From a virus: 64,000 nucleotides of DNA. Position numbers and translations under genes: made by a program. The notes under the pieces were generated by a model, which saw only the letters and a program-made list of their open reading frames with translations, had not been told where the DNA came from and did not search any database. The first letter of the stretch is position 1; each line of letters opens with the position of its first letter. Of the stretch, positions 1 to 64,000 are shown one piece after another. The stretch lies in the IMG/VR virus record IMGVR_UViG_3300044952_000182, positions 1,578-65,577 of that record, one strand, 5' to 3'.

Positions 1-1475
1 TCTTTTACAAAGAAGTCTACATCAAACATCATTCCATTGGTTTGAATTCCTTTTCCTTGAGATGTATTAACTATACCTAAATAAGCTTTCTTGTCTGTAT
101 TAAAGGATTCATTAATAACACCTAAGTCTTTCTCATTTACAACTACATCATATGTGTTATAGAATGCACGTTTGTATCCTAGATCTTGAGCAGCTTTGAA
201 TCCATTATATAAGTTAGTAAGTACAGTGAGAGACTGATTACTATATTTCAATCCATTGATATTCACCTCAGCATAATAGTCATCTGTATGTCTATAGAAT
301 CTGCTGTAATAAGAATGATGTGTTAATGGATTATGTGCATCGTACACATAGTGATCCACCATACGTTGTATCTCCTCGTCCACAGGATAGTGACTGATTA
401 ACATGATGTTTCTACCTAAGGCTTTCATAGAGTTGATAGTATCCTTAGTTAATTGTGCACGAGATTTTAAATTAGGATAGGTGCCTATGATGATAAGTTC
501 TTCATCTTTCTTATCAAGGTTTAATTTTTTGATGATATTAGTAGCATCACTACCAATATCTCCAGTTAAATAAACCATATTCTCTGCATCATTATACTTG
601 TTACAATATACATCTAGGTTGTACATTACTTTGATCAAGTCATCATATTCCATAGCTTCTTTAATAGCAATAGGATTTAACTCCTTGTTACCTCTGTCTC
701 CTTTAGATGGGAAGAAGAATACATCAGAAGCTTCTAAGAACATGTCTACATCATCTCGCTCACCCCACACAACACAGTTGTCTGGTTTGTTAGCCATCAA
801 GGGCTTCCAATATGATTCAAAGTTACCAGCTTGGTTACCTAGGAAATGAAACTTAACCTTGTAGTTCTTAAGTCTTTCTGCTAGTTGGAATGCATAAGCT
901 TGATTCTTTCTAGGTGTAAACAACCCTACAGTTACAAAGTGTTTATAGTCATGCTCTAATCCTAACTTTTCTCTTATAGCATACTGGTTTCTTTCTTTCT
1001 TGTTTACAGGATACTCAATCACTTCTGTAGGTACATTTAATGTAATGTATTGAAATGAATTATATGAGCTAACAAATATAAACTTGTCAGGCAAATAGTA
1101 TTTGTTTTTAGGATTGAATGAACTATCATGTGTAGTTTCTACAATCTTCCATGGCTTCTCTGCATCGTATAGATAGTCAGCACATTCTTCATTCATAAAC
1201 ATCTCTGGAAACTCTTCCATAGAGATTACATCTGGTTTGAACTCTTGCAGAACTTGCAACAGTTCATCATATTTATTCTCTCCTAGTGAATGGAAGTTCT
1301 GATCTCCCACTAGTTTAATTATTCTATTTCTTTGCACAACAAACTGCCATGCTAGGAATGCATACTCTACCACCTTGATATCAAAGTCATTCTGTAGTAG
1401 TTCTACTTTGTTTACTGTTACCTGGGGTGCTCCTCCTGTTGATAGATGAGGAGTGATGATTAATAGTTTCTTCAT
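1..1475 (-). CDS. glycosyltransferase, GT-B fold (GT4/GT1-like); C-terminus beyond window edge
   Basis: Minus-strand frame is open from ATG at 1475-1473 to the window edge, so it is absent from the ORF track. N-terminus MKKLLIITPHLSTGGAPQV matches the Gly-rich N-terminal motif of GT-B glycosyltransferases. ATGA start/stop overlap with the upstream GT9 gene. Confidence 0.5.
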   Translation of the reverse strand, partial: MKKLLIITPHLSTGGAPQVTVNKVELLQNDFDIKVVEYAFLAWQFVVQRNRIIKLVGDQNFHSLGENKYDELLQVLQEFKPDVISMEEFPEMFMNEECADYLYDAEKPWKIVETTHDSSFNPKNKYYLPDKFIFVSSYNSFQYITLNVPTEVIEYPVNKKERNQYAIREKLGLEHDYKHFVTVGLFTPRKNQAYAFQLAERLKNYKVKFHFLGNQAGNFESYWKPLMANKPDNCVVWGERDDVDMFLEASDVFFFPSKGDRGNKELNPIAIKEAMEYDDLIKVMYNLDVYCNKYNDAENMVYLTGDIGSDATNIIKKLNLDKKDEELIIIGTYPNLKSRAQLTKDTINSMKALGRNIMLISHYPVDEEIQRMVDHYVYDAHNPLTHHSYYSRFYRHTDDYYAEVNINGLKYSNQSLTVLTNLYNGFKAAQDLGYKRAFYNTYDVVVNEKDLGVINESFNTDKKAYLGIVNTSQGKGIQTNGMMFDVDFFVK

Positions 1476-2401
1476 ATGTTATTGTTAATTGCGTGAATCA
1501 CCTGCTCTACAGATGGATGACACTCATAAGCTTCTTTCTTCTCTAAGCATCCAATCAGTGGCTGTACAGAGTCTATTGTAGGCCAATACTCAAGAGCATA
1601 TTTCATATTGGATGAACAGTGTAATCCACATGCTCCTCTTACGTATATATGTTTGCTAGTCTTTCTACGTGGTCTACGAAACTCTGGGTTGATAGGAGAT
1701 CCTAATTCAATTATAGGTGTTTCTGTTGTACCTGCTAAATGTAGGATACCTGAGTCCATTGTAATTACAACTGCAGCATCGTTAATCAGATGCCAGCTCT
1801 CAGAGATAGATGTTTGATTCATTAGATTGATAACATTTTGATTATCAATATCATGTACAGGTTTGTTTACATTAAAGAATCCTGTCTCAGAACTATCCTT
1901 ACCTATAGCCACCACTTTGTATCCCCACTTCACTAACTCTTCAGATAGCTTTAGCCAGTTCTCTTGTGACCATGTTCTATTAGGCCAGCTGTTAACAGGA
2001 TGTATTACAGCATACTTCTCATGTACAAAGTTCTTCTTAGGTTCTGTAGGTTTGTAATAACATTCTAGTTCATCTTCTCCAAGCATAAAGCCTAGGTGTA
2101 TGGCATGAAACTGTCTGATGTCCATCATGTTATGCTTCATCTCCACACCACGCTCGTCCTTCTTACCTACTAGATAGAATGAATTATGTACAATGTAATT
2201 ACTTTGTATGTACGTCATGTCTATAGAACTAGCTTTATAGCTCTTCTCTACATAGGGATTCGTTTTAAATAGCTCAGGCATCTGAGAGATGACAGTAATC
2301 TTTCTTTGATATGCATCATGTAGTTTCTTAATGGTGGGGGTGGCACATATCAGGTCTCCCAAACCATTACATTCTTCTAAGTTTAAGCAAACTGGTTTCA
2401 T
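1472..2401 (-). CDS. glycosyltransferase family 9 (heptosyltransferase-like)
   Basis: N-terminal LEECNGLGDLICATP matches the GT9 motif (lGDvvlttP). C-terminal VVITMDSGILHLAGTTETPIIELGSP matches the GT9 signature (DSGpmHLAaA...lfGpt). Confidence 0.75.
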   Translation of the reverse strand: MKPVCLNLEECNGLGDLICATPTIKKLHDAYQRKITVISQMPELFKTNPYVEKSYKASSIDMTYIQSNYIVHNSFYLVGKKDERGVEMKHNMMDIRQFHAIHLGFMLGEDELECYYKPTEPKKNFVHEKYAVIHPVNSWPNRTWSQENWLKLSEELVKWGYKVVAIGKDSSETGFFNVNKPVHDIDNQNVINLMNQTSISESWHLINDAAVVITMDSGILHLAGTTETPIIELGSPINPEFRRPRRKTSKHIYVRGACGLHCSSNMKYALEYWPTIDSVQPLIGCLEKKEAYECHPSVEQVIHAINNNI

Positions 2402-3042
2402 TGTATTGACATTAAAAAATCAGGAGTTGTATAGTCTCTTTTAACTGTTGTATATCCTAGTCTAGCTAAGAAATTTACAGCTGTACTTGTATTGTCCTCT
2501 AACCATATTAGAGGCTTATCTCTTTGTATTAATTTTATCATTCCTTCAAAAGCAGACATCTCATGACCCTCAATATCTATCTTGATAAACTTAACAGGCT
2601 CATCAAACCATACATCATCTAGAGCTAAGACAATGTTCTTATGTGCTCCATTAGGTACAATCTTTACCACACCACTGTTGGAACCATGTCCATCATCAAA
2701 TGAAACAATAGATGTTCTACTACCCACTCCTACATTTATTGCAGATACATCCTTGTATCTTTTTGTGTTTTGCTTTAGAACAGAATAGTTATCTGGATGT
2801 GGTTCAAATGCTATAATCTTTAAGTTAGGGAAGTGGTGTTTAAATTGTACACAATGTCCTCCTATATTAGCCCCAATATCTAACATTAGTCCTGTAGAAG
2901 GGAAATGTTCTTTCCAATCATTAAATAACTGAAATTCCCAGAAATCATTGTATTTAACTATGTCATCTGAGATACATTCAGGACTCTCAAATATAACCAT
3001 AGGTGTATTGTGAATACTTACTATCCTAGTTTCTCGTTTCAT
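2398..3042 (-). CDS. FkbM-family SAM-dependent methyltransferase
   Basis: LDIGANIGGHCVQF ... IIAFEPHPDNYSVLKQN fit the FkbM domain motifs (DiGAniG ... fEP.p..f..L..N). Confidence 0.7.
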   Translation of the reverse strand: MKRETRIVSIHNTPMVIFESPECISDDIVKYNDFWEFQLFNDWKEHFPSTGLMLDIGANIGGHCVQFKHHFPNLKIIAFEPHPDNYSVLKQNTKRYKDVSAINVGVGSRTSIVSFDDGHGSNSGVVKIVPNGAHKNIVLALDDVWFDEPVKFIKIDIEGHEMSAFEGMIKLIQRDKPLIWLEDNTSTAVNFLARLGYTTVKRDYTTPDFLMSIQ

Positions 3043-3075
3043 TTGTTGGTTATTTCCACAAATATACTATCTTTG
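3042..3075 (+). promoter_or_regulatory. Bacteroidota sigma-A type promoter (TTTG -33, TATCTTTG -7)
   Basis: TTTG at 3042-3045 and TAnnTTTG (TATCTTTG) at 3068-3075, 25 nt upstream of ATG 3100. Confidence 0.4.
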
Positions 3076-3099
3076 CTCAAAATAACAAAACGTTTTGCT

Positions 3100-3468
3100 A
3101 TGAAAATTGAAGTTTCTGTAGGAGAAGTAGTAGATAAATGGACTATACTTTCCATCAAAGCCCTGAACATTACAGACAAAGACAAACTAGTTAATGTTTT
3201 CAAAGAAAGAAATTATCTGAATGATGCTGTACATCCTGAGATCTTACATGACCCTATGACTGATGAACTTCTTAAGGTGAACCAGTTTCTTTGGAAGGTG
3301 GAAGATCTTCTAAGAGACTTTGAAAGAGCTAGTAGCTTTGGAGAAGAGTTTGTTGACTTAGCTAGATCTGTCTACAAATTAAATGATCAAAGAGCACATA
3401 TTAAAAAAGAAATTAATATTAAGTATGGCTCTGACTTTGTAGAGGAAAAGTCCTACCAGCCCTACTAA
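3100..3468 (+). CDS. hypothetical protein
   Basis: ORF-track frame 3010..3468 trimmed to ATG 3100 (MKIEVSVGEV) downstream of the promoter; the upstream part overlaps the FkbM gene. Confidence 0.5.
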   Translation: MKIEVSVGEVVDKWTILSIKALNITDKDKLVNVFKERNYLNDAVHPEILHDPMTDELLKVNQFLWKVEDLLRDFERASSFGEEFVDLARSVYKLNDQRAHIKKEINIKYGSDFVEEKSYQPY

Positions 3469-3559
3469 AAAAATATTTGGTAGTTTCAACTTTTTTACCT
3501 AGTTTTGCAATGAAGTAGAATTTAACCTAAATAGGTCAATCTGACCATGTTATACATCC

Positions 3560-3901
3560 ATGTCCTGGGTGTATTTTTATTTACACTCCTTTAAGAAAAT
3601 GATAAAAAGTAACCCTACACTTGAGGCTTTTAAAGTTTGGACATTCCCAACCTTAGTTTCTATATTAGCTATGATGATATGGAATGATGTAAACGAAATC
3701 AAAAGTGACGTCAAAGTCTTAATGGCTCAGTCCAATGTAGACAAGACACGTATAGACAACTTGGAAAGAGTAGTCTATAAAACAGCTGCTTCCTTTCCTA
3801 CTAGAATTCCTATAGAAACAGCAGTATTTAGAGAGATGGCTATACTTCCTAATAACAAATTAATTATAAAAAATGAAAAAGTTCTTTTCAGATCTATTTG
3901 A
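3560..3901 (+). CDS. membrane protein, lysis cassette (holin/antiholin candidate)
   Basis: One hydrophobic TM segment (FPTLVSILAMMIW); sits at the head of the lysis cluster. Confidence 0.4.
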   Translation: MSWVYFYLHSFKKMIKSNPTLEAFKVWTFPTLVSILAMMIWNDVNEIKSDVKVLMAQSNVDKTRIDNLERVVYKTAASFPTRIPIETAVFREMAILPNNKLIIKNEKVLFRSI

Positions 3902-4115
3902 TGATAGCAACTCAATTAATGAGAAAGCTATAATTGGTTTCGCTTCTTTTATAATCATGATCATTTTTGCAATAGTGGACATCATCACTGGCACTATGCA
4001 TAAAGAGTTGGTTGTCAATGAGTTCATATATGATTCATTCAAAATATTAACTATAGCTTGTTTTGGTATTGCTTCTGTAGACAAATGGATAAACAAAATA
4101 AAAGGTAATGAATAA
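3873..4115 (+). CDS. holin candidate (two TM segments)
   Basis: 80 aa with two hydrophobic helices (AIIGFASFIIMIIFAIVDIITG; FKILTIACFGIASV) and a charged C-terminus, immediately upstream of the endolysin region. Confidence 0.45.
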   Translation: MKKFFSDLFDDSNSINEKAIIGFASFIIMIIFAIVDIITGTMHKELVVNEFIYDSFKILTIACFGIASVDKWINKIKGNE

Positions 4116-4704
4116 AATTCTAGTATTTGTTGTAATGGTTTTACTGTTTACAGTGACTCTTCAACATAAAGGATGCGTTAGCTCTCAGATAAAAGCTGAT
4201 ACTGTAACGTTACACGATACAACCTGGCAAGTTCATGACTCATTGATTGTCAAGAAGTTAAAGGTTAAAGAGATAATACATGACACACTACCTGCAGAAT
4301 ATATTGCAGACACAAACTACCCTAAGCTAAAAGCACAATATGATGCTTTAGTCTTTGCTCATTTAGCAAAGAAAGTCTATACTGACACTGTCAAGATAGA
4401 TACCTTAGGCTATGTAGCTGTAGCTGATACAGTACATAAAAACGAGCTACAGAACAGATCTTATAAATACAACTATAAGATCCCAACAATTACTGTGACA
4501 ACCATCATCACTAAGCAAGCTCCTCCTAAGGGAGCTCTATTTATTGGTGGTGGATTCACTAACACAAAACAACTAGAACTTCAAACCATACAGGGGGGAG
4601 TGCTTTACAAGACTAAGAAAGATAAGATATTTGGTTTACATATTGGAATAAACAACAATAGTCAAGTTATATATGGGGTGAGTAGCTATTGGAAAATTAA
4701 ATAA
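4108..4704 (+). CDS. secreted/lipoprotein-like protein
   Basis: N-terminal signal peptide MNKILVFVVMVLLFTVTLQHKGC. Confidence 0.4.
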   Translation: MNKILVFVVMVLLFTVTLQHKGCVSSQIKADTVTLHDTTWQVHDSLIVKKLKVKEIIHDTLPAEYIADTNYPKLKAQYDALVFAHLAKKVYTDTVKIDTLGYVAVADTVHKNELQNRSYKYNYKIPTITVTTIITKQAPPKGALFIGGGFTNTKQLELQTIQGGVLYKTKKDKIFGLHIGINNNSQVIYGVSSYWKIK

Positions 4705-4706
4705 CT

Positions 4707-5312
4707 ATGAACGTTGATAAATTAAAAGGGCACATTCCTGATGGGGTGATTGCTCAAATCCCTAGTGTAGTAGATAAGTTTGAGATCAATACACCTTTAC
4801 GTTTAGCCCATTTTCTAGCACAAACAGGACATGAATCTGGCGGATTCAAAGCTGTTACAGAAAACTTAAACTATGGAGCTGCAGGTCTTTCAAGTATCTT
4901 TAAGAAATACTTTACACCTGAAAGTGCTAAAGAGTATGAACGCAAACCTGAAAAAATAGCAAATATAGTATATGCAAACAGAATGGGGAATGGTAACCAG
5001 GCTTCTGGTGAAGGTTATAAATTTCGTGGAAGGGGTTTTATCCAACTAACAGGAAAGGATAACTACGCTGCTTTTGACAAGACAGTTGATGATGATATCA
5101 TAGCTAACCCAGATCTTGTAGCTACAAAGTACCCACTTTTATCTGCAGCTTGGTTCTTCCATAAGAATGGATTACACAAGATTGCTGACGAGGGGGCTAC
5201 AGATGCAGTGGTAACCAAGGTAACCAAGCGTGTTAATGGTGGAACAATTGGTCTACCAGATCGTATTAAACACTTTAATGAATACAATAATCTTTTAAAT
5301 GGTAGTATATAA
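4707..5312 (+). CDS. endolysin, glycoside hydrolase family 19 (chitinase-like lysozyme)
   Basis: LAHFLAQTGHESGGF ... YKFRGRGFIQLTGKDNY match the GH19 catalytic-core motifs (lAaFlAQ.gHESggf ... RGRGpiQLTg..NY). Confidence 0.85.
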   Translation: MNVDKLKGHIPDGVIAQIPSVVDKFEINTPLRLAHFLAQTGHESGGFKAVTENLNYGAAGLSSIFKKYFTPESAKEYERKPEKIANIVYANRMGNGNQASGEGYKFRGRGFIQLTGKDNYAAFDKTVDDDIIANPDLVATKYPLLSAAWFFHKNGLHKIADEGATDAVVTKVTKRVNGGTIGLPDRIKHFNEYNNLLNGSI

Positions 5313-5614
5313 TGGCAGCGAAAAAAGAAACAAATATATCAGCAAACCCTTTACCTATATCGTTTAAGGAGTTTGCTAAAAACCCAATAGTGGGCACCCT
5401 TTTCTTGGTGCTCATTGCTATTTCATACCTATACGTAGATGTTCGTACAACATTTAAAGAGCAGGCAACTTCTCAAAACGTACGTATAGATAAGGTAGAA
5501 ACTAGATTAGATAAGGTACAGGAAGCTTTGAGAGTTAGCGATAGCACTAAAGCTGTGACTACCACTCAGTTACAAACATTACAACAATTAGGGGCCATAA
5601 AAAAGTTACACTAA
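5312..5614 (+). CDS. i-spanin candidate (N-terminal TM, coiled-coil periplasmic domain)
   Basis: N-terminal TM segment IVGTLFLVLIAISYLYV followed by a charged helical region; directly after the endolysin. Confidence 0.45.
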   Translation: MAAKKETNISANPLPISFKEFAKNPIVGTLFLVLIAISYLYVDVRTTFKEQATSQNVRIDKVETRLDKVQEALRVSDSTKAVTTTQLQTLQQLGAIKKLH

Positions 5615-5943
5615 TGAGAACATTAGCATTTTTAATATTAATAAGTCTATATGGATGTCAATATACCACAGCTCAGCACGTTGATGAAACAGTTAAAGAA
5701 GATAAAGAGTTTGAACTTCTACTTAACAAAGTTTCAGAAAATAATAAAAATAGTGCAGCTATACAAGAAGGTGCTACCAAAGCCCAAACAAAAATAGTAA
5801 ACCAAGCTGTTAACCAAATTGTATCGTTAAAAGCAGAAGTTAGTTCATTAAAATCTGAATTAAATGATGTTAAAAGTAAACTTGATAGTAATCTTACTGA
5901 CACTGGTGTCAAATTTAAGTTATTGCCAGTATCCAATCGTTAA
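5614..5943 (+). CDS. o-spanin candidate (lipoprotein)
   Basis: Signal peptide plus lipobox-like LISLYGC; small periplasmic coiled-coil protein; ATGA-type overlap with the preceding gene. Confidence 0.45.
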   Translation: MRTLAFLILISLYGCQYTTAQHVDETVKEDKEFELLLNKVSENNKNSAAIQEGATKAQTKIVNQAVNQIVSLKAEVSSLKSELNDVKSKLDSNLTDTGVKFKLLPVSNR

Positions 5944-6253
5944 GAAAATAGGCAATGACTCTGTTGTAATAATGACCTTAAAACAGGCAACAACTATAAA
6001 TAGTACGTTTCAATCTAATCAAAATACAATTGATTCGTTGAAAACACATGTCTATATAAAAGATAGCATTATAAATAATAAAAAAACAACATATGATAGC
6101 TTATACAAAATTACAGATCAGTATAAGATAAGATATGATGAAAGACTAAACATGCGTATTCCTGTTCCTAAAGATAATAGTGGATGGGACTTTGCTCAAA
6201 AAATGGTATTGATTTTTGTTATAATATTACAATTCTCCACTATAAAACAATAA
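5864..6253 (+). CDS. hypothetical membrane/lipoprotein-like protein
   Basis: N-terminal signal-like VILLTLVSNLSYC and a C-terminal TM segment. Overlaps the 3-prime 80 nt of the o-spanin candidate in another frame, so the start is uncertain. Confidence 0.3.
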   Translation: MMLKVNLIVILLTLVSNLSYCQYPIVKKIGNDSVVIMTLKQATTINSTFQSNQNTIDSLKTHVYIKDSIINNKKTTYDSLYKITDQYKIRYDERLNMRIPVPKDNSGWDFAQKMVLIFVIILQFSTIKQ

Positions 6254-6254
6254 A

Positions 6255-6377
6255 ATGGCAAAAGCAGTAGGTAACTCAAGAAAAATCTCCTTTGGAAAAC
6301 GTAAAAGAGGCAAAGCTTCTAAGTTTAAAGGTCCTAAGGACAAGGCTACTAAGCCTTACAACAGGCAGGGTAAGTAA
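6255..6377 (+). CDS. small lysine-rich basic protein (40 aa)
   Basis: MAKAVGNSRKISFGKRKRGKASKFKGPKDKATKPYNRQGK; below the track's size cutoff; composition resembles the K-rich family at 9.8-11.7 kb. Confidence 0.35.
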   Translation: MAKAVGNSRKISFGKRKRGKASKFKGPKDKATKPYNRQGK

Positions 6378-6400
6378 TAACTAAAAAAGTTAAAACACAT

Positions 6401-6466
6401 ATAACTAAAATTGTTATTGTAAATTATTGACACTCATTGTTAATATTAAAAAGTAACATATCTTTG
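6401..6466 (+). promoter_or_regulatory. promoter region with conserved 20-nt motif ATAACTAAAATTGTTATTGT and a TATCTTTG -7 box
   Basis: TTG at 6437-6439 and TATCTTTG at 6459-6466, 19 nt before ATG 6486. The 20-mer at 6401-6420 recurs at 46671-46690. Confidence 0.4.
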
Positions 6467-6485
6467 AACATTAATTTTTTATATC

Positions 6486-6656
6486 ATGGCAATACCATCA
6501 AGACAGATAGGTTGGAGTACAACAGATAACTTGCTTTGGCAGATATCTAAGCAATTAGAATATTTGACACAAGTAACAGCTAATTGTTGTCCTACAACAA
6601 CTACCACAACTACAGTAGCACCAACAACTACTACTACGACTACACCTGCTCCTTAA
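6486..6656 (+). CDS. small CC-polyThr protein (shortest member of the mucin-like paralog family)
   Basis: MAIPSRQIGWSTTDNLLWQISKQLEYLTQVTANCCPTTTTTTTVAPTTTTTTTPAP. Shares the CC-(NY-V)-P-Thr-run and the terminal TPAP with ORFs 7702..7989 and 8002..8808. Confidence 0.4.
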   Translation: MAIPSRQIGWSTTDNLLWQISKQLEYLTQVTANCCPTTTTTTTVAPTTTTTTTPAP

Positions 6657-6681
6657 TAAAGAGAAACCAACAAACTACATA

Positions 6682-7699
6682 TATGAAGGATCTTAAATTT
6701 ATCTGTGCACAGCCAGATGATGTATACTACACATGGCAGGTACATCTATGGTTGGAAAGTTTAAAGAAGCTTGGGCACTCAGACAAAGCAATTGTTTTAG
6801 TGTACACACCTAGTTTCAGAGAATATAATGGTAAATGGGAGAAGATAATGGAGCTGTATCCAGAAGCACAATTTGCTTTCTACAAGGATACAGGAGATGT
6901 TAGTCAGTATTTAGGAGTATATATTCCTATTCTACGTCCTTATTGCTTAATGAGATATTTCCAGGACAATCCTGAGATGGTATCCAAAGCAGTTTTTTAT
7001 TGTGATTGTGATGTAATCTTCACAGAAAAGTTTGATATAGATAAATTTAAAGATGATGATATAAACTACTTGTCTGATACAAACAGTTATATCAACGCTT
7101 CATATTTTGATAGTAAAGACAGAGATGTTCTACCAGACAAACTGGAAGAGTATAAGACTAGAGATGTCTTAGCTGAGCTTACAAGCTTAGTGGGTATAAC
7201 AAGAGAGATAGCTGAAGCTAACAATGATCATTCAGGAGGAGCTCAATACTTCCTTAAAAATATAGACAGTGAGTTTTGGAAGAAGGTGATGAATGACTGT
7301 ATATTAATACGTGTCTACCTTCAGAATATAAACAAACAGTTCTTCAAAAATGAAGACAAAGGGTTCCAAAGCTGGTGTGCAGATATGTGGGCTGTGCTAT
7401 GGAACGTTTGGCTTAGAGAGAAAGAAACAAAGAACATTCCTGAATTGGAATTCTGTTGGTCTTCAGATCCTATAGAGAAGCTAGATAGAACAACATTGTT
7501 ACATAATGCAGGGATTACAGGACAGAACACAATGGGTTATCCTGCCTTTTATAAAGGAGCATATCACGCTGGTAAAGATCCTTTTAAAGATACACAACTA
7601 TATGTAGTACGCACTGATGAGAAGTCTAAGAAATATGCAACTCATTACTATGTAAAACAACTATTAGAAATAAAAAACAAATATAATATAAATTATTAA
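6682..7699 (+). CDS. hypothetical protein (possible GT-A-like nucleotide-sugar transferase, DCD motif)
   Basis: Track ORF 6584..7699 trimmed to ATG 6682 (MKDLKFICAQPDD), because the upstream part overlaps the small ORF 6486..6656. Contains YCDCDVIF (DxD-like). No firm family assignment. Confidence 0.45.
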
Positions 7700-7701
7700 T
7701 T

Positions 7702-7989
7702 ATGGCCCAGAATACTAATCGCCCTCTCAAAGCTTATGTACGCTTTGATGGTACTGGAAGAATCGTTCCAAGCAGCCTAATCTTAAGAAGAAAGAAACCC
7801 AAGGTTGGTAAGTGGGTAGAGATCCCAGCTTATGAATGTTGCAATTACGTTCCTACAACAACTACTACAACCAGTAGTACAAGCACTAGCACAACTACTA
7901 GTACATCTACTAGCACAAGTACAAGTACAACAACAACTACTACGACTGCTACTCCAACAACAACAACAACAACAACTCCTGCACCTTAA
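7702..7989 (+). CDS. Thr/Ser-rich mucin-like protein (conserved N-domain + poly-Thr/(ST)n tail)
   Basis: N-terminus NRPLKAYVRFDGTGRIV...ECCNYVPTTTTTTSSTSTS is a paralog of the N-terminus of 8002..8808; ends ...TTTTTTPAP. Confidence 0.55.
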   Translation: MAQNTNRPLKAYVRFDGTGRIVPSSLILRRKKPKVGKWVEIPAYECCNYVPTTTTTTSSTSTSTTTSTSTSTSTSTTTTTTTATPTTTTTTTPAP

Positions 7990-8001
7990 AATTAAATAAA
8001 C

Positions 8002-8808
8002 ATGGCAAATAGCAACAATAGATTAAAAGCATATGTACGTTACGATGGTACAGGACGTGTCATAGCAGGTAGCTTGATCTTACAAAGATTCAAACCACAA
8101 GTGGGTAATTGGGTGGAGATAGATGCAAATGAGTGTTGTAATTATGTTCCAACAACCACTACAACTACGTCTTCTACTAGTACTAGTACAAGCACTTCTA
8201 CAAGCACTTCTACAAGTACTACAACAAGTACATCTACTTCTACAAGTACAAGCACTTCTACAAGTACAACAACAACAACAACAACAGCTGCACCAGCAGA
8301 ATGTCCTGAAGATTATACAATTGGTCAAGCTGCATTAGGTGGTAAAATTGCATACATCCTACAATCAGGTGACCCAGGATATGATTCAAATTTACAACAA
8401 GGATTAGTAGCTACAATAGCAGATATTTCAACAGGAGCAGCATGGGGATGTTTTGGAACAGCAATTGCAGGAGCAGATGGTACAGCTATTGGTACTGGTA
8501 ATCAAAATACTATAGATATTATGGCTGGTTGTGCTACAGCAGGTATTGCAGCTAGACTTTGTGGTGATTTAGTTCAGGGAGGATATTCTGATTGGTATTT
8601 ACCTAGTCAAGATGAATTAAATAAATTATACCTAAATAGAGTAGCTATTGGTGGTTTTACGAATAACGGCTATTGGAGTTCTACGGAGTACGCCACCATC
8701 TTCGCGTGGGACCAGAATTTCCTCACTGGCAGTCAGGACGGCAGCGATAAGACCTTCCCAAACTATGTTCGCGCCATTAGGGCTTTTGCATGTACAATTC
8801 CTAGATAA
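8002..8808 (+). CDS. mucin-like linker protein with C-terminal DUF1566 (Lcl C-terminal / Fib_succ_major-type) domain
   Basis: Same N-domain as 7702..7989, then a long T/(ST)n linker. C-terminal GGYSDWYLPSQDELNKLYLN...GYWSSTEY...YVRAIRAF matches the DUF1566 signature (DWRLPt.dEL..L ... yWSSt ... vRcVR). Confidence 0.65.
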   Translation: MANSNNRLKAYVRYDGTGRVIAGSLILQRFKPQVGNWVEIDANECCNYVPTTTTTTSSTSTSTSTSTSTSTSTTTSTSTSTSTSTSTSTTTTTTTAAPAECPEDYTIGQAALGGKIAYILQSGDPGYDSNLQQGLVATIADISTGAAWGCFGTAIAGADGTAIGTGNQNTIDIMAGCATAGIAARLCGDLVQGGYSDWYLPSQDELNKLYLNRVAIGGFTNNGYWSSTEYATIFAWDQNFLTGSQDGSDKTFPNYVRAIRAFACTIPR

Positions 8809-8823
8809 TAAAACTAAAACAGC

Positions 8824-9228
8824 ATGGCAAAATCATTATTCCCTGATGAGATGATGAAATCAGGAGAATTAAACTTGGAAACAATAGCTGGGAAGCTTAC
8901 ATATTTCCATGAGCAACTACATCTATTGCATTGGCAGACAACTAGTTATGCACAGCACAAGGCTCTTGGAAAGTTATATGAATATGTACAAGATTTTAAA
9001 GATGGTGTTGTTGAGAAGCTTATGGGTTATACAGGTAAACGTCCTGGTGCAATTAAACTAGAACAATTAACAGCTACAGATCCTAATGCAGTTGTCACAG
9101 CACTAATGGACTTCTCTAGTAACTTAAAAGCATATGGTGAGACTAATAAATTTCATGATATAGCTAATTTAGCTGATGCCTTAAGTGGTGAAGCTGCAAA
9201 AACTAAATACTTATTAACCTTGTCTTAA
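8824..9228 (+). CDS. hypothetical protein
   Basis: Compact MA-start ORF in a tightly packed plus-strand operon. Confidence 0.5.
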   Translation: MAKSLFPDEMMKSGELNLETIAGKLTYFHEQLHLLHWQTTSYAQHKALGKLYEYVQDFKDGVVEKLMGYTGKRPGAIKLEQLTATDPNAVVTALMDFSSNLKAYGETNKFHDIANLADALSGEAAKTKYLLTLS

Positions 9229-9518
9229 TGCAAATTAACAAGAAATTCTTTCCTGAGGTGATGCAAGATAATGAACTTGCTTATTTTGCTCACCTTGAAG
9301 GAATTATATCATCAGTTGATGAACTTTCTACGTTAGAGGTCACTAAGAACCCTCTATCGTATCACTTTAGATTAGCTCCATCATTGCCTATGTATAATGA
9401 GATGTTGTTACAGGAGATATTAAAACTACACAACCTGTTCAAGATTAAGCTAAACTTAAGTAAAAGTATTAAGAGTTCTGCAACTATAACATTTGAAATA
9501 AATTTGGAGGATACGTAA
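9228..9518 (+). CDS. hypothetical protein
   Basis: ORF with ATGA-type overlap to the previous gene. Confidence 0.45.
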   Translation: MQINKKFFPEVMQDNELAYFAHLEGIISSVDELSTLEVTKNPLSYHFRLAPSLPMYNEMLLQEILKLHNLFKIKLNLSKSIKSSATITFEINLEDT

Positions 9519-9558
9519 AACATACATATCTTCGTGACTAAACCAAAAATATAATTAT

Positions 9559-9831
9559 ATGGCAGAGATTATCAATTTCGAAGACGTTGCTAACCAAGCA
9601 TCTCAAGGTCCTAAGTTTGATCCAAAAAAGAAGTACACATGGTCTCCAGAGACAGTGTTTACAATTAATGGTCATGAATTTGGACTGTTATTGAACACAT
9701 TACGTTCTATTACAAGCACAAAGGAAGCACAGACTATTATCCTAGCACATGAAGCTGGTGATGCTCTTGAAAAGACATTATCAAGTGCAGTTGAAACAGG
9801 TATAGTGGTTGAACTTCCAGAAAACAAATAA
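9559..9831 (+). CDS. hypothetical protein
   Basis: MAEIINFEDV...; compact operon context. Confidence 0.45.
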   Translation: MAEIINFEDVANQASQGPKFDPKKKYTWSPETVFTINGHEFGLLLNTLRSITSTKEAQTIILAHEAGDALEKTLSSAVETGIVVELPENK

Positions 9832-9835
9832 GATT

Positions 9836-10201
9836 ATGGCAACAATTAAAAAAGCTCAATCTGGTATTACAAAAAGAGGAATGGCAGGTATGAAAAAACT
9901 TCCTTCTCTTAATCCTAAAATGGTTCCAGGTGAAATGACTGGTAAAATGTACAAGAAGTCTGAACTTGATGAGATTGGTAGAAAACAAGCTGCAGAATTA
10001 GATAAAGTTTCTATGCTTGGTAAAGCTGCTATGGCTAAGAAGAAGGCTCCTAAAGCTAAGAATGGTATGTTAAAGCGTGCTGATGGTTCATATTCTAAAA
10101 GAGGATTATGGGATAATATCAGGAATGCTAAAGGATCTGGAAAGAAGCCTACAGCTGCCATGTTAAAACAAGAGAAGAAAATTAAAGCTAAAACAAAATA
10201 A
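9836..10201 (+). CDS. lysine-rich basic protein, paralog family member 1
   Basis: Track ORF 9809 trimmed to MATIKKAQSG at 9836. Extremely K/A/G-rich. Shares KKAQ(S/D)G and KAKNG motifs with 11164..11532. Confidence 0.55.
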   Translation: MATIKKAQSGITKRGMAGMKKLPSLNPKMVPGEMTGKMYKKSELDEIGRKQAAELDKVSMLGKAAMAKKKAPKAKNGMLKRADGSYSKRGLWDNIRNAKGSGKKPTAAMLKQEKKIKAKTK

Positions 10202-10203
10202 TA

Positions 10204-10548
10204 ATGGCAAAGATTAAAAAATCTGGTATGGGTAGCATGTCAGGCTTAGATGCTTCTGATAAGCGTGTAGGTCCTATTGACCCACAAGGTGCTTGGACTA
10301 AAGTTCAAGAGGCTACTTTAGCAGGTGCTAGAATGAAAGCTACTTTAAAGAGAGATAAAGAACTAGGTGCTACTAAGATGGCAAAGAATGGACGTTCTGA
10401 AATGCAATTTGGTCTTAACAAGAAACAAAAAGCATCAAAAGAAGTTAATCCAGCAGGTTTTAGAAAAGCAGCATTAAAGCGTGAATCTGAACTAGTTGAG
10501 AAGCGTAGTGGTGAAATGGCTCCTAAGTTGAAATCTAAAAAGAAGTAA
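10204..10548 (+). CDS. lysine-rich basic protein, paralog family member 2
   Basis: MAKIKKSGMG...; K-rich low-complexity small protein; 2-nt gap to the previous gene. Confidence 0.55.
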   Translation: MAKIKKSGMGSMSGLDASDKRVGPIDPQGAWTKVQEATLAGARMKATLKRDKELGATKMAKNGRSEMQFGLNKKQKASKEVNPAGFRKAALKRESELVEKRSGEMAPKLKSKKK

Positions 10549-10551
10549 GAT

Positions 10552-10704
10552 ATGGCAACAGCTAAAAAGAATTGGATACAAGATGCTGTTAACCCTAAGC
10601 ATAAAGGTTATTGCACTCCTATGACCAAAGCTACATGTACTCCTAAGCGTAAAGCTTTAGCTAAGACATTCAAAGCAATGGGTAGAGCTAGAAAAGGAAA
10701 ATAA
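10552..10704 (+). CDS. small basic protein (50 aa)
   Basis: MATAKKNWIQDAVNPKHKGYCTPMTKATCTPKRKALAKTFKAMGRARKGK; below the track cutoff; exactly fills the gap between 10548 and 10706. Confidence 0.45.
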   Translation: MATAKKNWIQDAVNPKHKGYCTPMTKATCTPKRKALAKTFKAMGRARKGK

Positions 10705-10705
10705 T

Positions 10706-11143
10706 ATGGCTAAGATACCTAAGACAAAAGTATATAATCCACAGAAGGCTGAAGCCTATGTAGGTAAAGATGTTCTCAGAAATGGAGATACATTAAGTCC
10801 TATCAAAGGATCTATAACACCTGTTCCTAATGGTCATCTAATTAAAAAAGATGGTACATCGTTAAAGAATGGTGGTAAAACACCAGCCTGGACTCGTTCT
10901 GAAGGGAAAGATCCAAAAGGTGGTCTTAATAGAAAAGGTGTAGCTTCTTATAGAAGAGCTAATCCAGGATCTAAATTAAAGATGGCTGTTACAACCAAAC
11001 CTTCTAAACTTAAAGCTGGTTCTAAAGCAGCAGGTAGACGTAAGTCTTTTTGTGCTCGTATGTCAGGAGTCAAGGGTCCTGCAAAGAAACCTAATGGTGA
11101 ACCAACAAGAAAAACGTTAGCATTAAGAAAATGGAATTGTTAA
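10706..11143 (+). CDS. lysine-rich basic protein, paralog family member 3
   Basis: MAKIPKTKVY...; K/G-rich; C-terminus ...RKTLALRKWNC. Confidence 0.55.
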   Translation: MAKIPKTKVYNPQKAEAYVGKDVLRNGDTLSPIKGSITPVPNGHLIKKDGTSLKNGGKTPAWTRSEGKDPKGGLNRKGVASYRRANPGSKLKMAVTTKPSKLKAGSKAAGRRKSFCARMSGVKGPAKKPNGEPTRKTLALRKWNC

Positions 11144-11163
11144 AAAATTAAAATTATAATAAG

Positions 11164-11532
11164 ATGGCAAAGATGGTAAAAAAAGCTCAAGATGGTATGG
11201 AATCTCCTTTAAAATCAAGGATTGCACCAAAAGGACCAGCTTTAAGAGAAGGTCAAATAAAGCGTATGGATAGAATCTATAAATCTAATCCTGATAGAGC
11301 TATTAAAGTAGGTAAAAGAATGTTAAAAAGAGCTAATGCTAAAGCTGAACCTATTATGAAAAAAGGTGGTAAAGCTAAGAATGGTACATCATTTGGTATG
11401 TTATCAGTGAAAGCTGGTATTGACAAAAACCCAAAACCTACAGCAGCAGATAGAATTGCAGGTGCTAAGAAACAAGCTAAGTCTGGTACAAAAATGATGA
11501 AAAAAGGTGGCAAATGTAAAAATGGTTGCTAA
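11164..11532 (+). CDS. lysine-rich basic protein, paralog family member 4
   Basis: MAKMVKKAQDG...KAKNG...KKGGKCKNGC; clear paralog of 9836..10201. Confidence 0.55.
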   Translation: MAKMVKKAQDGMESPLKSRIAPKGPALREGQIKRMDRIYKSNPDRAIKVGKRMLKRANAKAEPIMKKGGKAKNGTSFGMLSVKAGIDKNPKPTAADRIAGAKKQAKSGTKMMKKGGKCKNGC

Positions 11533-11738
11533 TGAAATCAGCTAAAGTAAGCAGCAAACAAGCAAAGTCAGTAAAGCCAATGACTGCAGGGAAAGCTAAA
11601 GGATCAGGTACACCAAGACCAGCTCCAAAGGTGGCTCCTCCTAAACCAGTCAATGGTAATTATATGAAGGAAGCTGATACACCTCTTAGATTAAAAAGTA
11701 AGAATTGGCCTCTTAAACAAAAGAGGTTATCAAAATAA
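11526..11738 (+). CDS. lysine-rich basic protein, paralog family member 5
   Basis: MLMKSAKVSSKQAKSVKPMTAGKAKGSG...; K/P-rich. Confidence 0.45.
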   Translation: MLMKSAKVSSKQAKSVKPMTAGKAKGSGTPRPAPKVAPPKPVNGNYMKEADTPLRLKSKNWPLKQKRLSK

Positions 11739-11848
11739 CTGTCTTCTCCTGCATCCCTCGCTCTGCACGCTCAGGTTGTGGTAACTCAGTCTAGAATGAG
11801 CCCCTTAAAGAAGAATTTTCCCCCCTATAGTCTCAGTATTATAGGTCT

Positions 11849-11882
11849 AAAAAAGCCTCCCTTAAAAAAGGAGGCTTTTTTT
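11849..11882. terminator. bidirectional rho-independent terminator
   Basis: AAAAAGCCTCC-cttaaaaaa-GGAGGC-TTTTTTT: a 6-bp GC stem with an A-run upstream and a T-run downstream. Lies between the convergent plus-strand K-rich operon and the minus-strand gene 11881..12417. Confidence 0.6.
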
Positions 11883-12417
11883 ATGATACTAATGAATTGT
11901 ATACAGATAGTATCTTGTTTATGTAATGTTTATTCTTTGCTTTTTTATAACAGTTCTCAGCAAATACACCATCAGCATCTCTCCTTGATAGAACAAATCT
12001 TTCTTGATTCACTATAGATGTATGTACAATGAAGTTATGGCTATCTACATAGCTTAACTTAATTATGTTTCCATACAATCTATGTACACCACTGTTCCAC
12101 AGTTGATCAAATGATATAAAATCATTGTTTAAGTCTTTGATATTGTCCCACAACTCTGGATGCATAGTTGTATCATCATCGTTGAAATATATCCAACCCT
12201 CTGTTACTAGATTAATTGCTAGGTTTCTTTGTGCATTTCCACATACGCTTTTTACATCCTTTATACAATAAGCTTCACATTCAGGAATATCAGTTGGAAT
12301 AGTCTCTGAATCAAACACAACAATCCATCTGTAATTTTCTTTAGGTATGTTAATGCTTTCTGCAATTCTATGTAAAAAATGAGGTCTACTACAAGGAGTG
12401 ATAATATTTAAGAACAT
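11881..12417 (-). CDS. glycosyltransferase-like protein (GT-A-type, DDD motif)
   Basis: MFLNIITPCSRPHFL...WIYFNDDDTTMHPELW resembles the N-terminal beta strand and DxD region of GT-A fold transferases. Confidence 0.4.
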   Translation of the reverse strand: MFLNIITPCSRPHFLHRIAESINIPKENYRWIVVFDSETIPTDIPECEAYCIKDVKSVCGNAQRNLAINLVTEGWIYFNDDDTTMHPELWDNIKDLNNDFISFDQLWNSGVHRLYGNIIKLSYVDSHNFIVHTSIVNQERFVLSRRDADGVFAENCYKKAKNKHYINKILSVYNSLVS

Positions 12418-13061
12418 GGTTTGTCATTTCTATGTAAAACTAAAAGCTTATCATTGTCCCAACCTGGAGAAAACTTTAACTCATGATTAGCCATAATAAA
12501 TGTAGCAGATGAGAAGTATTCTTTAATGTGATCCATGGCTTCCATGTATCTGTTTTCATCTTCTCTAAGGAAGATATCTTCGATGATGATTATACCTCCT
12601 GGCTTAACACATTTGTATGCTATGTTTAAAAATCTAATCTGATCTTCAAACACGTGTGTAGAATCTTCTATGATTATGTCAAAGAAGTTATTTTTGTTGA
12701 ACACATTGTTAAGAGACTGTTCACTGGTAACATCTACATGAGTGTATGTAGCATTGTTAAGATTATCACGTATTCCTTTTTGCAACTTATCATCATGATA
12801 TTCATAACCAAACAATGTTGCATTAGGGAAGTACTCTCTCCAACATAACATAGAATGATTATCTAATATACCCACTTCACCTATTGTAATCTCTTTGTAA
12901 CGAAGATTTGAAAACAATAAGTTATATATGGAAGTGTAAGCATGTCTATGTAAATGAGGATGGTTATGATAAGGACACTTGTCTGTAGGATACTTAACAG
13001 CAAGTTTACACAAGTCTGTATTAGAATGTGTAGAGTCAATACTTAGTCTATTTATTTGCAT
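12408..13061 (-). CDS. class I SAM-dependent methyltransferase
   Basis: ITIGEVGILDNHSM (motif I-like) ... CVKPGGIIIIEDI (post-II); Rossmann-fold methyltransferase pattern. Confidence 0.65.
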   Translation of the reverse strand: MQINRLSIDSTHSNTDLCKLAVKYPTDKCPYHNHPHLHRHAYTSIYNLLFSNLRYKEITIGEVGILDNHSMLCWREYFPNATLFGYEYHDDKLQKGIRDNLNNATYTHVDVTSEQSLNNVFNKNNFFDIIIEDSTHVFEDQIRFLNIAYKCVKPGGIIIIEDIFLREDENRYMEAMDHIKEYFSSATFIMANHELKFSPGWDNDKLLVLHRNDKPCS

Positions 13062-13803
13062 TGATAAAATCTTTTAACAATTCTGAATAATCTTTATCCC
13101 AATGAGGATTTAGTTTAACTTCTCCTGTAGGAATCTTTCCTAAACGTCTTTCAGATTCAATGTGAGCACTGTGTCTTTGTATAGCATTGAGTTTTTTAGG
13201 ATGGTCTGTACCTTCTCCACTCATGTGGTATCCTCTTCCTCCCCACATGTAAAACCAGCTAGCTTCTTCTTTAGGTGGAGTAGCAAATAGTCTACCTCCA
13301 TGTTTATGTAGTCTTTCAATGAAAGTCATATCATATCCAGCATTTTCAAGAGGATGTCCCCCTATTGCTTTCCAAGCTGCTTTTCTAAACACAAGACCAG
13401 AATTACCTATCCAACCAACTTGCTCAATACCTGTAATGTGACACAACACACCTATTTGCCAATGAAGTATGTTAACTTCTTCTGTCATGTATTTAGCTAC
13501 ATTCTTTAAATGGTGTGGTAGAGCTACGTCATCATCGTCCCATTGACATATAATATCTCCTTGACACAGTTCTGTAGCAAAGTTTTCTTTCTCTCCTATG
13601 GTCTCAAAGGTCTTAACTAGGTTAACTATCTTAACTTGAGGATGCTCAAATATAAGAGTTTGTAAGGCATAGTCATTTACTATGATAAGTTCGCACTTAT
13701 CTGCAGGGTAGTCCTGCTTGAGGAAAGACTCAATGCTCTCCTCAAGCGTACTAACCCTTCCATAAGTTATACACTTACATGATATAAATGGATGTGAGTT
13801 CAT
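13048..13803 (-). CDS. glycosyltransferase family 2
   Basis: ISCKCITYGRVSTLEESIESFLKQDYP..CELIIVNDYA and the QWDDDDV DxD-type motif are typical of GT2. Confidence 0.7.
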   Translation of the reverse strand: MNSHPFISCKCITYGRVSTLEESIESFLKQDYPADKCELIIVNDYALQTLIFEHPQVKIVNLVKTFETIGEKENFATELCQGDIICQWDDDDVALPHHLKNVAKYMTEEVNILHWQIGVLCHITGIEQVGWIGNSGLVFRKAAWKAIGGHPLENAGYDMTFIERLHKHGGRLFATPPKEEASWFYMWGGRGYHMSGEGTDHPKKLNAIQRHSAHIESERRLGKIPTGEVKLNPHWDKDYSELLKDFINANK

Positions 13804-13804
13804 A

Positions 13805-14086
13805 TTACCAGATCATTATTACATCAAATGGAGATACTAATAGAACTTGCTCAGTTTCTGATAAGTCTACTAATGGAGCTTTTGCTAAAACACCTGGATC
13901 TACCAACACTACATCTCCTGCTTTTATAGTTGATATAGTATCACCCACTGTGTGTACAGTTAACTTAGAGAACGTCTTAAGCATTTCTCTTTGTAATGAT
14001 TCTTTTGTGTTCTCATCTACAACAATCTTGTTTTCTTCATTTTGCTTTGGCATCTCTAAATAGATGCGATTTCCTAATAGTTTCAT
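13805..14086 (-). CDS. GroES-like co-chaperonin (T4 gp31 analog)
   Basis: MKLLGNRIYLE (cf. GroES LHDRVIVK), IKAGDVVLV (cf. VKVGDIVIF), C-terminal EQVLLVSPFDVIMIW (cf. EVLIMSESDILAIV); 93 aa. Confidence 0.5.
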   Translation of the reverse strand: MKLLGNRIYLEMPKQNEENKIVVDENTKESLQREMLKTFSKLTVHTVGDTISTIKAGDVVLVDPGVLAKAPLVDLSETEQVLLVSPFDVIMIW

Positions 14087-14087
14087 G

Positions 14088-14351
14088 TTATTTATTTGCT
14101 AGGTTATGGAATCTTTCAATGTCGTTACCACTTAATGTGATTTCTGTTTGGAAAGTGTTACGTTCCCTTTTGGAACCAACCACTTTACCATTTTTAACAT
14201 CAGGTACTTGTTCAGAACGCTCATGTATGTCATCTAATACAAGGATTACTTTGTTTTCATCTATTTGCATAGACCTAACTACCTTGTTAATGTTAAAACT
14301 GTCTGTGTAGATCTTTCCATCTACTTCTCTTGTGTAAAAGAATAAATTCAT
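14088..14351 (-). CDS. hypothetical protein
   Basis: Compact ORF, 1-nt spacing to its neighbours. Confidence 0.4.
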   Translation of the reverse strand: MNLFFYTREVDGKIYTDSFNINKVVRSMQIDENKVILVLDDIHERSEQVPDVKNGKVVGSKRERNTFQTEITLSGNDIERFHNLANK

Positions 14352-14352
14352 G

Positions 14353-14613
14353 TTAATTTTGATTTGGGTTATTTAATATTGCCATTCTTTGGACTAAAAC
14401 ACCTTCATACATTTGCATAGATGCTAATTGCTCTTCTAGTAAACGTGAATGTCTGTAGTTTAATGCTTTAAATTCAGAATTCATTGTTATGAAGATTTTT
14501 AACTTTTCAATCTTCTCTGATAATTGAAGTCTTTCAATGTGAAGTTTAGATTGTAAAGGTAAATCTACTTCTTGTTTTTCTTCTGGAACATTATCCCATT
14601 CTGATGCAATCAT
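14353..14613 (-). CDS. hypothetical protein
   Basis: Compact ORF. Confidence 0.4.
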   Translation of the reverse strand: MIASEWDNVPEEKQEVDLPLQSKLHIERLQLSEKIEKLKIFITMNSEFKALNYRHSRLLEEQLASMQMYEGVLVQRMAILNNPNQN

Positions 14614-15065
14614 TTGGTTATATTTATTTGGTTATAAAAAGAATTTGTTAAATGTTGCACTTCATATGCAAACGCTTCCTCTGTATCTGAATTAAGTCCC
14701 ATACCTACCCAGTACATTATGTTCAAAGTTGTATGAAATATCTCATGTGCTATGACACCTTGATCTTCTGTGTTAGCCATCCATATGATAGGAGACTTAC
14801 CATCTATTGTAGAAAATGATACAGCTCTAGCATCAAAGTCTGCAGATGTCACTGTACTATCTAAGTTCTCACGTACATATTTAGTGGCAAATGCTATGTC
14901 TTCTGTAATAAGAACTTTGACATCAAGATCAAACGTGTCTCCTTTTAATATAAAGAGTTGATACTTAGTAGTTAGTTCAGATGGTGCAATCTCTGTAAGT
15001 TTAAATACAGTAAATATTACCACTCCTGCTAATGTTAGACCAATTGCCCAATTAACTAATTTCAT
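14610..15065 (-). CDS. membrane-anchored HExxH zinc-metallopeptidase-like protein
   Basis: N-terminal TM segment LAGVVIFTVF; VIAHEIFHT (HExxH) with a downstream Glu (TEEAFAYE) fits a gluzincin-type active site. Confidence 0.5.
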   Translation of the reverse strand: MKLVNWAIGLTLAGVVIFTVFKLTEIAPSELTTKYQLFILKGDTFDLDVKVLITEDIAFATKYVRENLDSTVTSADFDARAVSFSTIDGKSPIIWMANTEDQGVIAHEIFHTTLNIMYWVGMGLNSDTEEAFAYEVQHLTNSFYNQINITK

Positions 15066-15480
15066 ATTTCTTTTTTAATAGTTCACGTCTTTTGTTTACT
15101 TCTTCATATCTTGTTGGGTCCATCTCTACCTGGTCATGTTCTTCCCATGTCAAAAGTATAATATTTTCTTCATCTAAACTAGCTTCAGGATATTTTTCTT
15201 TTGGTAAAATGTGATGGAAATAAACTGAAAGGGGCTCCCCAACTAAAGGGAGTCCACTAACTTCAGATAAATGTAGTCTCTTCTTCCATATTTGTAAGAA
15301 AAACTCTCTCATTTCTTTAATTCTATCAGCCATCATTTCATCATATATCTCTTTAGCAACCCCAGATAGTTTTACCTTTCTCATGGGTTTACCATTTGAC
15401 ATAAGTTGTTTTCTAGGCTTGTGCTTAAAACAGTATTCTCCCTCACAGTTTTTACCACATGTCTTACATTGTGCTTTCAT
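15052..15480 (-). CDS. zinc-ribbon protein
   Basis: N-terminal CKTCGKNCEGEYC four-Cys cluster. Confidence 0.4.
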   Translation of the reverse strand: MKAQCKTCGKNCEGEYCFKHKPRKQLMSNGKPMRKVKLSGVAKEIYDEMMADRIKEMREFFLQIWKKRLHLSEVSGLPLVGEPLSVYFHHILPKEKYPEASLDEENIILLTWEEHDQVEMDPTRYEEVNKRRELLKKKYEIS

Positions 15481-15658
15481 TACATTGTTGATGCTGTAGT
15501 TAATGTATATGAGTTAGATGTAGGAGCACTGCTAGCTGTAAATGTATTTATTACATTATTTGTACTATAAGTGCCTCCACATACGTATTGTCCAACATTA
15601 GTTCCATTCTTGAGGTATCTATCGCTAGATCCCCTGTTGGTGTAATAAGATGGAACAT

Positions 15659-15859
15659 TTAAAAATTTCTTACCAAGATTTGAACGTTATCTGAGTTCTC
15701 AGCAAACTCTTCAGGAATTTCTCTAGTAATTTTAAACACAAGGTCTTTCTCTGATTTTGCTAAGGCAAACTTAGGTTCAATGATAATTTGTGAATCTACA
15801 TAATTGTCATCTGTGTCATGCTTGTGAAAAAGCACTGTGTACTGGAATAAACTTTTCAT
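15659..15859 (-). CDS. hypothetical protein
   Basis: Small ORF in the minus-strand operon. Confidence 0.3.
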   Translation of the reverse strand: MKSLFQYTVLFHKHDTDDNYVDSQIIIEPKFALAKSEKDLVFKITREIPEEFAENSDNVQILVRNF

Positions 15860-15877
15860 TTTTGTTTATTTTAATTG

Positions 15878-16330
15878 TTATTTAATACCTGTTGATCCAA
15901 AGCCTCCCTCACCTCTTTCAGAGTTCTCTAGCTCAGGCACCACTTCAAAAGCTATAGGTATTACAGGTTCAAAAAATATTTGACCCACTCTATCACCTAC
16001 ATTATAAGGAAATGATGTAAAACCATTATGAGATCCTAAAGGAACAGGGATTTGTGTAAAGATTGCCATCCACTCTCCTCTATAATCAGCATCAATTATA
16101 CCAAAGGAGTTATTCATCATCCAGAAATGTTTAGTTAAGTTACTGCGTGGAACTAGGATGCCTTTATATCCCTTAGGGATTTCAGTTTTAAATCCAAGTC
16201 CTACAGCCACCTTACCTTCTTCTTTACTTGTGATGCTATGTGCGTATACATCATAGCAAGCAGCATCAGAGGATGCCTTAAATGGCATGTTTGCATCCTC
16301 TGTTGTCTTTTGTAGTTTAATTTTCAACAT
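15878..16330 (-). CDS. dut: dUTP diphosphatase (dUTPase)
   Basis: AACYDVYA, VPRSNL and IIDADYRGE match dUTPase motifs 1-3; GDRVGQIFF is motif 4/5-like. Confidence 0.8.
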   Translation of the reverse strand: MLKIKLQKTTEDANMPFKASSDAACYDVYAHSITSKEEGKVAVGLGFKTEIPKGYKGILVPRSNLTKHFWMMNNSFGIIDADYRGEWMAIFTQIPVPLGSHNGFTSFPYNVGDRVGQIFFEPVIPIAFEVVPELENSERGEGGFGSTGIK

Positions 16331-17354
16331 CTGCTAATTCAATTTTAGGTTCTTCAACTTGTTTAATTTTGTTTACAATACTATTTCTAATATCATTATA
16401 AAACTCTTCATTATCTAATAACATGCGTTTGAATTCTTCAAGGTTGTATTTAACATCATTGAACGTCATTGTCTGGCCATACTTTCTACCAAGTTCAAAC
16501 TCATTAAGAAGGTCCATGATTTCTTTCACTTTATCAATACCTACACCATACACAATCTCAAATGTAGTCATTCTAAATGGAGGACTCATTCTATTCTTAG
16601 CACACTTCACTTTAGTAATATTACCATAAGTTACATCACCATCTTTAGCAGCTGACTTACTGACTTCTATACGAGCATCAGATGCAAACTTTAATGCATG
16701 TCCACCTTGTGTTGTAGTTGGATTACCAAACATCACACCAATCTTCTCACGATATTGAGAGATGACAATAACACATGTATTGTGTATGGATATTGCAGAT
16801 TTTAGTTTTGAATACACACTGCTATTCAATCTAGCTTTCAAACCAATTGATGAATCACCCACTTCACCATCTAATACCTTCTTAGGAATTAATGATGAGT
16901 CTGAGTCAATGATTACAAGATCCACTTCATTAGTCTTAATCATTTCTAATGCAATATTAAATCCTTCTTCACCACAACTTGGTTGAGAGATTAACATGTC
17001 TGCAGTGTTTACACCAATTGCTTCAAAGTAATTTTTATCTACAGCATGTTCGCCATCAATGTAAACCACTTTACCTCCTGCCTTCTGACATTCAGCAACA
17101 GCATGACCACATATAGTAGACTTACCTGAACCTTCCCATCCCATCAATTCATATAATTTTCCTTTAACAAATCCACCAGTACCTAATGTAATCCAATCAA
17201 ATCCAATTGAACCTGTACTAATAATGTCATAGTGACCATCTGTTTTGGAATCTAGTGCAAGAACTGTTCCTACACCATATGCTTTGTTTAATTTATCCAA
17301 AGCGTCTTGGAGTTTAGAGACACCACTGTCTGTTTGTTTTACTGCTTTCGCCAT
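16317..17354 (-). CDS. recA: RecA/UvsX-family recombinase
   Basis: Track ORF trimmed to MAKAVKQTDSG at 17354. Walker A GWEGSGKST and the RecA core KVVYIDGEHAVD, IIDSDSS. Confidence 0.85.
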   Translation of the reverse strand: MAKAVKQTDSGVSKLQDALDKLNKAYGVGTVLALDSKTDGHYDIISTGSIGFDWITLGTGGFVKGKLYELMGWEGSGKSTICGHAVAECQKAGGKVVYIDGEHAVDKNYFEAIGVNTADMLISQPSCGEEGFNIALEMIKTNEVDLVIIDSDSSLIPKKVLDGEVGDSSIGLKARLNSSVYSKLKSAISIHNTCVIVISQYREKIGVMFGNPTTTQGGHALKFASDARIEVSKSAAKDGDVTYGNITKVKCAKNRMSPPFRMTTFEIVYGVGIDKVKEIMDLLNEFELGRKYGQTMTFNDVKYNLEEFKRMLLDNEEFYNDIRNSIVNKIKQVEEPKIELADVEN

Positions 17355-17404
17355 AATTGTTAATTTTGTATACAAATTTACTATTTTTCTCTGATATTTC
17401 CATA

Positions 17405-17441
17405 CTTTTTCGTTAAAAAATAAAGCCCCCAAGATAGAAAT
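17405..17441 (-). terminator. rho-independent terminator (minus strand)
   Basis: Minus-strand hairpin AGCCCC...GGGGCT followed by TTATTTTTT, downstream of the small CxxC gene. Confidence 0.45.
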
Positions 17442-17516
17442 CCCAGGGGCTGACACAATTAACGAAAAACAGAGATGCAAACATACGCATATAAATGCAT
17501 ACACACGCAAAATATT

Positions 17517-17696
17517 TTATCCTTTATTATCATCTGCTATCATTTGGTTACCCTTGATAACAGGTTTTTCATATGGACAGTGTCTGCAGTTATTACCACA
17601 GCACTCTCCTTTCTCTCTGAGATAGCTTTCTGTAAAGATTACAAAACCATCTTCCAGATAGTAATCAATGTCTTTTATAAAATCTTTCTTTTCCAT
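17517..17696 (-). CDS. small CxxC protein (possible redox partner of NrdJ)
   Basis: Trimmed to MEKKDFIKD... (60 aa), ending ...GECCGNNCRHCPYEKP; immediately downstream of nrdJ. Confidence 0.4.
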   Translation of the reverse strand: MEKKDFIKDIDYYLEDGFVIFTESYLREKGECCGNNCRHCPYEKPVIKGNQMIADDNKG

Positions 17697-17697
17697 A

Positions 17698-19695
17698 TTA
17701 TTGTATTTCACAAGCACCACCAGCACAAGCTGCCACTTGACTAAATTCAACATTGTCATCTATTTCCATCACCTTGTTTAAGTCTATGGCTTTCAATGTG
17801 TTAATGCGTACATTGTATTCATCTTCTGTAATGTCTTCAAAAGGAGCTTGCTTATATGTATGATCAAATGCTGGTAATACAGAAAGACCATTATAGAATT
17901 CTCTATTCTCCCACATCCATTGACCTACAGCATCCCACTCATCATAGTTATAATTAGCCAAATCATGTTTCATTACATCTGACGCACTATGTCCTTCTGA
18001 TAAATAACCATTTTCATCACCAATGTCATACCTTTCTTTTACTGTTTCTAGAGAAAGAAATTGATCCATTTTATAAGTTCTATTTTTATCAATTGATATT
18101 GTAGCACTTACGTTATGTGTATTAGGACCATTTACATGGCCTGCTCTCACCCATTCTGTAGAGAATCTCTTAACACGCTCTAATGTATCAATTGCTGTCT
18201 CTGTTCTCAAGATAGATCCTTCTGGAGCCTTAACAGGAATTCTTACACATATTGTATCTTTAGGACGTAACACATCATCTTCAACTAGTTCAGGATGGTT
18301 AATCTCTAAGTATAAAGCTAAGTCTTCTGTCTTGTTAAATCTCATTGTTCTTAAGTAGTGTGGAGCATGCCAAGCATGAATACCACTTGCTGTACCTAAA
18401 ACTAATGATGTAGTTCCTGAAGGTTTGATACATGTAATACGAGCTGCTTCGTTGGTGCCAATAATCTCAGTGATTAATTGGTTTGTCTTCTTAGCAATAG
18501 CTGCTGCCACTTCTAGATTGTATTTCAATACTTCACCAGAAGCAATACCAGTCATTCCTATGCCTAATAGAGCGTCTCTGAAGGTTGTCATCTTCCATAC
18601 GTCACGTAGATAATGAAAGTCTGTAAAACCTGCCTGCAATGTACCAAAGAATGCAGCTGCTGTCACTCTATCATTAAGATCTTCTTGACATGTGATGTCA
18701 GATACATTCACTTCACATAGGTTACAGAACTGATAGGGTCTCAAAGCAATCTCACAACAAGGATTAGTTCCCCAATCTCTATCATTAGTCCAATAGATAC
18801 CTGGTTCACCAGAACCAGAAGCTTCAATTCTTTTCCATAGAGCGTTAAACTCTTCTTCACCTACTGATTCTCTCTCTAACACTGCAGAGTTATTAGCTCT
18901 ACCTCTTTGTTCATTTAGTTCCCACCAGTTACCATACTTACATGTAATCATCTCTTCATCGTCATGGCTGAATAGAGCAATCATTGCTGATCTTCTAATA
19001 CCACCAGCTAACACAGAGTTTGCAATGTAACATAAGATGTCATGAGACTCTAATGGTGTAAGCTTTGATCCATGTTCTTTACGCTCCATAATAGCATCAA
19101 TGTGTGCTAAACAGATCTTTAATGGTTCTGGACCAGGTGCTTTACCTCCTGCAGTCACTAATCTAGCTCCTTTGTGTCTAATAGCTCTAAAGTCAAACTT
19201 AGGCTTAAGACCTCCCTCAAAGTAAAACTTCATCAAGACCTTCACAGCATCAGCCCAGCCCATAATACTGTCTTCAATAAGCCAGTTTCTGTGCTTGTAA
19301 CGCTCATGCTTAATAATTGTAGGTAGTTGGTCTACGTGGTGCTTTTGTACAGAATAACCTACACCTGTACCTCCTAATAATAGAAACATAGTCTCACTGA
19401 AGCTATGAACACTATCAATTGGTAGGAAACAACAGTTGTAGATACGTGAGTTGTTCACTTCAGCTGCAGGTCCTGCAAACTGTAGAGCTCTCATAGAAGG
19501 AAGGACTTTCTTCTTTCTGATAAATGTAGCACTGTCTTTGATTTCTTGTTCTAGATTAGGATACTTCTTAACCATCATGTTCTCATATCTGTCTACTATC
19601 TCGTCCCAGGTCTCTCTTCTTTTTAGTTCAGGGATGTACTTTGCGTACTTACTAAAAATGGTAATTTTGCTCAAGGCTTCTAATCCTAAATCCAT
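17698..19695 (-). CDS. nrdJ: class II (adenosylcobalamin-dependent) ribonucleotide reductase NrdJ
   Basis: N-terminal RRETWDEIVDRY matches the NrdJ start motif (ETWeEvvdRv). 665 aa. C-terminal redox Cys pair CAGGACEIQ. Confidence 0.75.
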   Translation of the reverse strand: MDLGLEALSKITIFSKYAKYIPELKRRETWDEIVDRYENMMVKKYPNLEQEIKDSATFIRKKKVLPSMRALQFAGPAAEVNNSRIYNCCFLPIDSVHSFSETMFLLLGGTGVGYSVQKHHVDQLPTIIKHERYKHRNWLIEDSIMGWADAVKVLMKFYFEGGLKPKFDFRAIRHKGARLVTAGGKAPGPEPLKICLAHIDAIMERKEHGSKLTPLESHDILCYIANSVLAGGIRRSAMIALFSHDDEEMITCKYGNWWELNEQRGRANNSAVLERESVGEEEFNALWKRIEASGSGEPGIYWTNDRDWGTNPCCEIALRPYQFCNLCEVNVSDITCQEDLNDRVTAAAFFGTLQAGFTDFHYLRDVWKMTTFRDALLGIGMTGIASGEVLKYNLEVAAAIAKKTNQLITEIIGTNEAARITCIKPSGTTSLVLGTASGIHAWHAPHYLRTMRFNKTEDLALYLEINHPELVEDDVLRPKDTICVRIPVKAPEGSILRTETAIDTLERVKRFSTEWVRAGHVNGPNTHNVSATISIDKNRTYKMDQFLSLETVKERYDIGDENGYLSEGHSASDVMKHDLANYNYDEWDAVGQWMWENREFYNGLSVLPAFDHTYKQAPFEDITEDEYNVRINTLKAIDLNKVMEIDDNVEFSQVAACAGGACEIQ

Positions 19696-19716
19696 GTTAA
19701 TTTGTGTTTTATTAGT

Positions 19717-19745
19717 TAAAAAATGAAGGGCTGCAAATCTACTGC
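19717..19745 (-). terminator. rho-independent terminator (minus strand)
   Basis: Minus-strand hairpin GGGTTGCAGTAGATTTGCAGCCC followed by a T-run, between gene 19780..20031 and the nrdJ start. Confidence 0.4.
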
Positions 19746-19779
19746 AACCCTTCTAATAAACCAAGAGAATTTGAAAATT

Positions 19780-20031
19780 CTAACTAACTAAATTTCTTAT
19801 TTTCATTCCTAATTCTGCATTGTTTGGATGGTCTCTAACTAATTTAGTTAGTTCCTTGTCTAAGCTCATTAATTTCTGTAAATAGAGCGTAGCATCCATC
19901 AATTCTTCCTGTAGATGCTTAAGATAATTATCCTTATTGTTAGTCTCTAGAGTGGTGCCATACTTGGTAATCCCTATTTGACTTCTCTCTAAATATTTGT
20001 CAACAACATCTTCTACTATTTGATCTCTCAT
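19780..20031 (-). CDS. hypothetical protein
   Basis: ORF in the minus-strand operon. Confidence 0.4.
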   Translation of the reverse strand: MRDQIVEDVVDKYLERSQIGITKYGTTLETNNKDNYLKHLQEELMDATLYLQKLMSLDKELTKLVRDHPNNAELGMKIRNLVS

Positions 20032-20405
20032 AACTTGTTATTTAAGATTTGAAATGCTTCTTTAATAACTAATTTCTCAGCTTCTATTCTGGTAAAAAAT
20101 GTTTCTGCTGATCCAACTTCTGCTATATCACCCACTATAGAGTAATGAAACAAGCTATTAGGAAAAGCTGTAACGTTGATATAAATATCATTTTCATCAA
20201 ATACATCAAACAAAAACCTAGGATTTGAATCTATAAATGCTGCAACATATTCATTATCAAAGCTTTGTTGTTTTAGCATTTCTTTAAACTCTTCTGAAAC
20301 TCCTTCAGAAGAATCATTCATAGAGTCTATAAGTTTATTATTGTAAAACTCACCTATAACCTTAGCTGCTTTGGGATAGGTTTCTAATAGTTCTGCTCCT
20401 GTCAT
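20028..20405 (-). CDS. hypothetical protein
   Basis: ATGA overlap with its neighbours. Confidence 0.4.
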   Translation of the reverse strand: MTGAELLETYPKAAKVIGEFYNNKLIDSMNDSSEGVSEEFKEMLKQQSFDNEYVAAFIDSNPRFLFDVFDENDIYINVTAFPNSLFHYSIVGDIAEVGSAETFFTRIEAEKLVIKEAFQILNNKL

Positions 20406-20608
20406 ATTCTTTGTTTTAATTGTTTACCACTGTTAGCCCACCAATCCCTCTCAAACTTCCATTCGTTAGGTTCTGGGTGGTGCTGCTTGTCTTCATCTAC
20501 TGACTGTGCTAGGAGAGAGTTCTTTTCACTCTCCATATCACAGAATTTAATTACATCATCTATACCATATTTACTGATTAGATGGTCTAGTATATCACTG
20601 TTATACAT
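20402..20608 (-). CDS. hypothetical protein
   Basis: Small ORF with coupled overlaps. Confidence 0.35.
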   Translation of the reverse strand: MYNSDILDHLISKYGIDDVIKFCDMESEKNSLLAQSVDEDKQHHPEPNEWKFERDWWANSGKQLKQRI

Positions 20609-21152
20609 GTTCTTTAATTTTATTAAGGTCTAATGTTTCAAAGTCATCAAAGAAACCATACCAAACTTCTACATCGCTTGGAAGGTTTATATCTAATTTA
20701 TCTTCCCAAAATTTTACAAGGTCTTCTGTCTTATTAAAGACTCTGTACTGCAGAGATATCTCATCTCTACGCAGTCCATTCTTCTTAATTTGTACAACTT
20801 TAGGGAAAATTCCTTGGAAAGCAGGTGAAGTTTGAGAATATTTGCCTTGTTTTACTAATTCTATATCTCCTTTAAGTCTAGGATTAATTTCGTAGACAAC
20901 CACTACATAGCCATCTTCATAATCATAGTCATCTATGATTGACTTGGTACGTTCATACTCATTATCTAAAAAGTTTCTAAACTTATCCAAATCTTCTGGC
21001 TTAAATAAAAGATACACAGCATTTTCATACTGTATATCTCTCTTTACATCTTTTATATATCCATTTACAAATCCATTGTCCAATAGTTTCTCTTTGCCAA
21101 TGCTAAGAGTTGGGACAATGAATATGCTAGTGATTGTGTGCTTTCTCTCCAT
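20601..21152 (-). CDS. hypothetical protein
   Basis: 183-aa ORF. Confidence 0.45.
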   Translation of the reverse strand: MERKHTITSIFIVPTLSIGKEKLLDNGFVNGYIKDVKRDIQYENAVYLLFKPEDLDKFRNFLDNEYERTKSIIDDYDYEDGYVVVVYEINPRLKGDIELVKQGKYSQTSPAFQGIFPKVVQIKKNGLRRDEISLQYRVFNKTEDLVKFWEDKLDINLPSDVEVWYGFFDDFETLDLNKIKEHV

Positions 21153-21159
21153 ATGTGTT

Positions 21160-22203
21160 TTATCCTAGTTTTACAACCCCATTATTAATATGATTCTCTC
21201 TTGAAATGTTCCACACATCATTATCTAAAGCCCATTTAAGGTCTCCAATAAGTTGTGCAACACCTGGATATTCTCTTCCTTTGTATTCAAAACCATCAAG
21301 AGCATTGTTCATACTGTCTTGAGTCATTTCATATACTAATGGATTAGCATAGTTTGTACTGTCACAAACAATAAACTTAGGCAAGAGGATTTCATAATCT
21401 CCATATCCCATTTCACTAGCCCAAGACTCTGCAGCTTTATGATATAAAAATCCTTGGATGTAAGCTCTTCTATATAAATAATACTCACTATAAAAGTTCT
21501 CTACAGACCAGGTACACTTAAGGTCATACACTTGCCCTGTCTTTGCTTTGTGATCTAGAATTACCTTGTCCATCATAGACTTAAACATGTGACCAAACAC
21601 TTCATATCCTTCTACTTGTAACTGATTAAATACAGAATATTGTACATCATCTACTAAGTTTACAATCTCTGCTGTGGTAGGATTAGTCTTTAGTTCTATC
21701 ACTATCTTTTCAGCGTTTGCAATCTCTTGTGCAGCTACCACTGTAAGATGTTTAGGTCTAACTTCTCTAATTTCTTTGTAATATACTTCAGCATCAGATC
21801 CTATAAACTTTTTAAGAACAGCATCTAAGCCTATCTTAAATCCTGAATCTGCGTGTGCATCTTTACACATATCTTCAAAGCTTCTAGTAACTACACCATC
21901 TTCAGCTGTAGCTTCTACAGTGTGTTTATATAATGCTTCTACAAAATCCAACATCATAGCTGTTGGTGTAGAAAGACATGTAGATACATAAAATCTTTCA
22001 TCAAATAAATGTGGTTCCATCAATAATGTTTCCACCATTCTACCCATTGTAGCAGCTTTACTGTCTTCATCCTCAACTACTTCATTAAGGATATATTTCT
22101 TATGGTACTTTCTCCTATCTGTGGAGAATTCCTTTAGACTAGAACTACTGTCTAGATAGATTGCTCTATATTGAGCCTCTGTTTTCACTGTTCCCTGTAT
22201 CAT
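21160..22203 (-). CDS. PD-(D/E)XK-type nuclease candidate (phage exonuclease-like)
   Basis: GQVYDLKCTW contains a D-x-K arrangement consistent with the PD-(D/E)xK catalytic motif; size and placement fit a recombination exonuclease. Weak. Confidence 0.35.
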   Translation of the reverse strand: MIQGTVKTEAQYRAIYLDSSSSLKEFSTDRRKYHKKYILNEVVEDEDSKAATMGRMVETLLMEPHLFDERFYVSTCLSTPTAMMLDFVEALYKHTVEATAEDGVVTRSFEDMCKDAHADSGFKIGLDAVLKKFIGSDAEVYYKEIREVRPKHLTVVAAQEIANAEKIVIELKTNPTTAEIVNLVDDVQYSVFNQLQVEGYEVFGHMFKSMMDKVILDHKAKTGQVYDLKCTWSVENFYSEYYLYRRAYIQGFLYHKAAESWASEMGYGDYEILLPKFIVCDSTNYANPLVYEMTQDSMNNALDGFEYKGREYPGVAQLIGDLKWALDNDVWNISRENHINNGVVKLG

Positions 22204-22216
22204 ACTCTTTCTAATT

Positions 22217-22531
22217 TTACTTTTTTAAAAAATCTGTGTTTCTTCTTGCGTTTGCTGGTAGTTTACTTACAACATCAGGATCTGGAATCAAATCTTCTCC
22301 TGCAGTGGGATTACCATATACAGAAAGATCATTTTGATCAACTGTTCTAAGCTGTCCTGTGTTATAGAATCTTATAATAAACTGAGGATTGGAGTGAATA
22401 CTACCTACAATCATAAATAGTGCCACACCATATCCCAATTGTTTAACTTCTACATCAAATGGATTTAGAATTTCGTGTACTGTTTGAACTATCATCTTTT
22501 GCGTCTTTAAAATCGTTAATAATTTGATCAC
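22217..22531 (-). CDS. hypothetical protein
   Basis: ORF; the 5-prime region overlaps the next ORF, so the true start is probably internal (MIVQTVHE). Confidence 0.35.
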   Translation of the reverse strand: MIKLLTILKTQKMIVQTVHEILNPFDVEVKQLGYGVALFMIVGSIHSNPQFIIRFYNTGQLRTVDQNDLSVYGNPTAGEDLIPDPDVVSKLPANARRNTDFLKK

Positions 22532-22736
22532 TTAGTTTTCTTACTTCCATTGGTACCTGTTTGAACCACCATCTTACTTCCATTTCATACTCACGTCCTT
22601 GGTCATCAAGTCCTCTTGGATTAATAAGCCAGAACATAAAAGTTCTGCCATTAAAGTCAACAGATCCTTCATGCCATATTTCAGTGAAGGATGGTTGTCT
22701 GTTAATAGTTACTGTTAATTGTTTTTCGTCACTCAT
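22455..22736 (-). CDS. hypothetical protein
   Basis: MSDEKQLTVTINRQ...; 93 aa. Confidence 0.4.
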   Translation of the reverse strand: MSDEKQLTVTINRQPSFTEIWHEGSVDFNGRTFMFWLINPRGLDDQGREYEMEVRWWFKQVPMEVRKLSDQIINDFKDAKDDSSNSTRNSKSI

Positions 22737-23020
22737 TTCTCTGTTATTTTAGTGGGTTCCCAAAGATAGGATAGCAAATGATATGGCCTATCACCAAACT
22801 TTGGTACAGCAATATACTGTCTGCCAACACATTTTGTTTTGAGTTCTTCTGGGGTGAGAGTCATCACCTTACCTTTGTATTCAATTTCATAACTCTCTTT
22901 CTTTTGAATACATTCTCTTACACTGTGATCAATTAGATCAACATACTTCTTGTCATGAAGTTTTAAGATTGTCCTTTTCATGTTTATCTGCTTTTGTTTT
23001 TTTGTCGTGGCATTTTTCAC
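22733..23020 (-). CDS. hypothetical protein
   Basis: 95-aa basic protein. Confidence 0.4.
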   Translation of the reverse strand: MKNATTKKQKQINMKRTILKLHDKKYVDLIDHSVRECIQKKESYEIEYKGKVMTLTPEELKTKCVGRQYIAVPKFGDRPYHLLSYLWEPTKITEK

Positions 23021-23429
23021 ATAAGACTTGTAAGTTGTCTACCTCACAGAATAGTCTCTCTACAAATCCTGGTAAGTCTTTTGAACTCATCAAACTACCT
23101 GCAGGATGGATGTGATCAACATTAATCTTCTTCTCTATAAACCAATTCTTGCACACATTGCATTGATACTCATACTTTTGTCTCTTGTTTACACCCTTGT
23201 ACAATCTGCGTGCTTTAAGCTTGCATTCTGTAATAGGCTTCCAAAACCTGGACTTCTGTCTGAGAGCACTGCGTATGAAACTCCAGAATGCTGATTCTGT
23301 CATAGTTCCAGCACATCTTGGTTTACTTACTACTCTTCTAGGTTTTTTAGAGATTCTTTTTGTTGCGTTTTTTATCATAATATATATATAATCCCAGGGT
23401 GTTACCCCTGGGAATACAAATTTAATCAA
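22953..23429 (-). CDS. HNH endonuclease
   Basis: CNVCKNWFIEKKINVDHIHPAGSL ... CEKCHDKK: an HNH motif (CxxC ... H-N ... H) with the second zinc-binding pair. Confidence 0.6.
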   Translation of the reverse strand: MIKFVFPGVTPWDYIYIMIKNATKRISKKPRRVVSKPRCAGTMTESAFWSFIRSALRQKSRFWKPITECKLKARRLYKGVNKRQKYEYQCNVCKNWFIEKKINVDHIHPAGSLMSSKDLPGFVERLFCEVDNLQVLCEKCHDKKTKADKHEKDNLKTS

Positions 23430-24891
23430 TTTCTACAATTCTTTTAGATATTTCTTGCTTTATTTCATCAAGACTCTTAACAATTGTATACACTTCTACT
23501 GCAGATAGGGCAGGAAGATTGAAATCATATTTCATAGCCTCAGCTGTGAATCCTTCTTTAGCTTTCTCAGCCAAGTTATCCAACTCACGTACAGCATAAG
23601 ACTCATCTAACTCAAGAGTATCAAAGTCTAGGTCATGTAAGATTTCTGTTGCTTCCTCACGTGGCACAGTCATAATTGGTAAATACTCATAACATCTACC
23701 TTTTGACTCACCAATACCTACAACCTTCATTGGGTTGATAAGTATAAGAACACTTGTATCACCACAGCCTACATAATGAATCTCATCACTAGTAAAGTGT
23801 AATCCTGCATGTGCACAATCTGCTCTTGACCAATTGCATTCGTCCATAGGCATACTCACTGGTCTACCAATTCTGATGTCAAATGTTCTTGTGTGAGCAT
23901 CTGTAAATCTATTTTCTGCTCTATTAGGCAAGTCAAGATATAAGTCTGTTAAGTTACCAAGATTTTCACCTTTAACTGCAAGAACAAGATCTTCATATTC
24001 ACCTGTACCATCACACTCACAACACTCTTCACTATCTTCCCACTCATCACACTCAGGAATGGTTCCTGTACCATCACAATAAGAACATGTGCATGTTTCT
24101 TTTTTATACATAGCTTCTCCATGAACCATTTTATATTCACCATTCTCTAGGAATACAAAATACTCATCAGGCTTCTTCTTCCATACAGCCTTCACTTTAT
24201 TATATGCATTAGATACAAACTGTACTAATTCTGTAGAACCATGCAATGTAACTACATTTCTCAAAGCTACAAAGAAGCCTTGTTTAGTGATGCTGAAGCT
24301 ATTCTTCTTCAAGAAGTTGAATAGATCATTTGCAACCTCAGCTCTTGGATTCAAGCAGCACCACATAAAGAATCTATGCAAAGCATTGAATTCATCGCTA
24401 TCTGTGTTACCATGTTTACCAACCACTTCTAAGAATTCTTCCACTAATAATGGAGGTAGACTTCTATTGATACCCTTTAAATAAAGAGAACCATTTTTCA
24501 TCTCAAACTCAGGAAGTGTAGCTAAGAACTTGGCACCTGCTGTTATAGCCTTAATTTTCTCATACTCAGCTTCAGCTTTTCTTCTCTCATCTTTTATCTC
24601 CTGTGTGCTCACAAGATCAAATAGACAAGCTTCTGTTTTACAATCTCTAGCAGAATTAAAATGTTCTGATGTTGCTGGAGATTTGGTAATGATATTACCA
24701 TCGTTCATTACAATAGTCAATGTATCATTAACCATTTTAATGTTTAGATAGGGCTTTCCTGAAGAATGATAAGAAGGGGCTGTCTGCCCCTCCTCATTAT
24801 CCAACTGGTTAAAAGCCTGCTCAATTTTGTTTTCTACTACCTTTTCAATTGTGCGTTCAATTGCACCCTTAAACCATTTCAAACTTAGCAT
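23422..24891 (-). CDS. protein with DnaJ-type CxxCxGxG zinc-finger motifs
   Basis: CSYCDGTG and CCECDGTG (two CxxCxGxG repeats, i.e. one DnaJ-like Zn centre) inside a 489-aa protein of otherwise unknown fold; adjacent to the Hsp90-like gene. Confidence 0.5.
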   Translation of the reverse strand: MLSLKWFKGAIERTIEKVVENKIEQAFNQLDNEEGQTAPSYHSSGKPYLNIKMVNDTLTIVMNDGNIITKSPATSEHFNSARDCKTEACLFDLVSTQEIKDERRKAEAEYEKIKAITAGAKFLATLPEFEMKNGSLYLKGINRSLPPLLVEEFLEVVGKHGNTDSDEFNALHRFFMWCCLNPRAEVANDLFNFLKKNSFSITKQGFFVALRNVVTLHGSTELVQFVSNAYNKVKAVWKKKPDEYFVFLENGEYKMVHGEAMYKKETCTCSYCDGTGTIPECDEWEDSEECCECDGTGEYEDLVLAVKGENLGNLTDLYLDLPNRAENRFTDAHTRTFDIRIGRPVSMPMDECNWSRADCAHAGLHFTSDEIHYVGCGDTSVLILINPMKVVGIGESKGRCYEYLPIMTVPREEATEILHDLDFDTLELDESYAVRELDNLAEKAKEGFTAEAMKYDFNLPALSAVEVYTIVKSLDEIKQEISKRIVEID

Positions 24892-24901
24892 GTTTTTCTT
24901 T

Positions 24902-27250
24902 TTAAATTGTTTCTAATTCTGTAATTGTGTCTTGTGTTAATACTTCCTCTAAAGGAGCATCTTCTGTTAATATGAGCTTGTAATGCTCTAGGTTTACTCT
25001 ATGTTTGTGATATTTGAATAAATCAACTATAGCTGTTATCAATGGATTTTGTTTAACATTACTATAACCCATTGTACCTAATATAGCATCTAAGAATGGT
25101 AGCTTAGTAAACACTTCATTAACCTGTTTGTACACTAAATATGTAGGTTGGTCAAATAAATTGTTTGCTATGGCATGTTCTATAACTGCTTTTCTAGTGT
25201 CAGCATCACAATAACTTCTATACTGGCTATTATGATACTGATGTAATGTCTGTAATTTATCTGCTAAATCAATAGATACATCTCTAACTGTATTGATTCT
25301 TTTAAATGTATCACTATATGTTTCAATCAAATCCCTGATTAGAAACTCTGTAGCTATTGTTTTAAATGGTCTGTTTTTACCTTCCATAAATTTATCTATT
25401 GTTATCCAGTTATGTAAATCAGCTTTCTGTAAGTTATCATAGGTTGCTTGGGCCACTATTACAAATAATGCATGTTTATTAAAACAAGACCAAGCATTAT
25501 CCATTTTCTTCTTATCAGCTTCTTTAGCATAGACATTCAACGTAGACCTTTGATGGATCATTTCCATCTTAAATGTTGTAGGAACAAACTTGCAATGTTG
25601 ATCAGATAGATCTATTTGCATTTGTGTACCCACCTTACCAGAGAATTCACCTTTTAGTCTAACCTTCTTAGGACCTGCTACAGCTGCAACTGTTACCTTC
25701 ATTCTTTTAGCTTTCTGAGCATCCTTGAATGATTGTGGTACATCAATAGCATCTACATCTATAAAATCCTTAGCATATAATCCCACTACATATTGAAACT
25801 CTTGAATAAGCTGTCTCCATTGAGTTTTAGGATACATTCCTAAATTTAACACAGAATCATAATATTTAGCATAATCTATTTGACCAGTCTTGCTTCTAAG
25901 CTTAAATGCTGATTTCTTAACAAAATAACTAGTTTTATTATCTGGCAAAAGAGTCCTTAAATAGTCTTGCTTACCTTTAGGAAGAGAATCATCATAAATA
26001 TATACACCACCAACAGCATATCCTGTTAAATCTGACATTCTCAAATGCTCATAATAATAGTTCTTAGCATTTTGAAATTTACCATTACTAAATCTATATT
26101 TAAACTTATACTCAGCAAGTATATACTCTTTAGATTTTACAGCAAGTCTTTCTAGGTTTAATAGCTTTATGTTATCTAGTTTAGGCTGTGCTACAGATAC
26201 AGTAGAATGCTTTACAAGATCATCTATACAAATATCATCTTCTGTGCCTTTGTACCAGCATTTGATATGCTTACTATTTTGACTATAGAATTCCATAATA
26301 GCTTTGATATCGCTTTGTGTAGTGATGGCATCATTAAACTTGTCCATGAATACATTACCCACTGTAGCTATCTTCTTTAGAATGGTTTCTTTAGCTTCTT
26401 TAGTATATCTAATAGCTTCTCTGTTTGGTGTAGGAAATAATCCATCACTAAGACTAAATCTCAAAGCCATCTTCATACGTATTCTATCAATACCAAGCTT
26501 CTCCCAGTCAATTGGATAACTAACATTGTCCAAGCATAAATGCATGTCACTGTTCATAGCTATTTGAGAATATTGAAAATGTTCAGCTCTATGTATTGTA
26601 AAATCATTAGGAACATTATAGCTACCCATTGGTTCTACATCAAAGTAAACATTATCAAAATAAGCTAATTGCTCTTTAATCTTGTTGTGGAAATTATATC
26701 TATCAGAATAATCCACTGGAACAATAACCTTTACACCATTAGGTTCTGCTGTAGGCTTTTCATACAAAAGGTCAATACTGTTTGTATCTTCTCCTTCATA
26801 CATCATATACTTACGTTCCATAAAATCTTTTCTACATACAAAGTAGAAGCTAGAGCTATATGCCAATGGAGCCTTGAAACCAAGACCCATCATGCCTAAT
26901 TCTGTATTGCTATTACGCTTGGTTGACTTACCATACTTACTGATGATGTTACGCACATCATCTGCATCTAAGCCAATACCAAAGTCTTCAACAGCAAATT
27001 CATATGTATTTGCCTGATTGTTTCTTTTAAACGAAACAATAACAGGTTCGTCACATCCAGCTCTTCTGTGACTATCCAGTGCATTAGATGCACATTCTCT
27101 GATAGTAGAGCCTATTGAATCTGAATATAGATTCTTACTTAACATCTGCATCAAGACTTGTGCAGAATCTAAGTCTAGTGACATTTTCACAGTTTCCTGT
27201 GTTGTTCCTTCTTCAAGGATGTGTGCTTCTGTTTGTTTTTCTAAAATCAT
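24902..27250 (-). CDS. GHKL-superfamily ATPase, Hsp90 (HtpG)-like
   Basis: LMQMLSKNLYSDSIGSTIRECASNALDS vs Hsp90 [30 protein letters not shown] (N-box); VEDFGIGLDADDV vs DTGIGMTKADL (G1); LGMMGLGFKAPLAYSSSFYFVCRK vs [23 protein letters not shown] (G2). 782 aa. Confidence 0.6.
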   Translation of the reverse strand: MILEKQTEAHILEEGTTQETVKMSLDLDSAQVLMQMLSKNLYSDSIGSTIRECASNALDSHRRAGCDEPVIVSFKRNNQANTYEFAVEDFGIGLDADDVRNIISKYGKSTKRNSNTELGMMGLGFKAPLAYSSSFYFVCRKDFMERKYMMYEGEDTNSIDLLYEKPTAEPNGVKVIVPVDYSDRYNFHNKIKEQLAYFDNVYFDVEPMGSYNVPNDFTIHRAEHFQYSQIAMNSDMHLCLDNVSYPIDWEKLGIDRIRMKMALRFSLSDGLFPTPNREAIRYTKEAKETILKKIATVGNVFMDKFNDAITTQSDIKAIMEFYSQNSKHIKCWYKGTEDDICIDDLVKHSTVSVAQPKLDNIKLLNLERLAVKSKEYILAEYKFKYRFSNGKFQNAKNYYYEHLRMSDLTGYAVGGVYIYDDSLPKGKQDYLRTLLPDNKTSYFVKKSAFKLRSKTGQIDYAKYYDSVLNLGMYPKTQWRQLIQEFQYVVGLYAKDFIDVDAIDVPQSFKDAQKAKRMKVTVAAVAGPKKVRLKGEFSGKVGTQMQIDLSDQHCKFVPTTFKMEMIHQRSTLNVYAKEADKKKMDNAWSCFNKHALFVIVAQATYDNLQKADLHNWITIDKFMEGKNRPFKTIATEFLIRDLIETYSDTFKRINTVRDVSIDLADKLQTLHQYHNSQYRSYCDADTRKAVIEHAIANNLFDQPTYLVYKQVNEVFTKLPFLDAILGTMGYSNVKQNPLITAIVDLFKYHKHRVNLEHYKLILTEDAPLEEVLTQDTITELETI

Positions 27251-27254
27251 TGTG

Positions 27255-27617
27255 TTAGTATTTTACGTCTATGTTGAATTCTTTAAGAACTTCTTTATCT
27301 TCTAGAAGTTTTTCTATTGTTTCTTGGTCTGTAATGTTTTCTCTGTTTAATTTCATAATTCTATACTCATCTGGTGTATTAACGTAGTTCTTACCCATTT
27401 GAGAAATGGTAAGTGGTTTCATTGGTTTATCACCTTTCCATTGGCCTAGTTGTATCCCATGCCAATTCTTTTGTGATGAAGCAGAACCAGGCCATAGATA
27501 CTGGACTGTTCCTCCTTGTCCTCGTCCAAGATAAATACCAATGCTTATGTAATTATTACTAGCCACTGCTATGAGATCTCCTTTTTGGATGTCTCCTCCA
27601 TTTTTAACTTTAATCAT
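27255..27617 (-). CDS. hypothetical protein
   Basis: 120-aa ORF. Confidence 0.4.
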   Translation of the reverse strand: MIKVKNGGDIQKGDLIAVASNNYISIGIYLGRGQGGTVQYLWPGSASSQKNWHGIQLGQWKGDKPMKPLTISQMGKNYVNTPDEYRIMKLNRENITDQETIEKLLEDKEVLKEFNIDVKY

Positions 27618-27619
27618 AA

Positions 27620-27919
27620 TTAAATGCTTTTAATGATTTCTGATTTTCTGATTTCTATTTTTTCATCCATATGCATCATCAACATAACAAGCATTTCACG
27701 TGCTTCGTTATAATCTAGTTCTATTGCCTTCTTATTAGGAAATTTGAACTTAATACCATTACCATCATCTGTTAATGTTAATGCTGTTTCTCCTTCACAT
27801 GTCCAATCTTTATGGTTTGAGTAGTTTAATTTGCTTAATATGGCTCCTCTGTTAAGATCATAATCATAATCTAACTCTCCATTTCTATTATTCTGTACAT
27901 AGACTTGTAATTCTTCCAT
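27620..27919 (-). CDS. hypothetical protein
   Basis: 99-aa ORF. Confidence 0.4.
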   Translation of the reverse strand: MEELQVYVQNNRNGELDYDYDLNRGAILSKLNYSNHKDWTCEGETALTLTDDGNGIKFKFPNKKAIELDYNEAREMLVMLMMHMDEKIEIRKSEIIKSI

Positions 27920-27929
27920 AATTTTGTTT

Positions 27930-28646
27930 TTAAAAGGGTGTATCTAACATCCAATCTATCGCTAGGTTGTTGTTTTCCTTTAATAGTTTGTTAATTTTTG
28001 TAAATGTGCCTTCTGTATCCCAATCAGTTTGTTTATAAGACGCACTGGCAGGATGACTCATTGTGAATTCCCATGTAAATGGTGCAACATACTTTTTGTA
28101 TTTAGCTGCATCTTTACCTAGAAACACAACTGGTACTCCTGTAGTAGCCAACACTTCTTCAAACAGATACTTAGTAAAGGGTTCCCACAAATCAATGTGA
28201 GAGCCTGCTTTATTTATTTCTGTAGTCAAAGCTGCATTATACATAAGGATACCTTGTTTGGCTAAGAAAGATACATCTGGTGGTCTTTCACATGTTACGC
28301 AAAGACCATTGAACATCTCTTTCTCAATACCATCATAGAATTTTATTAGAGATGGTTGTAATATGCCTGTTGTTGAACAGCCCATTAACAGACCATCTGC
28401 TACGTATTCTCCATTCTTCATAGAGTGATAAGGACACATACCTACCATGACTAGTTTTAGTTCATCATAAGGTGTCTCATAAAAACATCTATAAACATTC
28501 TGAGAGAGAGGGGCAATCTTCTTGCCCCTCTGACTTTCAGCTTTGAGATATTTATAGATATTATCACATGCTTCACTTTCAATAAAAGGTTGCATAAACC
28601 TATGCCAAGAAGAATGAAACTGATCTTTAAATTTCTCCCAATTCAT
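27930..28646 (-). CDS. ung: uracil-DNA glycosylase (family 1 UDG)
   Basis: VMVGMCPYH (cf. VILGQDPYH), PPDVSFLAKQGILMYNAALT (cf. GDL.pWA.QGVLLLNtvLT), SHIDLWEPFT (cf. SHrgkGWE.FT), VVFLGKDA (cf. VVFLLWGs.A). Confidence 0.8.
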   Translation of the reverse strand: MNWEKFKDQFHSSWHRFMQPFIESEACDNIYKYLKAESQRGKKIAPLSQNVYRCFYETPYDELKLVMVGMCPYHSMKNGEYVADGLLMGCSTTGILQPSLIKFYDGIEKEMFNGLCVTCERPPDVSFLAKQGILMYNAALTTEINKAGSHIDLWEPFTKYLFEEVLATTGVPVVFLGKDAAKYKKYVAPFTWEFTMSHPASASYKQTDWDTEGTFTKINKLLKENNNLAIDWMLDTPF

Positions 28647-28647
28647 A

Positions 28648-29412
28648 TTAAAACATTGATAATTGATTAAGTACTATTTCTCCTTGCTCATAATCCATTG
28701 GTGTAGCATCATATGCATAGTTGTTGAAGAATGCATGTGCTTGTATATGACTCTCCATCCATTGAGATGGGTGTGTCTCTTTCATAGCAAATGTTGTATA
28801 GTTATATAACTCCCATAAGCTATCTTTAGCATTGTAATCATGTGTAGGGGCTTTTAACTCTCTACTGATGATGTTTAACTGTGTAGACGTAATAAACTGC
28901 TCTTCTAGCATCATTCTACCAACTAACTCAGCTTTGATACGTTTAGTGATTTCTATTTGCTTCATAGACTCTCTTTGCTGTTGCATAAGAGTGAATGCTT
29001 CACCTGCACCTTTGATGTAATCAGTGATAGCACCTGGTGTGAAGTCTTGGATGTCACCTTTATGTCTTTTCTTAAAGGCACCAAAGTCTCCTGATACACA
29101 ACCATTAGAGCATATCATAATTCTTGTACCAATAGCAAACTTTAAGCTCATGCTTCTGTCATAGCTATTCTGCCAACCAATTTGTAATTGCATCTCACTG
29201 TCTGCTACGTTGCTGATAGAGAATCTACCATTAGCAACACTACCATCTCTAGCTGCAGAATAAGTTTCTTTGTCTAAGATAAATCCTGCTTTCTCAATGC
29301 TGTTCAATGTAAGATCCATCAATGAAGAATGGCTAACTGGTTTATATGTACGTGTTTGTACTGGAACTGCTGTATTCATTAACAGTTCCTTTGTGGTGTT
29401 AAACGTCTCCAT
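28648..29412 (-). CDS. DUF932-like phage/plasmid protein
   Basis: WQNSYDRSMSLKFAIGTRIMICSNG resembles the DUF932 core (nShDgS.al.l..G.fRlvCsNG). Recalled from memory, not searched. Confidence 0.4.
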   Translation of the reverse strand: METFNTTKELLMNTAVPVQTRTYKPVSHSSLMDLTLNSIEKAGFILDKETYSAARDGSVANGRFSISNVADSEMQLQIGWQNSYDRSMSLKFAIGTRIMICSNGCVSGDFGAFKKRHKGDIQDFTPGAITDYIKGAGEAFTLMQQQRESMKQIEITKRIKAELVGRMMLEEQFITSTQLNIISRELKAPTHDYNAKDSLWELYNYTTFAMKETHPSQWMESHIQAHAFFNNYAYDATPMDYEQGEIVLNQLSMF

Positions 29413-29556
29413 CTTGTGTTAATTTAATTGGTGTTCCTAAATATTTACTTAATATGCCTTCTAGGTTTTCTATACCTATGCATTCTAAATCATCTCCTTC
29501 AGTGGTTTCAAACCATTCTATTTCGCTTTGAATAGCTTCTACTAAATCTTTTACTG

Positions 29557-30561
29557 TCATAAAATTTGTTTACTTTTTAAATAATCTTCAATCACTTTTA
29601 ATCCATGGACCTTTGCAAGATCTGCCCAATCTTTAATGCCTTCTGCTAGATACTGACGTGGGACGTTAGTATAGTCAAAGTCAAACATCTTTGTAATCTG
29701 TACAGAATTCTGTACACCTACATCATCAGCATCAAAGCTAAGTATTTGTCTATCAGAGTTTGCTTTTAGATATTCTACATTGTCATGTGAGAAACATCCA
29801 AGTCCTTCATTTTGGACAGCACAGCTGCATGGGAATATCTTCTTCATCACCATAAAGTCTTTTTTACTCTTGTTGATGAATGCTGTCTTACAGTCTTTTA
29901 TATTCTCTTTACCATCCATTGCTGTGATAGGAACATTGTTAGGCATCCACTTATGCTTCTTATCAGCATATGGCCTATATATCTTCCAATACTGTCCTTC
30001 ATAAAGGTAACCAAATCTAAGCTCGTCTTCTCCTAATGGGAACCTTTGCTTATTAAGATATAGTTCTTTGATAGAATACACATTGTTATCTCTGAGGTCC
30101 TGGAGATCCTGGTGATACTCTGCCCAATACTCAAGTTCTCTATTAGTGAACTTTCTAGTCTTGACCTGAATTAGGGAATATCTCTTCTCTATCTCAGGCT
30201 GTTTGTATTCAGATATAATCTTCTTGTACTCTCCTGTCATGACACCTGTAGAAAAACCTAGACCAAAGTCTCTGTCTATCATCTTCAAAGTATCACTGAC
30301 GCTAGGAAGGCTATGAAGCTTCTGAACAAAATTAAAACAATCACCACGAAGACTAGTATCAGCATAGTCTATAAACATTAGATAGCCCATTTTGTTACCA
30401 ATCATAAATGATGGATTGTTCTCATGCCTGAATGGAGAATAGGTCACTCTGTTAATTTTCCAATCTTGATTAGGCATGTAATACCTAAATATATCATACT
30501 CTGATATCCTACTTAGAATAGCTTCTATAGACATCTTTGTCTTTCTTTCTCCAGTAATCAT
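29557..30561 (-). CDS. DNA primase-like protein (degenerate CHC2 zinc-binding region + TOPRIM-like DxD)
   Basis: SPFRHENNPSFMIGNKMGYLMFIDYADTSLRGDCFNFV follows the DnaG zinc-binding-domain pattern (CPFHdEKTPSF.v...k..y.CFGCGagGD.i.F), with cysteines partly replaced. Later ILSFDADDVG. Confidence 0.4.
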   Translation of the reverse strand: MITGERKTKMSIEAILSRISEYDIFRYYMPNQDWKINRVTYSPFRHENNPSFMIGNKMGYLMFIDYADTSLRGDCFNFVQKLHSLPSVSDTLKMIDRDFGLGFSTGVMTGEYKKIISEYKQPEIEKRYSLIQVKTRKFTNRELEYWAEYHQDLQDLRDNNVYSIKELYLNKQRFPLGEDELRFGYLYEGQYWKIYRPYADKKHKWMPNNVPITAMDGKENIKDCKTAFINKSKKDFMVMKKIFPCSCAVQNEGLGCFSHDNVEYLKANSDRQILSFDADDVGVQNSVQITKMFDFDYTNVPRQYLAEGIKDWADLAKVHGLKVIEDYLKSKQIL

Positions 30562-30621
30562 AACTTAAGTTAATGAAAAGGCCCCACAATAGTGAGGCCA
30601 TTTCTTATTTAGAGGGGTATA

Positions 30622-31497
30622 CTAAAAATCACTATCATCTTCAGCAATCACCTTATCAGATGCTACCAAATTATCTTCAGAGCTATACTCTTTCAATTCC
30701 TTAAATGTAAAGAAGTCTTTACAACCATACTCACCCACTACGTTTAATACAAAACGCTCATGAGGTTTCAAGTCTTTAGAAGACTTCTGACGTAAGCCAC
30801 TGATAGTACCAGCTGCATTGTAATCTAACAATCTGAAAGCTTTGATGCTATATGGAGGTAAGAATGCTTTGTTATATATATTCTGAAACTCCTTTACACC
30901 ATCATCTGTTTCTTTTGTATTGATAGTAGCCAATGCTACAATGTTTGTAGCCCACTCACCATTGATTTGTTCTTTAAGTTCTTTAACATTACCCTTAATC
31001 AACTTATTGAATTCTAATTGTAATGTAGATTTCTTGCTGCTAAAGTCAATGTTACTTAACCAAGAGCGTAAGAAATTGTAAAGATCTTCCTCACCTACAA
31101 ATGATACACGATTCTCTCTTTCTTTGAACCATGTTGGTAAGTTGTTTGGACTGTCAGCCCATGTACAACGTCCAATGTTGTTGATGTATTGTTTCTTTGT
31201 TTGATCTCTGTTCTCTTTCTCTTTGTTCTCAATAAAGAAAGTTAATTTGAACTTCTCTTTTGATTTAACTTCCTCTAACCAGAAGTCTAAACGCAATCTA
31301 GCATTACCATCTTTACTAGTACCTAAGTACTCTGTAGCTTTGCTATCTTCTTTTAATTGTCTTCCCAATACATCAGCATATTCTTCTGTTGTAGGGTTAA
31401 CTGCAATTACTCTTGCTTCGAATAAGCCAACCTTCTTGGCAAATTCTTTGTCATCAAATACTGGGCTTTGTCTTTTTTCTCCTCCAATGTTACTCAT
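30622..31497 (-). CDS. ssDNA-binding protein candidate (DUF669-like N-terminus)
   Basis: N-terminal FDDKEFAKKVGLFEARVIAVNPT pattern, plus its position next to a Sak4-like ATPase. Weak. Confidence 0.3.
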   Translation of the reverse strand: MSNIGGEKRQSPVFDDKEFAKKVGLFEARVIAVNPTTEEYADVLGRQLKEDSKATEYLGTSKDGNARLRLDFWLEEVKSKEKFKLTFFIENKEKENRDQTKKQYINNIGRCTWADSPNNLPTWFKERENRVSFVGEEDLYNFLRSWLSNIDFSSKKSTLQLEFNKLIKGNVKELKEQINGEWATNIVALATINTKETDDGVKEFQNIYNKAFLPPYSIKAFRLLDYNAAGTISGLRQKSSKDLKPHERFVLNVVGEYGCKDFFTFKELKEYSSEDNLVASDKVIAEDDSDF

Positions 31498-31519
31498 TTT
31501 TTACTGATTTTATTTGTTA

Positions 31520-32191
31520 TTAATTGTAATATTCATCAATTGAATTGACTACTTGTTGTAAGTTGTTAGGTATTCTGATATCTGCAAACATTCCATCAGG
31601 ACTCTTTGCTGGATACTTCTTGAATCTGTTAGTTACAAAGTTATATGTGGCTGTGCCATCTTTGCTTTCTTCTACGTGTGTATATAAACAGATAGTAAGT
31701 AAACCTTCTAACACAATTTGGTTATCAATTAACTTACCTGCTGTCTTAATCTTGTATCCTATAATTTCACCTGAGTCTTCAATAGTCTCTGGGTGTGTGA
31801 AATAGAATACTTTTAAATCATCACGTAAACGTCTTGCTTCTCTGAATAGTTCCACCATATCTTTAGCCATAATGGTAAACTTGGTGAATCCTACTTCTGT
31901 AGCTCTCGCTAACATATTGAAACCCATAATGTAATTAGAGTCTTCAATAATAATGTTCTTAATGTGTGGTGCTTTGTCAGAGATAGTCTTTAATAGACGT
32001 GTAATCTCGTTAGCATCATCCACTTCTTTGTAGTTTTTAGCCTCAGCGTTATACAACTTCTCTGCTCCTTTAAAAGGTAATTCCTTTTTAGCAACATTGA
32101 TGATGTAAGTCTCTTTTGGATCTAAATGTTTTACTGATGTTGACTTGCCAGTGCCTGTAGCACCAACAATTCCAATTAATTTGCTTGCCAT
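31520..32191 (-). CDS. P-loop ATPase, Sak4-like (AAA_24-type recombination accessory) candidate
   Basis: Walker A GIVGATGTGKST, Walker B IIIEDS; ~220 aa RecA-fold size class. Confidence 0.5.
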   Translation of the reverse strand: MASKLIGIVGATGTGKSTSVKHLDPKETYIINVAKKELPFKGAEKLYNAEAKNYKEVDDANEITRLLKTISDKAPHIKNIIIEDSNYIMGFNMLARATEVGFTKFTIMAKDMVELFREARRLRDDLKVFYFTHPETIEDSGEIIGYKIKTAGKLIDNQIVLEGLLTICLYTHVEESKDGTATYNFVTNRFKKYPAKSPDGMFADIRIPNNLQQVVNSIDEYYN

Positions 32192-32196
32192 GTTTT

Positions 32197-32412
32197 TTAC
32201 TGATTTTGTTCTGATAAAGGTACTTCAATTTCTTGAGATTTCAAAATAATTTCCCTAGTTTTTGTTGCATCTATATTATTAATTATATCATCATAAATGG
32301 CATCTGCAATCACTTTATCTCTACTCCATTTTACTGATGTACCATTGACTCTTACACCATACCAAGCCTCATCACTAAATGGTTCATATTGTTCAACTAA
32401 TTCTACTTTCAT
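32197..32412 (-). CDS. hypothetical protein
   Basis: 71-aa ORF coupled to the helicase gene. Confidence 0.35.
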   Translation of the reverse strand: MKVELVEQYEPFSDEAWYGVRVNGTSVKWSRDKVIADAIYDDIINNIDATKTREIILKSQEIEVPLSEQNQ

Positions 32413-33503
32413 ATGTATTTAATTTTGTCTTTATCAAAGAATTCTAGTGCTCTTTTGAGCCACTTTCTCTCCACGTCTTCAACAGAAGATATGATGTATA
32501 TATAGGCTTTCTTTTCTGGAGTGTTATACTCCATGGCCATACATCTATTAATCTTCTGTGCTAGATTCTCACCATTACTATCAAAGTAATTAATAATCAC
32601 CCTATTGAGTGGTTTATATGTAACACCTGTATTACCTATCTTTACGACAGCCAGGTGGTTACCAACACCAGATGCAAAGTCATCAAACACTTGCTTGTCT
32701 CCTGCTTTGCTATGATAGACAGGAATTCCTAGGTCATCTGCTACCTTTGTGACACCACAGAATACTAGTACACGCTCATCTTTGTGCTTAACTAATAGCT
32801 CTTTTGTCTTATTAAGCTTAGCAAGACTGTTCTGAATGAGTCTCATTCTAGCCAAACGCAAGAACATGGTTGCTTTACCTTGCTTCTCTAGCTGATCTAT
32901 CACCCATCCATATGCAGCAAACTGAGTCTTTTCAGTCTTCCACTTACCTTTGTAGTTATTCTGCTGTGTGTTATCTAATGGTACTCCTACCACTGTGATT
33001 TCATAGTCAGAGACAACTCCTTCCTGAATAGCCTGATCTATGGAATAGGTAGCTAAGACAGATAGTCCTAGCTCTGTTCCTAATGTTTGTTCTGTATGTG
33101 ATGATAAGGTCCCTGTTAGACCTAACACCTTTGTGCATTGTAGCTCCTTTACAGCCTCCATTTGTGCCTCAGACAGTAAATGTACCTCATCTAAGATAAC
33201 AAGGTCATAAAAGGCAGCTGTATGCTTTTTTAGAGACAAATGGGTGGTATAAGTCATATTCCTATTCTTATACTTCCTAGCCAAGAAATGCTCTTCCCAT
33301 GCATTCTTAATCTTAAGATCAGGATATGCTATGAGAATGTTGATGTCTTTGTCCAGTTTTTCTAATATATTAATGGACACATTGATCTTACCAAACCTAG
33401 GACATAGGTTCAGGATACCAAACTTACCATTGTTCAGCCATACATCAGCAAACTCTGCTTGTCTCTTATCTCGTAGCGTAAGGGTGGGCTTGCTTTTTGC
33501 CAT
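32409..33503 (-). CDS. SF2 (DEAH-type) DNA helicase
   Basis: Motif I-like region, LVILDEVHLL (DEvH motif II), C-terminal helicase domain pattern; 364 aa. Confidence 0.65.
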   Translation of the reverse strand: MAKSKPTLTLRDKRQAEFADVWLNNGKFGILNLCPRFGKINVSINILEKLDKDINILIAYPDLKIKNAWEEHFLARKYKNRNMTYTTHLSLKKHTAAFYDLVILDEVHLLSEAQMEAVKELQCTKVLGLTGTLSSHTEQTLGTELGLSVLATYSIDQAIQEGVVSDYEITVVGVPLDNTQQNNYKGKWKTEKTQFAAYGWVIDQLEKQGKATMFLRLARMRLIQNSLAKLNKTKELLVKHKDERVLVFCGVTKVADDLGIPVYHSKAGDKQVFDDFASGVGNHLAVVKIGNTGVTYKPLNRVIINYFDSNGENLAQKINRCMAMEYNTPEKKAYIYIISSVEDVERKWLKRALEFFDKDKIKYI

Positions 33504-33674
33504 AACTTATTATTGTTGTTAATGACCAAAATAGATACTCTACATTTAGAGCTACATATGGATCATGTTTCTGTATGTTATTCATAACAGATACTGTTGG
33601 AAATAATACCACTTGCCACCAATGACTCTTTTCATTGGGCAATGTATTATATGCTTTAAAATTTAACTTCATTA

Positions 33675-34736
33675 TCATTTATTTAAAAAGAATGTTTTAT
33701 TAATAATATCATTATATATACTGTCGTTCATATACTTAACCTTAGGTAGTTCTTTGAACATACCAATCTGGCCAAGAAAACTTAATCCTATTCTCACATC
33801 ATCTTCTCCATAACTATTCTTTATTAGTCTCAATGATCTGAAATACTTTGCACCAAACTCATCTCTAAGTTTGTTTAGGTCATACCCTGAAGGGTCTGCC
33901 ACTTTATATCTCATGGGATCAAACAATGCTAGGACAACATCAGCATCATTCTGTGTCTGTGAACTCTCAGCAAAATCTTCTAGCTGTGGTTCTACATCAC
34001 CATTCTTTAGTCTCATTGGACTAGAAATGTCCCTATTAAACTGACTAACAATTACAGGACTATAGCCATACATGTCACGAGCATATCTCAGATCGTCAGA
34101 CATCTTGTCTATACACTGTTTCTTAGTAGAATAATCTTTTGTAGGTTTTAATAGGCCTATGTGGTCAATAACAACAATAGTTATTTCATTCTCATCATTG
34201 GGAATGTATTTCTTGTTATATTGATCTACATCTTCTATTACACCATTAGCTAATGCATAGTCTCTTAGCTGTTTGGCTATACCCACTGGATTCTCTGGTC
34301 CATCAATAAGAGTGATTGTTTCTTTCATTTGTCCCATATAATCCTCATACATCAGGAACAGATCATGTTCATCAGGTGTCATCTTATCTGTCCAACCTAA
34401 TAGCTTGGATACAGGAATAATTATACCTTGGTCAAGGAATATCTTTCTTGAGACCCATTTAGCATATTTGTATGTTCTACTACGCTCCATGGATCTGTAT
34501 ATGATCTTTAACTTAAGACCTGGAGTCTTCTGACTGATAAACCAATCAAATGGATTTAAAACATATGCGTCATCTAAGAAGCTTGTTTTACCTGATCCAG
34601 TGAGGCCACCTATCAGTGTGTACATAGACTTTCTGATGCCAATATATCTGTTCAATCTTTCAAAGCCCATAGGTATACCATTGTTCCTACCATCTAGGCC
34701 TGCTTGAACTTCTCGTTTTAAATCTTCAAAACTCAT
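33675..34736 (-). CDS. DnaB-like replicative helicase (RecA-fold C-domain)
   Basis: GFERLNRYIGIRKSMYTLIGGLTGSGKTSFLDDA matches the DnaB/gp41 Walker A region (G...L..i.ggrpsmGKTafaln.a); IVVIDHIGLL is Walker B. Confidence 0.7.
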   Translation of the reverse strand: MSFEDLKREVQAGLDGRNNGIPMGFERLNRYIGIRKSMYTLIGGLTGSGKTSFLDDAYVLNPFDWFISQKTPGLKLKIIYRSMERSRTYKYAKWVSRKIFLDQGIIIPVSKLLGWTDKMTPDEHDLFLMYEDYMGQMKETITLIDGPENPVGIAKQLRDYALANGVIEDVDQYNKKYIPNDENEITIVVIDHIGLLKPTKDYSTKKQCIDKMSDDLRYARDMYGYSPVIVSQFNRDISSPMRLKNGDVEPQLEDFAESSQTQNDADVVLALFDPMRYKVADPSGYDLNKLRDEFGAKYFRSLRLIKNSYGEDDVRIGLSFLGQIGMFKELPKVKYMNDSIYNDIINKTFFLNK

Positions 34737-34921
34737 AGCTTTTCTATTTCATTTTTTACATCTTGCCAATATATTTTTTCTAATTCATAATCATAACTTC
34801 CAATTATGACATTCATTATCTCATCTATTGCTATTAATGCACATTCTTTAGCTTGATAATAATTATTTGTTACCTCAAAATATTTATCAAATAATTCTTC
34901 TGCTTTTTCTTTTGGTGTCAT
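34733..34921 (-). CDS. small protein, tandem paralog A
   Basis: MTPKEKAEELFDKYFEV...CALIAIDEI; paralog of the adjacent ORF. Confidence 0.4.
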   Translation of the reverse strand: MTPKEKAEELFDKYFEVTNNYYQAKECALIAIDEIMNVIIGSYDYELEKIYWQDVKNEIEKL

Positions 34922-35157
34922 AATGCTTCTATCTCTTGTTTTACTTCAGCCCAATAGTCTTTCATTCCATATTTTGCACCACTATATTTTTCAATATTTC
35001 TTATTGAGGCATCATATATTGAATTAAAACTTTCAATTAATTCATCTACTGCTATTAACGCACATTGTTTAGAATTATTCCATGCATTATTTTCAAGGTA
35101 ATGCTGCAATTCCATAAACTTTTGATTTAAGTCCCATGCTTTTTCTTTTGGTGTCAT
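34918..35157 (-). CDS. small protein, tandem paralog B
   Basis: MTPKEKAWDLNQKFMEL...CALIAVDELI. Confidence 0.4.
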   Translation of the reverse strand: MTPKEKAWDLNQKFMELQHYLENNAWNNSKQCALIAVDELIESFNSIYDASIRNIEKYSGAKYGMKDYWAEVKQEIEAL

Positions 35158-35780
35158 ATGTCCATTCCTTTAATTGGTTCAGCAGATTCTTTGATAGTCT
35201 TACCCTCTCTTATCAACTCAATGAATGGTTCAAATGACCTCTGGTTGAGATAGGTGAGACTGTTCTGCATAAATGTAAGTCTATTGACTTTTGTCTTAAT
35301 TGAATTCTCTTTCTTCTGCAGTATTTCGTATTCTAATGCAGCTATGAGCTCTGTAGGTTTGTACTCGCCTTCTTCAACAATGCTGTTGAATTTGACTTTA
35401 CACTCATCTTTCTTTACACGCATACCACGTGTACCTGTAAATGATTGACTCTTATATGTGAAGGTGTCAGTACCTGGGTACATCATCCACCACTTATCAA
35501 AGTCTGAATCTGTTTTCTTCTTCTTAACTATCTTAGGTTGCTCTATCTTCTCATTAAGAAAAGACAAAACTTCATTACCTATGATAGTTATCTTATTTGA
35601 CTCTGACAATAGACCTTTTCTGCGTACAGTTTGATAGAGCATTTTCATCTTACTATCATCTGTACACATTTCGTCTACATCATTGCCTTCTTGAACAAGT
35701 GTTATGAAGCATAACATGTCTAAGCTGTAGCCAGCTTTAGTCAGCTCCTTAAAATGGGAGAACGTTAGCGTGAGGTTCAT
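35154..35780 (-). CDS. hypothetical protein
   Basis: 208-aa ORF. Confidence 0.45.
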   Translation of the reverse strand: MNLTLTFSHFKELTKAGYSLDMLCFITLVQEGNDVDEMCTDDSKMKMLYQTVRRKGLLSESNKITIIGNEVLSFLNEKIEQPKIVKKKKTDSDFDKWWMMYPGTDTFTYKSQSFTGTRGMRVKKDECKVKFNSIVEEGEYKPTELIAALEYEILQKKENSIKTKVNRLTFMQNSLTYLNQRSFEPFIELIREGKTIKESAEPIKGMDI

Positions 35781-35967
35781 TATGTTTCTCTAGGATTTTG
35801 TCTGTGTCTATTACTTCAATACGAGCAGGTTGCTTCTGATTTAATTCTCTCTGAATTGCTTCGTTCCACTCCTGTCCCTGTTCATGCAAATATATGAAAT
35901 CCTTGAGATATTCTCTCTCCCAATCCTCAATTATTTTTAGGTTTTTCATCTTTTTTATATTGTTCAT
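35749..35967 (-). CDS. hypothetical protein
   Basis: 72-aa ORF. Confidence 0.35.
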   Translation of the reverse strand: MNNIKKMKNLKIIEDWEREYLKDFIYLHEQGQEWNEAIQRELNQKQPARIEVIDTDKILEKHNEPHANVLPF

Positions 35968-36161
35968 TGTTCCAAAAATAAGAACAACTTAATGTTGCAA
36001 CACCAAGATTTGCTTGATGTTCATCAAACATAAAATTTAATTTATATGGAGGGTCTGAGAAATAACTTTGTCCTATCTCTTCAGGTTTTACTGTATATCT
36101 GTGGCAGTTCAGTCTTAATAGACAACTACCACCTTGGCAACATGAAATGTCTGGCATAATG
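35927..36161 (-). CDS. small Cys-rich protein with SDPPY motif (possible methyltransferase remnant)
   Basis: Trimmed to MPDISCCQGG...; contains SYFSDPPYKL, which resembles the DPPY catalytic motif IV of N6A/N4C DNA methyltransferases, but the protein is only ~78 aa. Confidence 0.3.
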
Positions 36162-36216
36162 TTTAATTTTATTTGTTTTGGATATGTTATCGCATATATA
36201 CAGATATATACGTATA

Positions 36217-36777
36217 TTATTCTGCTGCATAACCAAAGAATATCCACTCACCATCTCTTTCATTAGTGGCTTTCTTGTATGTTATTTTAGCTACTGTCTT
36301 ATTAGCTTTATCAAGAACCTTCTCCATTGTTATATATGTAGACTCTTGTGTCTTTTCTGTATGTACTCTTGCTTTGGTAACAGCTTCACCTTTAGTGAGA
36401 TATGCACCAATAAATGTATCATAATTAGCAAATACAAAATACTTAAGTATCCACTTCTTGGTACCAGGTGTTACAATGTGCTCCACTTGTGACTTAGTCT
36501 TGTTCTTATTACCAACAGGTTGTCTAACACATATAGCTGAACAATCACGTTTATTCATAGCATGACTATCAAATCTGTCACGTATGTAAGTAGATACATC
36601 ATTAAACTTACTTTTATTATATGCTTCTGTTTCATCTCTAAATCCATGAGTAGTACTGATTGTACCATTATAGCCATCTTGATGACCATATTCATTTTCA
36701 GCTATTTCACAAATTCTTTTATATGCTTCATCTGCTGTTTTACCACTACTTCTTTCTTTAAATTGACATGCTCCCAT
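36217..36777 (-). CDS. hypothetical protein
   Basis: 186-aa ORF. Confidence 0.45.
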   Translation of the reverse strand: MGACQFKERSSGKTADEAYKRICEIAENEYGHQDGYNGTISTTHGFRDETEAYNKSKFNDVSTYIRDRFDSHAMNKRDCSAICVRQPVGNKNKTKSQVEHIVTPGTKKWILKYFVFANYDTFIGAYLTKGEAVTKARVHTEKTQESTYITMEKVLDKANKTVAKITYKKATNERDGEWIFFGYAAE

Positions 36778-36788
36778 AATTGTGTGTT

Positions 36789-37043
36789 TTAATCTTTAAT
36801 ACGTAATCCAAATTCTAAATCAAACCATTGAAAGTTTGCTTCAGCCCTTGCTTTGTTTATTTTAAATACCTTTTTCATTAATGGTATAGCGTATGCTTTG
36901 AACTCCTCATGTTGTTCTTGAGTCATAGTCCATTTGCTGTACCACTCTTTTGTCATATATGCTTCTTGCATAGACTTACCAACCATACCTAATTGATAAT
37001 CAACTAGATGATTTCCTATATTTTCTCTATTTATCTTTGCCAT
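36789..37043 (-). CDS. hypothetical protein
   Basis: 84-aa ORF. Confidence 0.4.
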   Translation of the reverse strand: MAKINRENIGNHLVDYQLGMVGKSMQEAYMTKEWYSKWTMTQEQHEEFKAYAIPLMKKVFKINKARAEANFQWFDLEFGLRIKD

Positions 37044-37231
37044 TAGAATGTGTCTATAAGTTTAATAATTTCATCGTAGTCATACGTATCTCCTTCTTGT
37101 TGTGCTTTCATTAATAGCTTTGCAGCCACTTTACCACATTTCTTAGCTACATCTATACCTGTATATGGATCTTGTCCTATAATTGGTAGGAATTCCAATA
37201 CTAATTCTGCTGCTTTATGTTTATTGTCCAT
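37043..37231 (-). CDS. hypothetical protein
   Basis: 62-aa ORF coupled to polB. Confidence 0.35.
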   Translation of the reverse strand: MDNKHKAAELVLEFLPIIGQDPYTGIDVAKKCGKVAAKLLMKAQQEGDTYDYDEIIKLIDTF

Positions 37232-39183
37232 TAGAATAAATTTAATTGATTTGGGTTAATAATAATTTTACGTTTTCTACCTTCATACTGTATTTTGTGC
37301 ATGATTCTCTCAGCACGTTCTATATAATATGCATGATTGATGTTATCCAAAGGATGATCTGGTAATAGATGATTACATACTTTCATCACCCATTCACCTG
37401 CTTCAACTTGTGATACATCAACAGCTGTGCTATCTGAATTCTCATTCTTAACCTTCAATAACTTCTCACCTGTATTACTTACATAATATCTGATAAGTTT
37501 ATTGTAGACTGTTCTGTTTTCTTTCGAGTGGCCTTCGTAGTGAAAGTCTTTACTAGCTTTCTGCCTGAGACAATAGTCATAAATATTTGTGTGATTACAA
37601 ATAGTGGTAGCCACAGGCACATCATTAACAAAAAACTGCTCCAGTGCAATAGGTACAATCCTAGCACTCTTATTTTTGTGTAACTCAAAGTCAGTAAGGA
37701 AATCTCCTTTCTTTTTAATTTCTCCATTGGTTTTAATTGCTAAATAGTCATTTACTGTAGAGAATATAATCTTTTGATAATCAGTGCGTTCAAGCTCATA
37801 GCTAGTTATATTCATCCACCACTTGTTTATCTCATGCATCTTATCTATTAGTGATTTATTAACCATAATAGTTACACCATCTGTATTTGCAGATATAACA
37901 TGTATACCAGCTAATTCATATGCTTCGATGAGCATAAGAAGACTCAATTCACCTGTAATAGTTGTGAACATAGTTAGTTGTCTATCATAGATCCAAGACT
38001 GCATGTCACTACTTTTACCATACACAGAGTTAACTGCAAGCTTAAGAGCACCAACAATACCTGCTATCTTCTTATCCTTTTTAGCCATTGGTTTAAGTTC
38101 CAACCTTTTTTCAAACATTGCTTTATATCCAAGTAAGAATTCCTTACCCAGGTGACCAGGATATCTGCCATTGCTAATAATAATAGCAGGATAATAGCTA
38201 GACACATCCCAATCAATAATCTCATGATCCTCATCACATTCAAAAACCTTTGGTTTATTCTCTGTATGAAGACCTCCCTTTGCAAACGTGTAGGTATTTT
38301 CATAAAACACTAATGATTCTTTGAATTCATCCTTCATTGTTAAACGCTCCTTACTAACCTTCTTTAAGAATGCTTGTAGCTCTGGTGTCTGGAATGATAT
38401 GTAATCAGCAATACAATCTCTCACCTTTACCTCTGTTCTAAACAATCCTTTCTTTGGTAAATCAGAGTATTGTATACCTTTCTCCTGACAGTAGTATTTC
38501 TTAATCATCTCATCACCTATCTTACTATCTGAATAGTTTAAGCATGGTATGCCAAACTCTTCGTATATATCTTGTCTAAGCTCTATCTGATTGTTACCCT
38601 TGTATAGTGGATGGTTAGTGTTACCTGTTGTTACCTTATAGAATTCATACGTAGCCATAACATCATTACGACAGTAGTCTATTGTTATAGATATATCATC
38701 CTGAGTCATGTTCTCTTTAGTATGATGGATGGGCATCTCTTCAATGTTCTCCAGATCCATCTCAAACTCTAACCTTTTTAGTGAGACCATTCTATTCTTG
38801 TTATCATAATGATTAATCTTGAATAGGTCTAACTGTTTTAGTGATAACCATTCCTCTCTATATTCAGGGAATACATCATAATTAGCATCATGTATTGTGT
38901 CTGCAGCCTTCTGTGCTACGATAGCACATATCTCTAGCCCACTCAACTCATGCCAATTCTCATAGTTTCTAATTATATGCTCAACAACCTGACTATCAAA
39001 GCGTAAGTTATTGTAGCCCACCCAATAATGCTCATCGTGTTGTTCAGTGAATCTCATGAATCCATCTAATTGATTGGTCCACCTACTCACTTGAAACTCG
39101 TATGTTACATCACTCTCTGGATTGTATATAACAATAAGAAACAGTTCTTTCAGTGTTTCAATATCATAGATGAGTACGTTCAT
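37231..39183 (-). CDS. family B DNA polymerase (compact, with 3-prime-5-prime exonuclease)
   Basis: Exo I YDIETL; exo II-like GYNNLRFDSQV; Pol motif A DVSSYYPAIIISNG (DxxSLYPS); motif B KLAVNSVYGKSS (KxxxNSxYG); motif C SANTDGV (YGDTDS). Confidence 0.8.
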   Translation of the reverse strand: MNVLIYDIETLKELFLIVIYNPESDVTYEFQVSRWTNQLDGFMRFTEQHDEHYWVGYNNLRFDSQVVEHIIRNYENWHELSGLEICAIVAQKAADTIHDANYDVFPEYREEWLSLKQLDLFKINHYDNKNRMVSLKRLEFEMDLENIEEMPIHHTKENMTQDDISITIDYCRNDVMATYEFYKVTTGNTNHPLYKGNNQIELRQDIYEEFGIPCLNYSDSKIGDEMIKKYYCQEKGIQYSDLPKKGLFRTEVKVRDCIADYISFQTPELQAFLKKVSKERLTMKDEFKESLVFYENTYTFAKGGLHTENKPKVFECDEDHEIIDWDVSSYYPAIIISNGRYPGHLGKEFLLGYKAMFEKRLELKPMAKKDKKIAGIVGALKLAVNSVYGKSSDMQSWIYDRQLTMFTTITGELSLLMLIEAYELAGIHVISANTDGVTIMVNKSLIDKMHEINKWWMNITSYELERTDYQKIIFSTVNDYLAIKTNGEIKKKGDFLTDFELHKNKSARIVPIALEQFFVNDVPVATTICNHTNIYDYCLRQKASKDFHYEGHSKENRTVYNKLIRYYVSNTGEKLLKVKNENSDSTAVDVSQVEAGEWVMKVCNHLLPDHPLDNINHAYYIERAERIMHKIQYEGRKRKIIINPNQLNLF

Positions 39184-39306
39184 ATAATTCTATTAATTGT
39201 TCAACTTTTAAATACACAGTGGGAAATTGTGCTGGTTTGTACCATTTATCATCTTTATACCTAACATAATTGTTTTCTGTTATCCATTCTAATAAACTTA
39301 ACATAA

Positions 39307-39540
39307 TTAAAATGTTATTTGTGGTGTAACAAAACTGAATTTTATAGGCTCACCTAATTCATAAATTTTAATCTTATCCTTAGCATCTAAATATGTATCA
39401 GGATTTTCATTGAAATCATTAATTATGTCCTTTTTTGTACCTACTACCCATGCTTCTGTATTTTCATACATTACAACATATTGTTTTTGTTTAGCTGTTG
39501 ATAGTTCTTTAACTAAGTGAGCTGGTGTTTTCTTTCTCAT
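39307..39540 (-). CDS. hypothetical protein
   Basis: 77-aa ORF. Confidence 0.35.
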   Translation of the reverse strand: MRKKTPAHLVKELSTAKQKQYVVMYENTEAWVVGTKKDIINDFNENPDTYLDAKDKIKIYELGEPIKFSFVTPQITF

Positions 39541-39717
39541 ATGTTATTTGTTTTGGTTATTTACATATTCTTTTATTTCTTGTGCGGACATTGGTGGCTT
39601 ACCTTCTAATTCTTTTGATAACAAATAGTTATTTTCACTTATTTCATCCAAATCAGTTCTTTCAATTTCTTCAAATGTTTTAACAATTGGGAATAATAAA
39701 TCAAATAGTTTCATAGT

Positions 39718-39966
39718 TTATTTGTTTTGGTTATAGGTTTGGTTGTAGTATTTTTCTGCTTCTATATCTGTTGCACCACCAATATAATTACAAGATTTCG
39801 CTGCATTTATTATTTGCTCCTTTTCTTTTTCAAGTAAATGATTAGATATATAAATAGCTAAATCTATTCCTTGTTTAAACATTCTATCTTCTATATGGTC
39901 GTCTTTGGTAATAAAATTTGATTCTATTTTAAGTTTATCAATTAACTCTTGCATTGCTGTTTTCAT
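39718..39966 (-). CDS. hypothetical protein
   Basis: 82-aa ORF. Confidence 0.35.
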   Translation of the reverse strand: MKTAMQELIDKLKIESNFITKDDHIEDRMFKQGIDLAIYISNHLLEKEKEQIINAAKSCNYIGGATDIEAEKYYNQTYNQNK

Positions 39967-40175
39967 GCTGCTTTGTTTTTATCTTTATGTATACCATACT
40001 TCTTCAACCTAAATTCTAATGCAGATTGTTTATTATTAAGTTTGTCTCTTGTTTTATCAGTAAGGTTTAACTTACTAGTTTCTATTTCAAAATCAAACTT
40101 ATCATCATATGATAATGTATCTCTATGTTTTTTAATAGCTATCATTATGTCTATTTCTGATATATATGTCTCCAT
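39963..40175 (-). CDS. hypothetical protein
   Basis: 70-aa ORF. Confidence 0.35.
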   Translation of the reverse strand: METYISEIDIMIAIKKHRDTLSYDDKFDFEIETSKLNLTDKTRDKLNNKQSALEFRLKKYGIHKDKNKAA

Positions 40176-40286
40176 TATTTATATGTTTTAATGTATGCTT
40201 TGATGCACCATTTGATCATGTCCCAAATGTAATACCTCTGTTTTGATTTAGGAAGCTTATGTAAGCTCTCATAATAACTAAAATAT

Positions 40287-40793
40287 TCATTCATAATTGT
40301 TTACAATTTCTTTGATAAAATCTTTTGTCTGTTGGTCAGTCATATTGTTCTTCATATAGTTAATAGATGTAGAAACAAACTGTACATTACCTTTAATGTA
40401 TCCTTTAGATGAATCAATTCTATCTAATGAAGCAAGATATCTGTGATCGTTGTTTCTTTGTTTACGTTTAGCTACATATAATTTAACTCTAGTATATGGA
40501 CATGTACCTTTTTGTTTATTCCAAAGTTTAGATAAATATTCAGTATCTATATTCACTTCTAAATTTGCTTTTTCTCTTTTTCTTAAATTTGCTGTATGAA
40601 CATAACTATGAAAAGGTATTGCTGGTTTTCTATTACCTAAGCCAGTAGGACCAAAGTTAGGAATAGATACTTGCCCTACACATTTTGTAGAACAACATAC
40701 TCTCCAACCTTTTCTTATTCCATTATCATACTGACTTTTTTCTCTTTGAAATGTAATACTACAATTAGAACAAACTATATCTATTTTTGCCAT
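40287..40793 (-). CDS. HNH endonuclease (homing-endonuclease-like)
   Basis: N-terminal Cys cluster CSNCSITF; SLDRIDSSKGYIKGNVQFVS matches the HNH motif (sLDRid..kgY...Nv.wv). Confidence 0.6.
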   Translation of the reverse strand: MAKIDIVCSNCSITFQREKSQYDNGIRKGWRVCCSTKCVGQVSIPNFGPTGLGNRKPAIPFHSYVHTANLRKREKANLEVNIDTEYLSKLWNKQKGTCPYTRVKLYVAKRKQRNNDHRYLASLDRIDSSKGYIKGNVQFVSTSINYMKNNMTDQQTKDFIKEIVNNYE

Positions 40794-40834
40794 AATGTGT
40801 AATTTAATGCACTAAATTAGAAATATATTATTTT

Positions 40835-41113
40835 TTAGCCCTTTTTTACTGCTTTTGCAGGCTTTTTAGGCACTGTATTGCTCTTTTTAGAACTATATTT
40901 CTCTCTATTGAATTGTAATTCATGAGCAGCAATAGCTGTAGCAACAGCTAATATTTGTTGTACATCTTTTCCATCTTTATTTTCATCAAGAATAAGTGTT
41001 GCAAATGCTGCAGATATAATATTCTTATCACCTGAGCAATTTACATCTAATTCACCATTACAGATACTCATAAAGAAATACCCATCAATCTTTGTTTTTT
41101 TACTTGTTGCCAT
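40835..41113 (-). CDS. hypothetical protein
   Basis: 92-aa ORF. Confidence 0.4.
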   Translation of the reverse strand: MATSKKTKIDGYFFMSICNGELDVNCSGDKNIISAAFATLILDENKDGKDVQQILAVATAIAAHELQFNREKYSSKKSNTVPKKPAKAVKKG

Positions 41114-41227
41114 GTTGTTGTTTTTTCTTTTTAATTATGTTACCATCTCTATCCATGAATGGAGCCCTATGAATTTCATAGGACATCCATGCAAAGATTG
41201 ATAGTAACACAAATATAACTAAATATA

Positions 41228-41476
41228 TCATTTGTCAAAGTTTTTAACTCTGATTAGTAACTGATATGTGTCAGAACTGATGTACATATATTTGCGTCCT
41301 TTAATGTGTAAACGTTTAGATGGTGTGTAATGTGCTTTGGTAGCAAATATAGCATCTATTAGTTTAGAGCACGCTTTAAGTCCCCTAACATAAGGAGAAT
41401 CTTGTTGGTTTGGTTCGTAAACCTGGATTGTATGTGTGCAATGTGGTTTTGCACTGTAGACTAGGCTGTAAGACAT
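41228..41476 (-). CDS. hypothetical protein
   Basis: 82-aa ORF. Confidence 0.35.
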   Translation of the reverse strand: MSYSLVYSAKPHCTHTIQVYEPNQQDSPYVRGLKACSKLIDAIFATKAHYTPSKRLHIKGRKYMYISSDTYQLLIRVKNFDK

Positions 41477-41494
41477 GATGTGTTAGTTTATTAG

Positions 41495-41782
41495 TTAGAA
41501 ATAGAATGTCATACCTTGATCAGATATCTCTATCTTGGTTGGTCTACTACTAATTGTGTGTTTCTTACCTTCCACTACTGTTTTAGTACGCACAGTGTTG
41601 GTGATAACAGGCTCCACTTTTATCTGCTTACGCATAATCAATAGTTTAGCATACACCCCACCAAATGTTCTGTTGAACTGTTTAGCTAGTCTTTTAGCTA
41701 ATCTAGTTGTTGAAATAGGCTTCTTAGCCATTTCTTGCATTGTTGATAACTCTGCTTGAGAGTACATTTTCATGTTTTTCAT
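41495..41782 (-). CDS. hypothetical basic protein
   Basis: 95-aa ORF. Confidence 0.4.
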   Translation of the reverse strand: MKNMKMYSQAELSTMQEMAKKPISTTRLAKRLAKQFNRTFGGVYAKLLIMRKQIKVEPVITNTVRTKTVVEGKKHTISSRPTKIEISDQGMTFYF

Positions 41783-41786
41783 GTGC

Positions 41787-42119
41787 TTATTTTTTGTTTT
41801 TGTTTTTAAAATGTCTACTAGCTTCTTGCTGTCTAATCACCTGCTTTGGTATATCATTAACCCAATTAGGTATACTATCTAACATCTCTGCTATCTTTTT
41901 TGAAATAGGACTCATTGGTTTAAGTGGTAATGGTACTTTGTTGGAACTAAATCTACCTGTATCCACTCCATCTTTATATCTTTTGTCTATGGCTCTTTGG
42001 CCTGGTTTAAGTATAGTGCTATATATTATACCACTCTTTATTCTTCTTCTCATAACAATGGGTTTAAGAAAAGCCCCACATTTCTGCAGGGCTTTCTCGT
42101 TTACTAACCACACACACAT
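41787..42119 (-). CDS. hypothetical protein
   Basis: 110-aa ORF. Confidence 0.4.
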   Translation of the reverse strand: MCVWLVNEKALQKCGAFLKPIVMRRRIKSGIIYSTILKPGQRAIDKRYKDGVDTGRFSSNKVPLPLKPMSPISKKIAEMLDSIPNWVNDIPKQVIRQQEASRHFKNKNKK

Positions 42120-42404
42120 CTAACCTAATCTCTTATTATTTAAATCATAAATCAATTTATACCATTCATTTTCATCTAATTGCTCATCAGGTGTAGCAGT
42201 AGACATAAGCTTTATCTCAAGCTTTAATGGTTGTTGTTCAGGCTTTTTATCTTCAAATAAAATTTCATATAACTTCTTCATCTCTTTGGTTTTAAAGGGT
42301 TTATTAATCTGGGTCATTGTCTGTCTTGTCTTTAGGGTGATCGTGTGGCCATTCAGGATTGTCATAATCAGTGAGGTCATCCATATCATCAAAGTTTTCT
42401 TCAT
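42120..42404 (-). CDS. hypothetical protein
   Basis: ORF; the upstream part overlaps the acidic-protein ORF, so the true start is probably internal (MKKLYEILFED). Confidence 0.3.
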   Translation of the reverse strand: MKKTLMIWMTSLIMTILNGHTITLKTRQTMTQINKPFKTKEMKKLYEILFEDKKPEQQPLKLEIKLMSTATPDEQLDENEWYKLIYDLNNKRLG

Positions 42405-42942
42405 CTTCTAATCTATCATCTTCAATAAACCCTGCACTATCATATTCTGGTTCATCATCCTCATCTACAAAGTCAGCTTGTTTAATCATCACCTTATTGG
42501 TGTCTTCATATAACAATGGCTCTCTAGTCTCATCATCTACCTCAAGGGCTATGAGACCATCATTATCACCATTCTCACCATATAACCAATCATTGATAAT
42601 CTTGGGACTAATGTCTTCCAATGTAGTGTGATCTGTCCATGTACCATCTTCATTCTCTTCAGCAAGGTTATCTTCCCACCAACCTATGTGCTCAGGACGT
42701 ACAAGTATTTCTTCTACATCATCAGGGTTGGTCATTGGTTGAATAATGAAGGGTTCAACTGGTGCACCACTAGTAGACATATATTCGTACATGTCATATG
42801 GTATTTCTTTTAATTCATATATGGTAAAATAGTTATATACTTTACCATAGACCACATCACTGTGATCTCTTTTAAACCACATACCTACTTCCAATTGCTT
42901 GGGCATATATGATTTAAATATAAGTTTTGCTAATATAAACAT
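42304..42942 (-). CDS. highly acidic Asp/Glu-rich protein (DNA-mimic anti-restriction candidate)
   Basis: The C-terminal ~120 aa are dominated by D/E (…FVDEDDEPEYDSAGFIEDDRLEDEENFDDMDDLTDYDNPEW…). Confidence 0.45.
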   Translation of the reverse strand: MFILAKLIFKSYMPKQLEVGMWFKRDHSDVVYGKVYNYFTIYELKEIPYDMYEYMSTSGAPVEPFIIQPMTNPDDVEEILVRPEHIGWWEDNLAEENEDGTWTDHTTLEDISPKIINDWLYGENGDNDGLIALEVDDETREPLLYEDTNKVMIKQADFVDEDDEPEYDSAGFIEDDRLEDEENFDDMDDLTDYDNPEWPHDHPKDKTDNDPD

Positions 42943-43027
42943 AATTGTTTGTTTTTGCAGCTAGAGGTGTAAATAAGGACCCTGCTAGGGGAAGCAGAGT
43001 CCTATTATCTAACACACATATTACCAA

Positions 43028-43219
43028 CTAGCCAATCTTTTTTGTGTTTTGTTTGTAATTGTAAACAAATAATGCTGCTAATGTATATCCTACAGAAGAT
43101 ACAAATGTAAGTATACTCCATCCAAGATTACTCTCTTCAAAAGTATATAATATCCATAGGATAAGAGTTGTCGTAATTAAAGTCATCATAATGGCCATAA
43201 ATAAATTAAATAGTTTCAT
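43028..43219 (-). CDS. small membrane protein
   Basis: Two TM segments. Confidence 0.35.
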   Translation of the reverse strand: MKLFNLFMAIMMTLITTTLILWILYTFEESNLGWSILTFVSSVGYTLAALFVYNYKQNTKKIG

Positions 43220-43223
43220 ATAA

Positions 43224-43445
43224 CTAATTGGTTTTGTGTGTTTTGTTCAATTTGTTTCCTATTATAATGAGAAATACGCTAAATACTGTTAATCCCACCC
43301 AACTCAATGCTATCCAATTAGGAAGATTTTGTTGTGGTTCATCATCAAATGTTGGTTCAGCCATTGTTAATAATACAACTGGCATAATTAAAACAATGAA
43401 CAAGCACCAGCCTGTCCATTCAATTCTGTTAAATAATTTGTTCAT
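43224..43445 (-). CDS. small membrane protein
   Basis: Two TM segments; preceded by the ATTAATAATGTGT motif at 43466-43478. Confidence 0.4.
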   Translation of the reverse strand: MNKLFNRIEWTGWCLFIVLIMPVVLLTMAEPTFDDEPQQNLPNWIALSWVGLTVFSVFLIIIGNKLNKTHKTN

Positions 43446-43567
43446 AAATGTGTGTTAAATGATTGATTAATAATGTGTTATAATATGTCTCCGACATGTA
43501 TGTCGTGAACATAAGAGCAAATATATATCGCCTTTGGCACGCTAAAGGCTAATAGCAGAGATATATA

Positions 43568-43909
43568 TTATTTTAATTCAAGAGGAATACCAGGATATCT
43601 ATGTATGTCCCAATATTCTGAGCCATCATATTCATGTCTATCCATCCAAATATCATTTGTGAACCATACTGTACCAAACAGCTGTTGACTACCATAACCT
43701 GAATCATAGTCAAAGTCAAGACTATTTAAGAACTCTGCAAGTTCAACAGGTGTATAACTCAGTTTGAGAATATGTGGCTTTGGTTTATAATCTTCATCAT
43801 TCCAATAACCATATGGTTCATGAGTAATAGTAGCACATCGTATTTGTGTACCATCTAACCATCTAGTAATTTGTTCTATTTTACCTAATAACTCTTCTTT
43901 AGCGTTCAT
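43568..43909 (-). CDS. hypothetical protein
   Basis: 113-aa ORF; a candidate terminator hairpin GCCTTTGGCACGCTAAAGGC lies downstream at 43522-43541. Confidence 0.45.
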   Translation of the reverse strand: MNAKEELLGKIEQITRWLDGTQIRCATITHEPYGYWNDEDYKPKPHILKLSYTPVELAEFLNSLDFDYDSGYGSQQLFGTVWFTNDIWMDRHEYDGSEYWDIHRYPGIPLELK

Positions 43910-44509
43910 AACTAATTGATTTTAAAGCGAATATATAGCCTAATGTTGCCTCAGCTTATATATTCTAATGTATTCATATGCAACAAATAATGTATTAGCA
44001 TAGGTTCTCAACTAATACTTGTAGCGTTTTCATCCACTATTATAATACTCTTGTACTCAATGTACGTATGACATATCTTTTTGTCAGAGCATTATATTCG
44101 TAGCTACATTAACAATAATAGATATAGTTACCACGTAGGATTAAATGTATTGTTATGCAAGGATTTCATAGCCCTTGAACCACTTTTGTGTCATAACCAT
44201 TATAATCTATCTACTGTAACCCTTATGTGTGACTCGCAACACATAAGCTATGAACTTCATCTATTAGAAATAATAACAAGGCATAGTCCACTTAAGGTAG
44301 GTATGAGCTGAATTGTTTTCCTTGTTATTATATAAAATCCCTCTGTACTCAGATGTAATGCTGAAAGGAACAACCTTTCTCTATTGCAATGTCTCTGTTA
44401 ATTGTTATAAACCTTTATGATTAGTGAGTACCATATCGAGTTTAACATACTGCATTACATAAATTGTATTACATCTGTCTATCCTTGGGAAATAGAAATA
44501 CAGAGGTTG

Positions 44510-44667
44510 TAGTGAGGACAGGATTTGAACCTGTATGTTATACCAAATGGTTAGGGTTATATTGCTTTCTTGCGTCCAAGAAATAATGTAGTAGTTCCCA
44601 TCTACGCCTCACCCTCTGTGTTTGATAGTATAACTCCATTAGCGTCTACCAATTCCGCCACCTCACT
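44510..44667 (-). tRNA. tRNA-like gene (type-II Leu-like D-arm) with a ~80-nt insertion between the anticodon-stem halves
   Basis: Minus strand: acceptor AGTGAGG…CCTCACT (perfect 7 bp) plus discriminator A; D-arm TGGCGGAATTGGTAGACGC identical to bacterial tRNA-Leu; T-arm ACAGG-TTCAAAT-CCTGT. Candidate anticodon stem AATGG…CCATT is separated by ~84 nt that contains its own hairpins. Confidence 0.4.
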
Positions 44668-45195
44668 ATATTGGGAAATAGAAATGGTACATTAAAACAT
44701 AAGACTATTCCATCTATGTGTAATATCTCCAATGGTAAATCTTATATATCCATTGTATGATGTAAATATCTTACCCAAATCCTTGTGTTCTCCTTGTACA
44801 TATCCATTATCTAATAGGTATGCAATCTTTTGTTCTGTTGTCATATAAATATGATTTAATTAATTAATAATGTGTCTCATAGTCAATAATATCATCCCAA
44901 TCAAGACCAGAAGTCTCAATCATCTTATCAGTAGGATAACTATCAAACACCCTAGTGCTAATAGATCCATCTTTCATAAAGAATATCGTATTGTACATAT
45001 AAATGCTATTTAATGCTATATATATTGTATTGTATAGCGTGAATTAATAATGTGTCAATAAGTGGTAATAAGTGGGAATGGAGTACACACCACCTCTCAC
45101 ATTCATGCAGAATGTGTTGAGTTTCAGTGAGTTATATAATTATTCCCACCCAGATGTGTTGCTAACACCCACCCTTATATACGAATAAGGGAAAA

Positions 45196-45232
45196 CAAGA
45201 GCTTGGATGATGTTCCAAGCCCTTGTTAAGTG
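45196..45232 (-). terminator. rho-independent terminator (minus strand)
   Basis: Minus-strand hairpin GCTTGGAACATCATCCAAGC followed by TCTTGTTTT, immediately after the stop of gene 45238..45663. Confidence 0.45.
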
Positions 45233-45237
45233 TGAGA

Positions 45238-45663
45238 TTAAGCCCCTGCCAACTCTTCAAGCTCTGCTTCGCTTGTGATGCCCACAGCAGTGTACTCTTT
45301 CTTGATAGCCTGTGCAACTTCTGCATCTAATGTAGCGTCTATCACGTGAGCGTCAATGTACTCTTTCTTGGTCTTGAACACTGCAGTTGCAGTATCACGA
45401 GTCATTGTGAACTTTCCATCTGCATAAGGAATGTAGATTGGATTGTTGTCTGCATCAACCATTGGTTGCTTGGTTGTAGGGTCAAGCTTTGGTCTTGCAC
45501 CATAAGTCTTCTTTGCAACAATAGCAAAGAATTGCTTAAATTCTTCATCTTTCTTAATGCCCAATGCATCCATCTGACGCTTGTAGATGTGGATTCTTTC
45601 GCCTTTAGTGTTGTAACCATTGAAGTTACCATTTGGTGAGAAGTTGCCTGAATTGATTACCAT
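45238..45663 (-). CDS. hypothetical protein (isolated gene in the control region)
   Basis: 141-aa ORF with protein-like composition and its own terminator. Confidence 0.55.
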   Translation of the reverse strand: MVINSGNFSPNGNFNGYNTKGERIHIYKRQMDALGIKKDEEFKQFFAIVAKKTYGARPKLDPTTKQPMVDADNNPIYIPYADGKFTMTRDTATAVFKTKKEYIDAHVIDATLDAEVAQAIKKEYTAVGITSEAELEELAGA

Positions 45664-45723
45664 AACGAATTTTACAGTTTTGTAGTGGTGTCTCCACTAT
45701 AGGTTTGTTAATTGTGAGCCATA

Positions 45724-45749
45724 GGGGGGATATGTCAACCCCCTTTTTT
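45724..45749 (+). terminator. rho-independent terminator-like hairpin (plus strand)
   Basis: GGGGGG-atatgtcaa-CCCCC-TTTTTT. Confidence 0.4.
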
Positions 45750-45945
45750 GTACACGGAGGTGCAATCTGGGTTACCCTCCTCCCCCATGGATACAATAAG
45801 AATGGGGGCTATGTAAAATTTTGGGGGGCTAGAGGGGGATGGGCTGATAAGACTGGGGGCATATAGAAAATTGTGTACATAGTCAAAGCACAGGATAGTT
45901 CCACAAGGAACGTTTGCATGAATTTTTCCAAAAGTTTCATGCATA

Positions 45946-46021
45946 TTGTGTCACAGTTTTTCAAATATTTGTGACATATTTATATAGGTATTTGTTACAG
46001 ATTTATATATATAGGTAACAA
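45946..46021. promoter_or_regulatory. two operator-like inverted repeats
   Basis: TGTCACA-14 nt-TGTGACA (45949-45976) and TTGTTAC-16 nt-GTAACAA (45992-46021), both with AT-rich spacers. Confidence 0.35.
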
Positions 46022-46405
46022 TGACTTCCTGGTTTGGCTGTGTTTCACTTCTTGATTTGGCAAGTTATAGCTTGATTATATTCTGCCAAAAGTCAATCTA
46101 TAGCTTTACATAATGTGTCTTATAAGGGACACGCTCAGCTTAACAATGTTGCTTTTATGACACATTATGATATGTCTTTACATATAATGATGGAATTAGT
46201 TTACATATTATATGTTATAGCATATTGTTGCTCCCAACAAAATGGACCAATATTATAATATCCTGTTGTATCAAAACTAGAAAATCCTGCAAGTTTTGAT
46301 AATAGGAAAAAATAAATTTGGCTGGTAAATTTATTTAGCAGTATCTTTGGGGGGGATTTAGGGGGGGCCCTGCTAATACCTCCTCATTAATAAAAGCTTA
46401 GATAT

Positions 46406-46651
46406 ATGGTAGTAGTAAATGTGTTGTTGGTTATAGTGACGTTACTTAGTATGGCAGTGATTGTATGGGGGTTAGTCTGCTTTGAGGAGTATGAGATAGG
46501 TATAGAGTTTCTCCCTAAAGACTACAATAGTTTTGAACTAGGGGTGTCTAATAGAAACTACAAGCTAGATGATGGAGGATTAGAACAAGAGCTTAGGATA
46601 GGACTGTTGTTATTCAGTGTTATTTTCCTGTTTAGGAGATTTGATGCATAA
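46406..46651 (+). CDS. small membrane protein
   Basis: N-terminal TM segment; first plus-strand gene after the control region; preceded by G7-ATTTA-G7 at 46349-46370. Confidence 0.4.
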   Translation: MVVVNVLLVIVTLLSMAVIVWGLVCFEEYEIGIEFLPKDYNSFELGVSNRNYKLDDGGLEQELRIGLLLFSVIFLFRRFDA

Positions 46652-46670
46652 TATAGCATTAAGTTTTATA

Positions 46671-46717
46671 ATAACTAAAATTGTTATTTGTAGATAGGTA
46701 AGATATACATACCTTTG
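46671..46717 (+). promoter_or_regulatory. Bacteroidota sigma-A promoter (TTTG, 19 nt spacer, TACCTTTG) embedded in the conserved ATAACTAAAATTGTTATTTG motif
   Basis: TTTG 46687-46690; TAnnTTTG 46710-46717; ATG 46730. Confidence 0.45.
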
Positions 46718-46729
46718 TATCAACTAATT

Positions 46730-47089
46730 ATGGAAACCAAACCTAAATCTCCCATTGTACAACGACTGAAAAAATCAGTGGAGGACAGTTACGTCCTGGC
46801 TGAGAAGTATTATAGAATCTTGTCATCTGTCAACGACCTTAAGTTGACAAACAGGGAGATACAGCTTATTGCGTTTGCTGCTATGAAGGGTAATATATCC
46901 TATGCTAACATACGTAAGGAGTTTTGTGAGAAATACGACAGTACGTCTCCTGCAATCAATAACATTATTAGTAAGCTGAAGAAGATGGGTGTGTTTGTAA
47001 AGGATGGGACAAAGGTGAAGGTCAATCCTCTTATTCTGCTCAACTTCGACAAGGATATTGTATTACAAATAAGTCTAATACATGGATAA
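46730..47089 (+). CDS. hypothetical protein
   Basis: Track ORF 46715 (TTG start) trimmed to ATG 46730 (METKPKSP). Confidence 0.45.
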   Translation: METKPKSPIVQRLKKSVEDSYVLAEKYYRILSSVNDLKLTNREIQLIAFAAMKGNISYANIRKEFCEKYDSTSPAINNIISKLKKMGVFVKDGTKVKVNPLILLNFDKDIVLQISLIHG

Positions 47090-47483
47090 GCCTATAAGCA
47101 TGTCTGTCAAAGACTTCCTAGTTAGGACCCTTGCAGTTAAGATGATGATGAGTGAAAAGATGATTGAGGCTGTGGTGAACCATCAGTTTCAGTCTGCCAA
47201 TGAGGCAATGGATCTTAACAATAGTCTAGAGATATCTGGCTTTGGTAAGTTCTATTTCAATGAGAAGAAAGCTGTAAAACGACTTGGACAGTTGAATGCT
47301 AAGAAGCAGGCAATACAAAAGATAATAATAGATGAAACTACATCTGAACAAAAGAAACGTTCATCTAAGGTGACACTAGAGAAAACAGAAGCTCTGATCA
47401 ATTTGCTAACAACAAAAACTATATATGAAGATCAACTTCTCTCAGATATACGAGGGGTGGAAGAACAACCTCTTTCCAGCTGA
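47082..47483 (+). CDS. HU/IHF-family DNA-binding protein
   Basis: MSVKDFLVRTLAVKMMMSEKMIEAVVNHQF...LEISGFGKFYFNEKKA matches the HU-family pattern (…aveavf..i.eal..g..v.l.GFGkFevrera). Confidence 0.6.
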   Translation: MDKPISMSVKDFLVRTLAVKMMMSEKMIEAVVNHQFQSANEAMDLNNSLEISGFGKFYFNEKKAVKRLGQLNAKKQAIQKIIIDETTSEQKKRSSKVTLEKTEALINLLTTKTIYEDQLLSDIRGVEEQPLSS

Positions 47484-47772
47484 TGAAATAAAAGAACAAA
47501 TTAGACAAGTGAGCCAGGAACGTATGGCCATTTGTGATCAATGCGAATGGTGTTCTGAGAACAAACCTAAGAAGCCTCGTAGATTTGATAAGCATTGCAC
47601 TCATTGTGGATGTGTCCTATCAGCCAAAACTAAGTGTTTATCTTGTAGCTGTCCTATAGACAAATGGGGACCAGAAATGGAATCTAAGGAAGATGAAGAT
47701 CAATTAATACAAACAATATATGGAAAACAGGGAAGTGAAAATAGAGAAGATTCCACTGGACAGGCTAATTGA
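47425..47772 (+). CDS. Cys-rich zinc-finger protein
   Basis: CDQCEWC … CTHCGC … CLSCSC clusters; the start is uncertain because the 5-prime end overlaps the HU-like gene. Confidence 0.4.
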   Translation: MKINFSQIYEGWKNNLFPADEIKEQIRQVSQERMAICDQCEWCSENKPKKPRRFDKHCTHCGCVLSAKTKCLSCSCPIDKWGPEMESKEDEDQLIQTIYGKQGSENREDSTGQAN

Positions 47773-47974
47773 TACGCTTGTTGACTTATATAATAAGGGT
47801 ATAGACTATGTTGATATAGTGGGAGTTCCTGGGGTTGAGTTTGATAGAATGGGAATAGCCTTTACAAAAGACTATATGACAGAACATGGAAAAGAAAACT
47901 TTGGAGAAATAGGTGTTGACTTAGAGATTACATCTTCAAAGCTAACAGATGATGATTTAAATGAATTAATATAA
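47720..47974 (+). CDS. hypothetical protein
   Basis: 84-aa ORF. Confidence 0.4.
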   Translation: MENREVKIEKIPLDRLIDTLVDLYNKGIDYVDIVGVPGVEFDRMGIAFTKDYMTEHGKENFGEIGVDLEITSSKLTDDDLNELI

Positions 47975-47979
47975 AACTA

Positions 47980-48264
47980 ATGAGTAAAAAGACTCACTAT
48001 ACAGAAGTCATTAATATACTACAAGAACTACATAGTGATTTTCCAACATATAACATTGGAAGACATCTAGCTACAGCTCTTGCAGATTATGGTGATATTT
48101 GGGGAATAACAGATAAAGAACTTGCTTTTGCTCTAAGTAAATATAAGAGCGAGATTGAGATGGATGTTCCACATACAGATGACTCTGAACTTGAAAAAAT
48201 AATTAAAGAGGGAATGGACCTTGATAATATCCTTAAGGAGGAGGAAGAAGATGGCAACTATTAA
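47980..48264 (+). CDS. hypothetical protein
   Basis: 94-aa acidic ORF. Confidence 0.4.
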   Translation: MSKKTHYTEVINILQELHSDFPTYNIGRHLATALADYGDIWGITDKELAFALSKYKSEIEMDVPHTDDSELEKIIKEGMDLDNILKEEEEDGNY

Positions 48265-48583
48265 AAAAACTACATATGTAAATACAGAGCTTGAATGGGC
48301 TGAGTCACAACTCGTTTCATGGAAAGCTTATGTAAATGCTAACCCACTGCATGAATTGAAAGATAGGATTGAGTGGAAACCTACAGCAAAAGGAGGACTA
48401 TTACCTATGGTGATAGCATCTATTGAAGCTCAAGGTAAATTTGTCCAAGAGACAATGAAAAACTATCTAGCATTGATAGAGGTGGTAGATAAGCTAAGAA
48501 ACATGGAAGAAGCTAAGGTGGAAGTGAGAGGTAAAGGTGAGTTGTCAGGAGCTGCTGCTGAGTTCTTAGCAAATAGAAAATAA
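48251..48583 (+). CDS. small terminase subunit candidate
   Basis: 110-aa ORF (trimmed to MATIKKTTYV) directly upstream of and overlapping (TAATG) the large terminase. Assigned by position only. Confidence 0.3.
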   Translation: MATIKKTTYVNTELEWAESQLVSWKAYVNANPLHELKDRIEWKPTAKGGLLPMVIASIEAQGKFVQETMKNYLALIEVVDKLRNMEEAKVEVRGKGELSGAAAEFLANRK

Positions 48584-50622
48584 TGGAACTACAAAGTATA
48601 GACTACAAAGACTGGTTTATAAATCAGAAGCGTATTCCTGATAAAGAATCTCAGGAGTGTAAGCCATTCTTTGACTTCCACAGAGAGCTATGCTTAAATG
48701 GAGCTATGATGGGAGGTACATATATTAACCCTTTCCTTTACTGGCACCTTAATATATGGCATACAGAAGTAGATATAATAGATAGTTATGGGAGGATTGC
48801 ACAGAAATATGCCAATCCCCTATTGAGAGATAATGAATGGCTTGTGACGAACGAAATTGACAGAGCTCAACAAGAAAAGAGGGGCTTAGTCATTCTAGGT
48901 ATTAGACGTTTTGCCAAGTCTGTTCTTGAAGCATCCTATATTGCATGGGGTGCGACCTTTGATGAAAACAGTCAGAATATCATAGCAGGCTTAAATGCCC
49001 CAGATATAAAACTGATTACTGATAAGATTGACAAAGGATTGAATTTCATTCCTGAGTATTGGAGGTGGCAGAGAATTGAGGATAACTGGAAGAACCAAGT
49101 GACTCTAGGTATAAAGACCAAGTCTGGTGAACGTATCCCATTCTCTTCCATTCTAATACGTAACCTTGATGAAGGTAATAATGAAGAGGCAATTGCAGGT
49201 ACAAAACCACGTAAATTAATTATAGATGAGATTGGTAAAGGGAATTTTCTTAGAGGCTTACAAGCTGCTATTCCAGGTTTCACTACACCCTATGGCTGGG
49301 GATGTAGTCCCATTCTTACTGGTACAGGTGGGGACATGAAGAAATTCATGGATGCCAAAAGTTTAATGTTTGACGTAGACAACTTTAATTTCCTTACATA
49401 TAATAATGCTAAAGATGACAAACGTATACATGGTTTGTTTATCTCCCATAAATATAGAATGGAGGCAAAGGAGGATTCTACACTAGGAGAATATTTAAAC
49501 GAGCCAACTAGTTCAGACTTACATAATGTTAAAATGCTTGTAAGTAATGAAGATAAGGCTACAGAAATTACTAACAAAAACCTAGAAAGACTTAAGAAAG
49601 CTGGTGATCGTATAGCCTATTTAAAAGAAAAGATGTACTATCCTCAAGAAGTAGATGATATCTTCTTGAACGAGGACACAAATATATTTGACATTGAGAG
49701 TGCTAAGAGACAGAAGACTAGACTGTTACAACAAGAAAGAACAGGAACTCCTGTTATATTGTTTAATGATGGAGAGAAGATAGCTCATGAGTTTACAGAT
49801 AAACTACCTATATCTAACTTCCCTCTAAAGAACTCAGACTTAAAAGAAGCACCTATTGTTATATATGAATTCCCTATAGATAATCCACCTTATGGATTGT
49901 ATGTAGCAGGAGTCGATCCATATAGACAAGGTAAGTCTGCATATTCAACTTCACTTGGATCTGTATACATATACAAGAGGATGCATGAAATTAGTGGTGA
50001 GAAGTATCAAGATATGTTTGTAGCTTCGTATTGTGCAAGACCTGATAAGAAAGAAACTTGGGAAGAACAAGCTAGACTTCTTATAAAGTATTATAACGCT
50101 AGAGCTCTTTGTGAGAATGATGATATATCCTTTATTGAATATATGAAAGCTAAAGGAGATGCTCACTTTTTAGAAAGACAACCTGACTGGTTGAAAGAGA
50201 TTGTACCAAATACCACTGTAAAAAGAGATTATGGTATTCATCGTTCAAGTCAGAAGATAATTGACTATCTTCACACTTGTTTAAAGAAGTATATGGAATC
50301 TCCAATCTTTGTAGAAAAGAATGATGCAGGAGAAGTGATTAGAGAAGTGTTAGGTGTGAGTAAGATATTTGATCCTGTATTGCTTGAAGAGATTATTCAA
50401 TATAATGATTCAGGTAACTTTGATAGAATCATAGCTGCAGAGTTAGCCATAGCACAAGCTTTAAAGATGGACCCAATAATGGGTAAGATAGGTGGAACAA
50501 GTGATGAACGAGTTGCTTCTATGTTTAAGAAGAAGAGAGGAAACATACTCTTCACTGACTCTAGAAATAACATGTTTGGACAATCAAAAAATAAATATAA
50601 ACGAAATAAATTGTTTTCATAA
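48583..50622 (+). CDS. terminase large subunit
   Basis: 679 aa immediately upstream of the portal. Deviant Walker A region LVILGIRRFAKSV, Walker B KLIIDEIG; acidic residues in the C-terminal half consistent with the RNase H-like nuclease domain. Confidence 0.7.
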   Translation: MELQSIDYKDWFINQKRIPDKESQECKPFFDFHRELCLNGAMMGGTYINPFLYWHLNIWHTEVDIIDSYGRIAQKYANPLLRDNEWLVTNEIDRAQQEKRGLVILGIRRFAKSVLEASYIAWGATFDENSQNIIAGLNAPDIKLITDKIDKGLNFIPEYWRWQRIEDNWKNQVTLGIKTKSGERIPFSSILIRNLDEGNNEEAIAGTKPRKLIIDEIGKGNFLRGLQAAIPGFTTPYGWGCSPILTGTGGDMKKFMDAKSLMFDVDNFNFLTYNNAKDDKRIHGLFISHKYRMEAKEDSTLGEYLNEPTSSDLHNVKMLVSNEDKATEITNKNLERLKKAGDRIAYLKEKMYYPQEVDDIFLNEDTNIFDIESAKRQKTRLLQQERTGTPVILFNDGEKIAHEFTDKLPISNFPLKNSDLKEAPIVIYEFPIDNPPYGLYVAGVDPYRQGKSAYSTSLGSVYIYKRMHEISGEKYQDMFVASYCARPDKKETWEEQARLLIKYYNARALCENDDISFIEYMKAKGDAHFLERQPDWLKEIVPNTTVKRDYGIHRSSQKIIDYLHTCLKKYMESPIFVEKNDAGEVIREVLGVSKIFDPVLLEEIIQYNDSGNFDRIIAAELAIAQALKMDPIMGKIGGTSDERVASMFKKKRGNILFTDSRNNMFGQSKNKYKRNKLFS

Positions 50623-53207
50623 TGGCAATTATAAGGTACACGAAAGACGCAACAATAAGATATGCTTATCTGAATATCTTTCCTGATCAGTTTAAAACTG
50701 AGAAGGAAAAGATGGATGAAAGCTGGATAAAGAATTCAATGGACTACTTTGCAAACAAAGCTTATGCTGAGTATGTCAAAGCTAGAGATACATTTGTAAA
50801 AAACTATGATCTTGTTAAAGGTATTTTAAGAAGAGAAGATTTCTTTGTAGAACCAGAAGTTAGAAGTTTTACAGATGTGCTTACATCAGATCTTGAACTT
50901 CCTGCTTATGTAAAACATTATTCTATAATGACCACTCCTATTAATGAGTTAGTAGGAGAGATATCAAAGCGACCTGATGCTTTCCTAGTAAAAGCATTTG
51001 ATGATGATAGTCAAGCTGAAGAGTTACAATTTAAGACTCAGATACTAAATGAATATGTAATTAATCAAGCAAAACAAAAGATAGAAGAACAAGCAATGGC
51101 TCAAGGTCAAGAAATTGATCCTGAAGAGTTAGATCAAATGACCATGGAACAAGTGAAAGATGAAATAGATAACTATACATCTGTAGCAGAGAAATGGGCA
51201 AATCATATTCTTTCAGCTCAAAAGATTGAATTTAATCTTAAAGAAAAAGGAGAAGATTCATTTAGAGACTTATTGATATCTGCTAGAGAGTTCTTTCATA
51301 TCTATGAGGACAACTCTAAGCTAGGATTTAATATAGAAGTAGCTAATCCAAAGAACACTTGGTTCTTAACTACTCCAGATAGAAAGTGGATATCTGATAC
51401 TACAGGACGTGCACAAGGAGCGTATGCTGCTGGCACTGTACAAGTGTTAGAATTATCTGAAATTATTGAAGCAGTTCCTGACTTAACTAAAGATGAGATT
51501 GATCACTTACGTAGTTCATTACAAGACTATGGATTGATTAATGTACGTGAATCTAACTTAGGTAATCCTAATGCTGTTCCAGGTAATGACTCTATTCAAT
51601 ACGATACATATGATCCATTAGTATTACAAACTAGAATGCTTATTGAATCAGAAATGAAAGAGAACAATGATGGTCTTAAGGACTTCTTAGGACTTACATC
51701 TAACGTATCTTCATTTGGTTATAAGTATGTTGTGGTAAGAGCTTATTGGATTTCTAAAAAGAAGATAGGTAAAGTAATATATACAGATGAGATGGGTAAT
51801 GAACAATCTATGTTAGTAGATGAGAATTATAAGTCTGGAACTATTCCTACACAAGAATCATTAGAGTGGGGATGGATTAACCAATGGTATCAAGGTATTA
51901 AGATTGGTCCAGATATCTACCATATCAAACCTTATAAGTTATTACCTTATTGTCCAATCATTGGTCAAACGTTTGAAGTTAAGAATACAGAGGCTAAGAG
52001 CTTAGTAGATATGATGAAACCTTTCCAAGTTATATACAATGTTTGTATGAACCAATTGTATAAGTTACTTGAGAAGGAAGTAGGTAAGGTGCAGTTAATG
52101 TCTATTAGACACATTCCTATTCCTAAGGATGGTGATGCTCAAGATGCATTAGATATCTGGGAAATGGAAGCACGTAATAGAGGAGTTGTGTTTGTTGATG
52201 ATAGTCCTGAGAACTTAAAGAGTCCATCTAGCTTCAACCAATATACAAGCTTAGATCTTACACGTACTACAGAGATCCAAGCAAGATATACTCTAGCACA
52301 ACAAATAAAGAATGAATGTTGGGAATTGATTGGTATGTCTAAGCAAAGACTTGGATCTGTGTCTGCTAGTGAATCAGCCACAGGTACCAATGCAGCTATT
52401 ACACAATCTTATTCTCAAACAGAACCTTTGTTTGTAGCTCATGAATATATCATGGGTCAGTTATACCAAGCTGTTATTGATGCAGCTTTATATGTAGAAG
52501 CTAAGAAGCCACAATCAACTATATCTTATATCACTAATGAAGGTGAATCTGCTTTTGTAACTGTAAATGGTACAGACTTAAGATTTAGAGATTTAAAAGT
52601 TTATTTAACTAACAGACCTGAAGATAGAAAAGCATTTGAGGAAATTAGAGGATTGTCTCAAGCAGTTCTTCAAAATGGTGGTAGCTTACATGATGTAATT
52701 GAATTGTATAGTACTAACTCCATGAGACAAATGAAGAAGGTATTTAAGACTCTTAAAGAAAGACAAGAGCAATTGCAAAATACTCAAATGCAACAAAAGC
52801 AACAAGAACTTGAACAACAACAACAAATAGGTCAAGCTCAATTAGCTCAGGCTCAACAACAAGCTGAAGAGAAAATAGCTAATGATAATTACAATGCTGA
52901 GTTAGATAGAATTAATAAGAAAGAGATTGCCCTTATTGCAGCTGAATCTAAAGCAGGACCTTTATCAGATATAGATGCATCTGGAGCTCCTGATGTTTTA
53001 GAAATTGAAAAATTATCAGCAGAAAAAGATAATGCATCTAGAGAATATCAAATGAAGACGCAAGATGCTATGACTAAAAATAGACTTGCTTCTGAGAAAT
53101 TACAATTAGAGAAAGAAAAATTACAAGTAGCTAGAGAAAACCAAGCAAATGATTTAGCTGTTGCTAAAGAAAATGCTAAAGGAAGATCTACTAAAAAACC
53201 TAAATAA
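50622..53207 (+). CDS. portal protein
   Basis: 861 aa between the terminase and the scaffold/capsid genes; Q-rich coiled C-terminal region; TAATG coupling to terL. Confidence 0.65.
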   Translation: MAIIRYTKDATIRYAYLNIFPDQFKTEKEKMDESWIKNSMDYFANKAYAEYVKARDTFVKNYDLVKGILRREDFFVEPEVRSFTDVLTSDLELPAYVKHYSIMTTPINELVGEISKRPDAFLVKAFDDDSQAEELQFKTQILNEYVINQAKQKIEEQAMAQGQEIDPEELDQMTMEQVKDEIDNYTSVAEKWANHILSAQKIEFNLKEKGEDSFRDLLISAREFFHIYEDNSKLGFNIEVANPKNTWFLTTPDRKWISDTTGRAQGAYAAGTVQVLELSEIIEAVPDLTKDEIDHLRSSLQDYGLINVRESNLGNPNAVPGNDSIQYDTYDPLVLQTRMLIESEMKENNDGLKDFLGLTSNVSSFGYKYVVVRAYWISKKKIGKVIYTDEMGNEQSMLVDENYKSGTIPTQESLEWGWINQWYQGIKIGPDIYHIKPYKLLPYCPIIGQTFEVKNTEAKSLVDMMKPFQVIYNVCMNQLYKLLEKEVGKVQLMSIRHIPIPKDGDAQDALDIWEMEARNRGVVFVDDSPENLKSPSSFNQYTSLDLTRTTEIQARYTLAQQIKNECWELIGMSKQRLGSVSASESATGTNAAITQSYSQTEPLFVAHEYIMGQLYQAVIDAALYVEAKKPQSTISYITNEGESAFVTVNGTDLRFRDLKVYLTNRPEDRKAFEEIRGLSQAVLQNGGSLHDVIELYSTNSMRQMKKVFKTLKERQEQLQNTQMQQKQQELEQQQQIGQAQLAQAQQQAEEKIANDNYNAELDRINKKEIALIAAESKAGPLSDIDASGAPDVLEIEKLSAEKDNASREYQMKTQDAMTKNRLASEKLQLEKEKLQVARENQANDLAVAKENAKGRSTKKPK

Positions 53208-53737
53208 TGTTTGATAAACTAATTGATGTATTGATTGAATGGTGGAATCATATTCTACCATTCATCATTATCAGAGACTATGAACAAGCTGTACTCCTTA
53301 GATTTGGAAAGTTTAATCGAGTGCTATTACCAGGTATACATTTTAAGATACCTTTCTTTGATGAGGCAATTGATCAGCATGTAGTAGTTACAACACTTAG
53401 TCTTGATGCTCAATCTTTATATACAAAGGATAAGCAAAACATTGTAGTCAAAGGACTTGTCAAATATAAGATAGCAGATGTTAAGATATTCCTATTAGAA
53501 GTCTATGATGCACAGGATGCCCTGTCAGATATGTCTCAAAGTATTATAAAAAATATTATTATGTCTATGACCTTAGAAGAATGTACAGATTCTGAACTTG
53601 ATAATATTTTGACAAAGAAAGTTAGGGTGGAAGCACGCAAGTGGGGAGTTGAAGTTCAACAAGTTACGCTTACGGATCTTGCTCCAATAAGAAGCTATAG
53701 GCTTATAAATGACAATTTTCTTAACAAATTAGATTAG
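53207..53737 (+). CDS. SPFH/band-7 (stomatin-prohibitin-like) domain protein, no TM anchor
   Basis: YEQAVLLRFGKFNRVLLPGIHFKIPFFDEAIDQHVV...TKDKQNIVVKGLVKYKIAD matches the SPFH core (e.gvv.rfGk....l.PGlhf.iPfid.v..vd.r...d.....tkD...v.vd.vv.yrv.d). Confidence 0.7.
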   Translation: MFDKLIDVLIEWWNHILPFIIIRDYEQAVLLRFGKFNRVLLPGIHFKIPFFDEAIDQHVVVTTLSLDAQSLYTKDKQNIVVKGLVKYKIADVKIFLLEVYDAQDALSDMSQSIIKNIIMSMTLEECTDSELDNILTKKVRVEARKWGVEVQQVTLTDLAPIRSYRLINDNFLNKLD

Positions 53738-53855
53738 AGTAAAAAATATTAATGCTATATTATATTGAATAATAGCCTATATAGAGCCTTGTCTCTTTGC
53801 TGTTAATTTAACTTGATATACTTTTACATTGAAAACCAAATAAATACAACTACAT

Positions 53856-55139
53856 ATGGCTGAAAATCTAGATATGCCTCAAATAGGCAACTTTAGTATT
53901 CAAGATACTATGGACATGGGTATGGGTAACCAAGAGTTATTAAATGATTTAATGTCTCCTGAAAGTGCTACATCTAATCCTGATGACATTCAGGATATCA
54001 AAGATGAACCTGCTCCTGCTCCAACAAAGAAAACTACTTCTAAACAACAAGCTATCCCAGATCCTGCAGAACCTGCAGACGATAAGAAAGACGAACCTGT
54101 TAAAGGGATTCAAGATTTCTTATATGGTGAAGATGATGATGAGGATGGTGAAGATAATGACAAACCAGCAACTGCACCAGCTAAGAAAGCTACGCAACCT
54201 GCTGATAATCAAGAAGATAGTAAAGATAATAATGATGATGATGAAGAAGGAGCTCCTGAGAGTCAATTCACTGCATTATCAAATGACCTTTTCAAACTAG
54301 GTGTTTTCTCTAAAGAAGACGAAGAAGAAGAAACTGCAATAGATACTCCTGAAGCATTCTTAGAACGCTTCCAAGCAGAAAAGAAAAAAGGAGCTATTGA
54401 AATTGTAGATAATTTCATTGGACAGTTTGGAGAAGATTATCAAAAAGCATTTGATGCCATATTTGTAAAAGGAGTTGATCCTAAAGATTACTTTGGTGCA
54501 TTTAGCCAAATACAATCTTTTGCTGAAATGGACTTAACTCAAGAGAACAATCAAGTGGCTGTTATTAAACAAGCTTTGACTGATCAAGGATTTGAGCCTG
54601 AAGATGTTATAACAGAAGTAGAAAGATTAAAAAACTATGGTGATTTAGAAAGTGTTGCTACTAAACATCATAAAGTCCTAATAAAGAAAGAAGGCCAAAA
54701 GCTTCAACAAATGGAGCAACAAAAAGAGGTCCAATTACAACAGCAACAAGCCATCAAGCAACAATATCATCAAAATGTAAACAACGTTTTACAAGAGAAG
54801 ATTAAAGCTAAAGAATTTGATGGCATACCAATTAACCCTAAATTAGCTGGTGAACTACAAGATTTCCTAGTAACAGATAAGTACAAAACAAATTCAGGTG
54901 AAACTCTCACTGATTTTGATCGTACAATTCTGGAGCTGAAACGTCCTGAGAATCATGCAACCAAAGTAAAGCTTGCGTTGATCATGAAGATAATGGAGAA
55001 AGATCCTACATTATCTACTATTCAAAAGACAGGTATCACCAAAAAGTCTAATGAATTATTTGGTGAAGTTGCCAGACAAGCCCAGAAAAGTTCAGTGAAA
55101 TCTAAACCATCAACTAAACCCAATTCTTGGTTTCAATAA
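53856..55139 (+). CDS. scaffolding protein candidate (acidic, Gln/Glu-rich coiled coil)
   Basis: 427 aa, very acidic N-terminal half, Q-rich helical C-terminal half; located directly before the capsid gene. Confidence 0.5.
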   Translation: MAENLDMPQIGNFSIQDTMDMGMGNQELLNDLMSPESATSNPDDIQDIKDEPAPAPTKKTTSKQQAIPDPAEPADDKKDEPVKGIQDFLYGEDDDEDGEDNDKPATAPAKKATQPADNQEDSKDNNDDDEEGAPESQFTALSNDLFKLGVFSKEDEEEETAIDTPEAFLERFQAEKKKGAIEIVDNFIGQFGEDYQKAFDAIFVKGVDPKDYFGAFSQIQSFAEMDLTQENNQVAVIKQALTDQGFEPEDVITEVERLKNYGDLESVATKHHKVLIKKEGQKLQQMEQQKEVQLQQQQAIKQQYHQNVNNVLQEKIKAKEFDGIPINPKLAGELQDFLVTDKYKTNSGETLTDFDRTILELKRPENHATKVKLALIMKIMEKDPTLSTIQKTGITKKSNELFGEVARQAQKSSVKSKPSTKPNSWFQ

Positions 55140-55174
55140 ACAATTTATATAACAAAAATTAAAAAAGGATAAAA

Positions 55175-56728
55175 ATGGCAATTCAAACAATCCCAGGTTT
55201 AACTGGTTTTACCTATGCTAGAGTAGCTTCTATGGACAAGCGTGCAGTAGGTAAATTGACTGACTCGAACCATCTAGAGAGCTTTCACTCAACTGAGCCT
55301 GCTGATTATGATAAAAAAATCATCAGCTTGTACACTCAGAGTTCTCTTTATAGTAATGACTTCTTGGATATGATTAACAAGAGCACACCTTACTATATCG
55401 ACAATAATAGTGATGCTTGGAAATGGCAAGTACAAGTACCTTACAAGTTCCCAAAAATCATTGACGTTCCAACTTCAACACAGGAATTAAACAAGCCTGG
55501 TATTGATGGACAAGAGTTTCAAATCATCGTTGACACTAATGAGTTTTCTAAGAACGCAATTGTATCTGTTGGTACTCGTCAATATGGTCCACGTTTCTAT
55601 GTAGTAAAAGATCCAGTTCCTTGGAACGTTGGATACTTATACACTGTTACCTTAGTAAGTGACAATCCAACTGTTGATTTCGTAAGCCCTATCTTCTTGC
55701 AAGTGGGTGTTGAATTAGAGTTAGTTGATGCTGCTATTGGTGAGTTCGATCAAGACTTATTAGGTCTTCCTCGTTTGGGTGAGCAAATCACAATGTTTGA
55801 ATCTTTAGGTTCTGCATATGGTTATGAGCACAAAATTACTGAGTGGGCTGATGACAAGATGATGAGAGATGCTTCTGGCAAACCTTTAGACATCTTAGTA
55901 TATGCTCCTCAAAGACGTAACCAATTACCTTTAACTCGTAACGATGTTAAGTGGGAACCATTTATTGAGTTCTGGATGCGTAAGTCTATGTTAGAATTAA
56001 AAGTTAAGCGTATGATCTGGGCTCGTCCTGGAACTGTGAAGACTAATGGTTCTAAGCAAGAATTAAAGCGTACTTCTGCTGGTGTATATCACAGAATGCG
56101 TAACAATGGTAACTTAGTACAATACAATCGTGGTGAGTTTACAGCTAACTTGATTCGTTCTGTATTTGGTGACTTATTCTACAGACGTGTGGATGTTAAA
56201 GACAGACGTGTTAAAATGTACACTAATGAAGCTGGCTTTGACGTATTCCAACAAGCTTTAAAAACAGATGCTTTGAATTCTGGTCTTACTTTCATGGCTG
56301 ATTCTGGTAACAGATACATGCAAGGTGAAGGTCAACATATCACTTACAACTTTGCATTCGATGCAATGGTAACTCGTGAGACTGGTCGTGTTGAATTAAT
56401 TCACTTGAAAGAATTAGACTTACCTCAAACAAACTTAGAATTTGGACAAAACAAGAAGTCAACTCCAGTATTTATGGTGTTTGATGTATCTCCAATGTCT
56501 GATGGTTCTATGATCAACAATATTCGTGAAGTACGTATGAAGGGTGCACCTTCTATGACTTGGGGTTATATCGATGGTACTCGTCACCACTTAGGCTTTG
56601 CTAAGTCTCAAGGTATGAGTTCTGCAAATAAATTCCCTGGATATGAGATTTGGATGAAAGATCGTTGTGATGTGTTCATTGAAGATTTGTCTCGTACAGT
56701 CTTGATTGAGGAAATACCACAATTCTAA
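55175..56728 (+). CDS. major capsid protein candidate
   Basis: 517-aa ORF after the scaffold in the canonical terL-portal-scaffold-MCP order. A structured GC-rich element and the next gene's start context follow. Confidence 0.55.
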   Translation: MAIQTIPGLTGFTYARVASMDKRAVGKLTDSNHLESFHSTEPADYDKKIISLYTQSSLYSNDFLDMINKSTPYYIDNNSDAWKWQVQVPYKFPKIIDVPTSTQELNKPGIDGQEFQIIVDTNEFSKNAIVSVGTRQYGPRFYVVKDPVPWNVGYLYTVTLVSDNPTVDFVSPIFLQVGVELELVDAAIGEFDQDLLGLPRLGEQITMFESLGSAYGYEHKITEWADDKMMRDASGKPLDILVYAPQRRNQLPLTRNDVKWEPFIEFWMRKSMLELKVKRMIWARPGTVKTNGSKQELKRTSAGVYHRMRNNGNLVQYNRGEFTANLIRSVFGDLFYRRVDVKDRRVKMYTNEAGFDVFQQALKTDALNSGLTFMADSGNRYMQGEGQHITYNFAFDAMVTRETGRVELIHLKELDLPQTNLEFGQNKKSTPVFMVFDVSPMSDGSMINNIREVRMKGAPSMTWGYIDGTRHHLGFAKSQGMSSANKFPGYEIWMKDRCDVFIEDLSRTVLIEEIPQF

Positions 56729-56812
56729 AAAACCTAGAGCAAGGTTAGAACTACGCTCTACAAATACAAAGAAGAATTCCCCCCCACATCCCAGTGGGGG
56801 AGTCTTCTAACA

Positions 56813-56870
56813 CAGATGGACAGGTCAGGGCTTCATGCCTCACCGTGTTTCCTTCGATGGAAACCATCTG
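56813..56870 (+). ncRNA. structured GC-rich RNA element (three-helix, tRNA-minihelix-like)
   Basis: Closing stem CAGATGG…CCATCTG (7 bp) encloses hairpins GGTCAGG-gcttcatg-CCTCACC and GTTTCC-ttcgat-GGAAAC (T-loop-like TTCGAT). A CCCCC-acatcccagt-GGGGG hairpin sits upstream at 56781-56800. Confidence 0.3.
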
Positions 56871-56898
56871 CAAATAAACCAACAAAAATTAACTACAT

Positions 56899-57864
56899 AT
56901 GGGTAAGATAGGAAAAATCTCTACTATTAAGAAAGAGTACAACAACTCACAATTGCAAACAATGCAAGGTGGACTGGCTATGAAAGGTTATACAAGAATC
57001 CCTGGTACAGGTGTATTTAAGTATCCTTATAAAGAACTTGATGGACAGTATAGAACAGGCTTAGATCCTAAAGCTGCTTACATTAGAAGAATCCAAGACC
57101 CTTTAGAAAGGGAATTAGAAACTGAAAGAGTAACAGAGTTAAAGGAAAAACTTGAATCAGCATTGAATGCTGACTTAGGTCCTCGTTCTACATTCTGGAA
57201 TTATGGCTTATCAACTTCTGTTGATGATTCATTGCACGTTCAACCAGTTAAGTTGTTAGATGGTGATAACTATTTTGACTTTACATTGCCATTGCAAGAA
57301 TTAGCATTCTCATGGTTGAGAGTTCATCCAACAATTGCTTCTAGCTACCAAGCTTGGGAGCGTGGTGAATTCCCTGCTGATATTCAGTACTACGTTGCTG
57401 ATGATGATATTGAGAACAAGGTAATGTTTAAGAAGAAGCAACTTATTAATAAAGCAATTGTTAAGTTTGATAGTATGACTCCTGAAAAGAAGAAGAAAGT
57501 GGCTCGTCTACTTGGTCTTCCAGTATCAGATGATTCCAAAGAAGAATCAGTTTACAATCAAGTAGATAACATATTGAAACAAACTGAATTCAAGAATGGC
57601 AAATATCAAGGTTTGAATCCAATTGAGGTATTCAACAGATTTGCAGATATGAAAGAAAACTTACTCCATATTAAAGACTTGGTTAAACAAGCTGTTGCTC
57701 ATTCAGTTTATAGAGTTAGACCTAATGGAAGAGTCTATGAAGGTGAATTTGAAATAGCTGCTGATGAAGATGAATTAGTGAAGTTCTTAGCAGATGAAGA
57801 TAACCAAGACCAATTGTTAGTTTTAGAAGGTAAATTGAAAGGTAAAAAAATAGCTGCAATATGA
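56899..57864 (+). CDS. virion structural/head-completion protein (hypothetical)
   Basis: 321-aa ORF in the late module. Confidence 0.45.
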   Translation: MGKIGKISTIKKEYNNSQLQTMQGGLAMKGYTRIPGTGVFKYPYKELDGQYRTGLDPKAAYIRRIQDPLERELETERVTELKEKLESALNADLGPRSTFWNYGLSTSVDDSLHVQPVKLLDGDNYFDFTLPLQELAFSWLRVHPTIASSYQAWERGEFPADIQYYVADDDIENKVMFKKKQLINKAIVKFDSMTPEKKKKVARLLGLPVSDDSKEESVYNQVDNILKQTEFKNGKYQGLNPIEVFNRFADMKENLLHIKDLVKQAVAHSVYRVRPNGRVYEGEFEIAADEDELVKFLADEDNQDQLLVLEGKLKGKKIAAI

Positions 57865-58592
57865 TCCCAGTAGATAGTTTATTATATAAGATTGATCAGA
57901 AACTAAATAAACTATCCACTAATGAGCATCAAGAGATTCCTGTAGAAGATAAGATCTTAGCAGTGAATGAAGCTCAAATTAAGCTGATAAAGCAAAAGGT
58001 TGATGGGTTTAGTACAGTTTCTGGATTAGGTATGGATGCGTTTAAGAAGCGTTACGAAGACTTACAAAGTCTTGTACAGCCCTACAACCACCAACCTCTT
58101 CCCCTAGCATTGAAGAATGCTGAACTAAATCAATGGTTTGCAAATATCCATCTTCTTGTACCTCAGTACATGTTCTATATAGATAGTTATATATTAGCTG
58201 ATAAAGGAAGATGTATAGATAGAAAGGTTTGGATTAATAGAGATCTTGCTAAGCATGGTGACTTACAGTTTTGCTTAAACAACACTCACTATAGACCTTC
58301 TTTTGAATACCAAGAGACATTCAACTTTATATCTTCTGATGAGATCTCCATATTTACAGATGGTACATTTACACCTAAGGATATATATATATCTTACATG
58401 AGATATCCTCAATATATAAATAAGACAGGATATATCATGCTTGATGGCTTACCATCTTTTGATCAGGATTGTGAACTTGAACTATACCTAGAAGATGAAC
58501 TATTAGATCTGACAGTACAAAACTTGGCTATGTATACAGAAAACCAAAGTGCTGTTCAAAGCTCAATTTATAGAATACAAACAAACGAATAA
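57861..58592 (+). CDS. virion structural protein (hypothetical)
   Basis: 243-aa ORF, ATGA-coupled. Confidence 0.45.
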   Translation: MIPVDSLLYKIDQKLNKLSTNEHQEIPVEDKILAVNEAQIKLIKQKVDGFSTVSGLGMDAFKKRYEDLQSLVQPYNHQPLPLALKNAELNQWFANIHLLVPQYMFYIDSYILADKGRCIDRKVWINRDLAKHGDLQFCLNNTHYRPSFEYQETFNFISSDEISIFTDGTFTPKDIYISYMRYPQYINKTGYIMLDGLPSFDQDCELELYLEDELLDLTVQNLAMYTENQSAVQSSIYRIQTNE

Positions 58593-58618
58593 TTTTTAAC
58601 AATTAAATATAAAGCAAA

Positions 58619-59779
58619 ATGGCTGATTTTTCCCTAACCACGCTCTTTGTTGTACCAGTAGGAAACACATTACCTAGCTCTGGATCAACACAAGACTTAA
58701 CAGCAGGTCAAGTAGGAATATTCCTAAATGACTATAGTGTTGCCACAGCTGGTAACATTGCTGCTGCCCCTTATTTTTATGTAGCTCAAGGTAGAGTTAA
58801 CACCTACTTACAAGGTTCTAAGCGTTCAGACAAAATCTCTGGATGTCCTGGTGGATCTTCTTGTAAGACAAACGTAACTGAATGGTACAAGTCTAATGGC
58901 TGTGCTACTGTTGTAAACCAAGTAACTGATGTAGTTGATTTCACTGTAAAATGTGGTGAAATTGTTACATTAACTTTACGTGGTTTCTCTAGCTACTTAA
59001 ACACATTGTACTTCAATGGTTTCACTCGTAGTGTAACTGTTAATGCACCTTGTTGTGATTGTGGTGGAGATCCTTGTACAGATACTGATGTTCCTGCTTT
59101 GATTGATTCATTAATCATCAAGTTAGAGGAGCATGCACCTGGTGATAACCCAGACAACATTTATTTGACTCAGTTCTATCAGTTCCAAAGAATTGGTAAC
59201 GATTCATCTGCGTTGTTACGTATCACTGGTAAACCTTTGACTGCTTATGGACAACCTTGTGACGTTGCTGCATTCCCTTGGGAGTATGACAGATTCTACT
59301 TTAGAACTTTCATCTTCTCTGGTCCAGCTACAACTGCTGACTTTATTGTTGACGATCCTTGTAACAGAGTTGCTCAACCTGTAATCACTCAACGTTCTAA
59401 CTATCCTGCTGGTACTTCTGCTGAGGTTCAACAATTAGAAAAGAACTTCTATAGCTACCAAGCTGGTTACTTAAAGCATTTATACAGAATGAATGGTTAC
59501 AACGAGAACTTTGAGTCTTGGGTAACTGATGGTACAATCTATGATTTGTATTACATCAAATTCAATGAGTATGACAAGAGTGCTTACCAATGGGGTGATT
59601 ACATCATGGAAGATTCAACTGTAATCATTGCTGTTCCTAACAACCAAACAACTGCTATCGAAGCTATCTTAGAAGCTGGTTTAGGAACTGTTGCAGGTGA
59701 CACAGCTTGTCTTACTACTACTAGTACTACAACTACTGTATGGCCTAGCACTTCAACAACAACTACTTTGATCCCTTAA
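58619..59779 (+). CDS. virion structural protein with C-terminal poly-Thr tail
   Basis: 386-aa ORF with Cys-rich patches, ending …CLTTTSTTTTVWPSTSTTTTLIP. Confidence 0.5.
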   Translation: MADFSLTTLFVVPVGNTLPSSGSTQDLTAGQVGIFLNDYSVATAGNIAAAPYFYVAQGRVNTYLQGSKRSDKISGCPGGSSCKTNVTEWYKSNGCATVVNQVTDVVDFTVKCGEIVTLTLRGFSSYLNTLYFNGFTRSVTVNAPCCDCGGDPCTDTDVPALIDSLIIKLEEHAPGDNPDNIYLTQFYQFQRIGNDSSALLRITGKPLTAYGQPCDVAAFPWEYDRFYFRTFIFSGPATTADFIVDDPCNRVAQPVITQRSNYPAGTSAEVQQLEKNFYSYQAGYLKHLYRMNGYNENFESWVTDGTIYDLYYIKFNEYDKSAYQWGDYIMEDSTVIIAVPNNQTTAIEAILEAGLGTVAGDTACLTTTSTTTTVWPSTSTTTTLIP

Positions 59780-59807
59780 GGAAAAAGGTAGCATCATATT
59801 AACCTAT

Positions 59808-59850
59808 GCCAGAGGGTGAGAGGATATCTCAAATCCTCTGGCATTTTTAT
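59808..59850 (+). terminator. rho-independent terminator
   Basis: GCCAGAGG … CCTCTGGC (8-bp stem) followed by ATTTTTATT, directly after gene 58619..59779. Confidence 0.55.
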
Positions 59851-59861
59851 TAAAAAAAATC

Positions 59862-60419
59862 ATGACATTAGATTTTTTAGTAATTAATACTTACACCACT
59901 GAGACATTAGCAATAGCTGATACTTCTGTATATGATACAGATCCACCAGTTGTTAGTGCTCCCACTATGCAAATCACTGTACCTGGTTACACTTCTCCTG
60001 TTGCTATTCCTTTTAATGTTCAACAAATAAATACTTATAACTCAACTATATTGGGTTTGACTGTTTTTCCTGCTACAGCTCCTTTACCTGATGGTGTATA
60101 TTTCATGAGATATTCAGTTGCTCCTGCTACTGTAAATTATGTAGAGAAAAATATCATGCGTACAGCAGCTATACAAGAAAAGTTTGATAGTGCATTTATG
60201 AAACTTGACATGATGGAATGTGATTCAGCTATTAGAACCCAAGCAAAAGTAGTTTTAAGTAGTATCAACTTTATGATTCAAGGCTCCATAGCAGCAGCTA
60301 ATAACTGTGCTATTGATACAGCCAACAAATTATACATGCAAGCTAACAGACAATTAGATTATTTTATTGCAAACCAATGTGGTTGTACAGGAAACAACTA
60401 TATAATTAATTTTCCTTAA
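59862..60419 (+). CDS. virion structural protein (hypothetical)
   Basis: 185-aa ORF. Confidence 0.45.
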   Translation: MTLDFLVINTYTTETLAIADTSVYDTDPPVVSAPTMQITVPGYTSPVAIPFNVQQINTYNSTILGLTVFPATAPLPDGVYFMRYSVAPATVNYVEKNIMRTAAIQEKFDSAFMKLDMMECDSAIRTQAKVVLSSINFMIQGSIAAANNCAIDTANKLYMQANRQLDYFIANQCGCTGNNYIINFP

Positions 60420-60420
60420 T

Positions 60421-60573
60421 ATGGCAAACTGTAGAGACTGTGGCATGAAGGTAGGATGTGGCTGTCAATTAATTAATGGCCTATGTTCAGCATGCAACAA
60501 TAAACTTAAAACTGCTACAAATAGAATAAAAGATGTTATCACCAAGATTAACAAATTGTGTAATCAATGGTAG
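60421..60573 (+). CDS. small Cys-rich protein (50 aa)
   Basis: MANCRDCGMKVGCGCQLINGLCSACNNKLK...; below the track cutoff; fills the gap after 60419. Confidence 0.35.
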   Translation: MANCRDCGMKVGCGCQLINGLCSACNNKLKTATNRIKDVITKINKLCNQW

Positions 60574-60808
60574 TATTCCAGCTACATTGACAAAAATTGA
60601 TGAAAGACTGACTTACTGGGCAAATCGCCAGTATAACAATATTATATTCTCTATGAATAATTATATTCCTGGAGAAGTAATTGATGATCTATTAACTTAC
60701 AAACAAATATTAACATACAGACTTTGTAACACAACCTATGCTATGGTATGTGGTGTTCCTACTGATTCTCAGATTATAAGTAGAGTTATAGTGTTAATTA
60801 ATAAATAA
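60533..60808 (+). CDS. hypothetical protein
   Basis: 91-aa ORF. Confidence 0.4.
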   Translation: MLSPRLTNCVINGSIPATLTKIDERLTYWANRQYNNIIFSMNNYIPGEVIDDLLTYKQILTYRLCNTTYAMVCGVPTDSQIISRVIVLINK

Positions 60809-60816
60809 ATTATAAA

Positions 60817-62010
60817 ATGCCAGAAGATACCACTACTACTAGCACTACAAGTACAACTTCTACCATTACAACAACAAGACCTTGTGATGCCTGTTATAAT
60901 GGATGTGTACAAATTGTATCTGATCAATGTGTTAGATATACAGGTCTTGACAGCATCCCTTTAGATATAACATATGGAGATAACCTTCAGCTTGTATTAG
61001 ATAATATAATTAATAACTTAGTCCCTCTCTTAACTGGAGAAGGAGATAAGATTCTTATATTAGAAAGTATACGTTGTGCAATTATAAATGGTTATTTACC
61101 TACTCCAAGTGAAGCAGATACTTGGACATCTGCACAGTTGTTTAATGCTTTAGTACAAGTAGTTTGTGATTTACAAGCTCAGATTGATGCAATTGATGCT
61201 GAAATAACTATACTAAATGCTGACTATGATATTGATTGTTTGACTGGTGTAACAACTAGCTCAGATACGCATGCTATTGTCCAAGCTATTATAACAAGGC
61301 TATGTGATACTATAGCTGATCTTGCTGCTCTTGAACTTGATGTAGCTACAAACTATGTTAAACTATCAGATCTTGATGCTTTGATTGCAGCTTATTTAGC
61401 TAGTCAAGCAGGAAGTGGAAGCATACAACAATATTTAAAAATGGTTCCATTTGTAGCATATGAATATTATGGACCATTGAGTAACTTTGATGGATCAGGT
61501 GTTGGTTTTCCAAGTCTTGGTTTCTATAAGGTGTATCTATGTAATGGTCTTAATGCCACTCCTGATAAAAGAGGACGTGTTGCTGTTGGAGCTATTGATA
61601 ATGTTCCTCCTATTAATATTGGCCTTGATGCTTCTGTAAATCCTGCTTTTGTTGGAAATCCAAACTATGCATTATTCACCACAGCAGGTGCAAATAGTGT
61701 AACACTTATTACATCACAATTGCCTTCTCACTCACACACTGCAGTAGGAACAACAAATGTTACATTAAATGATCCTGGTCACTTCCATTTTGGTGGAAAA
61801 ACAAATGATTTTGGTGGAGCAAGTGGAAGTATAGGTTTATCTAAAAACCTTCCTCAAAATTATGCAACAACAACTAGTACAACTGGAATAACAGTTACTT
61901 CTAATACTCCTGGTAACGTATCTATTGGAATTGACAATACAGGTAGTGGACAAGCTCACGCAAACATCCAACCTGTTATTGCTGCGTATTATATAATGTA
62001 TATTCCTTAA
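60817..62010 (+). CDS. tail fibre/receptor-binding protein candidate with N-terminal poly-Thr segment
   Basis: Begins MPEDTTTTSTTSTTSTITTTRPCDACYNGC; Cys-rich N-terminal region; Gly/Asn/Thr-rich, beta-like C-terminal half typical of fibre tips. Confidence 0.45.
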   Translation: MPEDTTTTSTTSTTSTITTTRPCDACYNGCVQIVSDQCVRYTGLDSIPLDITYGDNLQLVLDNIINNLVPLLTGEGDKILILESIRCAIINGYLPTPSEADTWTSAQLFNALVQVVCDLQAQIDAIDAEITILNADYDIDCLTGVTTSSDTHAIVQAIITRLCDTIADLAALELDVATNYVKLSDLDALIAAYLASQAGSGSIQQYLKMVPFVAYEYYGPLSNFDGSGVGFPSLGFYKVYLCNGLNATPDKRGRVAVGAIDNVPPINIGLDASVNPAFVGNPNYALFTTAGANSVTLITSQLPSHSHTAVGTTNVTLNDPGHFHFGGKTNDFGGASGSIGLSKNLPQNYATTTSTTGITVTSNTPGNVSIGIDNTGSGQAHANIQPVIAAYYIMYIP

Positions 62011-62031
62011 TTTATCTAAACTAATAATAAA

Positions 62032-64000
62032 ATGGCTTGCAATCCTGGCGATCCTTGTTATAACGCATATTATCAACCTAGTGAAAACTGTGGTTCTATC
62101 CCTTGTGAAACTACAGCAGATCGTGTTATATATAATGGACCTAACCTTCCTTGTTCAGGAATTCAAACTGGAGAAAACTTAGACTGTGCTCTATCAAAAA
62201 TAGATGATGCTCTTTGTAATGGTGTTGTTGGTCTTAATGGTACCTCTGGTACTTCAGGTATATCTGGCTCGTCTGGCATATCTGGAACCAATGGAACATC
62301 TGCAACTTCTGGTGTTACAGGTCCTTCTGGAACAAATGGTACTTCTGGTTCATCTGGAATTACAGGTACATCTGGAACATCATCAAGTGGTTCTAGTGGT
62401 ACTAGTGGCTCTTCTGGTAGAGCTGGTTCAAATGGCACTAGTGGTTCTGCTGGTGTGAGTGGCACAGGTGGTACAAGTGGTACTTCAGGTACTTCTGCTA
62501 CTAGTGGTACTTCAGGTACTGATGGTTCAAATGGAACTTCTGCTACTTCTGGAACAGATGGAAGTAGTGGAACTAGTGGTAGAGATGCCACAGCAGGAAC
62601 ATCTGGTCAAGATGGAACATCTGGTACAAGTGCAAGTTCTGGTACCTCTGCTTCTAGTGGATTAACTGGTACAGCTGGAACATCTGGAACATCTGGCACA
62701 TCAGCATCTTCTGGAACTGCAGGTCAAGATGGAGATAGATATTTAACAAGTTCTACAACTTCTTTATTAATAGGAACAGGATCAAAAAGTTTAACAGTAG
62801 GAACAGGGTTAGCATATAGTGTTGCACAGACAGCTATCATAGTATATGATGTAAGTAATACAATGCAAGGAACTGTTACCTCTTATAATAGTGGAACAGG
62901 TGCATTAGTAATTAATGTCACCACCATAGCAGGTGCAGGAACCTATGCTGTATGGACAGTAAATCTGTTTGGTGCATCTGGTGGTAATGGTACTTCTGGA
63001 ATAGCTGGTACTTCTGGCACAGCTGGTACGTCTGCTTCTTCAGGTTCATCTGGTTCTTCAGGGTCATCTGGTACTTCAGGTACCACAGGTACATCTGGAA
63101 CATCTGCTTCTTCAGGTAGCTCAGGAAGTTCAGGTAGCTCAGGATCAACAGGTACATCAGGTACTGCTGCCACTTCTGGTACAAGTACTGGTACAAGTGG
63201 TACAAGTGGTGTAAATGCAACTTCAGGAACTGCAGGTATAAATGGTTCTTCTGGAACTGCAGGTACAAGCGGAGCGAGTGTGACAGGTCCTTCAGGATCT
63301 TCAGGTACCTCAGGGTCATCAGGATCATCAGGCTCCTCTGGATCTTCTGGATCTTCAGGTACTTCTGCTTCTTCTGGTTCAAGTGGATCAAGTGGATCAA
63401 GTGGATCATCTGGTTCTAGTGGGTCAAGTGGTACAGCTGGAGCTAATGGTGCTGTTGGTTCTTCAGGAACATCAGGATCTTCAGGATCTTCAGGAACAAG
63501 TGGAGCTAATGGAACAAGTGGTTCATCTGGATCTTCTGGATCTTCTGGTTCAAGTGGCACTAGTGGTGCTAATGGAGCAAATGGTTCATCTGGTACTTCT
63601 GGAGCATCTGGTACAAGTGGTTCTTCAGGATCAAGTGGATCAAGTGGATCAAGTGGATCTAGTGGAACATCTGGAGCTAGTGGTACATCTGGATCATCTG
63701 GTAGTTCTGGTTCTAGTGGCTCTTCTGGATCTTCAGGAACATCTGGAGCTAATGGTGGTAATGGTTCCTCTGGAACATCTGGTGCTACTGGTGGTCCTGG
63801 ATCACCAGGAACAAGTGGGTCGTCTGGTTCTAGTGGTTCTTCTGGATCTTCTGGAACATCTGGTGCTACTGGTGGTCCTGGAGGAAATGGTTCTAGTGGT
63901 ACAAGTGGAGCTAACGGAGGGAATGGTAGCAGTGGAACAAGTGGAACAAGTGGTGCAAGTGGTTCTTCTGGAACTGCAGGTACATCTGGTGCGAATGGAG
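62032..64000 (+). CDS. collagen-like (Gly-X-Y) tail fibre protein; 3-prime end beyond window
   Basis: Frame 62032 onward has no stops. N-terminal Cys-rich region, then >500 aa of GTS/GSS/GTA triplets. These are interrupted by a ~75-aa non-collagenous segment (DRYLTSSTTSLLIGTG…VWTVNLF). Confidence 0.7.
   Translation, partial: MACNPGDPCYNAYYQPSENCGSIPCETTADRVIYNGPNLPCSGIQTGENLDCALSKIDDALCNGVVGLNGTSGTSGISGSSGISGTNGTSATSGVTGPSGTNGTSGSSGITGTSGTSSSGSSGTSGSSGRAGSNGTSGSAGVSGTGGTSGTSGTSATSGTSGTDGSNGTSATSGTDGSSGTSGRDATAGTSGQDGTSGTSASSGTSASSGLTGTAGTSGTSGTSASSGTAGQDGDRYLTSSTTSLLIGTGSKSLTVGTGLAYSVAQTAIIVYDVSNTMQGTVTSYNSGTGALVINVTTIAGAGTYAVWTVNLFGASGGNGTSGIAGTSGTAGTSASSGSSGSSGSSGTSGTTGTSGTSASSGSSGSSGSSGSTGTSGTAATSGTSTGTSGTSGVNATSGTAGINGSSGTAGTSGASVTGPSGSSGTSGSSGSSGSSGSSGSSGTSASSGSSGSSGSSGSSGSSGSSGTAGANGAVGSSGTSGSSGSSGTSGANGTSGSSGSSGSSGSSGTSGANGANGSSGTSGASGTSGSSGSSGSSGSSGSSGTSGASGTSGSSGSSGSSGSSGSSGTSGANGGNGSSGTSGATGGPGSPGTSGSSGSSGSSGSSGTSGATGGPGGNGSSGTSGANGGNGSSGTSGTSGASGSSGTAGTSGANG

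Follow-up and report, generated by a model that had tools for sequence, protein, structure and literature searches.

The window, a stretch of 64 000 nucleotides from the IMG/VR virus record IMGVR_UViG_3300044952_000182, encodes on its + strand a 176-aa protein (53207..53737, ATG start) that consists of an SPFH domain without the membrane anchor and coiled coil of cage-forming SPFH proteins. We refer to it here as mini-SPFH. The gene is under purifying selection, belongs to a broad family found in variable gene contexts and lies directly behind the portal gene, at a site where close relatives may carry a different cassette or none. With presence or absence at a fixed site, replacement of one allele by another and horizontal spread, it fits a phage accessory cassette.

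The protein was assigned by profile and by fold. The Pfam profile Band_7 (PF01145) matched residues 21–160 with an E-value of 2.1e-27 and a score of 96.8 bits (cut-off 23.6), far beyond chance, which bears out the SPFH/Band-7 identity first proposed in a sequence-only reading; the core motifs cited there (RFGKF, LPGIHFKIPFFD and TKDKQNIVVKGLVKYKIAD) are all present in the 176-aa ORF. A shallow alignment (20 sequences, 81–98% identity) gave an unusable AF2 model (pLDDT 49.7) and was replaced by a diverse alignment of 65 sequences, from which the SPFH1 + SPFH2 α/β fold was predicted with high confidence (pLDDT 94, pTM 0.83). AF2 secondary structure, together with the Pfam, PDB profile and fold matches, places the SPFH1 + SPFH2 core at residues 19–160 (53261..53686, +). 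Foldseek yielded human stomatin, HflK and QmcA as the best PDB matches (E 1e-13 to 1e-11; query-normalized TM-scores 0.72–0.77), and the whole range of matches, which extends to prohibitin (PHB), erlin and flotillin, ran from 1e-13 to 1e-7. Mini-SPFH has the RxG, PG...P, Q, TxD and WG motifs in common with stomatin, HflK and QmcA, and the family profile matches human stomatin (1e-25) and HflK (approx. 1e-19). Identity as HflK or HflC was rejected, as the scores against the NCBIfam equivalogs fall far below their cut-offs (76.1 bits versus 159.4 for HflK, TIGR01933; 54.3 versus 134.4 for HflC, TIGR01932); on this basis a particular host partner cannot be specified. Median dN/dS is 0.077, and 0.056 for the SPFH core alone, while exactly 176 codons are kept in 79 of 79 relatives. 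We conclude that ORF 53207..53737 is coding and under strong purifying selection.

What surrounds the domain in its cellular homologues is missing. Stomatin, HflK/C, QmcA, flotillin and prohibitin, which form cages, have a membrane anchor, whereas mini-SPFH has only a 16-residue acidic amphipathic helix (residues 2–17, FDKLIDVLIEWWNHIL, 53210..53257, +; helix 2–16 in the AF2 model). The highest 19-residue Kyte–Doolittle window is 1.34, compared with a threshold of approximately 1.6, and neither a signal peptide nor a lipobox was found. The claim that the protein is anchorless, with no TM segment, is thus borne out, and its cytosolic location is supported as a prediction. The helix has a hydrophobic moment (muH) of 0.80, against 0.29 for shuffled sequences, and a net charge of −2; the part of stomatin with which it aligns is the second half of the intramembrane hairpin, and its MFDxLxDxLxxxWxxxxP pattern is conserved family-wide. 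A membrane-anchored N-terminus was considered and rejected: the helix is acidic and amphipathic, its hydropathy is sub-threshold, and residues 19–22 already form an SPFH1 strand. The acidic polar face argues against binding to anionic membranes, so that action close to the membrane is unsupported.

At the other end, the protein stops 16 residues past the last SPFH2 strand, without the CC1/CC2 coiled coil or the cap. Alignments with stomatin and HflK end at approximately residue 159 while the targets run on for 60–260 residues, the solved full-length homologues being 255–420 residues long. The short C-terminal tail (residues 161–176, 53687..53734, +) carries an S-x-R-L motif whose R165 is conserved in almost the whole family, is predicted with low AF2 confidence and occupies the position where the coiled coil starts in full-length SPFH proteins. 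In canonical SPFH proteins CC1/CC2 and the cap drive ring closure; lacking both, mini-SPFH should be unable to close into a cage by the known route.

Virus-encoded SPFH domains have been seen before. Full-length examples include PHROG 200 (‘lipoprotein’), Vi01-like gp200, the ‘band 7-like’ proteins of Rhizobium and Agrobacterium phages and those of mimivirus and pandoravirus. These proteins are 258–800 aa long, and a number of them carry membrane-protein or lipoprotein annotations, in contrast to the 176-aa, anchorless mini-SPFH, whose match to PHROG 200 is partial (4e-10, profile positions 103–258 of 379). Published work classes the SPFH genes of phages and giant viruses as morons and calls the reason for their carriage unclear. 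A closer counterpart is A0A6J7WFI0, a 173-aa ‘HflK protein’ of an uncultured Caudovirales phage in BFVD, which has the same mini architecture over its full length (TM-score 0.87 by query and 0.88 by target, 28% identity) and probably belongs to the same family.

A search with the family profile returned 6517 matches. Among the best 150 clusters (at 50% identity), nearly all members are 160–199 aa long and align end to end, N-helix included, with a common architecture of acidic amphipathic N-helix, SPFH core and 16-aa tail without coiled coil. Mini-SPFHs of approximately 170–180 aa thus apparently constitute a large and essentially undescribed family, mostly from uncultivated phages. GenBank phages supplied only three distant full- or near-full-length family matches; megablast of the head module against them found nothing, and tblastn with distant members gave one match for P0249 and none for P0175. 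With these searches near-empty, there is no cultured model phage. In IMG/VR, single distant queries found nothing for P0124 and the L088 TerL, and two loci for P0186.

The gene neighbourhood in the window is that of a crAss-like head module. The large terminase subunit gene (TerL, 48583..50622, +; phrog_6681, 5e-85) is the first large gene of the packaging and head unit and lies upstream of the portal gene in all related loci. As the sequence-only reading had it, the gene directly 5′ of mini-SPFH encodes the portal protein (50622..53207, +), a crAss-like protein (Pfam P22_portal, 8.7e-15; phrog_6547, 2.6e-104) that is 24–29% identical to the portals of Crassvirales and Lbo-JY46. The TAATG overlap (53205..53209, +) is likewise confirmed by the sequence, the portal stop TAA at 53205–53207 sharing one nucleotide with the mini-SPFH ATG at 53207–53209. 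In 79 relatives, the start overlaps in this way or lies 2–5 nt past the portal stop. On the 3′ side, mini-SPFH is followed by a spacer (53738..53855, +) that measures 117–123 nt in 80 loci, borders the cassette slot on its 3′ side and contains conserved blocks (TTAGAGTAAAA, and TTAATGCTATATTAT at 53749–53763). A classical moron carries its own promoter and terminator. Mini-SPFH abuts the portal stop and has no upstream spacer; the conserved promoter-like element (TTTG at 53796–53799, N19, TACTTTTA at 53819–53826, +) lies downstream and faces the next gene. We take this element to resemble a Bacteroidota-type promoter, as a candidate only. Scans for sigma-70 promoters and terminators around the mini-SPFH gene gave background levels. 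The next gene (53856..55139, +) encodes a 427-aa acidic, coiled protein and precedes that for the major capsid protein (MCP; 55175..56728, +), which is of the crAss type (Pfam Crass_capsid, 1.2e-27; phrog_11589, 1.9e-33) and is encoded by the second gene 3′ of mini-SPFH. Mini-SPFH had been placed ‘between portal and scaffold’: the portal stands, while the 427-aa protein is scaffold-like by position only. Its sole family match is phrog_16294, of unknown function, and BLASTP revealed weak homology to the gene immediately upstream of MCP in Lbo-JY46 (8e-7) and gut crAss phage cr10_1 (3e-6).

To analyse the slot in close relatives, we compiled 68 head modules retrieved by MCP (≥95% identity). The allele of the window phage, SPFH-A, occupied the post-portal slot in 53 loci and was present as a truncated copy in one more; in the other 14 it was absent or replaced. 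Three of these carried a second mini-SPFH, SPFH-B (Band_7, 8e-15), six carried two unrelated small ORFs and five were empty. SPFH-B was found in the same slot in nine loci altogether. The flanks are common to all four states. Empty-slot loci represent four independent lineages, each with SPFH-A carriers as nearest neighbours, and the two-ORF cassette represents at least two further groups. Whatever its type, the cassette begins at the portal stop, and more distant members of the family overlap whichever gene stands before them; because cassettes of all types, and most of the distant homologues, abut the upstream gene, we rejected TAATG as a portal-specific coupling. A start placed at the preceding stop is characteristic of the slot, and of compact operons in phages generally.

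These data bear on the role suggested by position, that of a head-assembly or portal factor. Such a protein would be made in step with the portal and would nucleate or chaperone the portal or procapsid, or control the maturation protease, a model likened to the T4 gp40/gp20-style initiator. The portal-adjacent position and start-at-stop junction are constant in 80 of 80 loci retrieved by SPFH, and retention in approximately 80% of the clade at this one fixed position is compatible with a packaging or head role. The recurrence of a divergent SPFH in the same slot could mean that an SPFH is wanted exactly there, and two other lineages also place the gene near TerL or portal: in L088, a more distant crAss-like phage, it precedes a TerS-like gene and TerL, and in MW202733 it comes right after TerL. 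Nevertheless, 11 of the 68 near-identical head modules have no SPFH in the slot, five of them having nothing at all, and these losses and exchanges arose repeatedly. The gene is absent from Lbo-JY46 and gut crAss phages (cr10_1), the window yielded no prohead protease, and elsewhere in the family the gene belongs to replication modules or lysis cassettes, in unrelated phages whose portals are unrelated as well. Being absent or replaced in close relatives, where synteny holds for approximately 80% and SPFH-B, two ORFs or nothing fills the slot in approximately 20%, the gene lacks the universal presence and synteny of a core head-morphogenesis gene. The inference from position to a role in head morphogenesis is therefore not supported, and we regard a head-assembly factor as unlikely.

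Distant members of the family point elsewhere. Mini-SPFH is the only gene common to the window phage and L084, L085, L089, L097, L098 and L099, and the family moves horizontally among unrelated phages. In a high-GC phage clade, a trypsin-like peptidase gene invariably comes next after the family member; the order of SPFH, secreted (signal-peptide) trypsin-like peptidase and endolysin is conserved in three loci, the endolysin being an M15 endolysin or a lysozyme, followed in L092 by a 3-TM holin. In L099, an Amidase_2 endolysin gene overlaps the start of the SPFH gene, and in L089 a CHAP endolysin gene is followed by two small ORFs and then SPFH. A PHROG match of a 239-aa L089 protein (‘crotonase/ClpP-like’) was considered as a possible protease and is unconfirmed, Pfam and PDB searches being empty. 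With three independent lineages adjoining lysis genes, and with mini-SPFH of the window phage probably co-expressed with late genes, it could be that a soluble SPFH regulates lysis timing or the envelope, modulating holin and endolysin, or proteases that degrade the envelope, as infection ends. However, the GH19 endolysin of the window phage (4707–5312) is approximately 48 kb away from mini-SPFH, the adjacency enrichment, seen in about three of 12 contexts, has little statistical strength, and the family members in replication modules do not fit. We consider this role improbable.

Hypervariable slots with conserved flanks and horizontal spread are typical of accessory and anti-defence islands, and the post-portal slot, with repeated turnover between highly conserved flanks and a gene that travels across unrelated phages, has this character: SPFH-A and SPFH-B are only 31% identical, while the flanks between which they lie are 76–97% identical. 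Mini-SPFH could thus be a counter-defence or host-range cassette, a decoy or inhibitor of host immunity or abortive infection exchanged in an arms race. Against this, no match at E ≤ 0.01 was obtained in PADLOC-DB (anti-phage defence), a search of a limited paper collection for SPFH with anti-phage or defence systems revealed neither a defence system based on SPFH nor such a target, and SPFH-A is under purifying rather than diversifying selection. On balance we give this explanation little weight. Crassvirales package cargo proteins and the gene is situated within the block of head genes, but capsid-internal cargo or another virion-associated protein is very improbable given that close relatives can dispense with the gene, that its product resembles no known virion protein and that family members are found outside structural modules.

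A role in regulating a protease, also put forward in the sequence-only reading, is possible. Potential partners were sought near the gene. No NfeD, FtsH-like or protease gene was found among the 59 window ORFs of at least 100 aa, nor was NfeD found among mini-SPFH neighbours, in contrast to the SPFH–NfeD pairs QmcA–YbbJ and PH1511–PH1510, in which the NfeD gene is adjacent. Phage interference with an SPFH-controlled membrane protease is known from lambda CIII, which acts on HflKC–FtsH; CIII, however, is a small FtsH substrate-inhibitor, whereas mini-SPFH is an SPFH domain and nothing links it to FtsH.

We tentatively favour the view that mini-SPFH is an exchangeable accessory protein, expressed late and aimed at the host, and not a core part of head assembly. 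As a free SPFH domain, it would probably engage the partners of host SPFH proteins. In a freshwater crAss-like clade whose host is probably a member of the Bacteroidota, this stand-alone SPFH domain, presumably cytoplasmic, is encoded in an exchangeable slot directly behind the portal gene and would be expressed as the last gene of a late TerL–portal unit. Late in infection it may mimic host SPFH domains and bind the same partners as they do: a protease associated with the membrane or an envelope partner, of the FtsH, NfeD or DegP type, or else the host SPFH ring itself. Host membrane proteolysis or envelope homeostasis would be retuned to the benefit of the phage. A protease or envelope link elsewhere in the family is suggested by the SPFH genes beside trypsin-like peptidase and endolysin genes in the high-GC loci and beside endolysin genes in L099 and L089. 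A bolder version, which we think a long shot, is that mini-SPFHs are widespread phage-specific soluble SPFH ‘decoys’ that dock on host SPFH cages or their FtsH-, NfeD- or DegP-type clients, opening, capping or titrating them. If so, they would be a portable phage switch over host membrane proteolysis and envelope integrity, plugged into late, lysis or replication operons, and the presence of two divergent alleles at one site would be explained by adaptation to host SPFH systems that differ.

The analysis defines a distinct, abundant and apparently undescribed SPFH-core-only subfamily with at least 150 clusters (50% identity) among the best matches. It also cautions that a position inside a morphogenesis operon is a poor guide to function. 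Near-isogenic head modules that differ only in the post-portal cassette amount to a natural experiment, which makes function testable. The structures of SPFH membrane protease cages have been solved only recently; if mimicry of host SPFH proteins proves true, mini-SPFH would represent a new viral way of manipulating these cages.

The gene SPFH-A (53207-53737, + strand) encodes, from an ATG start, a 176-residue protein with all of the SPFH motifs quoted in an earlier sequence-only reading, and the Pfam Band_7 profile matches residues 21-160 (E=2.1e-27; 96.8 bits, gathering score 23.6). The reported TAATG junction with the portal gene is likewise exact, the portal stop (TAA, 53205-53207) overlapping the ATG (53207-53209). 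Upstream are the large terminase (TerL; phrog_6681) and portal (50622..53207; P22_portal; phrog_6547, 3e-104) genes, followed downstream by genes for a 427-residue acidic/coiled protein (53856..55139) and the Crass_capsid major capsid protein (MCP; 55175..56728). The claimed placement next to the portal gene holds; the 427-residue protein, which has no functional annotation, is scaffold-like by position. We found at least 148 relatives in IMG/VR, and the 80 best loci all keep the order TerL, portal, SPFH, 427-residue protein, MCP. All 79 full-length copies have exactly 176 codons and start at the portal stop or 2-5 nt past it. The median dN/dS is 0.077 (Nei-Gojobori, 47 distinct alleles), with the core lowest (0.056), the C-terminal tail at 0.13 and the N-terminal 20 residues at 0.29. 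We conclude that SPFH-A is a real gene under constraint.

The structure of SPFH-A was modelled using AlphaFold2 with a diverse 65-sequence alignment (pLDDT 94, pTM 0.83), giving an N-terminal helix (residues 2-16), SPFH1 strands (19-72), SPFH2 (78-160) and a low-confidence tail (161-176). Foldseek comparison with the PDB yielded human stomatin as the best match (E ~8e-14, query-normalised TM-score 0.76), then HflK, QmcA, prohibitin, erlin, flotillin and major vault protein. The family profile also matches stomatin (1e-25), and its alignment places the N-terminal helix on the second half of the stomatin intramembrane hairpin. This helix is strongly amphipathic (muH 0.80, versus 0.29 in shuffles; family median 0.67), with an acidic polar face (net charge -2; family median -1). 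No transmembrane segment was detected in SPFH-A, the top 19-residue Kyte-Doolittle window scoring 1.34, so its description as anchorless is correct; we add that it also lacks a coiled coil, stopping where the cage-closing coiled coil of full-length SPFH proteins starts. Neither the HflK nor the HflC model of NCBIfam comes near its equivalog cut-off.

When 1.84 billion cluster representatives were searched by profile for such mini-SPFH proteins, 6517 matches were obtained, 1187 of them with E <1e-10. The best 150 of the 6517 are almost all 160-199 aa long and align end to end, N-terminal helix included; MFDxLxDxLxxxWxxxxP, G34, G43, Q69 and R165 of the C-terminal tail are retained in the family down to approximately 30% identity. 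GenBank phages contain almost no members, and A0A6J7WFI0 (173 aa) is the only viral UniProt entry in BFVD with this architecture, whereas other viral SPFH proteins there span 258-800 aa.

To analyse the site between the portal stop and the spacer that follows SPFH-A, loci were fetched by MCP (at least 95% identical), a choice unbiased as to SPFH; 68 had enough upstream DNA to score. SPFH-A fills this slot in 53 and is truncated in one, while three carry SPFH-B (175 aa, 31% identical to SPFH-A, Band_7 8e-15), six carry two unrelated small ORFs and five are empty. Synteny is kept in those 53 loci, the gene being truncated, replaced or missing in the rest. Every state begins at the portal stop and shares the 3' flank TTAGAGTRAA...TTAATGCTATATTAT (the latter at 53749-53763). 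The empty loci represent four independent lineages whose nearest neighbours carry SPFH-A, and one two-ORF locus is 91.6% identical to an SPFH-A carrier over the scaffold-like (427-residue) gene and MCP. Because the slot varies among loci with near-identical MCPs, SPFH-A is not an obligatory head-assembly component, as judged at this slot, whatever the SPFH-less genomes may carry elsewhere. The sequence-only reading, partly supported, was right about the domain; its link to assembly, drawn from gene position, is weakened by this cassette turnover, and a portal or head-assembly role is now unlikely. The protease regulation that it also suggested is conjectural.

SPFH-B was found in nine IMG/VR loci, always in this slot and with flanks 76-97% identical to the window; it reflects either xenologous replacement or extreme divergence. 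This allele was seen at L125:3035-3562, L155:2927-3454 and L179-L187 (match at 4001-4525). The two-ORF cassette of six close relatives (including L138:3085-3550, L144:291-756, L162:3098-3563 and L166:3104-3569) comprises a 77-79-aa acidic ORF overlapped by an 84-aa ORF whose HEHFH motif (HExxH) is metallopeptidase-like. Neither product matched Pfam or PHROG above threshold; the 77-aa ORF of L144 gave a sub-threshold Slx4 match (17.1 bits, cut-off 24.8, E 0.0055). The slot is without a gene in Leptolyngbya phage Lbo-JY46 and is taken up by a peptidase and a regulator in gut crAss phage cr10_1.

The spacer after SPFH-A (53738-53855) is 117-123 nt long in 80 loci, with conserved blocks, and carries TTTG (53796-53799) and TACTTTTA (53819-53826) as TTTG-N19-TACTTTTA. 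This pattern, TTTG-N19-TAnnTTTn, resembles the Bacteroidota sigma-A promoter consensus, which suggests a separate, putative promoter for the 427-residue protein and MCP genes, and a Bacteroidota host. The spacer between MCP and the next gene (56729-56898) is unusually rich in GC and in structure (MFE -50.9 kcal/mol, z = -4.7), with the hairpin CCCCCCCACATCCCAGTGGGGG inside it; it ends in the leader AAACCAA...AACTACATATGG, as does the spacer before the 427-residue gene.

From its terminase, portal and Crass_capsid genes, the window is part of a crAss-like phage, only distantly related to gut Crassvirales (portal ~25% identical), and its portal is matched best by that of Lbo-JY46. No nucleotide-level relative was found among GenBank phages, and the only GTDB match was the same phage, as a 59-kb contig (JBBAJX010000014.1; TerL 85%, portal 80%, MCP 96%, SPFH 84% identical) in the MAG Sediminibacterium sp. 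EUL_022, possibly a host clue or a binning artefact. At 44510-44667 (- strand), a 36.7-bit Rfam tRNA match extends over 158 nt where the model has 71 positions, and ARAGORN called no tRNA in the window; it may be a tRNA-like element, or a tRNA carrying an intron or insert.

Distant family members (34-52% identity) occur in otherwise unrelated phages, as the only gene shared with the window. In another crAss-like phage (L088) the gene precedes a TerS-like gene, TerL and portal, and in a podovirus of 67% GC (MW202733) it comes straight after TerL. Others lie in a marine replication module with nuclease, ssDNA-binding protein and PolA (L085/L086), before a RecA/KaiC-like ATPase and DUF932 (L097), in a temperate-looking phage (L098) and before GTP cyclohydrolase I (L087). 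Since most distant members abut or overlap the preceding stop, whatever that gene, the tight junction is not portal-specific. In the podovirus (locus L001, from MW202733.1; 8001-8543), the 137-aa 'prohibitin-like protein' is apparently N-terminally truncated as annotated: the tblastn match to residues 1-170 begins 37 nt past the TerL stop, which is 129 nt ahead of the annotated start.

Other members sit beside lysis genes (L089, L099 and a 69%-GC clade). In that clade the tail-like genes are always followed by SPFH, next a trypsin-like (MarP/DegP-like) peptidase with a signal peptide, and finally an endolysin (L095:6001-7602, L092:6001-8018, L091:6001-7561; also L096), with a GTA-type 3-TM holin in L092. 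A role in lysis or envelope timing would suit these neighbourhoods; in the window, the candidate endolysin (4707-5312, + strand), of GH19 or chitinase class I type and with a GRGFIQLT motif, is far from the structural block, ~48 kb from SPFH-A, and we regard such a role as improbable. It is equally doubtful that SPFH-A, for which PADLOC returned no match, is a counter-defence decoy. That SPFH-A is virion cargo seems very improbable.

The papers found regard SPFH genes in phages as morons whose purpose is unclear. SPFH-A is best explained as an accessory gene that moves horizontally and rides on the TerL-portal late unit; its free SPFH domain might mimic or titrate host SPFH partners, either membrane proteases or parts of the envelope machinery. 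No gene for an NfeD or protease partner was found among the window's 59 ORFs of at least 100 aa. We advance this reading as a whole tentatively, at somewhat less than an even chance, and mimicry or titration taken alone with less confidence still. SPFH-A belongs to a phage SPFH subfamily without anchor or coiled coil and occupies a hypervariable post-portal slot.
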